This document shows positions 1-64,000 of a DNA stretch of 64,000 nt, one piece after another. The notes under the pieces were generated by a model that searched no databases, was not told where the DNA came from, and saw only the letters and a program-made list of their open reading frames with translations. Source of the stretch: Chitinophagaceae bacterium (lineage in GTDB: Bacteria > Bacteroidota > Bacteroidia > Chitinophagales > Chitinophagaceae); assembly GCA_004322015.1 (NCBI GenBank), contig SCQT01000032.1, positions 44,981-108,980 on the forward strand. The letters are read 5' to 3'. Position 1 is the first letter of the stretch. Every line of letters begins with the position of its first letter. Position numbers and translations under genes: made by a program.

Positions 1-273
1 ATTCAGAGACAGATATTCGAAAAAGCGAAAAAATACCGTGATGAACATATTACACGCGTGGATGATTTCGACACATTCGAAAAGGTCCTGGATGAAAAAG
101 GAGGCTTTATTGCTGCTCATTGGGACGGTACCCCCGAGACTGAAAACAAGATTAAAGAATTGACAAAAGCCACCATCCGGTGCATCCCGCTGAATAATCC
201 GCAGGAAGAAGGGCGGTGTATTTTAACCGGAAATCCTTCGAAAGAGCGTGTATTATTCGCCAGAGCCTACTGA
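1..273 (+). CDS. proS: Proline--tRNA ligase, C-terminal fragment (5' end outside the window)
   Basis: Frame 1 is open from nt 1. The C-terminus ...KATIRCIPL...GRCILTG...VLFARAY is typical of the archaeal/eukaryote-like ProRS found in Bacteroidota, which ends in Tyr. Confidence 0.8.
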   Translation: MQRQIFEKAKKYRDEHITRVDDFDTFEKVLDEKGGFIAAHWDGTPETENKIKELTKATIRCIPLNNPQEEGRCILTGNPSKERVLFARAY

Positions 274-393
274 GAAAAAGGGAAAGCCTGTACGAAAAAT
301 CTTGGAGATATTACGGAAAAGTTATAATATTACATCCTGAATTGATGCCGTTATTTTATAGTATTCAGTTTTAGATCCTTTTAACCCTTAGCC

Positions 394-1158
394 ATGAAAA
401 CCATCAGAGCTGTCATTGCAGAAGATGAACCACGCAATGTGGACATTCTAAAAACGGTGCTGGAGAAGCACTGTGATAACGTCGAAGTGGCAGGCACAGC
501 TAATAATGTGAAGAAAGCTGTGGAAGTAATCAGGGAAACGGAACCAGACGTGCTCTTTCTGGATATCGAAATGCCTCCCCACAAAGGGTTTGAAGTGCTG
601 GAAAAATTTCCTGAAATAAATTTTGACGTCATCTTCATTACCGCGCATGAAGAATATGCGCTTCAGGCTATCAAATTTGCAGCGCTGGATTATTTATTGA
701 AACCTATCAATATAGAAGAAGTAAAAGCTGCATTGAAGAAAGTGAAACCGCGATCAAAGGGTCAAACCAATGAGCTCGCTGCCATTTTGAAGGAATACCT
801 GAAGGATAAAGAACAGTCGTTTTCCAAAATAGTCATTCCTTCCAACGACGGCTATAATGTAGTTGACCTGAATAATATCGTATATTGTGAGGCATGTGAC
901 AGCTACACAAAGATCCATACCAATGAGAATAATAAAGTGCATCTCATATCCAAGCCTTTAAAAGAATATGATGACCTCTTAAGTGATAAAGGTTTTTATC
1001 GGGTGCATAAATCTTTCCTGGTAAATGTAAATCATATACGCAAAATTATCAAAGGCATAGGTGCAGCCGTCATCATGAGTGATGGAGCTAATATTCCCAT
1101 CTCGATGCGTAAGAAGGATGAATTTTTTCAAAGTCTGAAAGGAGTGATGAATATATAA
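394..1158 (+). CDS. LytTR-family response regulator (receiver + LytTR DNA-binding domain)
   Basis: N-terminal receiver (IAEDEP..., LFLDIEMP, K at LLKP). C-terminal LytTR-like region (FYRVHKSFLVNVNHI). No histidine kinase gene is adjacent. Confidence 0.85.
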   Translation: MKTIRAVIAEDEPRNVDILKTVLEKHCDNVEVAGTANNVKKAVEVIRETEPDVLFLDIEMPPHKGFEVLEKFPEINFDVIFITAHEEYALQAIKFAALDYLLKPINIEEVKAALKKVKPRSKGQTNELAAILKEYLKDKEQSFSKIVIPSNDGYNVVDLNNIVYCEACDSYTKIHTNENNKVHLISKPLKEYDDLLSDKGFYRVHKSFLVNVNHIRKIIKGIGAAVIMSDGANIPISMRKKDEFFQSLKGVMNI

Positions 1159-2363
1159 TGCCCGCTTCACATCATGTATTTTCTTTTCGCACTGACTCTT
1201 TTCTGAAATCGCTCTTGTTGAAACATGCCGGAAATACAGGAAAAGAAATCCTTAAAAAGGCGGGTGAATACAAATTACAAATAATTTATATCCTCATTGA
1301 CAGGGATGCCGGTAATAATCCTTCGTTTCAGGAGTATCATTACCACGTAAACCCCGAGTCTTATTTTTATCCTGCATCTACGGTTAAAATGCCGATTGCA
1401 TTTACTGCTTTGGAAAAGCTGAATAAAATAAGTTTTCCTGGATTAAACAGAGATACGCCTTTGTTTGCAGGGAGCTTTTACCGTACTATTCCGGATCAAC
1501 CTGATGATACATTCAGGGATGGCCTTTCTGTGGCTCAGTATATCAAAGAAATATTTCTGGTCAGCAATAATGACGCGTCCAATATGTTGTACGAGTTCAT
1601 AGGGCAACAGGAACTTAATCAATTGCTGCATAAGAAAGGATATGAAAAAATGCATATTCTCCATCGCCTGGATATTGCGCTTACTGAGGCACAAAATCGT
1701 GACACAGCCGCTATATCATTTAGGAAAAATGGAGAAACGATCTATTCACAGCCTCCTCGGTATAGTCAGTTAAAATATCCCGTCAGAGAGGATTTTATAG
1801 GAAAAGGATATATTGAAGATGGGAAACTGATACCTCATGCGATGGCTTTTTCGATGAAAAATAAAGCTGTCCTGAGCGATCTGATCCATATTTTGCAGTC
1901 CGTTATTTTCCCTGGATCAGTACCTTCTTTTCGGCGTTTTGATCTGTCAGCCGAAGATTTTCAATTTTTATATCGTTGGATGTCAGCATATCCTCAGGAA
2001 TCGGGAGACCCTCAATATGATTCGACATCATTTCCTCCGGGATATGTAAAGTTTTTATTGCCCGAAGAGGCAAATCACGGTCATATCCGGGTTTTCAATA
2101 AATCAGGCTGGGCTTATGGTTTCATGACAGACGTTGCCTATATTGCCGATTTTAGAAACAGCGTGGAATTTATGCTTGCAGCTACCCTGTATGCTAATAG
2201 GGATGATATTCCCAATGGTGAACATTATGAATATGAAACTATAGCTAAGCCTTTTCTGAAAGAGTTAGGAAAAATTATTTATCAATATGAATTAAACCGG
2301 GAGAGGAAATATTTACCTGATCTTTCTCGTTATAATCTTTCATATGAAGAAGATCCCTTATAA
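1158..2363 (+). CDS. Serine hydrolase, class A beta-lactamase-like fold, no signal peptide
   Basis: SxxK (STVK), SxN-like (SNND) and KTG-like (KSGW) motifs occur in the right order. The ATG overlaps the TAA of the upstream regulator by 1 nt. Confidence 0.6.
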   Translation: MPASHHVFSFRTDSFLKSLLLKHAGNTGKEILKKAGEYKLQIIYILIDRDAGNNPSFQEYHYHVNPESYFYPASTVKMPIAFTALEKLNKISFPGLNRDTPLFAGSFYRTIPDQPDDTFRDGLSVAQYIKEIFLVSNNDASNMLYEFIGQQELNQLLHKKGYEKMHILHRLDIALTEAQNRDTAAISFRKNGETIYSQPPRYSQLKYPVREDFIGKGYIEDGKLIPHAMAFSMKNKAVLSDLIHILQSVIFPGSVPSFRRFDLSAEDFQFLYRWMSAYPQESGDPQYDSTSFPPGYVKFLLPEEANHGHIRVFNKSGWAYGFMTDVAYIADFRNSVEFMLAATLYANRDDIPNGEHYEYETIAKPFLKELGKIIYQYELNRERKYLPDLSRYNLSYEEDPL

Positions 2364-2438
2364 AAATTTTTATCCCATGCAGCGTTTTTGCATTTTATTT
2401 TGTCTGTCTTGTATTCGTTGATAAAAATTAAAAAACTT

Positions 2439-3155
2439 ATGAAAAAGAATTTGTTTGCTTATCTTTTGATATTCCTCCTATGCGCAGGAGGAATGACTTT
2501 ATTGAATAGCTGTCTGAAGACCAACAACACACCGGCTAAGCCGGCAGGAGTGGTTTCTGTATTACAGGCTGCCCCGGGCGCCCCGGCGATGAATTTATTC
2601 TTTAATACAAATAATCTGGGTAGCATAAGTTATGGGGGATACGGAGCTACACCGCCGCAAACGGTGGGTAATTACACAATCAGTTTTGTAAACGCATCTA
2701 CCGGTGATACGGTCAGCCAGGTACATGACTCCATCGGTGCCGCCTATTATTCGCTCATTCTGTATGACACCACTTCTCCCGCCAAGGCGATGTTTTTCCA
2801 GGATCAATATCCGCAGCCGCAATCGCAAACTGATACCTACGTCCGGTTTCTGCATTTAAGCCCGGGTACGGGGGCAGTGAATGTCTTTATGGATTCTACA
2901 GAACTTTTTCAAGGGCGTACTTTTGCAGATAACCTGGCTAATACAGACTTTTCCAGGTTCAGCACTTATTCGCAAGGGTATCATTCATTTGTAGTACTGA
3001 ATGCCGCTAATAATGATACGTTAGGCAAAATAGCCAACCTTCCTTTAAGGGCTGGTTATGCATATACCGTTTTCCTTCAGGGAACCTCCAAAAGTTCCAA
3101 TGACTCTTTGAGTGTAAGATTGAATGCCATGCCAAACTATCAGATTTTCCAATAG
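2439..3155 (+). CDS. DUF4397-like lipoprotein
   Basis: The internal ATG at 2439 gives a signal peptide with a lipobox (LLNSC). Two repeated motifs (LQAAPGAPAMNLF / LHLSPGTGAVNVF) are typical of DUF4397. The ORF-track start at 2388 is probably too early. Confidence 0.6.
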   Translation: MKKNLFAYLLIFLLCAGGMTLLNSCLKTNNTPAKPAGVVSVLQAAPGAPAMNLFFNTNNLGSISYGGYGATPPQTVGNYTISFVNASTGDTVSQVHDSIGAAYYSLILYDTTSPAKAMFFQDQYPQPQSQTDTYVRFLHLSPGTGAVNVFMDSTELFQGRTFADNLANTDFSRFSTYSQGYHSFVVLNAANNDTLGKIANLPLRAGYAYTVFLQGTSKSSNDSLSVRLNAMPNYQIFQ

Positions 3156-3198
3156 AATCGCATCCAAATAAAGATCACTTTCGGTTCTTTATTCAAAA

Positions 3199-3246
3199 CC
3201 GCCGGTTATTATTAAAAAAGTCTAAATAAACCGGCGGATTTTTTTT
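3199..3246 (+). terminator. Rho-independent terminator
   Basis: Stem CCGCCGGTT (3199-3207) pairs with AACCGGCGG (3229-3237), followed by a T-run at 3239-3246. Confidence 0.55.
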
Positions 3247-3326
3247 ATATTATTTAAAGCGGCATAGATTTACTTTGTCATTTAAAAATCTTCAGGTAGC
3301 TTTGCGGCGCCAAATTAAACTTGATC

Positions 3327-4517
3327 ATGGAATTAGCACAACGATTGAACCGTATCGCTGAATCACAGACACTCAAAATGGCAAGACTCGGAAGAGAATT
3401 GCGTGCCAAAGGATTGGATATTATTGATTTTAGTCTCGGAGAACCTGATTTTATTACGCCTTCACACATCAGGGAAGCGGCAAAAAAAGCTATTGACGAA
3501 GGTTATACTCATTATACACCGGTAGCCGGTTACGCCGAGTTACGCCAGGCAGTTTGTGAAAAATTAAAACGTGATAATCATTTGGAGTATAAGCCGGAAC
3601 AGATAGTTACTTCTACCGGTGCCAAGCATAGTCTGGTAAATGTAATCATGTCTGTAGTGGATCCCGGAGACGAGGTCATCATTCCAACCCCGTATTGGGT
3701 CACTTATTCAGAACAGGTGAAATTTGTCCGCGGTGAAGTAGTGACTATTCGCGGAAGCCTGGAGAATAAATACAAGATCACTCCCCAACAATTGGAAGCG
3801 GCGATTACTCAGAAAACAAAATTATTCATGTTTTCTTCGCCATGTAATCCGTCCGGGTCTGTTTATTCCAAAGAAGAATTAAGAGCACTGGCCGAAGTTT
3901 TTCGTAAACACCGGCGTATCATCATTTTATCGGATGAAATTTATGAGTATATTAATTATGCAGGCGGACACGAAAGTATTGCTCAATTTGATTTTTTGAA
4001 AGACAGGGTGGTAGTGGTAAATGGCCTGAGCAAAGGTTATGCAATGACCGGATGGAGGTTGGGTTATATTGCTGCTCCGCTTCCGATCGCTAAAGCTTGT
4101 GAAAAATTACAAGGCCAGTTTACTTCGGGCACCTGTTCTATTACGCAAAGGGCGGGTATCGTTGCATTAACCGGTGATTTGAAGCCGACTGAAGAAATGG
4201 TCAAAGAATTTTCCAGGAGAAAAGATTTTATCCTTAAAGAAATCAGGCGGATAAAAGGGATAAAGGTGCAGGATCCCGATGGTGCTTTTTATATTTTTCC
4301 CGACGTCAGCGCTTTCTTTGGCAAGTCGGCAGACGGACAAAAGATTGAAAACGCAGATGATTTGTGCATGTATCTTTTAGAAAAAGGGTTAATATCTACC
4401 GTGACCGGCTCCGCATTCGGTGAGCCCGATTGCATCCGTATATCCTACGCTACTTCGATGGAGAAGATAGGAGAGGGCATGCAACGCATGAAAAAAGCTA
4501 TGGAAGCGCTGCGATAA
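3327..4517 (+). CDS. Class I PLP-dependent aminotransferase (aspartate aminotransferase-like)
   Basis: SKGYAMTGWRLGY contains the PLP lysine. Length and N-terminus (LNRIAESQTLKM...) are typical. The ATG at 3327 is preferred over the TTG at 3321. Confidence 0.85.
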   Translation: MELAQRLNRIAESQTLKMARLGRELRAKGLDIIDFSLGEPDFITPSHIREAAKKAIDEGYTHYTPVAGYAELRQAVCEKLKRDNHLEYKPEQIVTSTGAKHSLVNVIMSVVDPGDEVIIPTPYWVTYSEQVKFVRGEVVTIRGSLENKYKITPQQLEAAITQKTKLFMFSSPCNPSGSVYSKEELRALAEVFRKHRRIIILSDEIYEYINYAGGHESIAQFDFLKDRVVVVNGLSKGYAMTGWRLGYIAAPLPIAKACEKLQGQFTSGTCSITQRAGIVALTGDLKPTEEMVKEFSRRKDFILKEIRRIKGIKVQDPDGAFYIFPDVSAFFGKSADGQKIENADDLCMYLLEKGLISTVTGSAFGEPDCIRISYATSMEKIGEGMQRMKKAMEALR

Positions 4518-4538
4518 ACTTCCGTTAACTTTGCCGGC

Positions 4539-5261
4539 ATGAGTAAACGTTATCCTGAAGAAAATATTTACACAGCCGGCCAGGTTATTTTAGTAAATAA
4601 GCCACTTCACTGGACATCTTTTGACGTAGTCAGGAAAGTCCGTAATCTAACTAAAAGTAAAGTAGGGCATGCCGGTACTTTAGACCCTTTGGCAACCGGA
4701 TTGCTTATATGCTGCACAGGAAAATTCACCAAAAGAATATCTCAGTATCAGGCGCAGGAAAAAGAATATACCGGGATATTTACCATCGGAGCGGAAACGC
4801 CCACTTATGATCTGGAATCTGAGCCACAAAACTTTAAAGATTTCAGCGCTGTTACAGCCGGACAAATCCTTTCAACCGCAGAACAATTCAGGGGGGAATT
4901 AAACCAGATACCTCCGGCGTATTCAGCCGTCAAAAAAGATGGGAAACCGCTCTATCATTCTGCACGGAAAGGCATAGAAGTAAAAGCGGAAGCCCGGAGG
5001 ATATTTATTAAAGAGTTTGAGATTGTCCGTATTGACCTTCCTCAAATACACTTCCGGGTAGTTTGTAGTACGGGGACGTACATACGTTCATTGGTGTATG
5101 ATTTTGGAAAAGCATCAGGCTGTGGGGCCTATCTGAATGCTTTATGCAGGACAAGGATCGGAGATTTTTTGCTGAAAGACGCTTATCAGATGGAACTTCT
5201 TGAAGATGTTATTAAAACCAATCTGCTCAGAAAGGATAACCTACTGCAAAATTCAGAATAA
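4539..5261 (+). CDS. truB: tRNA pseudouridine(55) synthase
   Basis: The HAGTLDPLATGLL catalytic Asp motif, the PPAYSAVK motif and the length all fit TruB. Confidence 0.9.
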   Translation: MSKRYPEENIYTAGQVILVNKPLHWTSFDVVRKVRNLTKSKVGHAGTLDPLATGLLICCTGKFTKRISQYQAQEKEYTGIFTIGAETPTYDLESEPQNFKDFSAVTAGQILSTAEQFRGELNQIPPAYSAVKKDGKPLYHSARKGIEVKAEARRIFIKEFEIVRIDLPQIHFRVVCSTGTYIRSLVYDFGKASGCGAYLNALCRTRIGDFLLKDAYQMELLEDVIKTNLLRKDNLLQNSE

Positions 5262-7668
5262 GGTTATTTTTCCTCCACTCTCTGCTGAAAGGATGAATCG
5301 TGTTCAGGATCCAACCATAATGCGGGAGATAGGCGTAAGGCTGTTTGAAAGGAGTGGCAAAATCAAGCCTTAATATGGCATAAGAAAAATCAAGCCTGAT
5401 GCCAAAGCCGCCGCCAATAGCAAGATCCTGATAAAATTCATTGATCTTAAACTGTGCCCCGGGCTTATAAGGATCATTTTTCAGGTCCCAGATGTTTCCC
5501 GCATCCATAAAAGTGGCGCCTTTCACCTTCAAAAAGCCGCCAAACATGCTGAAAATATCGAAACGAAACTCGAGATTACCTTCCAGTTTCATATCGCCTG
5601 TCTGGTCAGGGAATATGCCCGGATTTCCTAATTGCAGATTATAATAGGAGCCGGGGCCTAATGCACGCAAGCGCCAGGCACGGAGGCTGTTGGGCCCGCC
5701 TGCAGTGAATTGCTTCACATAGGGAAGTACATCAGAAGTGGCATAAGGGACGCCGATACCAGCGTAGAGCCTGCCGACTAAGGTTGAATGTGGCCGGTTA
5801 TAATAATGTTTATATTCCGCATCTAATTTTATGTATTGGGAAAAATTAACGGAAGTTAATTTGGCGAAACTGCTGCGATCGCCTGTCACACCGCGGATAA
5901 TCCCGTCAATGCCGTTTAGCCAAAGCCCGGATTCTTCGAAATTTATCTGTAAATAGTTGAAACTCTTTTGATTCAGTACATTTTGTGAGTTATAGATGAA
6001 CGAAAAATTTTCGCCGCCGATAAAAGTGGAAGAGAAACTGTTTTTCAGGAAGGGATTAGCCAGTAACTGGCTGTCAAAAGCCTGGCTGATATTGAAAAGC
6101 CGGTTGTAAGAAAATGAGAATGGATTGACGATCCATTTTTTGTATTGGGTTTCATTCCAGTTATAACCAAAAGAACCATTTACGCTGCTTAGTGAGAAAA
6201 AGCCCAGACGATCCAGGGTATTTACTCCCAATCCCAGGGTAGTCACCGGATTGGAAAAACGTCCGATGTGGCCCAGGTGCCAGGGCGTTATGAATCTTGG
6301 AAAAGATACATTCACTTGTCCGCTGAATTCTCTTGCCTGTACAAAAAAGATGTTGGATGAATCCGAGTTCCATTCCAGTCCTCCTTTGATATTAGCGGTT
6401 ACCTGGTTAGCGGCCCGGTTGGTGTTTCTGTTCTTATAAGTAAGATTCAATGCCCCCCCTATAATATAATCTGAGCTTGAAGTGGCTTCCAGGTTCGCTC
6501 CCAGCGATTGCTTTCTGGCAGGGGTCAGGAAAATATAAGCATCTAAACTGTCGGGATGGCGACTGACGGTATCCATTTCGACAGTCACAAAATTCCAGAC
6601 TCCTAATTGGTTCAGCTTCTGTATAGTATAATCATAGTTGGACTGGGAATATTCCTGATCCTTTTTAAAGATGATATTATTATATAATACTCTTGACCTG
6701 ATGATATCTCTTCTGTTCCGGATAGTTAAATCTTTATACTCGTACTGATGAAAGGCGGTATCATCCTGAGTGGAATAAGCTGAATAATCCGGATATACAA
6801 AAATGTTGCGTATCCAGTATCGCTGATATTGTGTGGAATCGGTCGGATCAAGTATCTGAACAGTAATATTTAATTTGGGTCGTTGGCTGCCTTCCGATAC
6901 ATTGATAGCATTTTGAATATTGGCAAAAGGGTCGAGAATATTGTTAAAGATAGCTCTGTTAACGGTGTCTATGACGAAATGGACATGATCATTCGAAAAT
7001 TTATAATAACCACTATTTCGCACTACATTTGTCAGCCTTGCCTGCTCCTGGCTTAACGTATTCATTGTGAATGGCTTACCTTTTTTCAGAAAAGAATAAG
7101 GCGCTGAATAGATCACAGCTGTACGAATGGCAGAATCGGGAATATCATACCCAATACTGTCAATGATGAAATTTTTTCCCGTATGAACCTGATAAGTGAG
7201 GCTTGCTTTTTGATTTTTAATGTTTTGCTTATAATTGACAGAGGCATGAAAATATCCCTGGTTATCTAAGTAGCCGGTCATATTATTGATCGTTTGCAGG
7301 GTTTTGGTGGAGTCATAAATCACAGGCGGCTCCATATTTTTGTCAATTAACAGCCAGTTCCATATTTTACCCACTTTCTTTTCATTGTGTTTTTGATTAT
7401 AAAACCATAATTTCAGACGAAGGATATTTAACAATTTAGTATTGGGATGCTGCAGCATAATAGAGGGTGAATTAAGACTATTCCTGATATTATCCCTGTC
7501 AGCGCCGGCTATATCTCCATGCAGTTTTATTTCCGAGCTTACCAGTAAGGCTTTATTTTTGGGGAGATATTTTGTGTTGGAACAGGAATAAGACAAGAGA
7601 ATAAGTGCCGGTAAAAGGCAATACCACACTATAGGGGTCTTCTGATATTTACTGTTGTTTTGTTTCAA
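5227..7668 (-). CDS. BamA/TamA (Omp85) family outer membrane protein
   Basis: 813 aa with a signal peptide and lipobox (LLSYSC), a beta-barrel-like C-terminal half and a terminal aromatic residue (...VGYPF). The start is apparently TTG. Confidence 0.7.
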   Translation of the reverse strand: MKQNNSKYQKTPIVWYCLLPALILLSYSCSNTKYLPKNKALLVSSEIKLHGDIAGADRDNIRNSLNSPSIMLQHPNTKLLNILRLKLWFYNQKHNEKKVGKIWNWLLIDKNMEPPVIYDSTKTLQTINNMTGYLDNQGYFHASVNYKQNIKNQKASLTYQVHTGKNFIIDSIGYDIPDSAIRTAVIYSAPYSFLKKGKPFTMNTLSQEQARLTNVVRNSGYYKFSNDHVHFVIDTVNRAIFNNILDPFANIQNAINVSEGSQRPKLNITVQILDPTDSTQYQRYWIRNIFVYPDYSAYSTQDDTAFHQYEYKDLTIRNRRDIIRSRVLYNNIIFKKDQEYSQSNYDYTIQKLNQLGVWNFVTVEMDTVSRHPDSLDAYIFLTPARKQSLGANLEATSSSDYIIGGALNLTYKNRNTNRAANQVTANIKGGLEWNSDSSNIFFVQAREFSGQVNVSFPRFITPWHLGHIGRFSNPVTTLGLGVNTLDRLGFFSLSSVNGSFGYNWNETQYKKWIVNPFSFSYNRLFNISQAFDSQLLANPFLKNSFSSTFIGGENFSFIYNSQNVLNQKSFNYLQINFEESGLWLNGIDGIIRGVTGDRSSFAKLTSVNFSQYIKLDAEYKHYYNRPHSTLVGRLYAGIGVPYATSDVLPYVKQFTAGGPNSLRAWRLRALGPGSYYNLQLGNPGIFPDQTGDMKLEGNLEFRFDIFSMFGGFLKVKGATFMDAGNIWDLKNDPYKPGAQFKINEFYQDLAIGGGFGIRLDFSYAILRLDFATPFKQPYAYLPHYGWILNTIHPFSREWRKNNLILNFAVGYPF

Positions 7669-7689
7669 CGAATCCTGTAAGTTTGGCGA

Positions 7690-8427
7690 ATGTTATCCAG
7701 AGCGCAAATTAAATATATTCATTCATTAAGGATGAAAAAATACCGGCAAAAATACAGCCGTTTTGTGGCGGAAGGTGTAAAAGTTGTGGAAGAATTGCTC
7801 CGGGAAAGAAACATTGTGATTGATACTTTATATGCCACAGCCCCCTGGTGTGATTCAAAAGGCTTGTCAGATAAGCCGTTTAGCGATATTACCGTTGTTC
7901 GGATAAATGAACAGGAACTTCATCAGATATCTGTTGCGGAAGCTCCGCAACAGGTCATCGCCGTTTGTCAATTACCTGAAAAGTCGCATTTGCCTGATCT
8001 TTCAGGAAAGGTAAGCCTTGCGTTGGAAACCATTCAGGATCCGGGTAATCTGGGAACTATTATCCGCATTGCGGATTGGTTCGGCATCGAGAATGTGATT
8101 TGTTCACCGAATTGCGTGGATGCTTTTAATCCAAAATGCATTCAGGCCACTATGGGAAGCATTGCGAGAGTTAAAATTACTGAAATGGCTTTGGAAAAGT
8201 TAGGCAGAAAAGTTCCCATTTATGCTGCCTCTCTTTCGGGTAAAGATATCAGCACATGTAAACAGGTTCAGGAAGGTATTATCCTTATTGGCAATGAAGG
8301 ACATGGGTTGAGTGAAAAAGTCCTGCAAATAGCAACACATTGTATCACCATTCCAAAGATCGGGAAGGCAGAATCGCTGAACGTGGCAGTGGCGACGGGA
8401 ATTATTTGCGACAGGCTGATATTATAA
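7690..8427 (+). CDS. TrmH/SpoU-family RNA 2'-O-methyltransferase
   Basis: SpoU motifs are present: DPGNLGTIIRIADWFG, LIGNEGHGLS and ESLNVAVATGI. Confidence 0.8.
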   Translation: MLSRAQIKYIHSLRMKKYRQKYSRFVAEGVKVVEELLRERNIVIDTLYATAPWCDSKGLSDKPFSDITVVRINEQELHQISVAEAPQQVIAVCQLPEKSHLPDLSGKVSLALETIQDPGNLGTIIRIADWFGIENVICSPNCVDAFNPKCIQATMGSIARVKITEMALEKLGRKVPIYAASLSGKDISTCKQVQEGIILIGNEGHGLSEKVLQIATHCITIPKIGKAESLNVAVATGIICDRLIL

Positions 8428-8457
8428 CATAAAACCTCCCCACAATACGTAAGATAT

Positions 8458-8961
8458 TTATTTGCCAGAGTAGATCCCGGCCAAATGGGCTTTCAGTAAC
8501 TGCTGTTGTTCTAAAATAATTTTATTTTGTTTCCTTATGGTGGTGCAATGTTCCTTTACAATTCCGTTTAATATCTTATTCTGTTTACGAAGCCCCAGTA
8601 TATTCTTCTGTTGACGGGCAATCTGTTTTTTTAATATTATTATCAGATCATTTAAGTCACTAATGCCATCCGATTTGACTTCCTGAAACGTTGGTAAATC
8701 CACTATTTGCCTGCCTGATGATAGACTGCAAGGTTGTATTTTAGTAAAAACTGTAGTAGGGTCAAACTCCTGAAAGAATTTATGTGTTATACCCAGTGCA
8801 TCAAGAATCTTAGTTAATTGTTTTTCCGTTAGCTCATCTATATGTCGTTCCAGATAGCTGTAATCCTGTTGAGATATGCCCATAATGGCAGCCATATTCT
8901 TCTGGTAATAGCCATGCATCTCCCTTAAAATACGTATTTTCTCGTTCGTAGAGCAAGCCAT
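8458..8961 (-). CDS. XRE-family HTH protein with coiled-coil-like C-terminal half
   Basis: N-terminal HTH (IRILREMHGYYQKNMAAIMGISQQDYSYLE). The C-terminus is Q/K/L-rich in a heptad-like pattern. The gene is AT-rich and divergent from the 9116 gene. Confidence 0.6.
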   Translation of the reverse strand: MACSTNEKIRILREMHGYYQKNMAAIMGISQQDYSYLERHIDELTEKQLTKILDALGITHKFFQEFDPTTVFTKIQPCSLSSGRQIVDLPTFQEVKSDGISDLNDLIIILKKQIARQQKNILGLRKQNKILNGIVKEHCTTIRKQNKIILEQQQLLKAHLAGIYSGK

Positions 8962-9115
8962 AAATATTATTTTTTAGACCAGATTCGTAAGATACAAATA
9001 AGACTTTGTAAAATACAAATCAGAAAATATTTATTTGATAATTTACTGAAGTATCTTAGCGAAGATAAGATTTTTTCAATATAATTCTTAGTTAAATATT
9101 TTAAAACCTTCGGAC

Positions 9116-10075
9116 ATGAAAAAGTATATATTCAGTATGTTGTTTGCCATTGCGACAATCTGCTTAGTATCCTGCTCAAAATTAGAAAGTAATATGGATA
9201 ATCAAAATAGTATTGGCTTATCTAATTCTAATGTTAAAAAATCAAATTCTTCACCCAATGTGCCTGAATGTCCTCCTGGATATCACTGGAATTGGGATTC
9301 TGGCAAATGCGTAGCGGACGATTGTCCTACAGGGTATCATTGGGATAATTTGAAAAGTGCGTGTGTGGTCAACACCATTTATGTTATAGCAAATCCACAA
9401 AATCCTGATGATTCGATCGGTTCAAGACATAACCAGGCTTTAAGTTCAATAATGCCAGAGGTTTCATCTACTACTACTGATTCAGAAGTGGTACAACTAA
9501 CTATTAATTATTTAGTACCTTATGGATATGATACAACAGAAATCTGGATGGAATATGATATATCTGATAGTTTAAGGCTTTTCGGTTATAGCGCAATAGA
9601 TAGTTTAGCGTATAAGATGTATGCTAACGGAGAGATTAGTAGTACAGCCGAGAGTTATATGCTTGATCTATCTTCGTTATTGAACAATGTAATTGGTAAT
9701 AATGATCCAATTGATTCAATCTATGATGTTTTTGCCAATGATGCCATTTACCATGAAAATGAAATCAACTCCGATAATTCTTTATCTTCTGATGAAAAGA
9801 CAATGCTTTTATCAGGATATGCCATTGCTCGATATAGTGCCGCCTACTGGGGAAACTATTTAAATAGTAACTCTGGAAATAGCCCTTCTTATCAGGTTCA
9901 AATGAGTTTTCTCAAAAAATTTTGGAAACAAATAATAGGAGCAGACGGCGCAGGAAGCGTTGTCGGTGGAGGGAATGCTGCAGCTCATAAACAGCATGTA
10001 GGCCATTGGGGCCTCATTGGTGGTATTATTGGGTCTGCAGCTGAGGCTGTAAAAGATTTTTTTCAATCTATTTAA
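9116..10075 (+). CDS. Orphan lipoprotein with a duplicated CPxGYHW Cys module and a C-terminal glycine-zipper segment
   Basis: Signal peptide with lipobox (LVSC). The sequence CPPGYHWNWDSGKC..CPTGYHWDNLKSAC is encoded at nt 9269-9364. The C-terminus is GADGAGSVVGGG...GLIGGIIGSAAEA. Confidence 0.5.
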   Translation: MKKYIFSMLFAIATICLVSCSKLESNMDNQNSIGLSNSNVKKSNSSPNVPECPPGYHWNWDSGKCVADDCPTGYHWDNLKSACVVNTIYVIANPQNPDDSIGSRHNQALSSIMPEVSSTTTDSEVVQLTINYLVPYGYDTTEIWMEYDISDSLRLFGYSAIDSLAYKMYANGEISSTAESYMLDLSSLLNNVIGNNDPIDSIYDVFANDAIYHENEINSDNSLSSDEKTMLLSGYAIARYSAAYWGNYLNSNSGNSPSYQVQMSFLKKFWKQIIGADGAGSVVGGGNAAAHKQHVGHWGLIGGIIGSAAEAVKDFFQSI

Positions 10076-10120
10076 TCCTATAATTTTATTACCTTTTTAA
10101 AGTTTTCTAATTATTGCCTT

Positions 10121-11104
10121 ATGAATATTATCAGGCATGGAGTATTTATACTGGTACTTTTTCTAAATACGCTTATCGCTAAAGCACAGGATAGTATCTT
10201 TTTAAGACTAAGGTTAGTGAAAGGTGAAAATTATGAATATACCTATTCACGATGGGATACTATTCAAGGAAATACCTCTTTTCTGTTTTTGCGGCATAGG
10301 CTTAAAGTTCCACATCAAAGTATTGCGGGAACACTTATGATAATAAAAGATATTGATTCAAATGGTAATTATGTGTTAGAAGCAGAACAAAATAAACTGA
10401 GGCTTACCTTGCAGATACCTTTTATAGGAACCGTTAATTATGATTCAGATAGTTCAGGCTTTAATAAGAATCTTTTAAGAGGCAGTGTTATTGAGAATAT
10501 TTATAATAATGAATTTTCAGCCGTCCTACATCATCCATTTAAAATTATTCTGTCTTCTTCAGGCAAGGTGATTTCAGTGAGCGGTATGAAGCAGGTCATG
10601 GAAGCAGTTAAAGACAGTGTTGAAAGTGTGTCCGACTTATCCATGACCCAAAAAGATCAGATTTTTAAAAATCTTTCGAAAGACTATAACGATTTAGCTT
10701 ATAAAAGTGATCTGAACTCATTTTTTGATGTATATCCAGATCATCGGGTAGCAATAGGGGACCAATGGAAAAAGGAATTATTTACAGGTATTGTTAATCC
10801 GGAAAGAGATACTTATTACTATTCCTTAAAAAATATTCGTGGCGATTCGGTATTTATTGATGTGAAAGGAGATATTTATTCTCCGGGGGATACCGCTGCG
10901 AATGGCACTCCTACTTTAATGACAGGAACATTGACAGGAACTCTTATCTTTGACAAAAATACCGGAGTGATTCTGGAGGAAAGAACCTATTCCTATGCTA
11001 CAGGAACTGATATATTTAATAAAAAAATAGTGAAAACGCAATCTTCGTCTAAAGAGGTTGATGAAATGAAGCTGCTTTCTCCTAATGCTGCTAAGAGCCA
11101 TTAA
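10121..11104 (+). CDS. Secreted hypothetical protein
   Basis: Signal peptide ending in AKAQ. The ORF is a long uninterrupted AT-rich frame. No family was recognised with confidence. Confidence 0.45.
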   Translation: MNIIRHGVFILVLFLNTLIAKAQDSIFLRLRLVKGENYEYTYSRWDTIQGNTSFLFLRHRLKVPHQSIAGTLMIIKDIDSNGNYVLEAEQNKLRLTLQIPFIGTVNYDSDSSGFNKNLLRGSVIENIYNNEFSAVLHHPFKIILSSSGKVISVSGMKQVMEAVKDSVESVSDLSMTQKDQIFKNLSKDYNDLAYKSDLNSFFDVYPDHRVAIGDQWKKELFTGIVNPERDTYYYSLKNIRGDSVFIDVKGDIYSPGDTAANGTPTLMTGTLTGTLIFDKNTGVILEERTYSYATGTDIFNKKIVKTQSSSKEVDEMKLLSPNAAKSH

Positions 11105-11119
11105 AAAAATCACCTTTTA

Positions 11120-11165
11120 TCATCTGGACTGCACCGCTTTCATAGGTGAAATTCTTCGGATAATC
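11120..11165. repeat. Orphan copy of the 3' end of the lolE-like gene (left direct repeat)
   Basis: 44/46 identical to 13447-13492. On the minus strand it still reads IIRRISPMKAVQSR-stop but has no gene body attached. Confidence 0.9.
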
Positions 11166-11248
11166 TCTGATTACTATCATTGCAAGAATTGATTCCAATC
11201 ATTCGTTTTTCTTTTAACAAGATCAATATTTGTGTACAATTTATAAAG

Positions 11249-11653
11249 ATGAGGAGGTTAATAACGAGTGTTATTATTTTTTTTTCGGCCAGTACCTTTT
11301 TTTCAGAAGCAAGTGTGGCTCAATCAGGCAAATTTGTTGCTCCGTCGTGGACCGATACATTAGTTAATCCGGTTAAGAATAATCGGGAGGCTACTTTAGG
11401 CGGGAAGCATTTGTACCAGACCGATTGTGCTCCCTGTCATGGTAACGAAGGGAAGGGAAATGGTATAGCAGCTGCCGGTTTATCCGTACCACCGGTGGAC
11501 CACACTTCTGCAGCAGTACAAAGACAAAGTGACGGAGCTCTTTTCTGGATGATCACCAACGGACACCTTCCGATGCCTTCCTTTAAGCTTATTTTGACAA
11601 CTCAGCAGCGGTGGGAACTAGTAAGTTTTATACGAACACTGAAAAAACATTAA
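11249..11653 (+). CDS. Monoheme c-type cytochrome (class I-like)
   Basis: Signal peptide, CAPCH heme-binding site and a downstream Met ligand region (HLPMPSF). The ATG at 11249 is preferred over the track start at 11180. Confidence 0.75.
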   Translation: MRRLITSVIIFFSASTFFSEASVAQSGKFVAPSWTDTLVNPVKNNREATLGGKHLYQTDCAPCHGNEGKGNGIAAAGLSVPPVDHTSAAVQRQSDGALFWMITNGHLPMPSFKLILTTQQRWELVSFIRTLKKH

Positions 11654-11829
11654 TATTAATAAGACGAGCAGGATTGGGAGAAATAAAATCCGGAAGGAAT
11701 CAAATGAACTGTCTATTAAAGATTTATTAAGAAGTTTCGGACGGAACCGGATATGATAATTAGTAATAAACCAGGTAATGATTGTGGATTGGTTTTATCC
11801 CATCTTTTAAAATAATAAAATATTTAGTG

Positions 11830-12978
11830 ATGAAGAAATATACTATTTTATTCGTTATGGGGTTACTTCTTTATGCTAAAGTAATAGATGCTCAGGATAC
11901 AGGAACTTCCAATTCGCCAGCACCCGGCTCTCAAAGTTTCCTTCTTACGGGTTCGGGTTCGGTATTATATACCGCATCAAAAGATGCAAGCTCTTTTTCA
12001 CCAGAGACATTGCTTTTGATGTCACTGGCCAAAATTAATGACAGGTTATTTTTAGAAGGAGGAGTAAAAATGGAGATGCAGGATAATGGTGATTTTGCCT
12101 TTGGGCTGGAAGTACTCAACTTGCATTACAGGATTAATCCATGGCTGACTTTTCATATTGGCAAGTTTCCCGCACCGTGGGGAAATGTACTTGATATGTT
12201 CGGGGAGGGATTTGTAGGCCGGTTTCCTGTTTCTCCAATAGGATTTGCTGATGACGGAATGGGACCAACCGATCAGGTTGGGTTTGGTTTCCAGGGTGGT
12301 ATTCAAACCGGGGATGCTAAAATGCTATATGATGTTTATGTAGCCAATGGTCCGCAACTAATTGTTGACGAAGGCCCAAAGGAAGGCAATATGACAGGGC
12401 ACATGGATTATGGCTCATTGAGTGATAATAATAAAAATAAAGCAATTGGGGGTAAAATCGGGATACTTCCATTTTCCAATTCCTGTTTACAGGTAGATGT
12501 ATTCGGGCAATACGCCGGTAAAACGGGAGACAGAGGTAGCGATTATGAGAATGTAGGAAGCTCATCCTACGGAGCAGATTTTAATTTCTACAAAATGTTC
12601 TCCTCATTGTTGGTCAGATTCATGGGACAATACGAAGCCACCAGTACGCAAAATGTCAATTATAAAATGTTCAATGGTACTGATACCGCCAATTATACCT
12701 TTGACAATAGTGGGAATGTATGGTATTTAGCGGGTACGCTCAGACCCTCCGGATTACAAAACAAATACATAAGGAATATAGAAATTGGAGCCAGGTATGT
12801 GGATTACTCCCCCCCAGAAGAAGCGCTGTGGGGTGGGCTACCCCAGCGCCAGCTTACATTTGACCTGACCTATTGGTTTACATGGAGCAGTCAGATAAAT
12901 TTCGGGTATGACATTATTAGTCGGTCTGGCGCGGAAACCAGCAGGCAATTCGTCGTACGTGCTCTCTATAAATTTTAA
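11830..12978 (+). CDS. Porin-like outer membrane beta-barrel protein
   Basis: Signal peptide ending in DAQ, alternating beta-strand pattern, G/Y/N-rich composition and a C-terminal ...ALYKF. Confidence 0.6.
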   Translation: MKKYTILFVMGLLLYAKVIDAQDTGTSNSPAPGSQSFLLTGSGSVLYTASKDASSFSPETLLLMSLAKINDRLFLEGGVKMEMQDNGDFAFGLEVLNLHYRINPWLTFHIGKFPAPWGNVLDMFGEGFVGRFPVSPIGFADDGMGPTDQVGFGFQGGIQTGDAKMLYDVYVANGPQLIVDEGPKEGNMTGHMDYGSLSDNNKNKAIGGKIGILPFSNSCLQVDVFGQYAGKTGDRGSDYENVGSSSYGADFNFYKMFSSLLVRFMGQYEATSTQNVNYKMFNGTDTANYTFDNSGNVWYLAGTLRPSGLQNKYIRNIEIGARYVDYSPPEEALWGGLPQRQLTFDLTYWFTWSSQINFGYDIISRSGAETSRQFVVRALYKF

Positions 12979-13050
12979 TAGAAGGAATGAGGAAATAGAT
13001 GACATGAAAATTTAATTGCGCAGTTATACAGATACGAAAATTATGATAAG

Positions 13051-13329
13051 ATGAAAAGAATATTCGCACCGATAGCAGTTGTCTCAGGAATACTGGTCCT
13101 TTTCTTCGGCATAATGTCTGCGAATAGTTGTAAAACCCCGGCAGCAATAACAAATAAATCCGGAGCCCAACTATGGGCTGAGAATTGTAATAGGTGTCAC
13201 AATGCCCCTCCACCGGAGATTTATAGCAATGCACAGTGGGAGGTAGTAGGAGAGCATATGCGTTACAAGGCTAACCTTACAGATGAGGAAGTGAGAAAGA
13301 TAGTTGCATTTCTTAAGGCCTCCAAATGA
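13051..13329 (+). CDS. Small membrane-anchored or lipoprotein c-type cytochrome
   Basis: N-terminal hydrophobic segment with Cys (ANSC), a single CNRCH heme motif and a conserved-looking HMR region. Confidence 0.6.
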   Translation: MKRIFAPIAVVSGILVLFFGIMSANSCKTPAAITNKSGAQLWAENCNRCHNAPPPEIYSNAQWEVVGEHMRYKANLTDEEVRKIVAFLKASK

Positions 13330-13446
13330 AAAGGATGTTTAAGTGAAAATAAACGTATTACAAGATGAGCTAAGGATTTTCCTGAAGAGGATTATTTATA
13401 GCCCTCCCCTGATTCCGTTGTTATTTATTTAGAAAAGATTTTCTTT

Positions 13447-13492
13447 TCATCTGAACTGCACCGCTTTCACAGGTGAAATTCTTCGGATAATC
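13447..13492. repeat. Right direct repeat (genuine 3' end of the lolE-like gene)
   Basis: Pairs with 11120-11165. It encodes IIRRISPVKAVQFR-stop on the minus strand. Confidence 0.9.
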
Positions 13493-14682
13493 AGGGAAGG
13501 AATAATCAAGACCAACAGGCAAACGATAAGTGTGCCCACATCAATCACTGCCACCTGCCACCATTTGAATTCAATAGGGACAGTAGGCATATAATAAATA
13601 GACTCATTCAGCTTGAGAAGCCCTGTAGCCTTTTGAATCCAGCCTAAACATAATCCGATGATATTCCCGATCAGCAATCCTGTTAAAACGATGTATCCTG
13701 CTTGGTAAATAAATATTTTCTGCAGGGATTCATTCCGCATACCTAAAGATTTAAGAATGCCTACCATATTAGTTCGCTCCAGAATTAAGATCAGCAGGGC
13801 AGTCACCATGTTAATGATAGCTACGATAGCCATAATAATAATGATGATCAGCTCATTCATGTTCTGCAGATTGAGCCAGTCGAAGATGTTGGGAAAAATC
13901 TGATGAATGGTGCTGGAGGTCAGGTACTGAGGCAATACCCTGTTATATAAGGTATTGCTTACCGAATCCATATTTTTATAATTATTCACCGTCACCTCAT
14001 AACCGCCAATATCATCGGGCTCCCAGTCGCTCAGACGGCGCAGCAGGTCCAGATCGCCTATTATAAAAGTCTTATCATAATCTTCAATGCTGGTCTTGTA
14101 TATACCCGCTACTGTCAGTTTTCTTGCCTGCGGGGTCAAATCTCCTTTTTGAACAAAAAAGATGATCACCGGATCATTTATTTTCACTTTCAGTTCACGA
14201 GCCAGATAAGCAGACAGGATCACCTGCTGAGAATAACCACTGTCGGGAAATTGAATGACATGCCCGGCAATCAGATAAGGCTTCAGATGTAACCAGTGAT
14301 AGTTTCTTCCGACTCCCTTAAAAACCACTCCTTCAATTTCATCTTTTGCCTTCAAAATAGCGGAACGTGTAGCATATTCATCCACTGATTTGATGTCGGG
14401 AACTGCTTTGATGGCATTGATCAGCGAGTCACTGGATTCAAAAGGGACTTCTTCCGTTACTAATCCGCCGTAAGGCTGATAGCGGGTGATATGAATATGG
14501 CCCCAAAAACCGAACACCTTTTGACTGACTGTTTTTTGAAAACCGTTGACAAGGGCAGTCGCCAATATCATAACCGCCACACTCAGGGCAGTGGCTGTAA
14601 TGGCAATATGGATAATAAACCGGGAAAAAGTACGTTCCCTGTTAAATGCAATCCTTCCGGCAATAAAAAACGGCAGTTTCAA
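13447..14682 (-). CDS. Lipoprotein-releasing system / FtsX-like ABC transporter permease (LolC/E family)
   Basis: Typical N-terminus (K)LPFFIAGRI, four TM segments and the MacB/FtsX C-terminal domain. A TTG at 14682 gives a canonical N-terminus. The longer track ORF (to 14793) would overlap the divergent gene. Confidence 0.8.
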   Translation of the reverse strand: MKLPFFIAGRIAFNRERTFSRFIIHIAITATALSVAVMILATALVNGFQKTVSQKVFGFWGHIHITRYQPYGGLVTEEVPFESSDSLINAIKAVPDIKSVDEYATRSAILKAKDEIEGVVFKGVGRNYHWLHLKPYLIAGHVIQFPDSGYSQQVILSAYLARELKVKINDPVIIFFVQKGDLTPQARKLTVAGIYKTSIEDYDKTFIIGDLDLLRRLSDWEPDDIGGYEVTVNNYKNMDSVSNTLYNRVLPQYLTSSTIHQIFPNIFDWLNLQNMNELIIIIIMAIVAIINMVTALLILILERTNMVGILKSLGMRNESLQKIFIYQAGYIVLTGLLIGNIIGLCLGWIQKATGLLKLNESIYYMPTVPIEFKWWQVAVIDVGTLIVCLLVLIIPSLIIRRISPVKAVQFR

Positions 14683-14743
14683 AATAATTAATAGCTTTGG
14701 AAATCGAATTCTAAAAATCAAACCTACGGGTTTTTCATCAGAT

Positions 14744-16024
14744 ATGGAGTTACGCAAAATATTTTTTTTAGGTGTGTGTTGTATGATTGCCATAAATGCA
14801 TTTGCACAGGTTAATGAGATTACCCCCGACCATGTTTATTTGAATAACATTAAAACCGTCATGCTGACGCAACCGGGAAACCCCACGGGATTGCCGGATG
14901 TTACCTTAGGCAGCAGCGACCAGCTTTCCCTGAGTTTTGATGATCTGGACGGAGATGTGAAAAATTATTATTATACCCTTGTGTTGTGCAATTCAGACTG
15001 GAAACCCGCACAACTGAATCCGTTTGATTATCTGAATGGTTTTATAGAGAATCATATTGATAATTATCATTTTTCTACTTTTCCCTTACAACACTATACT
15101 CATTATTCAGTTAATATTCCCAATAGTAACTGCATGCCCACCCGGTCCGGGAATTATCTTTTAAAAGTCTATTTGAACAGTGATACCTCACAAGTGGCAT
15201 TTACGCGGCGGATGTATGTGGTGACCAGTAAAGCCATTATTCAGGGAAATATCCAGCAACCGGTGGATCCCAGGATATTTCAAACTGACCAAAGAGTGAA
15301 TTTTACAGTCAACCTGCAGGGACTCAATGTCAATAACCCCATTTCACAAATCAAAGTATTCATTTTGCAAAACGGAAGGTGGGATAATGCATTAAAAAAT
15401 GTAAAACCTACTTTTGTAAAAGCCGATGAACTGGATTTTAATGCAGTGGACAACTGTGTTTTTCCCGCATTAAAAGAATGGCGGTGGGTTGATCTGCGGA
15501 GCTTCCGGTTGAATACAGAAAGAGTTTCACATATTGAATATGGGCAAAACAGCACGGATGTGTATTTATTTCCGGACTACAACAGGTCTAACGAAAAATA
15601 TATTTATCGCAGCGATCTCAATGGCGCTTATTATCCCGCCATGTTAGAGCAGGGATACAATCCGGATTATGACGGGGATTATGCTACTGTTCATTTCAAA
15701 TTCGTGGCGCCGGCTCCTTTTGTAAATACCAGGGTGTACGTCTTTGGCGCGTTGACCAATTATGAGTGCAATGAATCCAATCAGCTTACATACAACGGCA
15801 CAGACGGAGCCTATGAAGGTACTTTATACCTGAAGCAGGGTTATTATAATTATATGTATGGCGTCATCAGAAACGGTACCCACACCTTAGATATGGATAA
15901 TACGGAAGGTAACTGGTGGGAAACTGAAAATAATTATACCATTCTGGTCTATTATCGTCCGTTAGGCGGAAGGGCAGACGAACTAATCGGAATAAGGACT
16001 CTTAATTCATTGACTAACAGATAA
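14744..16024 (+). CDS. DUF5103 / T9SS plug-domain family protein
   Basis: Signal peptide from the ATG at 14744. The region YYYTLVLCNSDWKPAQL...YLNGF...YTHYSVNIPN...SGNYLLKVY matches my memory of the DUF5103 family. Confidence 0.55.
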   Translation: MELRKIFFLGVCCMIAINAFAQVNEITPDHVYLNNIKTVMLTQPGNPTGLPDVTLGSSDQLSLSFDDLDGDVKNYYYTLVLCNSDWKPAQLNPFDYLNGFIENHIDNYHFSTFPLQHYTHYSVNIPNSNCMPTRSGNYLLKVYLNSDTSQVAFTRRMYVVTSKAIIQGNIQQPVDPRIFQTDQRVNFTVNLQGLNVNNPISQIKVFILQNGRWDNALKNVKPTFVKADELDFNAVDNCVFPALKEWRWVDLRSFRLNTERVSHIEYGQNSTDVYLFPDYNRSNEKYIYRSDLNGAYYPAMLEQGYNPDYDGDYATVHFKFVAPAPFVNTRVYVFGALTNYECNESNQLTYNGTDGAYEGTLYLKQGYYNYMYGVIRNGTHTLDMDNTEGNWWETENNYTILVYYRPLGGRADELIGIRTLNSLTNR

Positions 16025-16033
16025 TCATAGCTC

Positions 16034-16771
16034 TTATTGATGATTTAATTTTGCAGCATAACCAAATACCTTTTGCAGCAAAGGGGTAGTCCTTGCACTG
16101 AATTGTTCCCTGATCTGCTTTTCTTTCTGCCCGATCACTACAAATAATCCATTGATCGCCTGTTGGGTCACATAAGCGGTCAGATCAGTTTGTACTGGCT
16201 TTACAAAAGGAATTTTGTTATATTGATTGGTTACATCGCTCCAGTATTTCGTCGCATTCACCTGGTTCAGGCTGCTGGAGATTATCGGTCTGAATTGCTG
16301 TGTAAGCTGAGCAGTGGTGGTTCTCTTAAAATAAGCAGTGGCGGCTGTGTCCGGGCCGGTCAGGATATTCATGGCATCGCCTAAAGTCATTTGTTTCAAA
16401 GCGTTCATGAATATAGGGGTTGCCTGTTTGGCGGCATTTTCAGCAGCCCGGTTCAAAGAAAGCTCCACCTTATCACAAAGGCCGCCTAATCCGATATCAC
16501 GAAGCGTATTTTCCACTTTAACAGCAGCGGGAGGGAACAATATCCTGATCATTGGATTATCAAAATATCCGTTCACTGCGGAAACCTGCTTTACCCCGTC
16601 TGTGATACCGATTTGTAAAGCCTGCCTGATACCCGAACCAATTTCGCTGTTTGTAGGAGTGCTGCCGGTATTGGAAATACCTCCCGTATCTATTTGCCCA
16701 AGCGTGTCACAGGAAGAAAAACAGAAGAAAAATACTAATGACAGGACTGATGGAAAAATTAATTTTTTCAT
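16034..16771 (-). CDS. DUF4197 family lipoprotein
   Basis: Signal peptide with lipobox (FSSC). The region IRQALQIGITDGVKQVSAVNGYFDNPMIRILFPP is typical of DUF4197. Confidence 0.6.
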   Translation of the reverse strand: MKKLIFPSVLSLVFFFCFSSCDTLGQIDTGGISNTGSTPTNSEIGSGIRQALQIGITDGVKQVSAVNGYFDNPMIRILFPPAAVKVENTLRDIGLGGLCDKVELSLNRAAENAAKQATPIFMNALKQMTLGDAMNILTGPDTAATAYFKRTTTAQLTQQFRPIISSSLNQVNATKYWSDVTNQYNKIPFVKPVQTDLTAYVTQQAINGLFVVIGQKEKQIREQFSARTTPLLQKVFGYAAKLNHQ

Positions 16772-16846
16772 TTTAAACGGTTGATCTGAAGTCTAAAATT
16801 ACCGGATAAAATTTTATGTACAAAAAACTTTCCTTCAGGAAACAAA

Positions 16847-18030
16847 TTACCGGATTAATTCTTGAAAGAAATCCTTGATATCTTCCGCTAACAAACGGGG
16901 CTGCTCCATGGCAGCGAAATGCCCTCCAAAAGGCATTTCTGTCCATCGGCAGATATTAAATCCTTTTTCAATATAAGCACGTGGCGGGGTTGGCAATTCC
17001 ATGGGGAATTTCGCAAAGGCAACAGGAACTTTAACAAAATCTTTTTCTCCTAGTGTTAAAGGAGTTTTGCTGTTCTCATTATAAATTCGAATGGATAAAT
17101 GGATTGTCTGTGTAACCCAATAAAGTGTCACATTTGCAAGCAATTGGTGTTTTGAAAATATATTTTCAATGTCTCCATGGTTATCACTCCATCCGTTGAA
17201 TTTTTCAATTATCCAGGCACATAATCCGATAGGCGAATCATTTAAGCCATAAGCTAAAGTCAATGGTTTTGTACTATGCTGATGGGAATAAGCCCCTTCA
17301 GTAAAGTACCAGTTTCCTGCGGATTTTTGAAATTCCATAACCTCTTCTGATAAGAGGTTATTTCTCTTCAGGAATGGTTTGTAGGAACCGGAAATATAAT
17401 TAAGATGTAATCCTATAACGCTTTCCGCGTATTTTAGCCCCATCCATGTGCTAATTCCTGAGCCGATATCTCCACCCTGTGCTCCATATTTTTTGTAGCC
17501 TAACTCGAGCATTAATCGGTGCCAGAGGTTTGCAACAAAGATGCTGTTACAACCGGGTGAGTTATTTTATCAGAAAATCCAAAGCCGGGTACCGAAGGAA
17601 TTATCACATCAAAAGAAAAATCTGCATTATTGACGAGCAGAGGAATAAGATGCATCATTTCCAGAAATGAACCCGGCCACCCGTGCGTTATTATTAGTGG
17701 GACAGAGCGCTTTCCTTTCCCTTTTATATGCAAAAAGTGAATTTTATATCCTTCGATGTCTGCGATAAAATTCGGAAATGAATTTATTTCATCTTCCACC
17801 ATTCTCCAGTTGAAAGTATTAAACCAGTAATCAGCCATATCTTTCATGTATGACAAATTAGTCCCGTAACTCCATCGTGAATCCATTATTTCGTCAGGCC
17901 AATGGGTATTTCTAATTCTTAACATTAAATCGTCAAGAACTTGCTGAGGTACGTTTACATTAAATGGTTTTATCATTTCATGATGGGTTAAAGTAATCTT
18001 TATTAGTATTTTTTCACCCCCTTTTTGCAA
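16847..18030 (-). pseudogene. Epoxide hydrolase (microsomal-type EHN + alpha/beta hydrolase) split by a -1 frameshift
   Basis: The upstream ORF ends ...HGWPGSF...PGFGFSDKITHPVV..stop. Shifting frame at the CCCGG run (forward 17553-17557) reads ...ITHPGCNSIFVANLWHRLMLELGYKKYGAQGGDIGS and continues into ORF 16847-17512. Confidence 0.75.
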
Positions 18031-18043
18031 GAAACAATACCGG

Positions 18044-18081
18044 AATAAAAAGCCCTGCCTGAAAATATTCAGTACAGGGCT
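18044..18081 (-). terminator. Rho-independent terminator of trxA
   Basis: On the minus strand, the stem AGCCCTG / CAGGGCT is followed by TTTTATT. Confidence 0.55.
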
Positions 18082-18107
18082 GGCTTATTTTTTATAAGGG
18101 ATTTTTC

Positions 18108-18425
18108 TTATAAATGTGCCTGTATTTTCTTTTCCAGAATGGATTTAGGAACAGCGCCGATCTGCCTGTCCACCACTTTTCCACCTTTGATAAACAGGAT
18201 GGCGGGAATGCTGGTAATGCCATATTGCATGGATACCTGCGGGTTTTGATCCACATTCACCTTGCCGACATTCACCTTACCTGCATAATCTTTGGACAAT
18301 TCTTCCACTACAGGCCCGATAGCGCGGCAAGGTCCACACCATTCTGCCCAAAAATCAACCATACTGAGTTTTTCTGATTCCAGCACATTATTCTGGAAAT
18401 TTGAATCTGTGAATTCTGTTGCCAT
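18108..18425 (-). CDS. trxA: Thioredoxin
   Basis: 105 aa with the WCGPC active site. Confidence 0.92.
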   Translation of the reverse strand: MATEFTDSNFQNNVLESEKLSMVDFWAEWCGPCRAIGPVVEELSKDYAGKVNVGKVNVDQNPQVSMQYGITSIPAILFIKGGKVVDRQIGAVPKSILEKKIQAHL

Positions 18426-18531
18426 GATTTTATTGTTTTAATGGTTATTATTAAATGTTACTGTTTGATTATCAAGTCGCTTTTTATCTGCAATAACTAA
18501 ACCAGCGCAAAGTTACTGCTTTAATGACAGG

Positions 18532-21500
18532 TTAATTATTGATAATACTTATACGGATATTCATATTGTCTTGTTTCTCCAAAAACTTTGTCAATTCGTC
18601 ATTCATCTCTACTTTCTTATGATAACTTTTAAGTTCTACTTTCCAGCCTTCCTGGGGATCTATCAGATACAGGTGAAGATCACTTTTACCCGGATGTGTA
18701 CGAAAGTTTTCTGTTAAAAAGCCGACCTGTTCACTGGTAATGCTGTCGGGAGAAGACACTATTTCTATTTCTCTTGTCTGCTTCTTTTTAATATCTTCGA
18801 GCAACTGAATTTGCTGTATTTTAAACTCGATTTGTTGTGCGTTGTATTGTCGTGATTGCAGGATACCCTGTATAAAAAGAGTCAATCCGGGTTTCAGGTA
18901 TTGGCTGAATCTTACATAATCTTCACCAAACAGCATCAATTCCATATTGCCGCTGAAATCCTGTAATAACAGCTTGCCATATTTGTTGCCTTTTTTGGAT
19001 ATCCTGTCCTGGGCGTCACTAACGAAGCCTGCAATCCTGCATATCCGTTCTTTGACGGATCCTTTTCCCTTGGCCTTATTTTCCATTTCTCCCCGGAAAT
19101 TTTCCACCTCATTAACAGGAGTAATATGATAATGTTTTAACTCAAACCGGTAAGTATCCAATGGATGACCGCTCAGATAAATGCCGGTGACTTCTTTTTC
19201 TTTTTCTAACCGGACCATCAGTGTCCAGGGATCGCAATCGGGGATTTTAGGCAACGCCAGGGTTGGCATATCCATATCGCCAAACAGCGTACCGGTGCTT
19301 TGCAATTGATTTGCATGCACCTGGTTACCGAAGCGTGCCAGCTTTTCCAACCCGGTAGTGTTATCTCCCTCGGGCCTGAAGAAATACTGTGCCCTGTGCA
19401 ATTCTTCAAAGCAATCGAATGCGCCGGATAATGCCAGGCATTCTAATGATTTTTTATTCACTGACCTCTGATTAGCACGTTGGATAAAATCATATATACT
19501 GACAAAAGAGGCGTCTTTTTCCCGTTCTTCTAGAATACTTTCCACAGCAGTTTGGCCTACACCTTTGATGCCCGCCAAGCCAAAACGGATCTGACCTTTT
19601 TTATTTACCGAAAACCCTTTCCCCGATTCATTAATATCAGGCCCTAATACCGGAATGTCCATGCGTTTGCTTTCCTGCATAAAGAAAGTCAGCTTATCAA
19701 TATTATTCAGGTTATTGGTCAGGACGGCTGCCATGTATTCGGCAGGATAGTGAGCTTTCAAATAGGCAGTCTGATAAGCCACATAAGCGTATCCGGTGGC
19801 ATGTGATTTATTAAAAGCATAAGAGGCAAAGGCTTCCCAGTCTGTCCAGATCTTTTCGCAAGTTTTGGTATCCAGATCATTTTGGGCACAACCTTCAATA
19901 AATTTCGACTTCATCTTATCCAATACCGCCCGTTGTTTTTTACCCATGGCTTTCCGGAGGGTGTCGGCTTCACCTTTGGTAAAATTAGCCAGCTTCCGCG
20001 AGAGCAGCATTACCTGCTCCTGATAGACTGTTACGCCGTAGGTTTCTTCCAGATATTCTTCCATTTCAGGAAGATCATAAGTAACGGGTTCAAGGCCAAG
20101 TTTACGATTGATGAATTGTGGAATATATTGGATAGGGCCGGGGCGATACAGCGCATTCATGGCAATAAGATCCTCAAATTTATCCGGTTTCAGCTCACGC
20201 AAATATTTTTGCATGCCGTCGCTTTCAAACTGGAAAGTACCGTCCGTTTCTCCTTTCTGATACAGTTCAAAGGTCTTTTCATCATCTAAGGGAATACTGT
20301 CAATATCAATTGTAACCCCATGATTATGTTTTATTAACGCCAGAGCATTTTTGATAATACTTAAAGTCTTTAACCCTAAAAAATCCATCTTGATAACCCC
20401 GGCGGATTCGATCACGCTTCCTTCGTATTGTGTGACGAGCAATTCCGAATCTTTAGCAGTGCAAACGGGAATTAATTCTTTCAGATCTTTGGGTGCAATG
20501 ATAATCCCAGCGGCATGAATGCCGGTATTTCTTACGGAGCCTTCCAGCTTCACTGCTTCACGAAGCACTTCACCTTCCAGAGAATCTTCTTCATACAATT
20601 TTCGCAGTCCCCGTATGGCTTCCAATTGCTCCGGTTGCAATTTTTCATTTTCCTCCAGGCTGTTTTCGCCTGTGAGCGGGGCGGTAATGATCCGCGACAA
20701 ATGAATACCGGGCTTTTCAGGGACCATTTTAGCTAATTCATTTGCCCTTGATAGCTGCAGATCCATTACCCGTGCCACATCCTTGATGCTCATTTTGGCA
20801 GCCATGGTACCGTATGTAATGATTTGCGCTACCTGGTCCCGGCCGTACTTTTTCACCACATAATCAATCACTTTCTGTCGCCCGTCATCGTCAAAATCCG
20901 TATCAATATCAGGCATGCTTTTGCGATCTGGGTTCAGAAAACGTTCAAAAAGCAAATCATATTTAACGGGATCAATATTCGTAATGCCGATGGAATATGC
21001 CACTACCGAACCCGCTGCCGAACCGCGTCCCGGACCTACGAACACATCCAGCTTGCGGGCTGCCTGGATGAAATCCATTACAATGAGAAAATATCCCGCG
21101 AAGCCCATTGTTTCAATAGTATCTAATTCGAAATTCAGCCGTTCTTCCACTTCCGGTGTGATATCGGTATAACGTTTTTTGGCGCCCTCGAAAGCCAGAT
21201 GCCGCAGATATTGCTCCTGTGTCAGAAATTCCGGAGGAATGGGAAAATTAGGCAAGAGGATTTGCCTCTTCAAATCCAGCAACTCCACTTTGTCCACAAT
21301 TTCGCTGGTATTGTCCAATGAAGCCGGTACATCCGCGAATAATTTTCCCATTTCATTTTTTGTCTTAAAATAAAATTCATTGTTGGGAAAACCGAAACGA
21401 TAGCCTTTGCCGCCTTCTTCATCTGTAGAGATAGGCGTTGTTTTCAAATCACCCGTATTAATACATAGAAGAATGTCATGCGCATTCGCATCATCCTTCT

Positions 21501-22170
21501 CCACATAATGAGAATCATTGGTAGATATCGTCTTTACTTCATATTTTTTTGCAAATTTGAGAAGCGCTTCATTGACCTGATCCTGCTCTTTGATCTTATG
21601 CCTTTGCAATTCGATATAATAATCTTCACCGAAAATATCCAGCCACCATTTAAAGATTTCTTCTCCTGCCTGTGCGCCTTTTTGTAAAATAGTCTGGGGC
21701 ACTTCGGCGCCAATGCAACATGTCGTGGCGATCAATCCTTTATGATATTGCAGAATTAGTTCTTTGTCTATACGCGGATATTTTCCATACATACCTTCTA
21801 TAAATCCCAGCGAGCAAAGCTTGGTCAGGTTTTTATAGCCGGTTTCATTTTTTGCCAACAGGATCTGGTGATAACGTCTGTCCTTCTTATCTCTCGTAAA
21901 CTGATGAATATGCCTGTCTTCTGTGATATAAAACTCACAGCCTATGATAGGCTTTACTTTCAGTCGCTTATCATTTTTATCTGCAGGATTCAGCTTATGC
22001 TTATACGCTTCCGCCACAAAATTGAACACACCAAACATATTGCCGTGGTCGGTGATGGCGAGAGCATGCATTCCGTCCTTCATCGCTTTTTGGTACAGCT
22101 TGCTTATATCTGCGGCGCCATCCAGCAGGGAGTATTGGGTATGTACATGAAGATGTGAAAAATCCGGCAT
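18532..22170 (-). CDS. dnaE: DNA polymerase III alpha subunit
   Basis: 1212 aa. It has an N-terminal PHP domain (HLHVHTQYSLLDGA), palm and fingers motifs and a C-terminal OB region. The reading frame is uninterrupted. Confidence 0.95.
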   Translation of the reverse strand: MPDFSHLHVHTQYSLLDGAADISKLYQKAMKDGMHALAITDHGNMFGVFNFVAEAYKHKLNPADKNDKRLKVKPIIGCEFYITEDRHIHQFTRDKKDRRYHQILLAKNETGYKNLTKLCSLGFIEGMYGKYPRIDKELILQYHKGLIATTCCIGAEVPQTILQKGAQAGEEIFKWWLDIFGEDYYIELQRHKIKEQDQVNEALLKFAKKYEVKTISTNDSHYVEKDDANAHDILLCINTGDLKTTPISTDEEGGKGYRFGFPNNEFYFKTKNEMGKLFADVPASLDNTSEIVDKVELLDLKRQILLPNFPIPPEFLTQEQYLRHLAFEGAKKRYTDITPEVEERLNFELDTIETMGFAGYFLIVMDFIQAARKLDVFVGPGRGSAAGSVVAYSIGITNIDPVKYDLLFERFLNPDRKSMPDIDTDFDDDGRQKVIDYVVKKYGRDQVAQIITYGTMAAKMSIKDVARVMDLQLSRANELAKMVPEKPGIHLSRIITAPLTGENSLEENEKLQPEQLEAIRGLRKLYEEDSLEGEVLREAVKLEGSVRNTGIHAAGIIIAPKDLKELIPVCTAKDSELLVTQYEGSVIESAGVIKMDFLGLKTLSIIKNALALIKHNHGVTIDIDSIPLDDEKTFELYQKGETDGTFQFESDGMQKYLRELKPDKFEDLIAMNALYRPGPIQYIPQFINRKLGLEPVTYDLPEMEEYLEETYGVTVYQEQVMLLSRKLANFTKGEADTLRKAMGKKQRAVLDKMKSKFIEGCAQNDLDTKTCEKIWTDWEAFASYAFNKSHATGYAYVAYQTAYLKAHYPAEYMAAVLTNNLNNIDKLTFFMQESKRMDIPVLGPDINESGKGFSVNKKGQIRFGLAGIKGVGQTAVESILEEREKDASFVSIYDFIQRANQRSVNKKSLECLALSGAFDCFEELHRAQYFFRPEGDNTTGLEKLARFGNQVHANQLQSTGTLFGDMDMPTLALPKIPDCDPWTLMVRLEKEKEVTGIYLSGHPLDTYRFELKHYHITPVNEVENFRGEMENKAKGKGSVKERICRIAGFVSDAQDRISKKGNKYGKLLLQDFSGNMELMLFGEDYVRFSQYLKPGLTLFIQGILQSRQYNAQQIEFKIQQIQLLEDIKKKQTREIEIVSSPDSITSEQVGFLTENFRTHPGKSDLHLYLIDPQEGWKVELKSYHKKVEMNDELTKFLEKQDNMNIRISIINN

Positions 22171-22310
22171 GATAATATGTACTTTCAGTATGGTTACAAA
22201 ACAAGGCGATTTTCCTAAAATAAAAAAAGTTTGAGTACAAAATTTTTACACAAATTATACGTTTAAGAAAAAAAATGGTTTGAATGATTGAAAATCAAAT
22301 CATTCTTTAT

Positions 22311-22318
22311 TATATTTG
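22311..22318 (+). promoter_or_regulatory. Bacteroidota -7 box (TAtaTTTG)
   Basis: Exact TAnnTTTG match 29 nt upstream of the ATG at 22347. Confidence 0.4.
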
Positions 22319-22346
22319 TCGCTTATTCATCCTGTGAAGTATAGTC

Positions 22347-23060
22347 ATGAAGGTATGTCGTAACCTTTTCTTCTTTTTTTTGGCAGTATCTTTGCTGCCC
22401 GCCTGTTCCATGCTGAAAAGTACTCAAACCACTTCCCGGCAGGCATCTGTGTCTCATCCAACTAAGAATTCAGATAAGATCACCTTCATTAATGATATTG
22501 CCATTAAACGCAATGGGCATGTGTCAACTCAAAAAGTAAAAGGGTATAACTGTGTGCCGGATTCGTCTTCTCTGACCCCTGCCATTGAATCTTCAAACAC
22601 TGCATCTATTGTGCAAAAATATGCCCAGATGCTGGATATACCTGCCGCCGATATGGATGATTCTTCCCTGTATAATTTTATAGATTCCTGGTATGGCACT
22701 CCTTATCTTTTGGGAGGCGATTCCCGCAGCGGCATTGATTGTTCGGCTTTTGCACAGATCCTGTATGCGACTGTTTTCGGTATTACTACCATTCCAAGGA
22801 CAGCCCGTGAACAATATGAAGATTCAAAAAAAGTAAGGCATATCAGCAGGCTGCAGGAAGGCGATCTGGTCTTTTTCCGTATTCACAGCCGCCACATCAA
22901 TCATGTGGGTATTTATCTGCAGAACAATAAATTCGTCAACGCCTCTGTTTCATCCGGTGTGATGATATGCGACCTCACCGATCCTTATTGGCGGCGGTAT
23001 TTTGCCGGTGGGGGTGAACCGAGGCAGGCGGTTGAAGCAGGAGTATTTGCAGCGGAATAA
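22347..23060 (+). CDS. C40 (NlpC/P60) family peptidase lipoprotein
   Basis: Lipobox LLPACS. The catalytic Cys is in GIDCSAF and the His in NHVGIY. Confidence 0.8.
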   Translation: MKVCRNLFFFFLAVSLLPACSMLKSTQTTSRQASVSHPTKNSDKITFINDIAIKRNGHVSTQKVKGYNCVPDSSSLTPAIESSNTASIVQKYAQMLDIPAADMDDSSLYNFIDSWYGTPYLLGGDSRSGIDCSAFAQILYATVFGITTIPRTAREQYEDSKKVRHISRLQEGDLVFFRIHSRHINHVGIYLQNNKFVNASVSSGVMICDLTDPYWRRYFAGGGEPRQAVEAGVFAAE

Positions 23061-23144
23061 AAGAATCTCCCTGTCAGGATGTACCGGCTCAGGGAATCTT
23101 TATATCCGCAAAGAATGAGTTTGGTTTACTATTCCAACAAAAAA

Positions 23145-24869
23145 TTAACTCAGCCCCATTTCTCTGATAATAGCATCTATTTTCCCATTCAACAGGTGAT
23201 TCACTTTATCGAAATCATCCTTGCTTTTCAGCGGAGCATTCACACTGAAATAAAATTTTATTTTCGGCTCCGTTCCGGACGGACGGGCAGAAATTTTACT
23301 GCCGTCTGCTAATTTAAACTGCAACACATTAGAAGAAGGCAAAGTAATATCTGCCGTTTCATCTGTCCTCAGATCTTTAGCTTTGCCCGTTTTATAATCT
23401 AAGAGTTCTATGACATCAGAACCATTGATAGACTTGGGCGGGTGCTCCCTGAATTTTTGCATCATGGCTGCTATTTCTTCCCCACCATGCATACCTTTTT
23501 TCGTAATGGAAACCAACCTTTCTTTATAGAATCCGTATTGTATATAAATATCCGTCAGTTCATCAAAGAGTGTTTTACCCTTATTTTTGGCAACGGCTGC
23601 CATTTCACAAATCAGGGCCACTGCAGATATCGCATCTTTATCCCTGGTCTGATCACCGATCATGTATCCATACGATTCTTCTCCACCGCAAATAAAGTTG
23701 AGCCTGTCTTCATTTTCTCTTATCTTTTCTGCGATCCATTTAAAGCCGGTCAATACATTCAGGCAGATGATCCCCTGTTTTTCCGCAAACACATCTATCA
23801 GGTCGCTGGTGACAATAGTCTTACAGATGAAATCATTCGGTTTATTTAACCCTTTTGCCTTTCTTGCGCTCACTAAATAATTGAACAATATAACACCTGT
23901 CTGGTTTCCATTCAGCAACACCCATTTACCATGATTATCTTTAACGCCGACAGCTACGCGGTCACTGTCCGGGTCCGTGCCTGTTAATAAGTCCGCATGG
24001 ATCTTTTCTGCCAGCTTTAACCCAAGGCTCATAGCTTCGGCTTCTTCAGGATTAGGATAAACGACTGTAGGAAAATTACCATCCGGCTTGGCTTGTTCCT
24101 GCACAATATTTACATTGGTAAACCCAAAACGCTTCAGTATCTCAGGTACCAATACAATACCTGTTCCGTGAATGGAAGTATAAACGATCTTCAGATCATG
24201 CTGCTTTTGAATGATATCCGGATTTACTGAAAGCTTTTGGACAGCATTTAAATAGGCTTCATCCGCATCTTTCCCTAAAAGTGTGATATTCTCTTCATTT
24301 CCATTCCATTTTATTTCAGTGATGGAACTGATCTTATTCACTTCCGTGATCACATTCTTGTCATGCGGGGGAACTAATTGACCGCCGTCATTCCAGTAAG
24401 CTTTATAGCCGTTATATTCCCTGGGATTATGAGAAGCGGTGCAAACCACGCCTCCGTGTGCTTTTAATCTGCGTATGGTAAATGAAAGCTCGGGTGTTGG
24501 CCGCAAAGCTTCAAACAAGAATACTTTAATGCCGTTGGCGGCCATTATGTTAGCAGTTATTTCAGCAAAGTTTTGACTGTTATTCCTGCAATCATGCGCT
24601 ATCACCACGCGGATCTCTTCGTCAACTGATCTCTTTAAATAATTGGCAAAGCCCTGCGTGGCAGTTCCCACCGTATATTGATTGATTCTGTTCGTTCCTA
24701 CGCCCATGATGCCACGTAATCCACCGGTGCCAAATTCCAGTGTGGTATAAAACGCTTCTTCCAGCGCCTGAGGGTTATCTTTCTGTAATTGACGGATTTG
24801 ATTTTTTGTGTCTTCATCATAAGGTCCTGTAAGCCATTGCTCTACTTGTTGTTTCCAGGTGTTTTCCAT
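23145..24869 (-). CDS. Phospho-sugar mutase (phosphoglucomutase/phosphomannomutase family)
   Basis: TASHNP phosphoserine loop, a GTDPDSDR Mg site and a GEESYG sugar-binding loop. 574 aa. Confidence 0.85.
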   Translation of the reverse strand: MENTWKQQVEQWLTGPYDEDTKNQIRQLQKDNPQALEEAFYTTLEFGTGGLRGIMGVGTNRINQYTVGTATQGFANYLKRSVDEEIRVVIAHDCRNNSQNFAEITANIMAANGIKVFLFEALRPTPELSFTIRRLKAHGGVVCTASHNPREYNGYKAYWNDGGQLVPPHDKNVITEVNKISSITEIKWNGNEENITLLGKDADEAYLNAVQKLSVNPDIIQKQHDLKIVYTSIHGTGIVLVPEILKRFGFTNVNIVQEQAKPDGNFPTVVYPNPEEAEAMSLGLKLAEKIHADLLTGTDPDSDRVAVGVKDNHGKWVLLNGNQTGVILFNYLVSARKAKGLNKPNDFICKTIVTSDLIDVFAEKQGIICLNVLTGFKWIAEKIRENEDRLNFICGGEESYGYMIGDQTRDKDAISAVALICEMAAVAKNKGKTLFDELTDIYIQYGFYKERLVSITKKGMHGGEEIAAMMQKFREHPPKSINGSDVIELLDYKTGKAKDLRTDETADITLPSSNVLQFKLADGSKISARPSGTEPKIKFYFSVNAPLKSKDDFDKVNHLLNGKIDAIIREMGLS

Positions 24870-24955
24870 GATCTCCTATTTTTTGGGATAAATATATTAC
24901 AAAGAAATGCAAATGCATCATAAAAATAATGTACTTTCCTGATTATTTTTGCGGC

Positions 24956-25609
24956 ATGCGAAATTTTGAAGATACCTGGCGGCATAAAGGAATGAGAAGC
25001 AAGTTAGTGGAAACACTCAGGGAAAAAGGCATCAGCGATGAGAATGTATTGAACGCCATAGAAAAGGTTCCCCGTCATTTCTTTATGGATACGGCTTTCG
25101 ATGATCTTGCTTATCAGGACAGAGCTTTCCCGATTGGGGAAGGACAAACTATTTCACAACCTTATACAGTTGCTTACCAGACCCAACTGCTGGAAATCAA
25201 AGCTTTTGATAAAGTGCTGGAAATAGGTACAGGAAGCGGCTATCAGGCTTGTATTTTAGCTGAAATGGGTGCACGGGTCTTTACCATAGAGCGGCAAAAG
25301 AAACTATATGATTCTTTCAAGACCTTCTTTTTTAAATCCAATTATCCTGCCATTAAATCCTTTTACGGAGATGGTTATGAAGGATTGCCCACGTATGCGC
25401 CTTTTGATAAAGTGATTGTCACCGCTGCGGCGCCTTATATTCCTGAAAAGTTACTGCAGCAATTGAAGATTGGCGGATATATGGTGGTACCTGTAGGCGG
25501 AAGAGAAGGTCAGCGGATGTTCCGAATTGTCAAAAAAGGAGATGATCATTATGAAAATGAAGTGTATGATAATTTCTCCTTTGTGCCGATGCTGGGAGGG
25601 AAGAAATAA
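24956..25609 (+). CDS. pcm: Protein-L-isoaspartate O-methyltransferase
   Basis: TISQPYTVA motif and the SAM motif VLEIGTGSGYQ. The ATG at 24956 is preferred. Confidence 0.85.
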   Translation: MRNFEDTWRHKGMRSKLVETLREKGISDENVLNAIEKVPRHFFMDTAFDDLAYQDRAFPIGEGQTISQPYTVAYQTQLLEIKAFDKVLEIGTGSGYQACILAEMGARVFTIERQKKLYDSFKTFFFKSNYPAIKSFYGDGYEGLPTYAPFDKVIVTAAAPYIPEKLLQQLKIGGYMVVPVGGREGQRMFRIVKKGDDHYENEVYDNFSFVPMLGGKK

Positions 25610-25622
25610 TTGTTCCAATATT

Positions 25623-25922
25623 TCATTGTTCCAATGTTTCAGGTTTATTTCGCTCATTTTGTTTTTTTGAGGAAACGGTACCAAATAAACCGAAAATATC
25701 CCAGCGGAAATATTTCAGCACCTTCAACAATAAAATGGTAGCAGCCACTTCATCCAGGTTCCCGATAATAGGGATATTATCCGGAATAAGCTCCAGCACG
25801 CCGGCATCAGGATTCAACAAGTAAATAATACAGATAATGCCCGCAATGGCCATACCTATACTTTTGAGCCAGGTACGTTTGCCTTCGACGGGAAGGTTAA
25901 TAACATCTTTTCTTAATTTCAT
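25623..25922 (-). CDS. DUF1232 (YkvA-like) membrane protein
   Basis: The motif LIPDNIPIIGNLDEV is flanked by hydrophobic segments. Confidence 0.6.
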   Translation of the reverse strand: MKLRKDVINLPVEGKRTWLKSIGMAIAGIICIIYLLNPDAGVLELIPDNIPIIGNLDEVAATILLLKVLKYFRWDIFGLFGTVSSKKQNERNKPETLEQ

Positions 25923-26040
25923 AGATCATGATTTTATCATGTTACATATTTGATACCGGGTTTTCCATAAGGCCAAGAAACCTGCAAAGCATTAACTGCT
26001 GTTCTGGTGAGATATAAAACATGATAGCAGTTCTCAAAAT

Positions 26041-26718
26041 TTATTCCAAACGCCAGTCAATGGGTAATTTATTTTGCTTTTTAAGCAATTCATTGGCCCT
26101 GGAAAAATGATGGCAGCCGAAAAATCCGTTATTGGCAGAGAATGGGGAGGGATGTGCTGCTTCTAACACAAAATGTTTATCGGAGTCAATCAGGTACTTC
26201 TTATTCCGGGCAAAATTCCCCCATAGTAAAAATATTATCCCTGCTTTTTCTTCCGATATCCTGCGGATGACAGCATCCGTGAATTGTTCCCAGCCTATTT
26301 TGCTGTGAGATGCCGGCTCATGTGCACGAACAGTCAGGATGGCATTGAGCAGCAAAACGCCATGATCCGCCCATTTCTCCAAATTACCCGAATGAGGAAC
26401 CGGTAATCCCAGATCATCCTGCAATTCCTTAAAAATATTAACCAAAGAAGGCGGAGGCTTTACTCCATCGCTCACTGAAAAACATAACCCATGTGCCTGT
26501 CCCTCTCCGTGATACGGATCCTGACCAAGAATGACGCATTTTACCTTTTCAAACGGCGTTTTATTAAAAGCATTAAAAATCAGCTTTCCGGGAGGGTAAA
26601 TAGTTACTCCTTTAGCCTTCTCTTGTTTTAAAGTTTGTACAATGATTGAAAAATAAGGCTTTTCAAATTCATCTTGTAATACAGTTTTCCAACTTTTTTC
26701 GATTTGTACTTCCATCAT
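26041..26718 (-). CDS. ung: Uracil-DNA glycosylase
   Basis: GQDPYH water-activating loop and the HPSP...N leucine loop. 225 aa. Confidence 0.92.
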   Translation of the reverse strand: MMEVQIEKSWKTVLQDEFEKPYFSIIVQTLKQEKAKGVTIYPPGKLIFNAFNKTPFEKVKCVILGQDPYHGEGQAHGLCFSVSDGVKPPPSLVNIFKELQDDLGLPVPHSGNLEKWADHGVLLLNAILTVRAHEPASHSKIGWEQFTDAVIRRISEEKAGIIFLLWGNFARNKKYLIDSDKHFVLEAAHPSPFSANNGFFGCHHFSRANELLKKQNKLPIDWRLE

Positions 26719-26755
26719 TTAAAGGGATAAATGCAGGGTTTAAAAAAATATCGAT

Positions 26756-26763
26756 TACTTTTG
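26756..26763 (+). promoter_or_regulatory. Bacteroidota -7 box (TActTTTG), presumed original tRNA promoter
   Basis: Exact TAnnTTTG match 37 nt upstream of the truncated tRNA copy. No comparable box lies directly upstream of the intact tRNA. Confidence 0.4.
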
Positions 26764-26799
26764 CAAGCTGTAAAACTAAAAGATTTTACCTAATTATCC

Positions 26800-26859
26800 G
26801 GTCCGGTAGCTTAGCTGGATACCTGCCGGCAGGCAGGGAGCATCAGCCTTCTAAGCGGA
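26800..26859 (+). pseudogene. Truncated 5' portion of tRNA-Arg(TCT), positions about 1-40, with a 16-nt hairpin insertion in the D-loop
   Basis: GGTCCGGTAGCTTAGCTGGATA[cctgccggcaggcagg]GAGCATCAGCCTTCTAAGC aligns with 27150-27189. It differs by 1 substitution plus the insertion at 26822-26837. No T arm or 3' acceptor strand follows. Confidence 0.8.
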
Positions 26860-26896
26860 ACTGGTCCAGGAAGAAAGTCCAAAGGGATTCGGGAAT

Positions 26897-27226
<330 letters not shown>

Positions 27227-27237
27227 AAAGCAGGATT

Positions 27238-27280
27238 AATCCATCGTAAATGAATATTTTACGGTGGATTTTCTATTTTT
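27238..27280 (+). terminator. Rho-independent terminator after the tRNA
   Basis: A 13-bp stem AATCCATCGTAAA / TTTACGGTGGATT (one G-U pair) with a 7-nt loop, followed by TTCTATTTTT. Confidence 0.7.
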
Positions 27281-27362
27281 GAAGAAATGTTTCATTTCTT
27301 CAAATTTCACCTTGCGGCAAATATGAAAACTTGGGTGAAAGAAAAAGATAATAAATTTGATT

Positions 27363-28406
27363 ATGGACAATCCTTTTGAACGGTACCATTGCCAGATTGC
27401 GTTGCCCGGTTTCGGAGAATGGGGGCAAGAACTGTTGCGAAGTGCACGAGTGCTGGTAATAGGCGCCGGAGGCTTGGGATGCCCGGCCACACAATATTTG
27501 ACAGCCGCTGGAATAGGCACCATCGGAATGGCAGATGATGATACTATTTCTGTTAAAAACCTCCATCGCCAGGTTTTATTTAACCCTGATGATACCGGAA
27601 AAAAGAAGGTGGATATTCTATGTAAAAGATTACACGCACAAAACCCATCAATCAGGATCATCCCTTACGATCTGCGTGTAACTTCAGACAATGTGATGGA
27701 ATTGATCTCAGGTTACGATCTGATCATGGAAGGCGCCGATAATTTTGAAACAAAATGTTTAATTAATGATGCCTGTGTGCTTGCGGGGAAACCCCTGATT
27801 TACGGAGCTATTTATCAATATGAAGGACAGGTGGCGGTGTGGAATGTGAGAGGCAGCGCCGGCACCTATTCTCCCAACTATCACGATGTGTTTCCCGATG
27901 TAGAAAATGCGCAAGTCCCGAATTGTGCGGACGGAGGTGTCCTGCCCACATTAGCCGGTATTGTCGGATGCATGCAGGCGAATGAAGCGATTAAATATTT
28001 TATTCATGATAAGAATTTATTAACAGGGAAATTGTGGATGATGAATGTGCAAAGCGGAGAAACGCGAATTATTCAATTGGGAAAAATTACCCATACGAAA
28101 ATCACGACTTTAACGCCCTCTGTTCCTGTTATTACTTATTCTGAATTGGAAGGCGGAATGTATGAATTGATTGATGTGCGCACTGAGGAGGAAAATCATT
28201 ATTTTAATATTGGTGGTAAAAATATTCCTTTGATAAAATTGGAAGAGCAGATTTCATTTGTTGATTCTTCAAAAACGGTTGTTTTTTATTGTGCCCGGGG
28301 CGAAAGAAGTGAGAGAGCGGTTAACATCTTCAAAAAATATTTCCCGGGCGGAAAGGCTTATTCTTTGAAAGGCGGAATAGAAAACTTGAAAAGAGTTTTG
28401 CTTTAG
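27363..28406 (+). CDS. moeB: Molybdopterin-synthase adenylyltransferase (ThiF/MoeB) with C-terminal rhodanese domain
   Basis: RYHCQIALPGFG, the nucleotide loop GAGGLGCP and the rhodanese active site CARGERS. Confidence 0.8.
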   Translation: MDNPFERYHCQIALPGFGEWGQELLRSARVLVIGAGGLGCPATQYLTAAGIGTIGMADDDTISVKNLHRQVLFNPDDTGKKKVDILCKRLHAQNPSIRIIPYDLRVTSDNVMELISGYDLIMEGADNFETKCLINDACVLAGKPLIYGAIYQYEGQVAVWNVRGSAGTYSPNYHDVFPDVENAQVPNCADGGVLPTLAGIVGCMQANEAIKYFIHDKNLLTGKLWMMNVQSGETRIIQLGKITHTKITTLTPSVPVITYSELEGGMYELIDVRTEEENHYFNIGGKNIPLIKLEEQISFVDSSKTVVFYCARGERSERAVNIFKKYFPGGKAYSLKGGIENLKRVLL

Positions 28407-28434
28407 GCAAAATTAAAATCATTAACTTTTTTAT

Positions 28435-28851
28435 TTACGCATGCGCCGACACCCACACTTCCCCGTCTTCAAACACTTCTTTTTTCCAGATGGGAACCGT
28501 TTGCTTTAAGGTATCAATGGCATAACGGCAGGCTTCAAAGGCCGCTTCACGATGAGGGGCAGAAACCACAATGACAACGGCTGTATCACCGGTTTTTAAA
28601 ATACCGGTACGATGATGAATGACGATGTTTTTCACGTCCCATTTTTGAAAAATGTCATCGGCTATTTTATGCATTTCTTTGATTGCCATAGGAATGTAAG
28701 ATTCATATTCCAAGCGAATCACTTTTCGGTTTTGTGTTTTGTTTCTAATTGTCCCGATAAAAACATTCATTCCACCGCAGGTCGGATCTGTGGCTTTTTC
28801 AATGCAGGAAGAAATGTCTAATGGTTCAGATGATAGTTGAACGTCGGTCAT
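28435..28851 (-). CDS. moaE: Molybdopterin synthase catalytic subunit
   Basis: 138 aa. The pattern ...GTIRN...LEYESY...AVVIVVSAPHR...PIWKKE is typical of MoaE. Confidence 0.85.
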   Translation of the reverse strand: MTDVQLSSEPLDISSCIEKATDPTCGGMNVFIGTIRNKTQNRKVIRLEYESYIPMAIKEMHKIADDIFQKWDVKNIVIHHRTGILKTGDTAVVIVVSAPHREAAFEACRYAIDTLKQTVPIWKKEVFEDGEVWVSAHA

Positions 28852-28864
28852 TTTGTGCTGACAA

Positions 28865-29062
28865 TTATTTTTCTCTTTTAAAGACGAATACAGTAGAATA
28901 TTCTGCTGCCACAGAGGTTCTTGGAAGCTGTGCGACCAATTCCCAACCTTCGTCCCCCAATTGATTCAACTTTTTTTCTAATTCTTCCGGATTATATCCG
29001 GGAATTTTCATACGGCCCTTTTCAAGCTGAAACTGCAAAATCTTATATTCAAATTTTTTCAT
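28865..29062 (-). CDS. DUF4177 domain protein
   Basis: 65 aa. The pattern MKKFEYKIL...LNQLGDEGWELV...VFKRE matches DUF4177. Confidence 0.55.
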   Translation of the reverse strand: MKKFEYKILQFQLEKGRMKIPGYNPEELEKKLNQLGDEGWELVAQLPRTSVAAEYSTVFVFKREK

Positions 29063-29106
29063 CAGAATTTTTAACCTTACACATCAAACTTTACACTCAA
29101 AACCGT

Positions 29107-29349
29107 TTACCCCCCACTTACCGGCGGAATGATGGCTATTTCATCCCCCGGATAAATAATATCTCCATCCGATGCATAATTATTGTTCACCGCAATCATA
29201 TAAGAAGCTAATTTTTGCATTTCAGGATACAGCGAATTCAGTTCTTTCTTTAAAATATCCACAGTCGGATTTTTCGGTAACTCTATGTCGAGAGCGCTCC
29301 CATGGAAAAAATCTTTTACAATCCCAAATGCTAACAGCCTGATCATCAT
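29107..29349 (-). CDS. moaD: MoaD/ThiS family sulfur carrier
   Basis: 80 aa ending in ...PPVSGG. It sits in the moa gene context. Confidence 0.75.
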   Translation of the reverse strand: MMIRLLAFGIVKDFFHGSALDIELPKNPTVDILKKELNSLYPEMQKLASYMIAVNNNYASDGDIIYPGDEIAIIPPVSGG

Positions 29350-29469
29350 TGTATTAAAAAATCACTAAATGAAGAATGCTTCCGGACAATTTGATGGTAA
29401 AGGTAGCCCTTTAATTATCTGACAAAAAGAGAATAATAAGTATAATTATATCCTTTTATCTTTTTATTA

Positions 29470-29477
29470 TATCTTTG
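29470..29477 (+). promoter_or_regulatory. Bacteroidota -7 box (TAtcTTTG)
   Basis: Exact TAnnTTTG match 34 nt upstream of the ATG at 29511. Confidence 0.4.
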
Positions 29478-29510
29478 CCGGATCATTTTATCACCTTAAA
29501 ACAAATCATC

Positions 29511-29747
29511 ATGTCTGAAGTACCCGTATTGGATGTAACCGTAATTGAACCATGGTACAAGCACTCTACTATCTATGAGCATTTCGATGCCTTAAAGGAA
29601 GGAGAAGCCTTCATTATTCACAACGATCATGATCCTAAGCCATTGTATTATGCATTGATCAATGACAGAGGGAATATTTTTACCTGGGATTATTTGAAGA
29701 GCGGCCCCGAGATATGGGAGATTAAGATCGGCAAGAAGATATCCTGA
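29511..29747 (+). CDS. DUF2249 domain protein
   Basis: 78 aa. The pattern LDV...HSTIYEHFDALKEGEAFIIHNDHDPKPLYY matches the DUF2249 signature. The ATG at 29511 is preferred over the TTG at 29475. Confidence 0.6.
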   Translation: MSEVPVLDVTVIEPWYKHSTIYEHFDALKEGEAFIIHNDHDPKPLYYALINDRGNIFTWDYLKSGPEIWEIKIGKKIS

Positions 29748-29751
29748 TCCT

Positions 29752-30198
29752 ATGTTTTCCAAATCATGTGAATATTCTATTCGTGCGGTATTATATATTT
29801 ATAAGAATACGCAGGATGGGAACAAGATAAGTATAGAGAAGGTTGCCGGGGCAATTGGTACTCCGAGGCATTTTACCGGAAAGTTGCTTCAGGTTTTGGC
29901 AAAGCAAAAGATTATTTCTTCGGTAAAAGGTCCCAACGGAGGTTTTTATATCGCACCCAATGCCCCCGAAATACGGCTCAGCAGAGTAGTTGAAGCCATT
30001 GACGGGCCCGAGATATTTAAGGCATGCGCCTTGGGATTAAAAGAATGTTCGGAAGACCATCCCTGCCCTCTGCATCAGCAATATAAGGGAATCAGAGAAC
30101 AAATAAAAAACATGATGGAAGATCAAACTGTGCAGCAATTAGGGAAAAAGCTGGGAGAGGAAAAAGTTTTCGTAAAAAATGAAAATTATCCGGAATGA
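29752..30198 (+). CDS. Rrf2-family transcriptional regulator (NsrR/IscR-like, three C-terminal Cys)
   Basis: MFSKSCEYSIRAVLYI... winged HTH. The Cys cluster C..x..C.....C (CALGLKECSEDHPC) is in the position of the Fe-S ligands. Confidence 0.85.
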   Translation: MFSKSCEYSIRAVLYIYKNTQDGNKISIEKVAGAIGTPRHFTGKLLQVLAKQKIISSVKGPNGGFYIAPNAPEIRLSRVVEAIDGPEIFKACALGLKECSEDHPCPLHQQYKGIREQIKNMMEDQTVQQLGKKLGEEKVFVKNENYPE

Positions 30199-30275
30199 AA
30201 GTCTTTTTCAGAATCACCCCGGCAAAAGACCAACGCTCAGTTGCTTAACCGCGGTCAAATACTCCGTATTGTTCG

Positions 30276-30283
30276 TACCTTTG
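30276..30283 (+). promoter_or_regulatory. Bacteroidota -7 box (TAccTTTG)
   Basis: Exact TAnnTTTG match 59 nt upstream of the ATG at 30342. Confidence 0.35.
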
Positions 30284-30341
30284 CACACTATACTTTTTTG
30301 AACAGGATCAGAAAACAGCAGGATTCAAAAGTTCATTCATC

Positions 30342-30731
30342 ATGAAGGATATAGAAACACTGGAAGATATCAAATATTTAGTGGATGGGTTTTATGGCCG
30401 GGTGCGCAAGGATGAATTAATAGGTCCCATCTTTGATGAAAAAATAGGCAATCATTGGGACAGGCATTTAGATATCATGTACCGTTTCTGGCAAACAGTG
30501 CTTTTAGAGGAAGATAAGACCTATTTCGGGAATCCTTTCATGAAGCATGCTGCGCTGCCTGTTTTTGGAGAGCATTTTCAAAGGTGGCTTCAGTTGTGGA
30601 AGGAAACCCTCAAAAAAGATTTTAATGGACCGGTGGCAGATGAGGCATATACCCGTGCTGAAAGAATGGCGAAAGTTTTTCAGATCAAGTTAAAGGCCAT
30701 AAGACAGGAAGGGGGCAGTCCGGTGTTTTGA
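30342..30731 (+). CDS. Group III truncated hemoglobin
   Basis: 129 aa. The pattern LVDGFYGRVRKDELIGPIF...W..HL..MY.FW is typical of the group III 2/2 globin family. Confidence 0.7.
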   Translation: MKDIETLEDIKYLVDGFYGRVRKDELIGPIFDEKIGNHWDRHLDIMYRFWQTVLLEEDKTYFGNPFMKHAALPVFGEHFQRWLQLWKETLKKDFNGPVADEAYTRAERMAKVFQIKLKAIRQEGGSPVF

Positions 30732-30797
30732 AGGGGGATCGTGAATCAATGTCGTTTAGATAACGAATTTTCTATTTCAGTTTGATTTAAGAACACC

Positions 30798-30882
30798 GAT
30801 TAACGATCCGAAGGTTCGGATTAAGATTTTCGATCCGGTGAGCACTTCTGAATCCGATCTTTCGGATCAAAAATCGTTAATC
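30798..30882. repeat. Long imperfect palindrome with nested small hairpins
   Basis: Outer arms GATTAACGAT (30798-30807) and ATCGTTAATC (30873-30882). Inner hairpins ATCCGA/TCGGAT lie at 30806-30821 and 30852-30867. Confidence 0.75.
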
Positions 30883-31004
30883 TTAAATCTTAAATTCCTT
30901 AATTAAATGACGTTGAATCTTGAATGGATAAGACATACAGTGGATCCTGAATAGAGTTTTAATATTCAATCCACAATTCTCAATTCGCACTTCCCGGCAA
31001 TGAC

Positions 31005-31052
31005 GCAACATAACTATAAAGCAATATAACCATAAAGCAATAACTTTACAAT
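31005..31052. repeat. Degenerate 16-nt (2 x 8) tandem array, complement orientation of the ATGGTT/ATTGCT octamer family
   Basis: GCAACATAACTATAAA / GCAATATAACCATAAA / GCAATAACTTTACAAT, with GCAA at 31005, 31021 and 31037. Confidence 0.65.
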
Positions 31053-31084
31053 CTTAAAACTTCACAACTTTTATCTTTTATATC

Positions 31085-31522
31085 ATGCATTCGTATATTG
31101 TAGTGATGATTATTGTCTGCTTCCTGTGGGCAGGGTTTATGGGCGCAATCAGCTTTATGGAGTCCTGGTTAAAATTCAGGGCGGAAGGAGTACAGGTGGC
31201 TACCGGATTAAGTATCGGAAGGTTAATCTTCAGGACATTAAACCGGATAGAATGGGTTTATCTGATTATCTTGTGGGGGGGGTATATTTTAGCAAAGCCC
31301 TCACCTTTACCAAAAGATGCTTTAGCATATTTCATTCTTTCCCTGATCATGCTGATCCAAACTATCTTTTTGCTTCCTGCCATGGATAAACGTGCCGTTG
31401 CAAAGATTAAAGGGCAGAAATTAGGCTCATCCACTCTTCATATCTGGTATCCGGGATTAGAATTATTGAAATTTATTATACTTATCTATGCCGGTATTTC
31501 CCTGTTAGCCATAGTTAAATAA
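31085..31522 (+). CDS. Hypothetical integral membrane protein (about 4 TM)
   Basis: Four hydrophobic segments. No family was recognised. Confidence 0.45.
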   Translation: MHSYIVVMIIVCFLWAGFMGAISFMESWLKFRAEGVQVATGLSIGRLIFRTLNRIEWVYLIILWGGYILAKPSPLPKDALAYFILSLIMLIQTIFLLPAMDKRAVAKIKGQKLGSSTLHIWYPGLELLKFIILIYAGISLLAIVK

Positions 31523-31541
31523 AATCTTCTATCTTTATCTC

Positions 31542-32093
31542 ATGACAGATAAAGAAAAAAGTCCCTGGGTCATTTTAGAACAGGAAGTAAAGTATGATAA
31601 CTCCTGGATCACAGTAGTTGAATATGATGTGCTGAATCCTAAAGGAGGGAAGGGTATATACGGCAAAGTGCATTTCAAAAATCTGGCTATCGGCATTGTG
31701 GCTTTGGACAGTGAGAATAATATTTATTTAGTTGGACAATTTCGCTTTCCCTTGGATCAATATAGCTGGGAAATTCCGGAGGGAGGCGGCCCGCTGGGTA
31801 TTGATCCTTTAGAATCGGCCAGGCGTGAGCTTTTGGAAGAGACGGGCTTAAAAGCGGAAAAGTGGGAAAAACTTTTAGAAATGCATTTATCTAATTCTGT
31901 GTCTGACGAATTCGGGATTATTTATCTGGCTACCCAATTAAGCCAGCATCAGGCAATGCCGGAGGATACAGAAGACCTGATGATCAGGAAGCTTTCTTTT
32001 GCCAATGCCTATGAGATGCTTTGTCGCGGAGAAATAACGGATTCCCTAACCGTGGCAGCTCTGCTGAGAATGAAATTAATGCTGACAGAATAA
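31542..32093 (+). CDS. NUDIX hydrolase (ADP-ribose pyrophosphatase-like)
   Basis: Nudix box ...EGGGPLGIDPLESARRELLEETGL. Confidence 0.8.
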   Translation: MTDKEKSPWVILEQEVKYDNSWITVVEYDVLNPKGGKGIYGKVHFKNLAIGIVALDSENNIYLVGQFRFPLDQYSWEIPEGGGPLGIDPLESARRELLEETGLKAEKWEKLLEMHLSNSVSDEFGIIYLATQLSQHQAMPEDTEDLMIRKLSFANAYEMLCRGEITDSLTVAALLRMKLMLTE

Positions 32094-32172
32094 TTTGGTT
32101 CGCAGAAATATTCAAAATAAAAACCATGCCCAATGGTTTCCCTGATCTTTTTTGTGTAGTTTAGCCCTTGAA

Positions 32173-32940
32173 ATGAAAAGGGATAGTATAATCTTAGTCT
32201 TTTTTACCGGCATTTTCTTGTTGTCATTACCCGCTTTGTCATTTGGTCAGATATTGCGTATCGCCGTAGCTGCTGATGCCCAGTTTGTCGCTGCCGCGCT
32301 GAAGAAATCTTTTGAGAAAACAGATCGGGTACCCATTGAGATTATAGTTGGCTCTTCCGGAAAATTAACCGCGCAGATCGAGCAAGGCGCTCCTTACGAT
32401 ATCTTTATGTCTGCCGACATGAAGTACCCTGATGCGTTGTATAAAGAGGGTAACACCATGGGCAGTCCGAGGATATATGCTTTTGGAAAACTCGTGTTGT
32501 GGACGATAAAAAGAAATAATTTAAATAGCGGTATTCAAATATTAAATCAACCCTTTATAAAAACGATTGCTATTGCGAACCCTGTTACTGCGCCTTATGG
32601 GAGGGCGGCCACGGAAGCCTTAAAAAAAAGAGGGATATTTAATTCAGTGGAAAATAAATTTGTATATGGGGAAAGTATTGCCCAGGTCAATCAGTATTTA
32701 TTAAGCGGCGCGGCAGATATTGCCTTTACCGGGAAATCGGTTGTGGAAAGCCCTGCATTAAAAAATAAGGGAAAATGGATAGAAGTTCCCGAAGATCTGT
32801 ATCAGCCCATTGCACAGGGAGTGGTGATATTAAAACATGCCAGAAGTGACGGCCTTCAAGCAGCAAGCGCATTTTATCATTTCCTTTTCAGCAATGAAGG
32901 GAGAGCTATTTTTAAATCTTTCGGATATAGAATCAAATGA
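32173..32940 (+). CDS. modA: Molybdate ABC transporter substrate-binding protein
   Basis: Signal peptide from the ATG at 32173. GSSGKL and APYDIFMSAD motifs, followed by modB and modC. Confidence 0.8.
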   Translation: MKRDSIILVFFTGIFLLSLPALSFGQILRIAVAADAQFVAAALKKSFEKTDRVPIEIIVGSSGKLTAQIEQGAPYDIFMSADMKYPDALYKEGNTMGSPRIYAFGKLVLWTIKRNNLNSGIQILNQPFIKTIAIANPVTAPYGRAATEALKKRGIFNSVENKFVYGESIAQVNQYLLSGAADIAFTGKSVVESPALKNKGKWIEVPEDLYQPIAQGVVILKHARSDGLQAASAFYHFLFSNEGRAIFKSFGYRIK

Positions 32941-33344
32941 ATAAAATAGAAGGTAAAATCTCGGCCATAGAAAGTGATGAGGGCATTTCCCTGATAACGA
33001 TTCAGGCTTTGGGAATCCCTATTTCCTCCATGATGGTGGAAGCCACACATACTTCCTTTTCTTTAAAACCGGAAGATCCGGTGATTGTTGCCTTTAAGGA
33101 GACTGCTATGTCTATCGGGAAAAGTATATCCGGTGGATTCAGTATCCGGAACTGTTTTGACGGAGAAATAATAAAAATAGAAAAGAGCAAACTACTGACA
33201 AAAATTATTCTTGACTTTAATCAAACTTCTATAGTTTCCGTCATTACCACCGGATCTGCGGACAGGTTGCAGTTAAAGGTAGGTGATCAGGTAACCGGCC
33301 TGGTGAAAGCGACCGATATTATTCTAATTAAAACTCCGGGTTAA
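32937..33344 (+). CDS. TOBE-domain molybdate-binding protein (Mop/ModG-like, two TOBE repeats)
   Basis: Two repeats, one with the S-I-R-N motif. Its start overlaps the modA stop by 4 nt. Confidence 0.65.
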   Translation: MNKIEGKISAIESDEGISLITIQALGIPISSMMVEATHTSFSLKPEDPVIVAFKETAMSIGKSISGGFSIRNCFDGEIIKIEKSKLLTKIILDFNQTSIVSVITTGSADRLQLKVGDQVTGLVKATDIILIKTPG

Positions 33345-34025
33345 ATGATTTTCGATTATCAACCACTTTGGCTCAGCCTGCAGTTGGCGATCATTACAAC
33401 CATATTCCTACTGATTATAGGAATTCCACTTTCTTCCTTATTGGCATTTCGTTCATTTCGTTTTAAATCAGTGGCAGAAGCTGTTATCAGCCTGCCATTG
33501 GTATTGCCGCCTACGGTATTGGGATTTTACCTGCTGATCGCTTTCAGTCCGAATAACTTCGTGGGGGAGTTTCTGCAAAATCATTTCGATATCAGATTGG
33601 TCTTTTCCTTCCCCGGACTGGTGGCAGGTTCTGTGATATACAGTCTTCCATTTATGATTCATCCGTTACAGGCCGGACTCCAGGGAGTACCAAAGGAGTA
33701 TAAAGAGGCCTCTTATACCTTAGGGAAAGGAAGGGTGAAAACACTTTTCAAAGTAATACTTCCCAATATCAAGCCCTCAATACTGACGGGAATCGTATTG
33801 ACTTTTGCCCATACTATCGGAGAATTTGGGGTGGTGTTAATGATTGGAGGCAATATACCGGGGAAAACGAAAGTAGCTTCTATTGCTGTGTACGATGAGG
33901 TAGAATCCCTGAACTATCATGCGGCACATATTTATTCAATTATCTTACTTTTGGTGTCATTCTTTATCTTATTACTGGCATATAGCTGGAATAAAAGATT
34001 TTTTAAAGCAGGTTTACCCTCATGA
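33345..34025 (+). CDS. modB: Molybdate ABC transporter permease
   Basis: EAA-like loop (EASYTLGKGRVKTLFKVILP). The N-terminus and TM pattern are typical of ModB. Confidence 0.85.
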   Translation: MIFDYQPLWLSLQLAIITTIFLLIIGIPLSSLLAFRSFRFKSVAEAVISLPLVLPPTVLGFYLLIAFSPNNFVGEFLQNHFDIRLVFSFPGLVAGSVIYSLPFMIHPLQAGLQGVPKEYKEASYTLGKGRVKTLFKVILPNIKPSILTGIVLTFAHTIGEFGVVLMIGGNIPGKTKVASIAVYDEVESLNYHAAHIYSIILLLVSFFILLLAYSWNKRFFKAGLPS

Positions 34026-34897
34026 TTGACATTTCTATCCGGAAAAGATTGCACATTGCTGAAGGCATAGATGTCCTTTCGGTAGATGCTCATATACGGG
34101 AAAAAGAGTTTGTAGTCGTTTCGGGGAAATCAGGAGCAGGGAAAACAAGTTTGCTTCGAATAATAGCCGGATTAATGAAGCCGGAAAAAGGTACTATTAC
34201 AGTGAACCGTGAAGTTTGGTTAGACACAGAAAATAAAATCAATCTCCCCGTGCAAAAGCGTGAGATAGGTTTTGTGTTTCAGGAAGGAGCGCTTTTTCCC
34301 AATATGACTGTGTTGGAAAATCTGGAATATGCCGCCGGCAAACAGCATGATCACAGCTTTTTGATCCGTTTGCTTCAGATGGCAGGGATGGATTCATTTG
34401 CAAGTCGCAGACCCGAAACTTTATCAGGTGGGCAACGGCAAAGGGTTTCCATTATCAGGGCGCTGGCGAGAAAGCCAGCCTTATTATTATTGGACGAACC
34501 TTTCGCGGCCATTGATGCAGAAATGCGTAACCATCTGAGACTTGAACTGCAACAGTTCCATCAGGAATGTGAATTGACTACTATTTTAGTTACACATGAC
34601 ATGGGCGATATATTCAGTCTGGCCCAAAGGGTCATGGTGATTGATAAAGGAAAGATTTCAAGAGAAGGCAGTCCCGAAGAAATCTTCGGAGATATCAAAA
34701 CGGACCGAAGGGTCCCGTTACGGGGCGAAGTGCTAAAGATACAGAGAACAGGCGTCGTTTATATTGCTGAAATCCTGACAGGACAACATATTTTAAAGTT
34801 AGTGGTAGGAGAAGATGAACAAGCTGCTATGCCGCCGGGATCAGAGGTATTGATTTGCCCAGGGGCTTTCGATCCGGTCATTACGGTGTTGACATAA
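34022..34897 (+). CDS. modC: ABC transporter ATP-binding protein (molybdate import)
   Basis: Walker A GKSGAGKTS, signature LSGGQRQR and Walker B LLLLDEP. The C-terminal extension is TOBE-like. Confidence 0.8.
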   Translation: MIDISIRKRLHIAEGIDVLSVDAHIREKEFVVVSGKSGAGKTSLLRIIAGLMKPEKGTITVNREVWLDTENKINLPVQKREIGFVFQEGALFPNMTVLENLEYAAGKQHDHSFLIRLLQMAGMDSFASRRPETLSGGQRQRVSIIRALARKPALLLLDEPFAAIDAEMRNHLRLELQQFHQECELTTILVTHDMGDIFSLAQRVMVIDKGKISREGSPEEIFGDIKTDRRVPLRGEVLKIQRTGVVYIAEILTGQHILKLVVGEDEQAAMPPGSEVLICPGAFDPVITVLT

Positions 34898-34916
34898 GTG
34901 CATGCTGTTTCTTCTT

Positions 34917-35339
34917 TCACATGATCAGGCTGTCTATTTCGAGCCATTTTTCCTGAATTAACCCTAATGAGAATGCGCCGGCGGAAGCTGTGAAGACAGA
35001 TGCATCGAATGCAGTCTTTATTCCTGTGGTAAATGTCATGGATAAAGCAAAGATTAACAACAATAAACCGCTGAGCCTGGCAAATAAGGATGTTTTGAAA
35101 CCAATCAATAAACAAAGGGCAAAAAGTATTTCCGCGACAGTTGAAAGAAGCGATAAAACAGGGATAAGCAATTGAGGTGCCCAGGGATTTAATACGGAAA
35201 CATATTTTTCAAAATTATTCCAGTTACCCCATGCCAGGCGGTAGTGCCATAGGCCGAATCTGTCACCTACTGCGGACAAAAATCCTGCAGCAATAGCAAA
35301 GCGGAGAAATAATTTAATGATTACCTGTTCCTTATTCAT
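34917..35339 (-). CDS. DoxX-family membrane protein
   Basis: Four hydrophobic segments. The pattern RFAIAAGFLSAVGDRFG is DoxX-like. The ATG at 35339 is preferred. Confidence 0.55.
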   Translation of the reverse strand: MNKEQVIIKLFLRFAIAAGFLSAVGDRFGLWHYRLAWGNWNNFEKYVSVLNPWAPQLLIPVLSLLSTVAEILFALCLLIGFKTSLFARLSGLLLLIFALSMTFTTGIKTAFDASVFTASAGAFSLGLIQEKWLEIDSLIM

Positions 35340-35426
35340 GTCTCGTGAATTTTGATCAAAGTTACAGTTTAACAATAAAGGATCGAATTAGTGACTCTAC
35401 GATCTCTCTCTTTTCTTCAAACTCTT

Positions 35427-35434
35427 TATCTTTG
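35427..35434 (+). promoter_or_regulatory. Bacteroidota -7 box (TAtcTTTG)
   Basis: Exact TAnnTTTG match 14 nt upstream of the TTG start at 35448. Confidence 0.35.
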
Positions 35435-35447
35435 AGCCAAAACTACT

Positions 35448-36257
35448 TTGAAATCAGGAAAAACACCACACGGTAACAGATTTGACCGCCCCTTCCATAA
35501 AGGGCGCGGAGAGGCTAAAAGATCAAGACAATCCTTCATTATAGGAAGACAGCCCGTCATTGAAGCATTAAAATCAGGTAAGCCTGTCGAAAGGGTTTTT
35601 ATCCAAAGAAATGCAGGCGGTGATATTATCCACACTATTCGGGAATTAGCCCTTGCACATCGTGTTCCGGTAAATGCTGTTCCTGAAGAAAAGTTAAATC
35701 AGCTGAGCCGTGCCAATCATCAGGGCTGTATTGCTATCGCTTCCATAGTTACTTATCATGACTTACAGGATGTCATTTCATTTATTGTGGAAAAAGGGGA
35801 AATTCCCTTGTTCCTCCTGTTGGATGGCATTACGGATGTAAGAAATATAGGCGCTATTGCGCGAAGTGCAGTCTGTTGCGGGGCCCAGGCTATAGTGCTT
35901 CCTGAAAAAGGTGTGGCTCCCTTGAATGAAGAAGCCATGAAAACTTCTGCGGGTGCCCTGGAGCATATTTTTATTTGCAGGGAAGAGAACTTGTCTAAGG
36001 CAGTTGAAATTTTACATTTAAACGGGTTACATGTGTTGGCAAGTGATGGGAGAGGGGGAAAACTATTACATGAATGTGATTTTAACAGACCGGTAGCCGT
36101 CATCCTGGGCGCCGAAGATAAAGGCGTTCATCCGGACCTCTTAAAAAAGGCTGATACTGTATTTCGCATTCCAATGGCAGGGAAGTTCGATTCTTTTAAT
36201 GTGTCCGTCGCGGCAGGCATTTCGCTTTATGAAGCTATGAAACAGAGGATGAACTAA
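35448..36257 (+). CDS. rlmB: 23S rRNA (guanosine-2'-O)-methyltransferase RlmB
   Basis: Basic N-terminal tail, then the GRQPVIEAL substrate-binding domain and SpoU motifs (DGITDVRNIGAIARSA, ILGAEDKGV, SFNVSVAAGI). The start codon is uncertain (TTG). Confidence 0.8.
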   Translation: MKSGKTPHGNRFDRPFHKGRGEAKRSRQSFIIGRQPVIEALKSGKPVERVFIQRNAGGDIIHTIRELALAHRVPVNAVPEEKLNQLSRANHQGCIAIASIVTYHDLQDVISFIVEKGEIPLFLLLDGITDVRNIGAIARSAVCCGAQAIVLPEKGVAPLNEEAMKTSAGALEHIFICREENLSKAVEILHLNGLHVLASDGRGGKLLHECDFNRPVAVILGAEDKGVHPDLLKKADTVFRIPMAGKFDSFNVSVAAGISLYEAMKQRMN

Positions 36258-36312
36258 TGGTTTGATTGCTGAACGGTTTTATGGTTTATTGCTGTGTTGC
36301 TTCATTGCTAAC
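36255..36312. repeat. 8-nt-phased degenerate array (ATGGTTNN / ATTGCTNN) beginning at the rlmB stop codon
   Basis: ATGGTTTG ATTGCTGA ACGGTTTT ATGGTTT ATTGCTGT GTTGCTTC ATTGCTAA. Unit starts are at 36257, 36265, 36273, 36281, 36288, 36296 and 36304. Confidence 0.7.
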
Positions 36313-36379
36313 CTGATCAGTGATTTACGATTGTACGTTTTTCCTACCTTCGCTCTCGTTTAAAAAAATAAATTGATTT

Positions 36380-38605
36380 ATGATGGATTTTGCCGGGGTG
36401 GTTGCAAAAAAACTTTCATTGAAAGAAAATGATGTGTTGGCTGTTTTGAAATTGCTTTCGGAGGGGGCCACTATTCCCTTTATCGCCCGCTATCGTAAGG
36501 ATATGACCGGGGCGCTCGATGAAGTGGCTATTCAAAAAATAGCGGAAGAAGCTCAGTTTCAAAGAGAGTTTAGCGAGCGTAAGGCATTTATTGAGAAGAC
36601 AATCTCGGAACAGGATAAAATGACAGAAGAACTGCAGGAAAAACTCCATGCAGCTTCTTCATTAAATGAATTAGAAGATATTTATTTACCCTACAAGCCA
36701 AAACGGAAAACACGTGCACAAAAAGCACGCGACCTTGGATTGGCGCCCCTGGCAGAATGGATATTAAAACAAGAAGAAAGCTCACCTGAAGAGCGTGCGA
36801 AAGAATTCCTTTCGGTTGATTTAGAAGATATTTCTGTTGTGATACAGGGAGCGAGGGATATTGTTGCCGAACGGATTTCAGAAGATGCAGAACTTCGCGG
36901 ACAAATGCGTCATTTGTTTGAGAAAGAAGGTAAAGTGATCACCAGTGTATTGACTGGGAAGGAAGAGGAAGGGATTAAGTACAAAGATTATTTCGATTTT
37001 TCTGAGCCTATTACTAAAATCCCTTCACACAGGATGCTGGCAGTATTGCGCGGTTTTACAGAAGGTATTTTGCGACTGACTATTCAACCGGAGGAAGAAA
37101 CCGCTTTGCTGCTGATAAACAAGAGGTTTGTAGAGGGTCATTCGGATGCATCTCAGCAGGTAGAAAAAGCAGGTAAGGAATCTTATCGCAGATTATTGCA
37201 ACCGGCATTGGAAAATGAATTCAGGACGGCGTTGAAGATTAAGGCGGATGAAGAAGCTATTGATGTATTTGCCGAAAACCTTAAACAATTATTGCTGTCT
37301 GCTCCATTGGGTGAAAAAAGCCTGATTGCCATTGACCCCGGTTATCGCACGGGATGCAAAGTAGTTGTTCTGGATGCAAATGGAAAGTTGCTGGAAACAG
37401 CCCTTATCTATGTCCATGAAAAGAATCACCGTTTACAGGAGGCGGAACATATTATTCGCAGCCTGGTAAATAAATATAATACAAAAAGTTTTGCTATTGG
37501 CGATGGCACTGCCGGTAGGGAGACAGAACAATTTATTAAATCATTGCAGACAGGCATTCCTGTATTTTTAGTGAATGAAGATGGCGCCTCTGTATATTCC
37601 GCTTCCGAAACGGCCAGGGAAGAATTTCCGGATCAGGATATTACGGTTCGGGGCGCCGTCAGTATCGGCAGGCGATTAATGGATCCGTTGGCTGAACTGG
37701 TCAAGATAGATCCTAAAAGCATAGGGGTAGGGCAATATCAGCATGATGTAAATCAATCGAGTTTGAAATTAAAATTGGATCAGACGGTAGCGCATTGTGT
37801 CAACGCAGTGGGTGTCAACCTGAATACTGCCGGAAAACATCTGCTGCAATACGTCAGCGGCATTGGCCCTTCACTGGCGGAAAATATTGTGCGTTACAGG
37901 AATGAGCATGGGAGCTTCCGCTCGCGGACCGAGCTGATGAAAGTGGAAAGGTTAGGCATTTCGGCTTATGAGCAGTGTGCGGGATTCCTTAGAATAAAAG
38001 ACGGGAATAATCCGTTAGACGCGAGCGGTGTTCATCCTGAGACGTATTCTTTAGTGGATAAAATGGCCGAAGGGATTGGAGTGGAAGTAAATGAGCTTAT
38101 GGGGAATGAAAAGTTAATAAGTAGGATATCTCCATCGGCCTATATTAATGGATCATTCGGCAGACATACTATTGATGATATTTTGAAAGAGCTAAAAAAG
38201 CCCGGTCTTGATCCGCGTTCTGAGGTGCAGCTTTTTGAATTTGCTCCGGTTTATTCGATTGGAGACGTGCAACCTGGCATCATTATTCCGGGTATTGTCA
38301 CCAACCTGACCCGCTTTGGAGCGTTTGTGGATATTGGCGTAAAGCAGGATGGATTGGTACACATTTCGGAAATATCCCACCGTTATATCAGCGATCCTTC
38401 GGAAGTCTTAAAGCTCAATCAGCAGGTAAAAGTAATAGTGCTGGAGGTAGATGTTTCCCGTAAAAGGATAAGTCTTTCTATTAAGCAAACGGAGCCTGCG
38501 CCGTCAGGGAATGGGAAGAAGCATAAAATGAAACCTGCACCTGCCAAACAAACAACAGATAATTTCCAGGAAGCACTAAATACATTGAAGAAGAAATATC
38601 ATTAG
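36380..38605 (+). CDS. tex: Tex-like transcription accessory protein (YqgF, HhH and S1 domains)
   Basis: N-terminus ...LLSEGATIPFIARYRKD, a YqgF-like core (IAIDPGYRTGCK) and a C-terminal S1 domain (GIVTNLTRFGAFVDIG). Confidence 0.9.
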   Translation: MMDFAGVVAKKLSLKENDVLAVLKLLSEGATIPFIARYRKDMTGALDEVAIQKIAEEAQFQREFSERKAFIEKTISEQDKMTEELQEKLHAASSLNELEDIYLPYKPKRKTRAQKARDLGLAPLAEWILKQEESSPEERAKEFLSVDLEDISVVIQGARDIVAERISEDAELRGQMRHLFEKEGKVITSVLTGKEEEGIKYKDYFDFSEPITKIPSHRMLAVLRGFTEGILRLTIQPEEETALLLINKRFVEGHSDASQQVEKAGKESYRRLLQPALENEFRTALKIKADEEAIDVFAENLKQLLLSAPLGEKSLIAIDPGYRTGCKVVVLDANGKLLETALIYVHEKNHRLQEAEHIIRSLVNKYNTKSFAIGDGTAGRETEQFIKSLQTGIPVFLVNEDGASVYSASETAREEFPDQDITVRGAVSIGRRLMDPLAELVKIDPKSIGVGQYQHDVNQSSLKLKLDQTVAHCVNAVGVNLNTAGKHLLQYVSGIGPSLAENIVRYRNEHGSFRSRTELMKVERLGISAYEQCAGFLRIKDGNNPLDASGVHPETYSLVDKMAEGIGVEVNELMGNEKLISRISPSAYINGSFGRHTIDDILKELKKPGLDPRSEVQLFEFAPVYSIGDVQPGIIIPGIVTNLTRFGAFVDIGVKQDGLVHISEISHRYISDPSEVLKLNQQVKVIVLEVDVSRKRISLSIKQTEPAPSGNGKKHKMKPAPAKQTTDNFQEALNTLKKKYH

Positions 38606-38953
38606 AAAGAATCCACTTATTATTTTAATAAAAGGAGAGAAGACCACACCTCGGGCGCTGGCATGATAAGTTCCTCCTTCTCCGTTGCCATGCCATTTAT
38701 CGCTGACGATATCATATCTGAGAATGAGTCCGCTTTATCGAAATGTTCATCATCATTATATTCTAATACAAAATGAAACATCGCATGCACAACGGATCAA
38801 GAAATTGGAAAAAGTACAACAAAATGGGCTGTACAACAACAGTTGATTTGATAGATAATACTTTCAAAATTAAACCTGATAACAAAGAAACATAGAAATA
38901 AAAGATAACAAGCAACAGCAGCCCGTTATCGTTGGATTTTGTAATACAATCCC

Positions 38954-38961
38954 TACCTTTG
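38954..38961 (+). promoter_or_regulatory. Bacteroidota -7 box (TAccTTTG)
   Basis: Exact TAnnTTTG match 26 nt upstream of the ATG at 38987. Confidence 0.4.
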
Positions 38962-38986
38962 CATTCATTTAATTTTAGCAAATGAA

Positions 38987-40207
38987 ATGGCAGATATCGA
39001 GTACGATGTGATAATAGTGGGCGGCGGAATCGTGGGGCTGGCCTCCGCTTATAAAATAAACCTGAAATATCCAAACAAAAAGATTCTGGTATTAGAAAAA
39101 GAACCGGAGGTGGCGGCTCATCAAACAGGGCATAATTCGGGCGTCATTCATTCCGGTATTTATTATAAACCGGGGTCTTACCGTGCACGTAATTGTGTGG
39201 AAGGAAGAAGAGAACTGGTTGCTTTTGCCAAAGCAAACGGCATTAAACATGATATTTGCGGAAAGGTGATCGTCGCAACAGAAGAGTCCGAGTTGGCGCA
39301 CATGCAGAAAGTCTTCAATCATGGCCAACAAAATGGGGTAGAGGGTATTGAACTCATCCACACTGATCGGATTAAAGAAATTGAACCTTACTGCAGTGGC
39401 ATTGCTGGGATCTGGGTTCCCTGTACGGGCATTATTGATTATGCAGAGGTGGCCAGGAAGTATGCCGAATTGATTAGTTGCCAATTTGATGGAAGCAGGG
39501 TATTGACAAACCACAAAGTTACAGGTTTTGAGAAACATACTGATTATACCGTTGTAATTACTAATCAGGGTGCTTTTAATACGAAGTATATAGTTACATG
39601 CGGCGGATTGCAATCTGACCGGATTGCCAGGAAAGAAGGAGCTAAAACAGATGCTGCAATTGTAGGCTTCCGGGGCGATTATTATGAGCTCACTCCGCAG
39701 GCAAAACATAAAGTAAAGAATCTTATTTACCCTGTGCCTAACCCCATATATCCATTTTTAGGCGTGCATTTTACACGTATGATCAATGGAGATACGGAAT
39801 GTGGACCCAATGCGGTTTTTGTATTTAAAAGAGAGGGTTATGCTAAAACGGATTTTTCTCTGAGAGATACAGCTGATGCATTTTCCTTTTCGGGGACATG
39901 GAAATTTTTCTATAAAAACTGGCGTTTTGGATTGGACGAATACCGGAGAGCATTTTCCAAAAAATTATTCCTTCGCCGTCTTCAGAGGCTTATTCCCAGT
40001 TTAGGGATGGAGGATATTACACCGGGAAGGGCAGGCGTGAGGGCTATGCTTCTGGCGGAAGAGGGGAAAATGATAGATGACTTCAAGATCGAACATAACG
40101 GGAACGCCATCCATATCCTTAATGCACCTTCCCCTGCTGCCACCGCCTCATTGGCTATCGGCACCCAGGTCCAAAAAATGGCTGATGAATATTTTCACCT
40201 CTGCTGA
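38987..40207 (+). CDS. lhgO: L-2-hydroxyglutarate oxidase (FAD-dependent)
   Basis: FAD fingerprint DVIIVGGGIVGLA, the motif HQTGHNSGVIHSGIYY and a length of about 400 aa. Confidence 0.8.
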   Translation: MADIEYDVIIVGGGIVGLASAYKINLKYPNKKILVLEKEPEVAAHQTGHNSGVIHSGIYYKPGSYRARNCVEGRRELVAFAKANGIKHDICGKVIVATEESELAHMQKVFNHGQQNGVEGIELIHTDRIKEIEPYCSGIAGIWVPCTGIIDYAEVARKYAELISCQFDGSRVLTNHKVTGFEKHTDYTVVITNQGAFNTKYIVTCGGLQSDRIARKEGAKTDAAIVGFRGDYYELTPQAKHKVKNLIYPVPNPIYPFLGVHFTRMINGDTECGPNAVFVFKREGYAKTDFSLRDTADAFSFSGTWKFFYKNWRFGLDEYRRAFSKKLFLRRLQRLIPSLGMEDITPGRAGVRAMLLAEEGKMIDDFKIEHNGNAIHILNAPSPAATASLAIGTQVQKMADEYFHLC

Positions 40208-40327
40208 CGACCAGCACGCTATTTGCAAGGAAAGTGCCGCCGGATATTGTTAAATGTTTAATCCTTTGGCCAAACGGGATGCTCTCTCAGACCCGTAATA
40301 TGTCCTGAGATAAAGAGAGGTATTGAT

Positions 40328-40335
40328 TATATTTG
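40328..40335 (+). promoter_or_regulatory. Bacteroidota -7 box (TAtaTTTG)
   Basis: Exact TAnnTTTG match 20 nt upstream of the ATG at 40355. Confidence 0.4.
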
Positions 40336-40354
40336 TACTCTAAAGAATTCTCTC

Positions 40355-43300
40355 ATGCAAAAGACGAATATTTATTTTTATAAGAAATCCTTCATTTCCC
40401 TGATCCTTCTTCTTTTTTCTTTTCCATGTATTTTATTAGCTCAGCCTCTTCCGCCGGTTGCGCAGGGACTTCATTTTACTTCTTTGCCGTTGAAGTGGTA
40501 TGAGGCTGTTCCATTAGGCGATGGCATGCTTGGCGCTTTGGTATATGAAAAAGATAATCATCTCCGTGTAGCACTGGACAGGGCCGATCTGTGGGATTTG
40601 AGATCTGTAAAAGAATTTGACAGCCGGGATTTTTCGTATCATTGGATTTATGAACATGTGATCGGCAAAGATTATGAACCCGTTCATAAACTGGTGGATT
40701 ATCCTTATGATCACGATGCTGCCCCTACTAAGATCCCTGCTGGCGCCTTAGAATTTCCCACAGCTGATTTTGGAAAAATAAAATCCGTTGATTTAAATAT
40801 TCACACAGCCACTTGTTTTATCCAATGGGAAAACGGAACGTCGGCAACGATCTTTATTTCAGCAAAAGAAAATGCCGGTTATTTTCGCTTTGATCATTTA
40901 CCGGAAAATTTGACCTTTTTTGCACCTGTGTTGGATGCCCCGGCTTATCAGGCCACTCATTTTGATGCATCGGGTAATGCCGTAGTTGGAGGTCAGGATC
41001 TCGCGCGCTTGGGATATCCAAAAGGAACAATTAAAAAAGGGAATCATATAATAAGCTATTATCAGCGGGGATGGGGGCACTTTAGTTACAACATTACAGT
41101 TTGCTGGAAACATCTTACGGATCGTTCCGTAGAAGGGACATGGAGTATTTCTTCGGATGGCTCTCCTTATTCAGCGAAACAAAAGGCTTCTGAGATCGCT
41201 GCAACTGCACTGAAAATACCATTTGCCCGCACCTGGAATGATCATAAAAGATGGTGGGATGATTATTGGAACCAATCGTCCGTAACCCTGCCTGACCCTG
41301 TATTGCAGCACCAGTATGATATGGATATGTATCTCTTTGCTTCCGCTTCCAGAAAGGGAGATCTCCCGATCACCCTGCAGGCAGTATGGACTGCCGACAA
41401 TGGTAAGTTGCCGCCCTGGAAAGGTGATTATCATAATGATCTGAACACACAATTAAGCTATTGGCCCGGCTATACAGCCAATCATTTGCCGGAATCAGCA
41501 GCCTTTACGGACTGGCTTTGGAAAGATGAGCCGGTTTTTACAAAATATACGCGAAGATTTTTTAAAGATAGCGGATTAAATGTGCCCGGTGTTTGTACGC
41601 TGACCGGTGAACCCATGGGCGGGTGGGGGCAATATTCTTTATCACCGACGGTATCCTGTTGGTTATCTCAGTATTTTTACTGGCAATGGATATATTCCGG
41701 AGATTATGATTTTTTAAAGCAACGAGCCTATCCCTGGATAAAAGCAGCAGCCACGCATATAGAAAGCATTGCTATTAAAAATAAAGAAGGCTATTGGCAG
41801 CTTCCTATCTCTTCCAGCCCCGAATTTTTTGATAATGAACTAAAAGCCTGGTTTCTGCAAACTTCTAATTATGATCTGTCACTTATACACTGGTTACTAA
41901 ACACAGCCGTTCAAATGGCTGATACGCTTCATTTGCAAAAAGAGGCCATACATTGGAAAACTTTCTTGGACGGCTGGCCTTCACTTGCTCTTAATCCTGC
42001 TGACAGCGCGCTGCTGGTCGCGCCGGATATTCCATATAGCTTTTCACATCGTCATTTTTCTCATTTAATGAGTATTTACCCGTTGCAATTAATAGACTGG
42101 TATCAGGGAGAAAAAGACAGAAAAATAATACAAGCCAGTTTGCAGGAATTAAAAGAATACGGGCCATCCGAATGGATGGGATATTCTTATGCCTGGTTAG
42201 CCTGCCTGAAAGCCGTGAATCAGGATGGCGCCGGAGCGGAGAATGCACTGAAAATATTCGCTACAGCATTTTGCTCGCCTAACAGCTTTCACCTGAATGG
42301 CGATCAAAGCGGCAAAGGATACTCCAATGCCACGTATCATCCTTTTACACTAGAAGGAAATTTCGCATTTGCCAGGGGTGTACAGCTTATGTTGATCCAG
42401 CAACATGGCGGCGTTAATTATATTTTTCCTGCTGTTCCTGATAATTGGGAAAAGGTGGGTTTTGAAAAATTGCGTGTACCCGGAGCGTTTTTGATTTCTG
42501 CCAAAAAAGAAAACGGGATGATTACTGAGGTTAGGATTAAATCTTTAAAAGGAGGGAAAATAAAACTTCATAATCCGTTTATTGATCAAAAAATGAAAGT
42601 GATTGGTACACAGGTGACTAATAGCAAACGAAATAATAAAACACTCACTTTTTCTATGTCATCCGGGCAGGTAATTTTTTTAAAAAGAGAAATACCTTCC
42701 ATCGTTAAAGGGGGAAAAATATTAGGTGCTGATATTTCCTTTCTCCCCCAGTTAGAAGCCCGCGGTGAAAAATTTTATGTGGATGGAAAACAACAAGATG
42801 CTATCCGCATCCTGAAAGATCACGGATTTAATTTTATACGGCTCCGTATCTTTGTAAATCCTGCAGCGGACAGCGGTTATTCCCCGCGAAAAGGATTTTG
42901 TAATCTTTTTCATACCGAGCAAATGGCAAAAAGGATCAAGGCAGCCCACATGGGCTTTCTGCTCGATTTTCATTACAGCGACACCTGGGCGGATCCCGGA
43001 AAGCAATATACACCTTCAGCATGGAAGCATGATGATTTTATACAATTAAAGCAAGAAGTGTATAATCACACTAAAAAAGTAATTACAGCCCTAAAAAGGC
43101 TGGGAACACCACCCGATATCGTACAGATTGGGAATGAAATCAACCACGGTATCTTATGGCCCATAGGAAGCATCCACCATCCGGATACTTTGGCTGCCCT
43201 TTTAAAATCAGGTATAGCCGCAGTGAAGAAAGCGGATCGGGACATTAAGATCATGCTGCATATAGCGCTTGGGGGACAAAATGCGGAATCCAGATCTTTT

Positions 43301-43627
43301 TTAGATACCATGATAGCCAGGCAGGTTCCCTTTGACCTGATAGGCGAGTCTTATTATCCGCAATGGCACGGGACGCTCGGCGATCTTAAAAATAACGTGA
43401 CAGATCTTGCAGAAAGATATTCTCAGCCGATAGTGGTCGTAGAATATTCCGAGCATAAAGAAGAAGTAAACCAAATTGTATATCATTTGCCGGACAATAA
43501 AGGGTTGGGTACATTTATCTGGGAGCCGTTGAATACCTGGGAAGCAATGTTCAACAGGCAGGGAATCGCTAATGATTCATTATTGAATATTTATGTCAAC
43601 CTGGCAAAAGAATATCACGTTCATTAA
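40355..43627 (+). CDS. Fusion glycoside hydrolase: GH95-like six-hairpin region (about aa 30-780) + GH53 endo-beta-1,4-galactanase (from about nt 42720)
   Basis: N-terminus: WYEAVPLGDGMLGALVY...DLWD and LQAVWT...LPPWKGDYHNDLNTQLSYWP resemble GH95. C-terminus: FNFIRLRIFVNP, DFHYSDTWADPGKQ, VQIGNEINHG, SYYPQWHG, VVVEYS are GH53 signatures. Confidence 0.7.
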   Translation: MQKTNIYFYKKSFISLILLLFSFPCILLAQPLPPVAQGLHFTSLPLKWYEAVPLGDGMLGALVYEKDNHLRVALDRADLWDLRSVKEFDSRDFSYHWIYEHVIGKDYEPVHKLVDYPYDHDAAPTKIPAGALEFPTADFGKIKSVDLNIHTATCFIQWENGTSATIFISAKENAGYFRFDHLPENLTFFAPVLDAPAYQATHFDASGNAVVGGQDLARLGYPKGTIKKGNHIISYYQRGWGHFSYNITVCWKHLTDRSVEGTWSISSDGSPYSAKQKASEIAATALKIPFARTWNDHKRWWDDYWNQSSVTLPDPVLQHQYDMDMYLFASASRKGDLPITLQAVWTADNGKLPPWKGDYHNDLNTQLSYWPGYTANHLPESAAFTDWLWKDEPVFTKYTRRFFKDSGLNVPGVCTLTGEPMGGWGQYSLSPTVSCWLSQYFYWQWIYSGDYDFLKQRAYPWIKAAATHIESIAIKNKEGYWQLPISSSPEFFDNELKAWFLQTSNYDLSLIHWLLNTAVQMADTLHLQKEAIHWKTFLDGWPSLALNPADSALLVAPDIPYSFSHRHFSHLMSIYPLQLIDWYQGEKDRKIIQASLQELKEYGPSEWMGYSYAWLACLKAVNQDGAGAENALKIFATAFCSPNSFHLNGDQSGKGYSNATYHPFTLEGNFAFARGVQLMLIQQHGGVNYIFPAVPDNWEKVGFEKLRVPGAFLISAKKENGMITEVRIKSLKGGKIKLHNPFIDQKMKVIGTQVTNSKRNNKTLTFSMSSGQVIFLKREIPSIVKGGKILGADISFLPQLEARGEKFYVDGKQQDAIRILKDHGFNFIRLRIFVNPAADSGYSPRKGFCNLFHTEQMAKRIKAAHMGFLLDFHYSDTWADPGKQYTPSAWKHDDFIQLKQEVYNHTKKVITALKRLGTPPDIVQIGNEINHGILWPIGSIHHPDTLAALLKSGIAAVKKADRDIKIMLHIALGGQNAESRSFLDTMIARQVPFDLIGESYYPQWHGTLGDLKNNVTDLAERYSQPIVVVEYSEHKEEVNQIVYHLPDNKGLGTFIWEPLNTWEAMFNRQGIANDSLLNIYVNLAKEYHVH

Positions 43628-43712
43628 AAATCCCTTTTTATTTAAATCAACAAGTTGTATTTTGGAGCCGGAATAAAACAGGTTCACTTAACACTTAATA
43701 TTTTAACACATC

Positions 43713-46148
43713 ATGAAACACAAGCGTATTGTTGGCTTAATGTTGTTATTTGTTTCGTTTTTGATTATCAGAAACACTTTTGCCTCTGTTAAAGGGGGAC
43801 CTAATTCTTCTGAGAGAAGAGTCAGCTTCGATGACCACTGGCATTTTCACCTCGGCGATGTGCCCGAAGCGAAGGAGCCTTCCTTTGATGATGCATCCTG
43901 GAGATGGTTGAATTTGCCTCATGATTGGAGCATTGAAGGTGCATTCAGCGAAGATAATCCTGCCGGCGTAGGAGGGGGGGCGTTGCCCGGTGGTATCGGA
44001 TGGTATCGTAAAGAATTTACTCTGCCAAGAAGTGATAACGGGAAGTTATTATTTATTGATTTCGATGGAGTATATGAAAATAGCGAGGTCTGGATCAACG
44101 GCCACTATTTAGGCGTCCGTCCTTATGGATACAGTTCCTTCCGGTATGAGCTTACACCTTATTTACATTATGGAAATGAAAAAAATATTATTGCCGTTCG
44201 TGTGGATAATTCCAAACAACCCAATTCACGCTGGTATTCCGGTTCCGGCATTTACCGGAATGTCTGGCTGGTGGCAACCAATAAAATCCATGTGGGACAT
44301 TGGGGAACTTATATTACCACTCCTCGGGTAAATGACCGGATGGCAACAGTGGATATTCAAACGACTATTAACAATGCAGATCCTTCTGCCAGGAACGTAA
44401 CTCTTAAGACGATTATCTATAATGATAAAGGAAAAGTAGTGGCGGAAAAAAGTGTTTCCGGAAATATCGCCAATGGCGATTCCAGAACCTTTTCTCAAAC
44501 AATAACAGTGGATCATCCTGACCTGTGGTCAACGGAAAACCCGGTTTTATATAAAGTGATTTCCTTAGTAGAAAATAACGGCAAAGAAGTAGATCGTTAT
44601 GAAACACCCTTTGGCATTCGTTATTTCAGGTTCGATAGCAACGATGGTTTCTTTCTGAATGGAAAACACATAAAAATAAAAGGGGTCTGCGATCATCATG
44701 ACCTGGGATGCCTTGGCGCTGCCATTAATACCAGAGCCATTCAACGCCAGTTACAGATACTGAAGAGCATGGGGGTAAATGCCATGCGTACTTCACATAA
44801 TCCGCCTGCGCCTGAGTTATTGCAATTGTGTGACAAGATGGGTATTTTAGTAATGGATGAAGCATTTGATTGCTGGAAAAAAGGAAAGAATCCCTATGAT
44901 TACCATTTATATTGGGACCAATGGCATAAAAAAGACCTCTCTGATATGATCCGTCGTGACCGCAATCATCCAAGTGTGATTATCTGGAGCATTGGTAATG
45001 AGATCCCCGATCAATGGGACAGTGCGGGAGCACCTATTGCACGCGAACTCAGAGGGATTGTCCGTTCGTTGGATACGACCCGTCCGATAACCTCTGCCAT
45101 GAATGATCCTGAGGCCCCCAATAACGAGCTTTCTCATTCGGGCGCTATGGATCTGATTGGACATAATTACAGGGTAGATAGCTGGAAAAACTTTTTTAAA
45201 TATTTCCCAAATGGAAAATTCCTGGCGACTGAAACGACCTCCGCGTTGGAAACCCGCGGTGAATATAATATGCCTTCCGACAGTATTTTTATATGGCCAC
45301 ACAAAGGAGTAAAGATGAACGCCGACTTCACCTGCTCCGCTTATGATAATTGCAGGGTTCCCTGGGGCGCCACGCATGAAAAAGTCTTAAAAGCCTTCAT
45401 GAAAGATGATTTTGTATCAGGCATGTTTGTATGGACGGGATTTGATTACCTGGGTGAACCTACACCTTATGGATGGCCGGCGCGCAGTTCTTATTTTGGT
45501 ATCGTTGACCTCGCAGGTTTTCCTAAAGATGCTTATTATTTATATAAAAGCGTTTGGACCAATACACCCACCCTGCATATATTTCCACATTGGAATTGGA
45601 AGGCGGGCGATACAGTTGATGTGTGGGCTTATTATAATGATGCAGATCGTGTTGAATTATTCTTAAACGGGAGATCATTAGGGTCACGCAGTAAAGAAGA
45701 CGGCGGCATGCATGTGATGTGGCGGGTTCCTTTTCACCCGGGGACATTAAAAGCTGTTTCTTATAAAGGTGGAAAAGTGGTTTTGGTCCGTGAAATACGC
45801 ACTGCAGGTCCTGCCGCCAGGATGATCATCGAACCGGACCGGAAGCATATTCACGCGGACGGAAAGGACCTTTCATTCGTTACTATAAAAACCGTGGATA
45901 AAAACGGAAACCTGATTCCTCACGCAGATAATTTAATCCATTTTAAAATCAGTGGTGCCGGATTTATTGTGGGTATGGACAATGGAAATGAAACTGATCA
46001 TGAGTCTTTTAAAGGAGATCAGCATAAAGCATTTAACGGACTTTGTTTAGCAGTAATTCAATCAGACGGGAAGAAAGGAGCCATTACTTTAACAGCTACC
46101 GCCGAAGGATTACCTTCGGTCTCTGCCGTCATTGATGCCGGGGAATAA
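43713..46148 (+). CDS. GH2 beta-galactosidase
   Basis: Signal peptide, sugar-binding domain (WRWLNLPHDWSIEG), the acid/base region NHPSVIIWSIGNE and the nucleophile region ...ATETTSA. Confidence 0.85.
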   Translation: MKHKRIVGLMLLFVSFLIIRNTFASVKGGPNSSERRVSFDDHWHFHLGDVPEAKEPSFDDASWRWLNLPHDWSIEGAFSEDNPAGVGGGALPGGIGWYRKEFTLPRSDNGKLLFIDFDGVYENSEVWINGHYLGVRPYGYSSFRYELTPYLHYGNEKNIIAVRVDNSKQPNSRWYSGSGIYRNVWLVATNKIHVGHWGTYITTPRVNDRMATVDIQTTINNADPSARNVTLKTIIYNDKGKVVAEKSVSGNIANGDSRTFSQTITVDHPDLWSTENPVLYKVISLVENNGKEVDRYETPFGIRYFRFDSNDGFFLNGKHIKIKGVCDHHDLGCLGAAINTRAIQRQLQILKSMGVNAMRTSHNPPAPELLQLCDKMGILVMDEAFDCWKKGKNPYDYHLYWDQWHKKDLSDMIRRDRNHPSVIIWSIGNEIPDQWDSAGAPIARELRGIVRSLDTTRPITSAMNDPEAPNNELSHSGAMDLIGHNYRVDSWKNFFKYFPNGKFLATETTSALETRGEYNMPSDSIFIWPHKGVKMNADFTCSAYDNCRVPWGATHEKVLKAFMKDDFVSGMFVWTGFDYLGEPTPYGWPARSSYFGIVDLAGFPKDAYYLYKSVWTNTPTLHIFPHWNWKAGDTVDVWAYYNDADRVELFLNGRSLGSRSKEDGGMHVMWRVPFHPGTLKAVSYKGGKVVLVREIRTAGPAARMIIEPDRKHIHADGKDLSFVTIKTVDKNGNLIPHADNLIHFKISGAGFIVGMDNGNETDHESFKGDQHKAFNGLCLAVIQSDGKKGAITLTATAEGLPSVSAVIDAGE

Positions 46149-46167
46149 TATTTGGCAAGTGATTATA

Positions 46168-46758
46168 TTATTGAACAGCACCGCCGTTCTTTTCAAGCGT
46201 TTCTTCGCTGGTATAGATAAGAATGGCGGTAATCAGTTTTTTCATGGCTATCGCCATTTGTGACTCTACCGTTTTGACTGATAAGTTTAAAATAGCGGCT
46301 GCCTCCTTATACTTCAGTCCGTCTTCTCTGATGAGACAGAAGATCTGTTTGCAACAGGGAGGGAGCTGATCAATGGTTTGGTATATCTTCTTTTTCATCT
46401 CTTCCGTGATCATCATCTTCTCCGGGTCTATATCAAAAACAAAATATTCATTACCGATGGTGCTGATATCCACAGTTTCTCTAAGCCTGTTTTTGCTCAG
46501 ATAGTCCAGAGACTTATTTTTTACAGCCACATAAAGATACACATCGGGATTTTCTATTTTATGTAAGTGATTCCTTTTCTCCCATAAATTCATAAACACA
46601 TCATGAACTATTTCTTCAGCCACTTCTTTGCTATGGACGATGGTGATGCAGAACCGGAACAACCTGTTAAAATAATAACGATAAAACTCCTTAAAAGCCT
46701 TGCCATCGCTTTCATGAGAAATCTTAAACAAACAGTCCTGTATTGCTGCTTTATTCAT
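46168..46758 (-). CDS. ECF RNA polymerase sigma factor (PUL-associated)
   Basis: Sigma-2 (AEEIVHDVFMNLWE) and sigma-4 (LKYKEAAAILNLSVKTVESQM) regions. The ATG at 46758 is preferred. Confidence 0.8.
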   Translation of the reverse strand: MNKAAIQDCLFKISHESDGKAFKEFYRYYFNRLFRFCITIVHSKEVAEEIVHDVFMNLWEKRNHLHKIENPDVYLYVAVKNKSLDYLSKNRLRETVDISTIGNEYFVFDIDPEKMMITEEMKKKIYQTIDQLPPCCKQIFCLIREDGLKYKEAAAILNLSVKTVESQMAIAMKKLITAILIYTSEETLEKNGGAVQ

Positions 46759-46888
46759 AATTATTGTAAAAAAATAGTTAATAAGTGGTAAATATAGGGG
46801 AATATCGGGGAACAAAAAAAATATTTATTTCTCTTAGGGGTAAAGGTGAATTTACCCGTCCTTACATGAAAGACAGTTTCTATTTAGT

Positions 46889-47983
46889 ATGGATGAATCA
46901 AGAATTTGGCTTTTGGTTGCCAAAAAGATATCTAACGAAGCAAGCCAACAGGAACTTGCCGAATTAGATGCCATATTTAAAGCCAATCCTGGTTTACAAT
47001 ATGCTTTTTCAATCATTGATAAAATAAAAGGCCCATCTGCACAGGATTATGGCTTATCGGAAGCAGAAGAAAATAATTTGATACAAAAGAAATCAGCAGA
47101 GATAGATATGATTGTAGAGGCGGAGAAAAAAATAAAGCGGGTAAGCCATTCGCGGGTTGTATTAAGAAGGATCAGATGGGCGGCAGCTGGTCTTTTATTG
47201 CTGATCGGCTTATCTGCCGTTTATTATTTCTATACAAAAGAGGATCATAGCCGGCATCTTACGCAGGTGATTCCCCGGAACGAAGGTATTTATGTAGCGG
47301 ATACCCCCACCTCCATTACTCTCCAGGATGGAACTCAGGTTTGGCTGAACAGTGGCAGCACATTGAAATGTACAAAAGATTTTGGTAAAAAAGAGAGGCA
47401 GGTAATGCTTTCCGGCGAAGCCTATTTTGATGTAAAGCAGGATGCGGACAAGCCGTTTATTATACAGGCAGGCTCGTTTATGAAGGTAAAAGTCCTCGGC
47501 ACTGCTTTTAATGTAAAGGCTTATCCCAACGATCCTTATGTAGAAGCGTCCCTGATCAGCGGAAAAATAGCAGTAAAAATGGAAGATCACAGGGGAGAAC
47601 AGATTATTCTTAAGCCGCATGAAAAAGTGACTTTTTACCTGGATGATTCTTCATCGGTTGAATCTGCACAAGGTAAACACGTCGAAAATCAGGTGAAGTA
47701 TCATATTAACGCCCTGACCCCCAATCCGGTTGATCAGCATATTTCTGAACTGTCATGGATGAGAGGGGAACTGGCATTTAATGACATCTCCTTTATTGAA
47801 CTGGCGTATGATCTGGAAAGGACCTATCACGTAAATATCAGGTTTAAAGATGAGCAACTCAAAGAGTATCATCTTACCGGTGTTTTCAAAGGAGAAAATT
47901 TGAATGAGGTATTGCAGGCGTTGCAGGTTACTACACCCTTTCATTATGAAATCAGAAATAAAGAGGTTATTATTTATCGTTAA
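46889..47983 (+). CDS. FecR-family anti-sigma factor
   Basis: N-terminal anti-sigma helix, a single TM (WAAAGLLLLIGLSAVYYF) and a FecR periplasmic domain (GEAYFDV...F.V.T....V.VLGTAFNVKAY). Confidence 0.8.
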   Translation: MDESRIWLLVAKKISNEASQQELAELDAIFKANPGLQYAFSIIDKIKGPSAQDYGLSEAEENNLIQKKSAEIDMIVEAEKKIKRVSHSRVVLRRIRWAAAGLLLLIGLSAVYYFYTKEDHSRHLTQVIPRNEGIYVADTPTSITLQDGTQVWLNSGSTLKCTKDFGKKERQVMLSGEAYFDVKQDADKPFIIQAGSFMKVKVLGTAFNVKAYPNDPYVEASLISGKIAVKMEDHRGEQIILKPHEKVTFYLDDSSSVESAQGKHVENQVKYHINALTPNPVDQHISELSWMRGELAFNDISFIELAYDLERTYHVNIRFKDEQLKEYHLTGVFKGENLNEVLQALQVTTPFHYEIRNKEVIIYR

Positions 47984-48154
47984 CCAGTTAAAACCAAAAT
48001 CATGAGTAAAGACTGCATTACATAAAAATAAGAAACGCACCGGCATAAAGCGGTGCGTTCCTTCTCATTTGATTTAAAGTTCAGAAATCCCATGTTTCAG
48101 GAGGGAAGCCGGAAAGGGGATTTCCATTTAATCACATTAAACCGCAATAAAGGT

Positions 48155-51100
48155 ATGAAAAAGAAACCTAAAATGCCTGTTCATGGTAGGTTAAACATCA
48201 GGCGTAAAGTTTTAGTAAGTATGAAACTTATTTTTTTACTCACATTTGTTTGTTGTATGCAGGCGTCTGCCCGCGTATTTTCCCAGGATGTAAAGATTGA
48301 TCTGACACTCGAAAATACGAATATTACGAGGGCGCTGCGTATTATCAGCCACAAGAGTGAATACAGGTTTTTATATAATAATGACCTGCTTCCTCAGGAT
48401 ATGACTGTTAATATTGTCGCTAGACAGGAAACGGTTCCAGAAATCATGAAAACTATTTTGGGGAACACAGGCCTTACCTTCCGGGTTCTCAGCAACAAAC
48501 TGATCGCCATCGGCTATCAGACTCAGATGATTGAAAATATTACGGGCACGGTGACCGATTCTGCGGGACATCCACTGGTAGGTGTTACCATACAGATCAA
48601 AGGCACAACCATAGGAACAGTAACTGATGCGAACGGTAACTTTTCTTTAGAGGCGCCGGAAAATGCGACCTTACTGGTTTCTTACATTGGCTATGTGACG
48701 AGGGAAGTTCCGGTGAGCGGACAGACCCGTCTTAATATTGTGTTGCAAACTGCAGCCACAGGCTTGAACGAAGTGGTGGTTACTGCCTTAGGCATCAAGA
48801 GACAGGAAAGAGAGTTGGGCTATGCCACACAGGAAATAAAAGGCAGTACACTGGAAACAGTGAAAGGCATAGATGTGGGGACTTCGCTTACCGGTAAGAT
48901 TTCCGGATTGATGGTAAAGAATAGCCCGGATTTTATGTCGTCACCTGAAATTACCATGCGTGGAGAAACGCCGCTGCTGGTCATTGACGGAGTACCTTAT
49001 GGTAATATGTCCCTGAGAGAGATCCCTGCTGATGACATTGAATCCATTAACTTTCTGAAAGGAGCCACTGCTTCTGCACTGTACGGATCCAGAGGAGGAA
49101 GTGGTGCTATCATGGTGACCACAAAGCATGGGGCAGGTAAAAAAGGATTTTCGGTTTCTGTGAATAGCAGCACCATGTTCCAGGCTGGTTATCTCGCGAT
49201 TCCCGAAATGCAAAATAAATATGGTCGGGTGGTGAATACGGCCACCAATACTTATGTTCGCTCAGGTGACGGTTCATGGGGACCTCCGCTGAACGGACAA
49301 GATGTTATTCAATGGGATCCTGTCAGCAAGACGATGAAGGCTATGCCTTTTATTGCGAGGGGGAAAGATAATTTTAAGAATTTCCTTCGTCAGGGATATA
49401 TTTTAAATAACAATGTCAGCGTAAGCCAGGTGGGAGACATGGGTGGTTTCAGGGCATCCGCTACCTGGGTACAAAATAGGGGCGCTTACCCTAATGCCCG
49501 TTTTGATAAAATTACATACAGTGTGGGTGGTGATATCAAATTCGATCGTTTTACCCTCACCACCTCTGTGGCTTATAATAATGAGTCTTCACCCAATATG
49601 GGCTTCAGCGGATACACCGGTTATGATCCGATGTATAGCTTGCTGGTTTGGGGTTCTCCTGACTGGAATATCCTGGATTATAAAAACTACTGGGTGGTCC
49701 CAAATGAAGTGCAGAACAGCAGTTATACAGCAACTATTAATAACCCCTATTTCGACAGGTACCAAAGGACGCATTCTTATAAAAAAGATGTTTTTAACGG
49801 GCAGTTTACTGCCACTTATGATGTGGCCGGCTGGCTGAAGGCTATGCTCAGGACGGGCTATGATAATTACAGCAACAAGCAGGAAATTACTATTTCAAAA
49901 GGTTCATTCCAGGGCGGTGGCTCCAGTACCGTCTTAAACGACGGCTCGCAAGTATGGGGAGAATCGCAAAGGGGTTCTTACAATGTAGGTATTGGCAGAG
50001 GTTTCAGCACAAACACAGATGCGATGCTGACAGCACAAAAGAATGTGAATGATTTCTCAGTAAACGGGTTTCTGGGTGGTTCTATCTTTTATCAACAGAA
50101 CGAAGGCATGGAAGCCATGACACAGGGAGGTTTATCTATCCCTGCATTTTATTCGCTGAAAGCATCTATGAATCCCGTTTATGTCAATGCTTTGACCTCC
50201 AAAGAACAGATTAACAGCTTTTACGGAAAATTAGGATTAGGGTGGAAAAACCTGGCATTTGTGGAAGGAACCTTTCGTAATGACTGGGCATCCACCCTGC
50301 CTAAAGCGACCCGTTCTTACTTATATCCCAGTGTCTCAGGAAGCTTTATCCCAAGTGAATTATTCCATACCAATGACTGGCTGTCGTTTTGGAAATTGCG
50401 CGGGTCCTGGACTACATATCGTACACCGGCAGGCATTTATGACATAAACAATGTATATACCATCACCCCCAATGCATGGGGAACTATGAGTTCCGCATCC
50501 TTCCCCACCAGCATACGCCCTTCCAACATTCATGCGGAAGGTTCCGGATCCACAGAAGTGGGTACTAACGCCAGTTTCCTAGGTAACAGGATATCCTTAG
50601 ACGTAACGCTTTACAAGAAAAAGATGTATGATTTTATTGTCAAAGCACCGATCAGTCCCTCCTCGGGATTTACTTCGGTTTATACCAACAGTAATGAAGA
50701 ACGTACACGCAGGGGAATAGAAGTTACTCTGAATGCTACGCCTGTTAAAATAAAGGATTTCTCATGGGATGTGAGTTTTAACTGGACAAAGTATGCCACT
50801 TTTTTCACCAGGCTCGATTCTCAATATTCTGTGAATAACAGGGATTGGGTAAAGGTAGGCAAGCGTGTGGATTATTATACTATCAATCAATATCAGACAG
50901 ATAATAAGGGCGATATTGTTTTCAACAATGGTGTTCCCACCTATAAGCCGATATTATCTTTGGCTGGATATGCTGATCCTGACTGGATTTGGGGATTTAA
51001 TACTAATCTCCATTATAAAAGCTTTTCCTTATCTCTGTCCATGGATGGGAGGGTAGGCGGTCTGGCGCAATCTACCACCGAAATGTATATGTGGATATCC

Positions 51101-51568
51101 GGCAACCACCCCAATTCTTTGACGGAGGCAAGATATGAGGATGCCACCAACGCGGGTACGAAAAACTTTTTAGGGAAAGGGGTAAAAGTAGTATCGGGCG
51201 CTATCACGTATGATGCCAATTATCACGTAGTAAGCGATACCCGTGTGTTCGCTCCCAATGATGTGTACACCACTTATAAATCTTATATATCGGCCCTCCA
51301 TAAAGGCACCGCCTGGGGCGGGAATCCTTCTCCGGTGGATTTATACAGCACTACTTTCTTAAAATTAAGAGAAGTGGCGCTGACCTGGCAAATGCCCGTC
51401 TCCATGAGGGAGAGGATCCACTCTAAAGGGATAGCTGTTTCCCTGGTAGGTCAAAACCTGATTTATTGGGCAAAACAGTTTAAGTATTCTGACATTGACG
51501 GCGGAACAGAAAACTTTTCCGATCCTTCAATTCGATATGTCGGTTTCGATATCAAGCTTGATTTTTAA
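48155..51568 (+). CDS. SusC/RagA-family TonB-dependent transporter with N-terminal STN signalling domain
   Basis: STN domain (ITRALRIISHKSEYRFLYNN), CarboxypepD_reg domain (ITGTVTDSAGHPLVGVTIQIKGT), a plug with NFLKGA..ALYGSRG, and a C-terminal ...FDIKLDF. Confidence 0.9.
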   Translation: MKKKPKMPVHGRLNIRRKVLVSMKLIFLLTFVCCMQASARVFSQDVKIDLTLENTNITRALRIISHKSEYRFLYNNDLLPQDMTVNIVARQETVPEIMKTILGNTGLTFRVLSNKLIAIGYQTQMIENITGTVTDSAGHPLVGVTIQIKGTTIGTVTDANGNFSLEAPENATLLVSYIGYVTREVPVSGQTRLNIVLQTAATGLNEVVVTALGIKRQERELGYATQEIKGSTLETVKGIDVGTSLTGKISGLMVKNSPDFMSSPEITMRGETPLLVIDGVPYGNMSLREIPADDIESINFLKGATASALYGSRGGSGAIMVTTKHGAGKKGFSVSVNSSTMFQAGYLAIPEMQNKYGRVVNTATNTYVRSGDGSWGPPLNGQDVIQWDPVSKTMKAMPFIARGKDNFKNFLRQGYILNNNVSVSQVGDMGGFRASATWVQNRGAYPNARFDKITYSVGGDIKFDRFTLTTSVAYNNESSPNMGFSGYTGYDPMYSLLVWGSPDWNILDYKNYWVVPNEVQNSSYTATINNPYFDRYQRTHSYKKDVFNGQFTATYDVAGWLKAMLRTGYDNYSNKQEITISKGSFQGGGSSTVLNDGSQVWGESQRGSYNVGIGRGFSTNTDAMLTAQKNVNDFSVNGFLGGSIFYQQNEGMEAMTQGGLSIPAFYSLKASMNPVYVNALTSKEQINSFYGKLGLGWKNLAFVEGTFRNDWASTLPKATRSYLYPSVSGSFIPSELFHTNDWLSFWKLRGSWTTYRTPAGIYDINNVYTITPNAWGTMSSASFPTSIRPSNIHAEGSGSTEVGTNASFLGNRISLDVTLYKKKMYDFIVKAPISPSSGFTSVYTNSNEERTRRGIEVTLNATPVKIKDFSWDVSFNWTKYATFFTRLDSQYSVNNRDWVKVGKRVDYYTINQYQTDNKGDIVFNNGVPTYKPILSLAGYADPDWIWGFNTNLHYKSFSLSLSMDGRVGGLAQSTTEMYMWISGNHPNSLTEARYEDATNAGTKNFLGKGVKVVSGAITYDANYHVVSDTRVFAPNDVYTTYKSYISALHKGTAWGGNPSPVDLYSTTFLKLREVALTWQMPVSMRERIHSKGIAVSLVGQNLIYWAKQFKYSDIDGGTENFSDPSIRYVGFDIKLDF

Positions 51569-51601
51569 CGGTTTTACAGACCATTTTAAAATAAAAGAAT
51601 T

Positions 51602-53131
51602 ATGAACAGGATATTAAAAAATACAGGATTATATGTTGTTTTCGGCATCTCGTTGCTGACATCCTGTAATAAATTCGACGAGATAAATAATAATCCGGAT
51701 GCTACCAACAAGGTGAATGCATCGTTGTTGGCTACCAAAATAATTTTGCAAAACCTGAAGTACCAGGGCAGGGATGCCAAAGCTTACCTGTCGGATAATG
51801 GCATATCCAAATATATTGCTTATGGTAATGAGACCATTTTGTCCACGCAATATAATTATTTGGGGGCTGCAGATTTCGGTCCCATGACCCTTGTTCCCAA
51901 TGTGAACAGTATGCTGGCTAATGCCGCAGGAAGCCAGATGGAGAATTCCTATAAAGGATTAGCCAAATTCTCAAGGGCCTTTATGTTTTATTATCTGACC
52001 ATGGAAGTGGGAGATATTCCCTACAGCGCAACCGGTCAGGGAGCCAAGGGAAGCATCCGTCCGGTGTACGATCAGCAGGAGGCTGTGTTTAAAGGTATCC
52101 TCGATGAATTGAAAGATGCTGACGGATTTTTCGCCCAAGGCATTAAGTTCGACGGCGACCCCACACCTTATAATGGCGATCCCGATAAATGGCGAAGAGC
52201 CTCTAATGCCTTTGCCCTGAAAGTATTAATGTCCCTGGCAAATAAGGCGGGAGATGCCAATCTTAATATTAAAGGCAGATTTGCAGATATTGTTAATAGT
52301 GGTGAATTGTTGCAATCCAATACCGGTTTCCTGGGTTTAAATTATTCTGCCACTAATCCACACCCTATGTCGGGTACAAATGATCTGTTTACCAGCAGGA
52401 CAATTATCAGCCATTTGGTGATGGCTAATTTAAAAGCATTGAATGACAGAAGGCTTTTTTATTTTGCTGATCCTGCAAAGTCATTAGTCGCGGGTGGTAA
52501 GTCCGGCTCTGATACTGCTGCTTACGCAGGAGCCAATGTGACTGATGATTATAACACGATCACTGCCAATCTGATCGCTGACAAATATTCCCTTCTTAAT
52601 TCACGCTACCTGAAAGTACAGGCCGGAGATCCGCGAATTATGGTTTCTTATGCAGAGCAGCAGTTGATATTAGCTGAAGCGCGCATTTTAGGATGGATCA
52701 CGGCAGGTGCAGCCGGAGATTATTACGAATCGGGGGTAAAAGCCGCCCTGGCGACTTATACATCTGTTGATCCTTCTTTTGTGCATGGTAACCCGATTAC
52801 CCAAACTTATATTAATAATTATTTTACCGGGGAAGCAGCGTTTAAATCCAATCCGGATGATCAGCTAAAACAAATATGGCTTCAACGTTATTTACTACAG
52901 TTTATGCAGGATCCTGTTTCTGCCTTTTTTCTGCAACGCAGAACCGGTTACCCGGCATTTCCTATCAATCCTGCCACCTCACTCAACGTAAATAATCCGA
53001 ATGCCATTCCGGTACGTTGGCTGTATCCAGGCTCTGAATTAAATTATAATAAAGACAATCTGATCCAGGCGCTCAATCGCCAGTATGGCGGGGTAGATGA
53101 TATTAATAATAAAATGTGGCTGTTAAAGTAA
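51602..53131 (+). CDS. SusD/RagB-family nutrient-binding lipoprotein
   Basis: Lipobox LLTSC. It lies immediately downstream of SusC and has a TPR-like helical composition. 509 aa. Confidence 0.8.
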   Translation: MNRILKNTGLYVVFGISLLTSCNKFDEINNNPDATNKVNASLLATKIILQNLKYQGRDAKAYLSDNGISKYIAYGNETILSTQYNYLGAADFGPMTLVPNVNSMLANAAGSQMENSYKGLAKFSRAFMFYYLTMEVGDIPYSATGQGAKGSIRPVYDQQEAVFKGILDELKDADGFFAQGIKFDGDPTPYNGDPDKWRRASNAFALKVLMSLANKAGDANLNIKGRFADIVNSGELLQSNTGFLGLNYSATNPHPMSGTNDLFTSRTIISHLVMANLKALNDRRLFYFADPAKSLVAGGKSGSDTAAYAGANVTDDYNTITANLIADKYSLLNSRYLKVQAGDPRIMVSYAEQQLILAEARILGWITAGAAGDYYESGVKAALATYTSVDPSFVHGNPITQTYINNYFTGEAAFKSNPDDQLKQIWLQRYLLQFMQDPVSAFFLQRRTGYPAFPINPATSLNVNNPNAIPVRWLYPGSELNYNKDNLIQALNRQYGGVDDINNKMWLLK

Positions 53132-53175
53132 GCAGGAGTTATATTACATATCCTGCAAATTGCAGGTAAAGAATA

Positions 53176-53209
53176 AAAACCCCGGTCCAGGCAGAGCCGG
53201 GGTTTTTTA
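53176..53209 (+). terminator. Rho-independent terminator after SusD
   Basis: Stem AACCCCGG (53178-53185) pairs with CCGGGGTT (53197-53204), followed by TTTT. Confidence 0.75.
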
Positions 53210-53397
53210 ATAAAATCTGACTCTGCCGTAACATTTTTCCCTTCAAATCCGTCTTCCATACATCATGATGATAAGCAACCTTTTTCGTTCCTGCTTGTCC
53301 TTAGTATAATTCTTAACATCCCCACAGTTTTAATAAACCGTTCATCACGGATTTTTACCTTTTAATAATTATATAGTAGTATGTATTACAAGGTACA

Positions 53398-53405
53398 TAT
53401 CTTTG
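53398..53405 (+). promoter_or_regulatory. Bacteroidota -7 box (TAtcTTTG)
   Basis: Exact TAnnTTTG match 40 nt upstream of the ATG at 53445. Confidence 0.4.
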
Positions 53406-53444
53406 TCATGCCGTTTGTTTAGACAAGTATTAAAATAATTAAAA

Positions 53445-55949
53445 ATGAAACCACGTCTTTCCTTAACCATCTCATTGATCCTCTGCTTATTGTACAACTC
53501 AGTAAAAGCACAATCTAATATCAAGACAATCCTTCAGGAGCCAAACCATACGGCAGAGATAAGAGGAAAAGTAGCCGATGAAAATCATCAGGCGATTCCT
53601 TTTGCCACAATCACTCTTTTGAAAGCCGGCGATTCATCTCTGGTCAAAGGCGACATTTCTGACCAGGAAGGGAATTATGATTTTTCAGCAATTCCCAATG
53701 GCAAATACATAGTTTCTGCGTCAGTAATAGGGATGATTAAGGCGTATAGTCAGCCGTTTACCTTGGATGACGCTAAAAAAACCTTAAATGTCTCAGATTT
53801 AATATTAAAGCAAAATACCAATTTGCTGAAAGGAGTCAGCATCACATCTACCAAACCATTTATTCAAAGGGAAATTGACAAAACTGTCGTTAATGTAGAG
53901 AATAGTATTGTAAGCGCAGGCAGTAGTGCCTGGGAAATATTGCAGAAATCCCCGGGCGTCACAGTAGATAACAGTAATAATACTATCCGCCTTCAGGGAA
54001 AGACGGGGGTGCAGATATATATAGACGGAAGACCTGCCTACCTGTCTTCCGATCAATTGGCAACGGTGCTGAAGAATATGAACTCGGGGTCCATCAAATC
54101 TATCGAGATCATGACTCAGCCGCCTGCTAAATATGATGCTGCCGGAAATGCAGGCATCATTAATATTATCACCCGTAAAAACAAAGAAAAAGGATTCAAC
54201 GGCAGTCTGACGGCGGGGATCGGGCAGGGGAGGCATTTAAGAGAAAGTGCGGGAACCAATCTGAATTACCGGAATGGAAAGATAAACCTGTACGGTAATT
54301 ATGATTTTAACCACAATATTTGGTGGAACAATAACTATATCACAAGGAATTTTTATGATGGCACGGGTAAAACATTGAGTACGCGTACAGAACAGTACAG
54401 TTATCATAATTCACCTAACTATAATCATGATTTTAAAGCAGGAATAGATTATTACCTGAATGATAAAAATACTCTCGGCATCATGATGAACGGGTCTTTG
54501 AATCCTTCCACGGATGACCGTTATAATACTACCTGGTTTAAAAATGGAAGCGGGTCTATCGAAAATACAAGCCTGACGCACAGTACGGAAAAGGCGCATT
54601 GGACCAATTATACTTATGACCTGAACTACCAGGGATATTTCGATACTACAGGAAAGGAATTAGATATTGATCTGGCTTATTCCAGGTTTGATAATGCAGC
54701 TTTGGATAATTATCATACGTATGCCGTTTATCCGGACGGATCAGCGTTACCTGATTTGCCCGGCTCGCCGAATCCGAATATTCGTAAAGGTTCGATCCCG
54801 ACTATCATTGATATTAAAACTGCTAAAATTGATTACACCCTGCCTTTAAAACATCAGGTGAAATTGTCTTTCGGAGCTAAAACAAGCCTGGTAACATCTG
54901 ATAATAATATCCAATATTTTCAGTTGGATAATACAAATAAGCAATGGCTATACGATTCTGCCAGCAATCATTTTAAATATACGGAAAATATTAATGCAGC
55001 CTATATTAATTTTAACAAAGAATTTAAAAAGGGGTGGGGGCTTCAGCTTGGATTAAGAGGAGAACAAACTGTTTCCTCAGGACATCAGTATAATAATGAT
55101 TCTACTGTTAAAAAGAATTATTTTCAATTATTCCCGACGGTATTTATCAATAAGAAATTGGATAAAAACAATACATTGAGTTTATCTTACAGCCGCCGGA
55201 TTGACCGCCCCGATTACCAGACATTGAATCCTTTCCGTTACTATCTGGATCCTTATACCTATGAGGAAGGCAATCCTTATCTGCAGCCGCAAATTTCCAA
55301 TACGGTCAATCTTTCTTATGCTTATAAGAGTCTTTTAATTGCGTCGTTAAGTTACAGCCATGTCAGTGATGTAATGACGCAGGTTTTAAAGCAGGATGAT
55401 TCCGCACTGATAACCTATCAAACCATGGAAAACCTGGCTCAAATGCAGAACGTGGGATTAAATGTGTCTCTTTCCATCCCGGTTACTTCCTGGTGGATGA
55501 GCAATAATTCGGTGAATGCATTTTATAATGTATTCCGGGGGGAATTTTTGGGAGCTTATCTGAACTTCGGAAAACCGGCATTTACTGCTAATACAACTAA
55601 CAGCTTCACACTTGGAAAAGGATTCACTGCGGAACTGAGTGGATATTATAATTCGACTATGCTATGGAGCATATTTACCATTCGGCCTCAATATTCCGTA
55701 TCGGCAGGCATTCAGAAAACACTGATGAAAGACAAGGCAACATTAAAGTTGAATGTAAACGATATTTTTCATACGCAACATTCTTTTGCTTCTGTCAAAT
55801 ATCAAAACCTGGATATAACCTCCCTCAATCACTGGGATAGCCAAAGAGTAGGGTTGACGTTTACCTGGAGATTTAATAAAGGAAATGTGAAGCCGGTGCA
55901 TCATCATCAGTCGGCCATAGAAGAAGAACAGGATAGGATCAAGAAATGA
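53445..55949 (+). CDS. TonB-dependent receptor / outer membrane beta-barrel family protein with CarboxypepD_reg domain
   Basis: Signal peptide, the region IRGKVADENHQAIPFATITL, a plug-like region and a long beta-barrel. It has no SusD partner. Confidence 0.75.
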   Translation: MKPRLSLTISLILCLLYNSVKAQSNIKTILQEPNHTAEIRGKVADENHQAIPFATITLLKAGDSSLVKGDISDQEGNYDFSAIPNGKYIVSASVIGMIKAYSQPFTLDDAKKTLNVSDLILKQNTNLLKGVSITSTKPFIQREIDKTVVNVENSIVSAGSSAWEILQKSPGVTVDNSNNTIRLQGKTGVQIYIDGRPAYLSSDQLATVLKNMNSGSIKSIEIMTQPPAKYDAAGNAGIINIITRKNKEKGFNGSLTAGIGQGRHLRESAGTNLNYRNGKINLYGNYDFNHNIWWNNNYITRNFYDGTGKTLSTRTEQYSYHNSPNYNHDFKAGIDYYLNDKNTLGIMMNGSLNPSTDDRYNTTWFKNGSGSIENTSLTHSTEKAHWTNYTYDLNYQGYFDTTGKELDIDLAYSRFDNAALDNYHTYAVYPDGSALPDLPGSPNPNIRKGSIPTIIDIKTAKIDYTLPLKHQVKLSFGAKTSLVTSDNNIQYFQLDNTNKQWLYDSASNHFKYTENINAAYINFNKEFKKGWGLQLGLRGEQTVSSGHQYNNDSTVKKNYFQLFPTVFINKKLDKNNTLSLSYSRRIDRPDYQTLNPFRYYLDPYTYEEGNPYLQPQISNTVNLSYAYKSLLIASLSYSHVSDVMTQVLKQDDSALITYQTMENLAQMQNVGLNVSLSIPVTSWWMSNNSVNAFYNVFRGEFLGAYLNFGKPAFTANTTNSFTLGKGFTAELSGYYNSTMLWSIFTIRPQYSVSAGIQKTLMKDKATLKLNVNDIFHTQHSFASVKYQNLDITSLNHWDSQRVGLTFTWRFNKGNVKPVHHHQSAIEEEQDRIKK

Positions 55950-56050
55950 TGGTTGGATGGCTTAATGGTTGGATTGTTTGATAGCTAAACTTAATGCCAG
56001 TTTAACCATAAGACCATAAAACCATAGAACCATAGAACAATAGAACCATT
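55947..56050. repeat. Inverted pair of 8-nt-phased arrays (ATGGTTNN x5, spacer, NACCATAR x6) starting at the TBDR stop codon
   Basis: ATGG/ATTG/ATAG at 55949, 55957, 55965, 55973 and 55981. CCAT at 56006, 56014, 56022, 56030, (CAAT 56038) and 56046. Confidence 0.8.
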
Positions 56051-56591
56051 CATAATTTTAATCTTTGATTTGGAGTATTTAACCGATTATTTTCCTCGTT
56101 TTATCGAATAAATTTTCTTAACGGAAGAAGCCGTTATTTCTTTGCAGTCGTTTGTTAAAGGAAATAAAAATAGTGATAAATAGGATGAGCGGTATAACCG
56201 GTTGTAACATTTCTTACGTTTATTCGTCTTAATGAAGAATGAAAATGAAACCACATTATAACCATTATGTATGTATCAAAACCGGACAAAAAGTGTTCGG
56301 AACCGTACAACACCGAACGGGTAGAATGATTAATCAGATTGAATCTCAACGTTCTTTATCAGAGGTATGAATTGGCACAGTCTGTGTCTTTAAGCAGCGG
56401 GTAAACCAATACAAAAATAATTTAACTATCTTATTAAAAATAAACCTAAACTTATGGCCCCATGAAGCAACCTTTAAACTTTTCCCTGTCTTTATAAATA
56501 ACAAGCGCGCAATTAAAGACTGAAGTTAACTACAACCACATTTATTACAACACAGATTAAATTTATTCTCAAAACATTAAAAAAATTTATT

Positions 56592-57038
56592 ATGAAAACG
56601 ATCATCAAAATGCTTTTTGCAGCATTATTAATCGGCGGAACTGCTTTCGCAGCCAATGCGCAGGATTCTCAACCCCAGGCTAATCAAAAACCGGGTAAAT
56701 ACGAGGTGAATACTCAATTACTTGAACAGACGGGAACGTATGAGCAACGGAAGCTATATCGCGAGTTTTTGACGGAGTATATGAAAAATTGTCCTTACAT
56801 CAGCAACTTCAGCATTCATGAAGCGATGGGTTCTCATAACAATCACGAGGTGGTTTGGACCTATAACGTAAACGGATGGAATGATATTACCAGGTTTTAT
56901 AGCTGGGTCAGTGATCAATTAAAATCCACAAAAGAAGACGGATTGAAAAAAGCTATGACACCTTATGCGCCGGATTATGCTATCGGAGGGCAAATTCGTG
57001 TAGAAAAAAGAAGCAAGGCAGCTCTTGCAAAAGATTAA
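56592..57038 (+). CDS. Secreted hypothetical protein
   Basis: Signal peptide ending in ANAQ. 148 aa. No family was recognised. Confidence 0.45.
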   Translation: MKTIIKMLFAALLIGGTAFAANAQDSQPQANQKPGKYEVNTQLLEQTGTYEQRKLYREFLTEYMKNCPYISNFSIHEAMGSHNNHEVVWTYNVNGWNDITRFYSWVSDQLKSTKEDGLKKAMTPYAPDYAIGGQIRVEKRSKAALAKD

Positions 57039-57170
57039 AAGTGTGGGATGTTTAATTATAAAGCACCCCGGTTCTCCGGGGGGCTGCCGGGGATGGGATA
57101 AAGATGCGGTGCGTTGCGTCTCTACATCTCCGGCAGCCCTCATACAGTTGGGTTTTTGGTTGATAGAAAT

Positions 57171-57201
57171 AATCCCCGGTATCCACCGGGGATTTATTTT
57201 A
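57171..57201 (+). terminator. Rho-independent terminator
   Basis: Stem AATCCCCGG pairs with CCGGGGATT across the loop TATCCA, followed by TATTTTA. Confidence 0.65.
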
Positions 57202-57250
57202 GTATGCGTGCAACCTTTTCTAATTTTATTGTCTTTAAGTAAGAACATCC

Positions 57251-57825
57251 ATGGAAAATGAAGCGCTTTTACCTGACTCTTTAGTAACCCGTTGCCAAAA
57301 AGGCGACATGCCGGCTGCTAAACAGTTGTATGAGCAATATGCTAAGGCCATGTATAATATTTGCCTCCGGATGATGAATAATGTCGAAGATGCAGAAGAT
57401 ATGCTGCAGGAGGCTTTTTACCAGGTATTTAAAAATATTGGGAGCTACAGGGGAGAATCTACCATCGGTGCATGGATTAAAAGTATTGTGGTAAATAAAT
57501 GCCTGAATCAGCTAAAAAAGAAACGGCTGACGCTGATAACCACAGATGCTGTAGAATATGCAGTGGAAGAAGATACGATGGATGAGCGGGCATATACTTA
57601 TACAGTGGAAAATGTAAAAAAAGCCATCCAATATTTACCGGATGGATACCGGATGGATACAGGGTGGTATTGACCTTATACCTTTTTGAGAATTATTCTC
57701 ACAAGCAAATAGCAGAGCGGTTAGGTATTTCAGAATCCACAGCTAAAACACAATATATGCGTGCTAAACAGAAAATAAGAGAATATTTTAAAGAGAATGA
57801 TAGAGACTTAAAGCTGTGCGTCTGA
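57251..57825 (+). pseudogene. ECF sigma-70 family factor disrupted by an 11-bp tandem duplication
   Basis: Sigma-2 is intact (DAEDMLQEAFYQVF). The ORF stops at 57673 after ...LPDGYRMDTGWY. Deleting one CCGGATGGATA copy restores LPDGYRVVLTLYLFENYSHKQIAERLGISESTAKTQYMRAKQKI... up to the TGA at 57823-57825. Confidence 0.85.
57638..57659. repeat. Perfect 11-bp tandem duplication (CCGGATGGATA x2)
   Basis: Read directly: 57638-57648 is identical to 57649-57659. Confidence 0.97.
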
Positions 57826-57900
57826 TAATCTGAAAGGATTATATAATCAGGGGCGCACACAATCGTGTGCCCGCGACAGGTTTTCAATATAATTTGGAAT

Positions 57901-58482
57901 ATGAAAAATGCTGACGAGCTGGGAAAATTTATAAGTGACCACCGGGATGATTTTAATTCTGATCTCCCTCCTGATAAGATATGGGATCGGATAGAAAGAA
58001 GATTGAGATCAGTAGGGCAGGAGAGTAGCCGCGAGCGAGGTATAAATATGTCCCCGTTGCCTCGTTTGGGGAAAAGATGGATAAGTGCCGCAGCCGTATT
58101 GCTGTTATGTATTTCATTGGCTGCATTTGTCCGTACTTACCAGGTCAGGCAACAGATAACAGATACAGTTATACCCTCCGGCCTGCAGCAAGCACAAGCC
58201 TATTATGAAAACCGTATTGCCATGCAGATAGACCGCATAAAATCTTTTGAATCCATGCATCAAAATAAGGCAGATACTTCTTTATGGCAATTGTTCGGCC
58301 GGCGGGATGAAGAATATAACAGGATCAGGAGAGCTTTACAGGAAAACCCAGGCAATGCCCATGTGCGTGCCGCTTTTGTAGAATATTACCGCTCACGGTT
58401 AAGCATACTGGATCAAATTGAACAACGGATGGAGACGACGGATGCTTCAGAGAAGGCGGTTAGCAGTGAACAGCGGCAGTGA
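57901..58482 (+). CDS. Putative anti-sigma factor (single-pass membrane protein)
   Basis: It lies immediately downstream of the ECF gene. One TM (WISAAAVLLLCISLAAFV) and a cytoplasmic N-terminal helix. The ATG at 57901 is preferred. Confidence 0.55.
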   Translation: MKNADELGKFISDHRDDFNSDLPPDKIWDRIERRLRSVGQESSRERGINMSPLPRLGKRWISAAAVLLLCISLAAFVRTYQVRQQITDTVIPSGLQQAQAYYENRIAMQIDRIKSFESMHQNKADTSLWQLFGRRDEEYNRIRRALQENPGNAHVRAAFVEYYRSRLSILDQIEQRMETTDASEKAVSSEQRQ

Positions 58483-58540
58483 ATGTTCAATGGTAAACAG
58501 TTAATCAATTTTATCCTTTTTATAAAATAAATATTCAAGT

Positions 58541-59638
58541 ATGAAAACGTATATACGCTTAGGAATATTTTATCTGCTTATGGCGCCCTTATGCACTATG
58601 GGTAAAGACAAGGTAATAGCTCCTGTTACACGTACAATTACCAAAACATTTGATGTAAGCAGCGGGGCGCGACTGACTGTAAGCAACAAATACGGAAAAG
58701 TCAATTTACATACCTGGGATAGAAATCAGATCAAGGCTGTGATTACCGTTACAGCCAATAGTTCCGATAGGGATAACTCACAAAACCTGGTCAACCTGGT
58801 AAACATTCAAAGTGATCAGTCGGGGAATGATGTGACTCTTACAACCATATATAAACCGGAATCAGGCGGTTCTTTCTGGTCCAGATTTTTTGGCGGTGGA
58901 GGCAATCACAGAGGTAATACAGTCAGGATTGATTATGATGTATATGTCCCGCAATCTCTTGCTATATTGCATATTGATAATAACTACGGGGATGTCGCAG
59001 GGAATGATATACCGGGGAATTTTTTCCTGAATATCAACTATGGGAATTTTTATCTGAATAAAGTAGCGGGAAGCCTGCAGTTAGACGCCAATTACAGCGG
59101 CGGATCAGTGAATGGCATCGGCAAAGGAAATATTAATGCGAACTATACAAATTTCAATGCCGGACAGATCAACAACCTGCAAATACATTCCAATTATTCC
59201 GATTGTAAAATCTCCAATGCCGGCGAATTGCAATTTAACGGCAATTATGGTAATTTCTCCGCTGATCAGATTGACGGCATTACAAGCCGTTCCAATTATA
59301 CCGATTATAAGATCGGCACCTTGCAACAACAGGCCAATATGAGTACCACTTATGGAGATATTAAGATACAAACTTTAGGAGATCAGTTAAAAAGTATGAT
59401 GATCCATTCCACGTATGGCAATGTAAAAATAGGAATTCCCCCTAATCTCCCTTTACGGCTGAACATTGATCTTACTTCAGGAGATATTCATACCGGTAAT
59501 CTTCCGCTTCAGATAGAAGAAAAAATCAGTAACCACGGTAGGAATATTTTAAAAGCGGTTATTGCAAGAAAAGGAAATACCCCCCCCGTCGTACAGATAC
59601 AGGGAACCTATTCTGATGTTACATTAATGGAAAAATAA
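58541..59638 (+). CDS. DUF4097-like beta-helix repeat protein (putative adhesin)
   Basis: Signal peptide. Reiterated units of about 19-20 aa are built around N-Y-G/S/T-x-F/Y (NYGDV, NYGNF, NYSGG, NYTNF, NYSDC, NYGNF, NYTDY, TYGDI, TYGNV). Confidence 0.6.
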   Translation: MKTYIRLGIFYLLMAPLCTMGKDKVIAPVTRTITKTFDVSSGARLTVSNKYGKVNLHTWDRNQIKAVITVTANSSDRDNSQNLVNLVNIQSDQSGNDVTLTTIYKPESGGSFWSRFFGGGGNHRGNTVRIDYDVYVPQSLAILHIDNNYGDVAGNDIPGNFFLNINYGNFYLNKVAGSLQLDANYSGGSVNGIGKGNINANYTNFNAGQINNLQIHSNYSDCKISNAGELQFNGNYGNFSADQIDGITSRSNYTDYKIGTLQQQANMSTTYGDIKIQTLGDQLKSMMIHSTYGNVKIGIPPNLPLRLNIDLTSGDIHTGNLPLQIEEKISNHGRNILKAVIARKGNTPPVVQIQGTYSDVTLMEK

Positions 59639-59671
59639 GAATATCTTAAAACTACTTTAAAATATATCACC

Positions 59672-60397
59672 ATGAAATCAACGAAAAAAATCATTGCCAT
59701 TATGGCAACTTTCACCGGACTGTTTTTATTGTCAATAACCTGCTTTGCGCAGACCATTGCAGGAAACGGGAATATTCAATCCCAGGAACGCACAACCGGA
59801 AACTTTACCGGAATAACCTGCTCAGGTACTTTTCATGTTATTTTGACCCAGGGTAATGAAAACAAACTGAAAGTAGAAACAGATGAAAATATACTCCCTT
59901 ATGTCATTACGGAAGTGAGAGGGAATGAGCTGGATCTTCGGACTAAAAAAGGCGTTACGGTAAGACCCACTCATTCCATCAACGTATATATTACTCTCAA
60001 AAACCTGGAATCCTTCGATGTCAGCGGAGTATGCAAAGCAGAAAGTCAGAATATGCTGCAGTCAGATCACTTGAGGATCAGTATCAGCGGTAGTGCGGAC
60101 ATAAACTTGCGGGTGAGCACTGGTCCCCTCACTGCTAATGTGTCGGGAACCGCTAAAATGAACCTGCAGGGTAAGGCATCCTCTTCCGATTTTCATATTT
60201 CCGGATCGGCCGATGTGATGGCAGGTGATCTTGTCACCGACGGGAGTGAGGTGCGTGTATCAGGCATGGGAAAATTACATCTTAATCCGCAGAAAACACT
60301 TAATGTGTCTATATCGGGTATGGGGAAAGTGTGGTATAAAGGAAATCCTGCCATAAACGAATCTGTTTCGGGAATGGGGAAGGTGATGAAAGAATGA
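59672..60397 (+). CDS. DUF2807 / head GIN domain protein
   Basis: GNGNIQSQERTTGNFTGI...LKVETDENILPYVITEVRGNELDL and repeated SG.A/SGMGK strands. Confidence 0.75.
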   Translation: MKSTKKIIAIMATFTGLFLLSITCFAQTIAGNGNIQSQERTTGNFTGITCSGTFHVILTQGNENKLKVETDENILPYVITEVRGNELDLRTKKGVTVRPTHSINVYITLKNLESFDVSGVCKAESQNMLQSDHLRISISGSADINLRVSTGPLTANVSGTAKMNLQGKASSSDFHISGSADVMAGDLVTDGSEVRVSGMGKLHLNPQKTLNVSISGMGKVWYKGNPAINESVSGMGKVMKE

Positions 60398-60493
60398 TAT
60401 CCGTTTCGATGATCGTTGAATGATTGGTGCAGAAATCCTGTACATTTGCTGAAGGAAGAACAAATGTACAGGGATTTTAAATGGATTGATCAC

Positions 60494-61540
60494 ATGCCAT
60501 ATCGCAGAAATAAAATAACCCGTTATTTTCTCCTCTTTTTATTGGCAATTACAGGATGTAAAGGACAAACTGTAAAGCCTCAAAAAACCCCACCGGTTTC
60601 AAACAGTGCGGATTCTTCATTTGCCAAAGGCGCCGATGTGAGCTGGCTGACCCAAATGGAAGCGGCAGGGTTTAAATTTTATGATACCACAGGCCGGCAA
60701 GAAGATTGTCTTCAGATCCTGAAAGAAAAAGGGATCAATGCCATCCGGTTGCGTGCCTGGGTGAATCCTTCCGGTCGCTGGTGTGGTACAACTGATGTAT
60801 TGAGCAAAGCCCTTCGCGCGCACCAGGCCGGATTTAAGGTCATGATTGATTTTCATTACAGTGATACGTGGGCAGATCCGGTACATCAGTCGAAACCTAT
60901 CACCTGGGTTAATGCAGGCACCAGCCCATTAATAGATTCTGTTTACCAATATACTTATTCCGTATTAAGCCTGTTAAAATCGAATGGCATTATCCCGCAA
61001 TGGATACAAGTGGGAAATGAAACCAATAACGGCATGTTATGGCCAAATGGCATGGCAAGTATTCACATGAATACTTTTGCACAAATGATCAATGCAGGGT
61101 ACAATGCTGCGAAGGCGGTGGATAGCTCTATTCAGGTGATAGTGCATATTTCTAATGGTTATGATAACAATTTATTTAGATGGATGTTTGATGGACTAAA
61201 ATTAAATGGCGCTCATTGGGATATCATCGGTATGTCACTATATCCTGATGCAAATAACTGGCAAAGCTTAGATAACGAATGTCTCTCCGATATGCAGGAT
61301 ATGATTTCCCGCTATGGGAAAAAAGTCATGGTATGTGAAGCGGGTATGAGCTGGACTGATTCCCTTGCCTCCCGTCAATTTCTTACGGATATCATCAGCA
61401 AAGTTAAATCGCTGCCTGCCGGCATGGGTTTGGGTGTTTTCTATTGGGAACCAGAGTGTTATAACTGGATGAATTATACCAAAGGTGCCTTTAATAATAA
61501 CGGACAACCTACTCAGGCTTTAGATGCATTTGAACAATAG
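60494..61540 (+). CDS. GH53 arabinogalactan endo-beta-1,4-galactanase (lipoprotein)
   Basis: Lipobox AITGC from the ATG at 60494. INAIRLRAWVNP, DFHYSDTWADPVHQ, IQVGNETNNG and VMVCEAG motifs. It is a paralog of the C-terminal domain of 40355-43627. Confidence 0.85.
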   Translation: MPYRRNKITRYFLLFLLAITGCKGQTVKPQKTPPVSNSADSSFAKGADVSWLTQMEAAGFKFYDTTGRQEDCLQILKEKGINAIRLRAWVNPSGRWCGTTDVLSKALRAHQAGFKVMIDFHYSDTWADPVHQSKPITWVNAGTSPLIDSVYQYTYSVLSLLKSNGIIPQWIQVGNETNNGMLWPNGMASIHMNTFAQMINAGYNAAKAVDSSIQVIVHISNGYDNNLFRWMFDGLKLNGAHWDIIGMSLYPDANNWQSLDNECLSDMQDMISRYGKKVMVCEAGMSWTDSLASRQFLTDIISKVKSLPAGMGLGVFYWEPECYNWMNYTKGAFNNNGQPTQALDAFEQ

Positions 61541-61549
61541 TTAATCTTT

Positions 61550-61557
61550 TATATTTG
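61550..61557 (+). promoter_or_regulatory. Bacteroidota -7 box (TAtaTTTG)
   Basis: Exact TAnnTTTG match 17 nt upstream of the ATG at 61574. Confidence 0.4.
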
Positions 61558-61573
61558 TATCAAAATATTAGTT

Positions 61574-62065
61574 ATGCCTTCATTTGATATTGTCAGTAAA
61601 GTAGATATGCAGTTGTTGGATAATGCCGTCAACGTGGTGCATAAAGAGTTGTCCAACCGTTATGATTTTAAGGGGACGGCTGTGAATATTGAATTGAAGA
61701 AAAAAGAAATGGTCATTAGCTTGGAAGTGGAGACAGATATGAAGATGCACCAGGCAGAAGAAGTGTTGTTAAGTCGTGCCATGCGCCAGGGTATTGATCC
61801 GCAGGCGCTGGATATGACCAAAGAAGCCGGTCAGTCTGGAAAACTTTTGAAAAAAGAAATTCCGGTAAAGAATGGTATATCAAGGGAAGATGCAAAGAAG
61901 CTTATGAATGTGATCAAAGGTTCAGGGCTAAAAGTACAGACGCAAATGATGGATGATACATTACGTGTCAGCGGAAAAAAAATAGATGACCTGCAGGCTG
62001 TTATCCAGCTTTGTAAAACTAATAATTTAGGCATACCGTTACAGTTTAGTAACATGAAAAGCTGA
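61574..62065 (+). CDS. yajQ: YajQ family (UPF0234) nucleotide / cyclic-di-GMP-binding protein
   Basis: MPSFDIVSKVD... N-terminus. 163 aa with a two-repeat architecture. Confidence 0.9.
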   Translation: MPSFDIVSKVDMQLLDNAVNVVHKELSNRYDFKGTAVNIELKKKEMVISLEVETDMKMHQAEEVLLSRAMRQGIDPQALDMTKEAGQSGKLLKKEIPVKNGISREDAKKLMNVIKGSGLKVQTQMMDDTLRVSGKKIDDLQAVIQLCKTNNLGIPLQFSNMKS

Positions 62066-62186
62066 GGCTATTTTCTTTTCTTTAACAATATTTTAAACGT
62101 TAAAAGTTGATTATTTTGCATTACGGTATAATTCTTGGATAGGATTACTTGAAAATCATATCATTTAATTTAAAAAAGTTTGTCCT

Positions 62187-62558
62187 ATGAAAAAGTTAGT
62201 TTCAATGGCGATGGTCTGCATATTTGCAGCTACCGCCGCTTTCGCGCAATTGCCACAGCAAAATCAGCAGAGTGCATCTCAGCCACATCAGACAATGTTT
62301 GCACAGCAAACCGGGCAAAATACGTCCCCGCAGCATAAGCGACAAAGTACGTATTTCCCTCAGCAGAATAACGGATCCGCTTATCCGGAGCAGGATCAGC
62401 AGGCAAAGAATTTCCCTCTTCAGAGGAAAAATCCGGTAATGTCGCAGCAAAGTGGTTATGATACATTGCCGCTGTCTGATACAACCCGTCCGGTAAAAAA
62501 GGATACGTCATCATTGGATACCACGCAAAAGGTAGATACCTCTAATGCGGGTCACTAA
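62187..62558 (+). CDS. Secreted low-complexity Gln/Pro-rich protein
   Basis: Signal peptide ending in AFAQ, followed by a Q-rich region (QQNQQSASQPHQ...). Coding status is less certain because of compositional bias. Confidence 0.4.
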   Translation: MKKLVSMAMVCIFAATAAFAQLPQQNQQSASQPHQTMFAQQTGQNTSPQHKRQSTYFPQQNNGSAYPEQDQQAKNFPLQRKNPVMSQQSGYDTLPLSDTTRPVKKDTSSLDTTQKVDTSNAGH

Positions 62559-62601
62559 CGATATCACACGTTCCTGAACGTTTATATTCGAGTATGTCTA
62601 A

Positions 62602-62630
62602 AAGCCTCTTTTTCAGAAGGGGCTTTTTTT
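62602..62630 (+). terminator. Rho-independent terminator
   Basis: Stem AAGCCTCTT pairs with AAGGGGCTT (one G-U pair) across the loop TTTCAG, followed by TTTTTT. Confidence 0.7.
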
Positions 62631-62697
62631 ATAAAAATTTTGCCGGTAAAGAAAATATACTTAGTTTTGACTGACCATTCAGTCAATAATTAAATAG

Positions 62698-63273
62698 ATG
62701 GCGCCGAGAAAAAAAGAAGATTTTAGTGAAATGGCAGATGCCAGCAGAGAGAAGATATTAAAATCGGCATTTGAACTATTTGCCAATCATGGCTATTCCA
62801 GGACATCCGTGGATATGATTGCACAGAAAGCCAGAATTTCCAAAGGTTTGATCTATCATTATTTTAAAAGTAAAGAGGAAATATTGAGAGGGTTGTTTAT
62901 TCAGTTCGTGGAAGAGACCAACGAGCAGATCCTGTGGAATGAAAGCCAGTCACCCCAGGCAGCCTTGCAGCAACTGATTGACTTTTCAGTCCATTTTATT
63001 ACCGGGGAAGTGAAGTTGAACAGGCTGATGATCTCTTTAGTCCTGCAGCCGGACGTTATTAAAGGAATTAAAAAAGACATGGAACGGCTGCGGGAAGGCT
63101 GGTGGGGAAGACTCACCGCCCTGTTAAAAGAGTTGGGCTATAAAGATCCTGAGGCTGAAGGATACTTATTGGGCGCTATACTCGATGGATTTGGGCTTGG
63201 GTATATTGCTATGGGTAAGGAATATCCTGTTGAGAAAGTAAAAAAATTAATTGAAAAAAAATACGGGCTATGA
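62698..63273 (+). CDS. TetR/AcrR family transcriptional regulator
   Basis: N-terminal HTH (ILKSAFELFANHGYSRTSVDMIAQKARISKGLIYHYFKSKEE). Confidence 0.85.
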   Translation: MAPRKKEDFSEMADASREKILKSAFELFANHGYSRTSVDMIAQKARISKGLIYHYFKSKEEILRGLFIQFVEETNEQILWNESQSPQAALQQLIDFSVHFITGEVKLNRLMISLVLQPDVIKGIKKDMERLREGWWGRLTALLKELGYKDPEAEGYLLGAILDGFGLGYIAMGKEYPVEKVKKLIEKKYGL

Positions 63274-63620
63274 ATTGGTATTTGGCAAAAATAGTTTTTC
63301 GTATCGTTACTGAAAAAGAAACAGCCGAAGGGCTTTTTGAAGAAAAACTCCGCCTGATCAATAGCGGGAACAAACGGGATGCATTAATGGATGCCCATCA
63401 AAGAGGAGAAGAAGAAGCGTCTGTTTTCATTAATGCCGCCGGAGATAAAATTGAATGGCAATTTATTGCCGTATCTGAATTAAAGCCCATAGAGATATTG
63501 AATGATGGGATAGAATTGGATTCTCGTTTGACAGAAATGCCCTGCGATGAATTTATTTCGTTGATGAGGCATAAAGAGAATTTATTATTTCTGGAGGATG
63601 AAACGGTGGTATATTATTAA
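63270..63620 (+). CDS. DUF4288-like protein
   Basis: MNWYLAKIVFRI... N-terminus as I recall it for DUF4288. It overlaps the TetR gene by 4 nt (ATGA). Confidence 0.45.
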   Translation: MNWYLAKIVFRIVTEKETAEGLFEEKLRLINSGNKRDALMDAHQRGEEEASVFINAAGDKIEWQFIAVSELKPIEILNDGIELDSRLTEMPCDEFISLMRHKENLLFLEDETVVYY

Positions 63621-63686
63621 TAGGCATACCGATGCAAAGAATTCAAAGCTTTCCACTCCCCACCAGCTTAAATTTTGATACTTTAA

Positions 63687-64000
63687 CTATTGAACTTTAC
63701 CAATTAGTTGCCTTTTAGGAATTCGTAAAAATAATGAAGCTATGCCACCTGCAAACAGGACTATTGACACGACAGCCAGGCCTGCCGACGGATTGCCGGT
63801 CTTATTGGTAATAAATCCGATAATATTGGGTCCGACTATTCCTCCCAGTACCCCCACAGAATTGATAGTGGCGATGGCAGTGGCTGCAGCCACACCGGAA
63901 AACATAGCAATCGGATAAGTCCAGATTGGCGGCATGGCAGATAACAATCCTGCGGTTGCAATAGATAATGCAATAATTGTCAAAACAATGTGTCCGGTAA
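63687..64000 (-). CDS. MFS transporter, C-terminal part (5' end outside the window)
   Basis: Hydrophobic TM helices. The region GVLGGIVGPNIIGFI is typical of the last MFS helices. The frame remains open to the window edge. Confidence 0.6.
   Translation of the reverse strand, partial: TGHIVLTIIALSIATAGLLSAMPPIWTYPIAMFSGVAAATAIATINSVGVLGGIVGPNIIGFITNKTGNPSAGLAVVSIVLFAGGIASLFLRIPKRQLIGKVQ

Follow-up and report, generated by a model that had tools for sequence, protein, structure and literature searches.

A perfect 11-nucleotide tandem duplication splits an ECF sigma-factor gene and probably marks a very recent loss of function in one groundwater population

An ECF sigma-factor gene in a 64-kb stretch of DNA from an uncultured Chitinophagaceae bacterium (hereafter the window) carries a perfect 11-nt tandem duplication, by which the encoded protein loses its region-4 helix-turn-helix (HTH). 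The duplicated allele is restricted to one sample, and the intact allele is present in an otherwise identical clone. We think it very probable that the duplication is a real and very recent loss-of-function mutation in the dominant population of a single groundwater metagenome.

Results

The duplication breaks the gene within region 4

The 11-mer CCGGATGGATA stands twice head-to-tail, in perfect copies at 57638-57648 and 57649-57659. An earlier note on this DNA had reported this duplication (57638-57659) from the letters alone, and both TRF and a script recover it, with period-11 identity extending over 57636-57660 (25 nt, 2.27 copies, 100% match). The tract is laid out as TAC-CGGATGGA-TAC-CGGATGGA-TAC, and its single-copy ancestor, TACCGGATGGATAC, has a 3-nt direct repeat, TAC, at each end; the identity exceeds 22 nt because this TAC...TAC microhomology flanks the tract. 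Chance does not explain the duplication: the expectation is ~0.015 perfect 11-nt duplications per 64 kb, and a shuffled 4.5-Mb genome contained 2 period-11 perfect duplications. The features of the gene are the following.

57251-57673, plus strand: truncated sigma ORF of 140 aa, with region 2, the linker and the first region-4 residues, then MDTGWY and TGA
57616-57622, plus strand: A7 tract (GTA AAA AAA), 14 nt 5' of the duplication
57636-57660, no strand: period-11 tandem tract, 2.27 copies (TRF, script)
57664-57825, plus strand: out-of-frame remainder of region 4 (VVLTLYLFENYSHKQIAERLGISESTAKTQYMRAKQKIREYF...), intact, also readable as a 53-aa ORF with a GTG start

Read from the ATG at 57251, the two-copy frame runs through ...AIQYLPDGYRMDTGWY near the break and ends ...LPDGYRMDTGWY at a stop codon at 57671-57673. 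The in-frame part of the 140-aa product ends ...AIQYLPDGYR and is followed by six out-of-frame residues, MDTGWY, before the TGA. The 53-aa ORF, which starts at GTG 57664, overlaps this stop. With one copy deleted in silico, the frame continues ...LPDGYRVVLTLYLFENYSHKQIAERLGISESTAKTQYMRAKQKIREYF... to a stop at 57823-57825 and encodes 187 aa, so that both frame ends given in the earlier note (57673 with two copies and 57825 with one) are correct.

The one-copy reading contains Sigma70_r2 (PF04542, 56.8 bits, E 2e-15) and Sigma70_r4_2 (PF08281, 60.2 bits, E 1.5e-16) and no further Pfam domain, and it scores 105.5 bits against the NCBIfam ECF superfamily model TIGR02937, for which the cut-off is 42.9. 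It thus has the make-up of an ECF (group 4) sigma-70 protein, namely regions 2 and 4 without 1.1 or 3, in a length of 187 aa where ~170-200 aa is the rule. The gene as present, with two copies, retains only the region-2 half of this architecture. Pfam finds region 2 alone in the 140-aa product, which matches TIGR02937 at model positions 2-119; positions 118-164 of the model are matched in a different frame from the 140-aa ORF, and the 53-aa downstream frame holds the region-4 HTH only (Sigma70_r4_2 positions 18-54, E 1.5e-12). The break falls after the LPDGYR start of region 4, inside the region and not at a domain boundary. These matches bear out the loss of the ECF region-4 HTH that had been read from the letters. 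In sigma-70 factors, the HTH of region 4 reads the -35 promoter element; from the domain content we infer that a sigma factor from which it has been removed could not direct promoter recognition, and hence that sigma activity would be lost.

The second copy is present in an independent assembly

The genome draft that contains the window comprises 301 contigs and 4.5 Mb and is 97% complete. Its probable source run is a groundwater metagenome from 2019 (X1), in which 98% of the words sampled from the genome are found. The Logan contigs of X1 are an assembly independent of the window's own, and in them both copies lie within a single unbranched contig of 3,623 nt at ~92x. Adjacent contigs overlap by 30 nt, which implies an assembly word of 31 letters; since the 25-nt tract is shorter than this inferred word, the word graph can neither invent nor collapse it. 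The X1 contigs also keep a minority SNP (22067 T>G, 14.8 of 106.8 depth, ~14%), and a second metagenome, X2, is without this variant. Because a SNP at this frequency was retained, one would probably see a branch in X1 if one-copy cells made up a comparable fraction. These allele calls are made at contig level, where rare variants are dropped (such as one-copy cells below ~10% in X1 or a minor two-copy fraction in X2), and the two-copy call comes from one library and two assemblers, X1 possibly being the window's own source reads.

Across the genome, which holds ~37 ECF-type (alternative) sigma-factor genes, the ECF model gives 39 matches; the gene described here is the only split one, and all others are full length in a single frame. 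No split sigma-70-family gene was found elsewhere in the 4.5 Mb, and a genome scan returned the sigma-gene duplication as the only gene-breaking one of at least 8 nt. With no second broken gene of either kind, nothing suggests that an artefact acted systematically.

One copy is the ancestral state

Eleven orthologues, seven of them from the same genus (61-74% identity) and four more distant (47-54%), align gap-free to the one-copy reading at the site, with the consensus LP(D/N/E)GYR(V/I/T/A)V(L/F)(T/S/N)LY. A scan of one genome per species yielded 249 relatives, chiefly Chitinophagaceae MAGs along with Puia, Ferruginibacter, Flavitalea and Pollutibacter, and the tblastn alignment is unbroken over residues 120-150 in every one of the 80 that were fetched. 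Given that orthologues and fetched relatives are uninterrupted at the site, we take one copy to be ancestral. The range of relatives also marks the organism as an uncultured member of the Chitinophagaceae. A standing repeat tract is absent there from all 80 orthologues and from eight other populations, all of which have one copy; the comparison with other strains that the earlier note had proposed therefore gives a uniform answer. Public protein records contain the one-copy protein, identical over its 187 aa, in a 90%-identity cluster whose eight members all have this length. An exact look-up of the 140-aa product in these records, which may lack those of the window's own genome, returned no entry.

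The two-copy allele is confined to one sample

X2 is a sediment metagenome from 2024, sequenced to ~12x in a different study from X1. Its contigs show 0 substitutions against the whole 64-kb window, and their sole difference is that 11 bases are left out at 57636. Zero changes in ~64 kb place the divergence between X1 and X2 below ~5e-5 per site at 95%. A public genome, GCA_040961365.1 (contig JBFONQ010000312.1; clone L095), aligns over 11,358 nt to window positions 49251-60619; the alignment has 0 mismatches and one gap, of 11 nt. This genome shares the window's gene order; it may come from the X2 sample and is hence perhaps not independent of X2. The ancestral TACCGGATGGATAC is present both in X2 and in this identical clone. 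Site-spanning contigs from soil and other metagenomes with more distant strains (X3, X5, X6, X7, X9 and X10) also leave out the 11 bases, and X4 has a loose contig end that reads as one copy; X8, X11 and X12, whose contigs stop at or near the site, were left out of the allele calls. With an 81-base query centred on the junction, X1 gave all six sampled words and the other indexed runs gave none. Overall, the two-copy allele is restricted to one sample, on a background indistinguishable from that of a one-copy clone, and it appears to dominate the X1 population.

The age that the earlier note had assigned to the lesion, and its first explanation, a recent inactivating mutation, both gain support from this near-identity (0 substitutions over 64 kb save the 11 bases) and from the intact downstream frame. 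A decaying pseudogene would carry further disabling changes, and none is seen: the alignment to the one-copy clone holds 0 other mismatches in 11,358 nt, and the genes 3' of the sigma gene are unbroken and match that clone's exactly. A plain pseudogene fixed in all strains with added downstream decay, which the note had named as a possible outcome, does not fit either these data or the single copy found elsewhere.

Apart from the allele itself, two metagenomes of different studies, one from groundwater (2019) and one from sediment (2024), contain one and the same clone, with 0 substitutions over 64 kb. This may reflect a shared site, a widespread and very clonal lineage, or a common water or reagent contaminant.

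The sigma gene heads a putative envelope-stress operon

The surroundings of the sigma gene suggest an operon with its own promoter, composed of the features below.

57171-57194, plus strand: intrinsic-terminator-like hairpin and T run (10-pair stem with 6 GC pairs, then TATTTT)
57209-57236, plus strand: ECF-type promoter-like motif TGCAACC-N13-TTGTCTTT, from conservation and a genome pattern search
57901-58482, plus strand: candidate anti-sigma factor, 193 aa, with one predicted membrane span (WISAAAVLLLCISLAAFV), directly 3' of the sigma gene
58541-59638, plus strand: secreted DUF4097 (Toastrack, LiaG-like) protein, 365 aa (PF13349, E 5e-11; NCBIfam LiaG, weak)
59672-60397, plus strand: secreted DUF2807 (Toastrack-type) protein, 241 aa (PF10988, E 2.6e-48)

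The hairpin would close an upstream gene for a small secreted protein (56592-57038), which makes the sigma operon a separate transcription unit. The promoter-like motif has the form AAC, 16 nt, GTC and ends 14 nt 5' of the ATG; this form is typical of ECF promoters. It is kept in six of seven aligned upstream regions (the window, L003, L004, L005, L007 and L008), and the strict pattern has one match in the 4.5-Mb genome, with 0 for the reversed control. A motif that is both conserved and single in the genome suggests a small, self-regulated regulon, in which the sigma gene would be driven by its own product from 57209-57236.

For the candidate anti-sigma factor, a homologue is detectable at the same position in 39 of 80 loci; the NCBIfam 'anti-sigma factor' match is weak and below the cut-off (24 bits), and Pfam gives no match. 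A DUF4097 homologue occurs in 72 of the 80 fetched loci and lies 3' of the sigma gene in the loci inspected. The DUF2807 gene has this position in the closest relatives only, namely 2 of 80 loci plus the identical clone L095. In a survey of PSP systems, DUF4097, DUF2807 and DUF2154 are grouped into one domain, Toastrack, and operons that join Toastrack proteins to a sigma factor are pointed out (PMC11237479). The main text of PMC7826278 does not mention DUF4097 or DUF2807, and we found no literature linking DUF4097 with ECF and anti-sigma factors. The earlier note had called this a surface-protein operon; its two domain assignments stand, but as both domains are Toastrack, envelope-stress-type is the better label. 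From the gene content, the sigma/anti-sigma/Toastrack module is probably an envelope-stress-type unit rather than an adhesin operon. The sole runs found under 'RNA' carry the label GENOMIC; they contain diverged relatives at 2-8x and are uninformative for expression.

At the start of the sigma gene, a separate contig of 45-48 nt (57229-57273 or 57276) appears in X1 and X3 and is deeper than its flanks (99.7 against 86-92 in X1, 22 against 10 in X3). The X2 contigs break and overlap at the same place (57247-57276), and in X4 the sequence 5' of 57226 differs (loose end). The -10-like box, short leader and first codons seem to be common to co-occurring relatives that have a different upstream neighbourhood.

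Discussion

A slippage model for the probable knockout

We propose that replication slippage between the two TAC triplets of TACCGGATGGATAC copied 11 bases, perhaps aided by a weak CCATCC/GGATGG hairpin (~-5.5 kcal/mol). The locus has the hallmarks of a microhomology-mediated tandem duplication, in that the unit is perfect and head-to-tail and the ancestral allele is bounded by a microhomology pair. The +11 shift would end translation at 57673, with region 2 and LPDGYR kept and the HTH lost. If the operon is self-regulated, as its promoter-like motif suggests, then the sigma, anti-sigma, DUF4097 and DUF2807 genes would be expected at basal level, and the duplication has probably silenced them; the premature stop, 228 nt 5' of the next start codon, could have a polar effect as well. 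The gene would be restored if one copy were lost exactly, an event probably commoner than ordinary back-mutation, and the reversion figures from S. pombe given below make reversion plausible here. The forward step has only 3 nt of microhomology to act on and should be rare, unlike in evolved contingency loci. Taken together, the case is one of an ordinary strain-specific knockout, and nothing points to a site evolved as a switch.

Alternative explanations

Were the second copy absent from the cells and introduced into the X1 data during library preparation, sequencing or assembly, its occurrence in a single run would follow, and the window genome is indeed a draft in 301 contigs whose two-copy assemblies probably both derive from the same reads. 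Yet two assemblers agree at ~92x with no alternative path, the word graph cannot invent a tract of 25 nt with an inferred word of 31, an 11-nt duplication is not among the known short-read error types, and the genome is without any other gene-breaking duplication of this kind. We regard an artefact, which the earlier note had listed as a possibility, as very unlikely. The note had also raised a reversible ON/OFF switch. As a form of bet-hedging, such a switch would have cells gain and lose the second copy frequently, so that cells with and without the ECF regulon would always be present. A perfect tandem duplication can indeed be lost exactly by slippage, for microhomology duplications in S. 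pombe, reversion was ~100 times as frequent as formation (PMC8639346), the downstream frame is without decay, and the two populations, identical over 64 kb, differ at this site only; a fast-switching hypermutable site would look just like the recent knockout that we favour, X1 and X2 being otherwise identical. A contingency locus, however, is a standing hypermutable tract conserved among strains, and here there are 2.27 copies in one sample, with no repeat tract in relatives (a single copy in 80 of 80 orthologues and likewise in eight further populations). With just 3 nt of microhomology to act on, the forward step would be expected only rarely; E. coli yielded detected duplications of this type at a ~20-fold lower frequency than S. 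pombe (PMC8639346); the junction words are confined to one run; and the contigs of X1 and X2 are unbranched at the site although a 14% SNP is kept elsewhere. As to coexistence of ON and OFF cells, X1 and X2 carry different alleles, and each run has a single allele in its contigs, which drop rare variants. With no recurrence in eight other populations, the switch lacks positive support and we consider it unlikely; no more credible is its fuller form, a fast microhomology toggle of the ECF sigma/Toastrack operon that is OFF in groundwater and ON in sediment, with a slip at A7 as a second route to ON.

The truncated gene might instead keep partial function, either as a two-piece sigma factor (140 aa plus 53 aa from GTG 57664) or through a 191-aa product of a -1 slip at A7, and either route could leave some activity in what we otherwise read as a knockout. 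The GTG overlaps the stop at 57671-57673, and SigO-RsoA of Bacillus subtilis is a natural two-subunit sigma factor. A -1 shift at A7 opens, in the two-copy allele only, a frame of 191 aa that reads ...VKK followed by SHPIFTGWIPDGYRVVL... and includes the full HTH, so the A7 tract is a possible leak or second-site suppressor route. Against this, the break lies inside region 4 and the 53-aa piece covers Sigma70_r4_2 positions 18-54 only, the slip product would swap out the conserved AIxxL segment, no slippery heptamer is present from the duplication to the stop, and A7 simply encodes a conserved Lys-Lys, with a 13-codon frame being open by chance about half the time. We hold residual function of this kind to be very unlikely. 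Programmed frameshifting, which would need to be -1, was considered and rejected: the only in-frame heptamers in the ORF, at 57514 and 57616, are both upstream of the duplication. As a separate observation on A7, the 11-nt insertion would be offset if the tract gained one base or underwent a -1 slip, for a net 12 nt and 4 extra residues; this would be a second, imprecise way back to the reading frame.

Relation to known systems

The recent knockout that we favour is a new instance of a known mutation type in an uncharacterised regulator. Dan et al. (PNAS 2021; PMC8639346) described microhomology-mediated tandem duplications (MTDs) as reversible loss-of-function mutations. The sigma-gene lesion resembles them as a perfect short tandem duplication in coding sequence, with an ancestral microhomology pair, a frameshift and a wild type recoverable by exact loss of one copy. 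It differs in dimensions (an 11-nt unit and 3-nt microhomology here, 55-92 bp and 5-8 bp there), in its host, a bacterium, where detected events are much rarer, and in being known from sequence; moreover, the allele appears dominant in its population, whereas MTDs are subclonal.

In the rpoS819 allele, a tandem duplication likewise shifts the C-terminal frame of an alternative sigma factor and alters regulon output, and such sigma duplication alleles rise in natural or starved populations (bioRxiv 10.1101/460451). RpoS, however, is a group 2 general-stress sigma factor and not an ECF one, and rpoS819 has its last 4 residues replaced with partial activity kept, whereas here the entire region-4 HTH is lost. 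Simple-sequence-repeat contingency loci, which vary in phase by slipped-strand mispairing (reviewed in PMC12817950), are alike in that a gene is turned off when the number of repeat units changes and the frame shifts, but theirs is a standing multi-copy or homopolymer tract, conserved among strains and switching both ways at a high rate, whereas at this site a single copy is ancestral in every relative. The operon resembles Toastrack/Lia-like modules (PMC11237479) in encoding secreted or membrane-anchored DUF4097 and DUF2807 proteins beside a sigma factor, with the order sigma to DUF4097 kept across Chitinophagaceae and relatives; it differs from them in having no PspA, PspC, LiaI-LiaF-TM partner or two-component system.

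Taken alone, a strain-specific frameshift that hits one of ~37 ECF-type sigma genes is routine. The interest of the lesion lies in a natural near-isogenic pair, two environmental populations identical over 64 kb that differ only in the integrity of a sigma factor. If the organisms or samples can be obtained, this pair offers a way to learn what the sigma/anti-sigma/Toastrack module of Chitinophagaceae controls, a module that to our knowledge is unstudied in Bacteroidota, and with it one could also measure how often a short microhomology duplication reverts in a bacterium. Annotators should mark the gene as frameshifted in this assembly and should not "correct" it.

Other repeats in the window and genome

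Two further places in the window showed unusual contig behaviour. At 30738-30880, the contigs of X1 and X2 skip 34 nt (30786 to 30821) and have loose ends in a short-period array, GAATCGTGAATGGTGAATCGCGAATCGTGA..., and the repeat number in the window assembly is probably unreliable there. At 60840-60881, a 42-nt stretch has double depth (185.8 in X1) and also matches, with 4 mismatches, a place ~17.9 kb upstream, mapped near 42965-42996.

A second candidate with an 11-nt unit, at C280:12528-12549, which in the genome scan was the one other duplication of at least 8 nt that on removal joins two long frames, was set aside: it lies between two unrelated genes (MltG-like and YihY-like by eye) and so causes no frameshift. 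A genome-wide tendency to 11-nt duplications was rejected as well. The genome's period-11 excess (26, against 2 in shuffles) is due to an intergenic repeat family with no relation to the sigma-gene duplication. This family is dispersed outside the window in 32 copies, where ~0.5 would be expected by chance (for example C223:15194-15260, C252:72969-73030 and C76:230-410 of genome G000). Every member has the conserved anchor AGTGCGCTTTTA(A/C), and in almost every copy 3-5 repeat units of 11 nt come next; the unit varies by locus among TAGGGCGAAGG, TAGGCTTGATG and TCCATACTTAA types.
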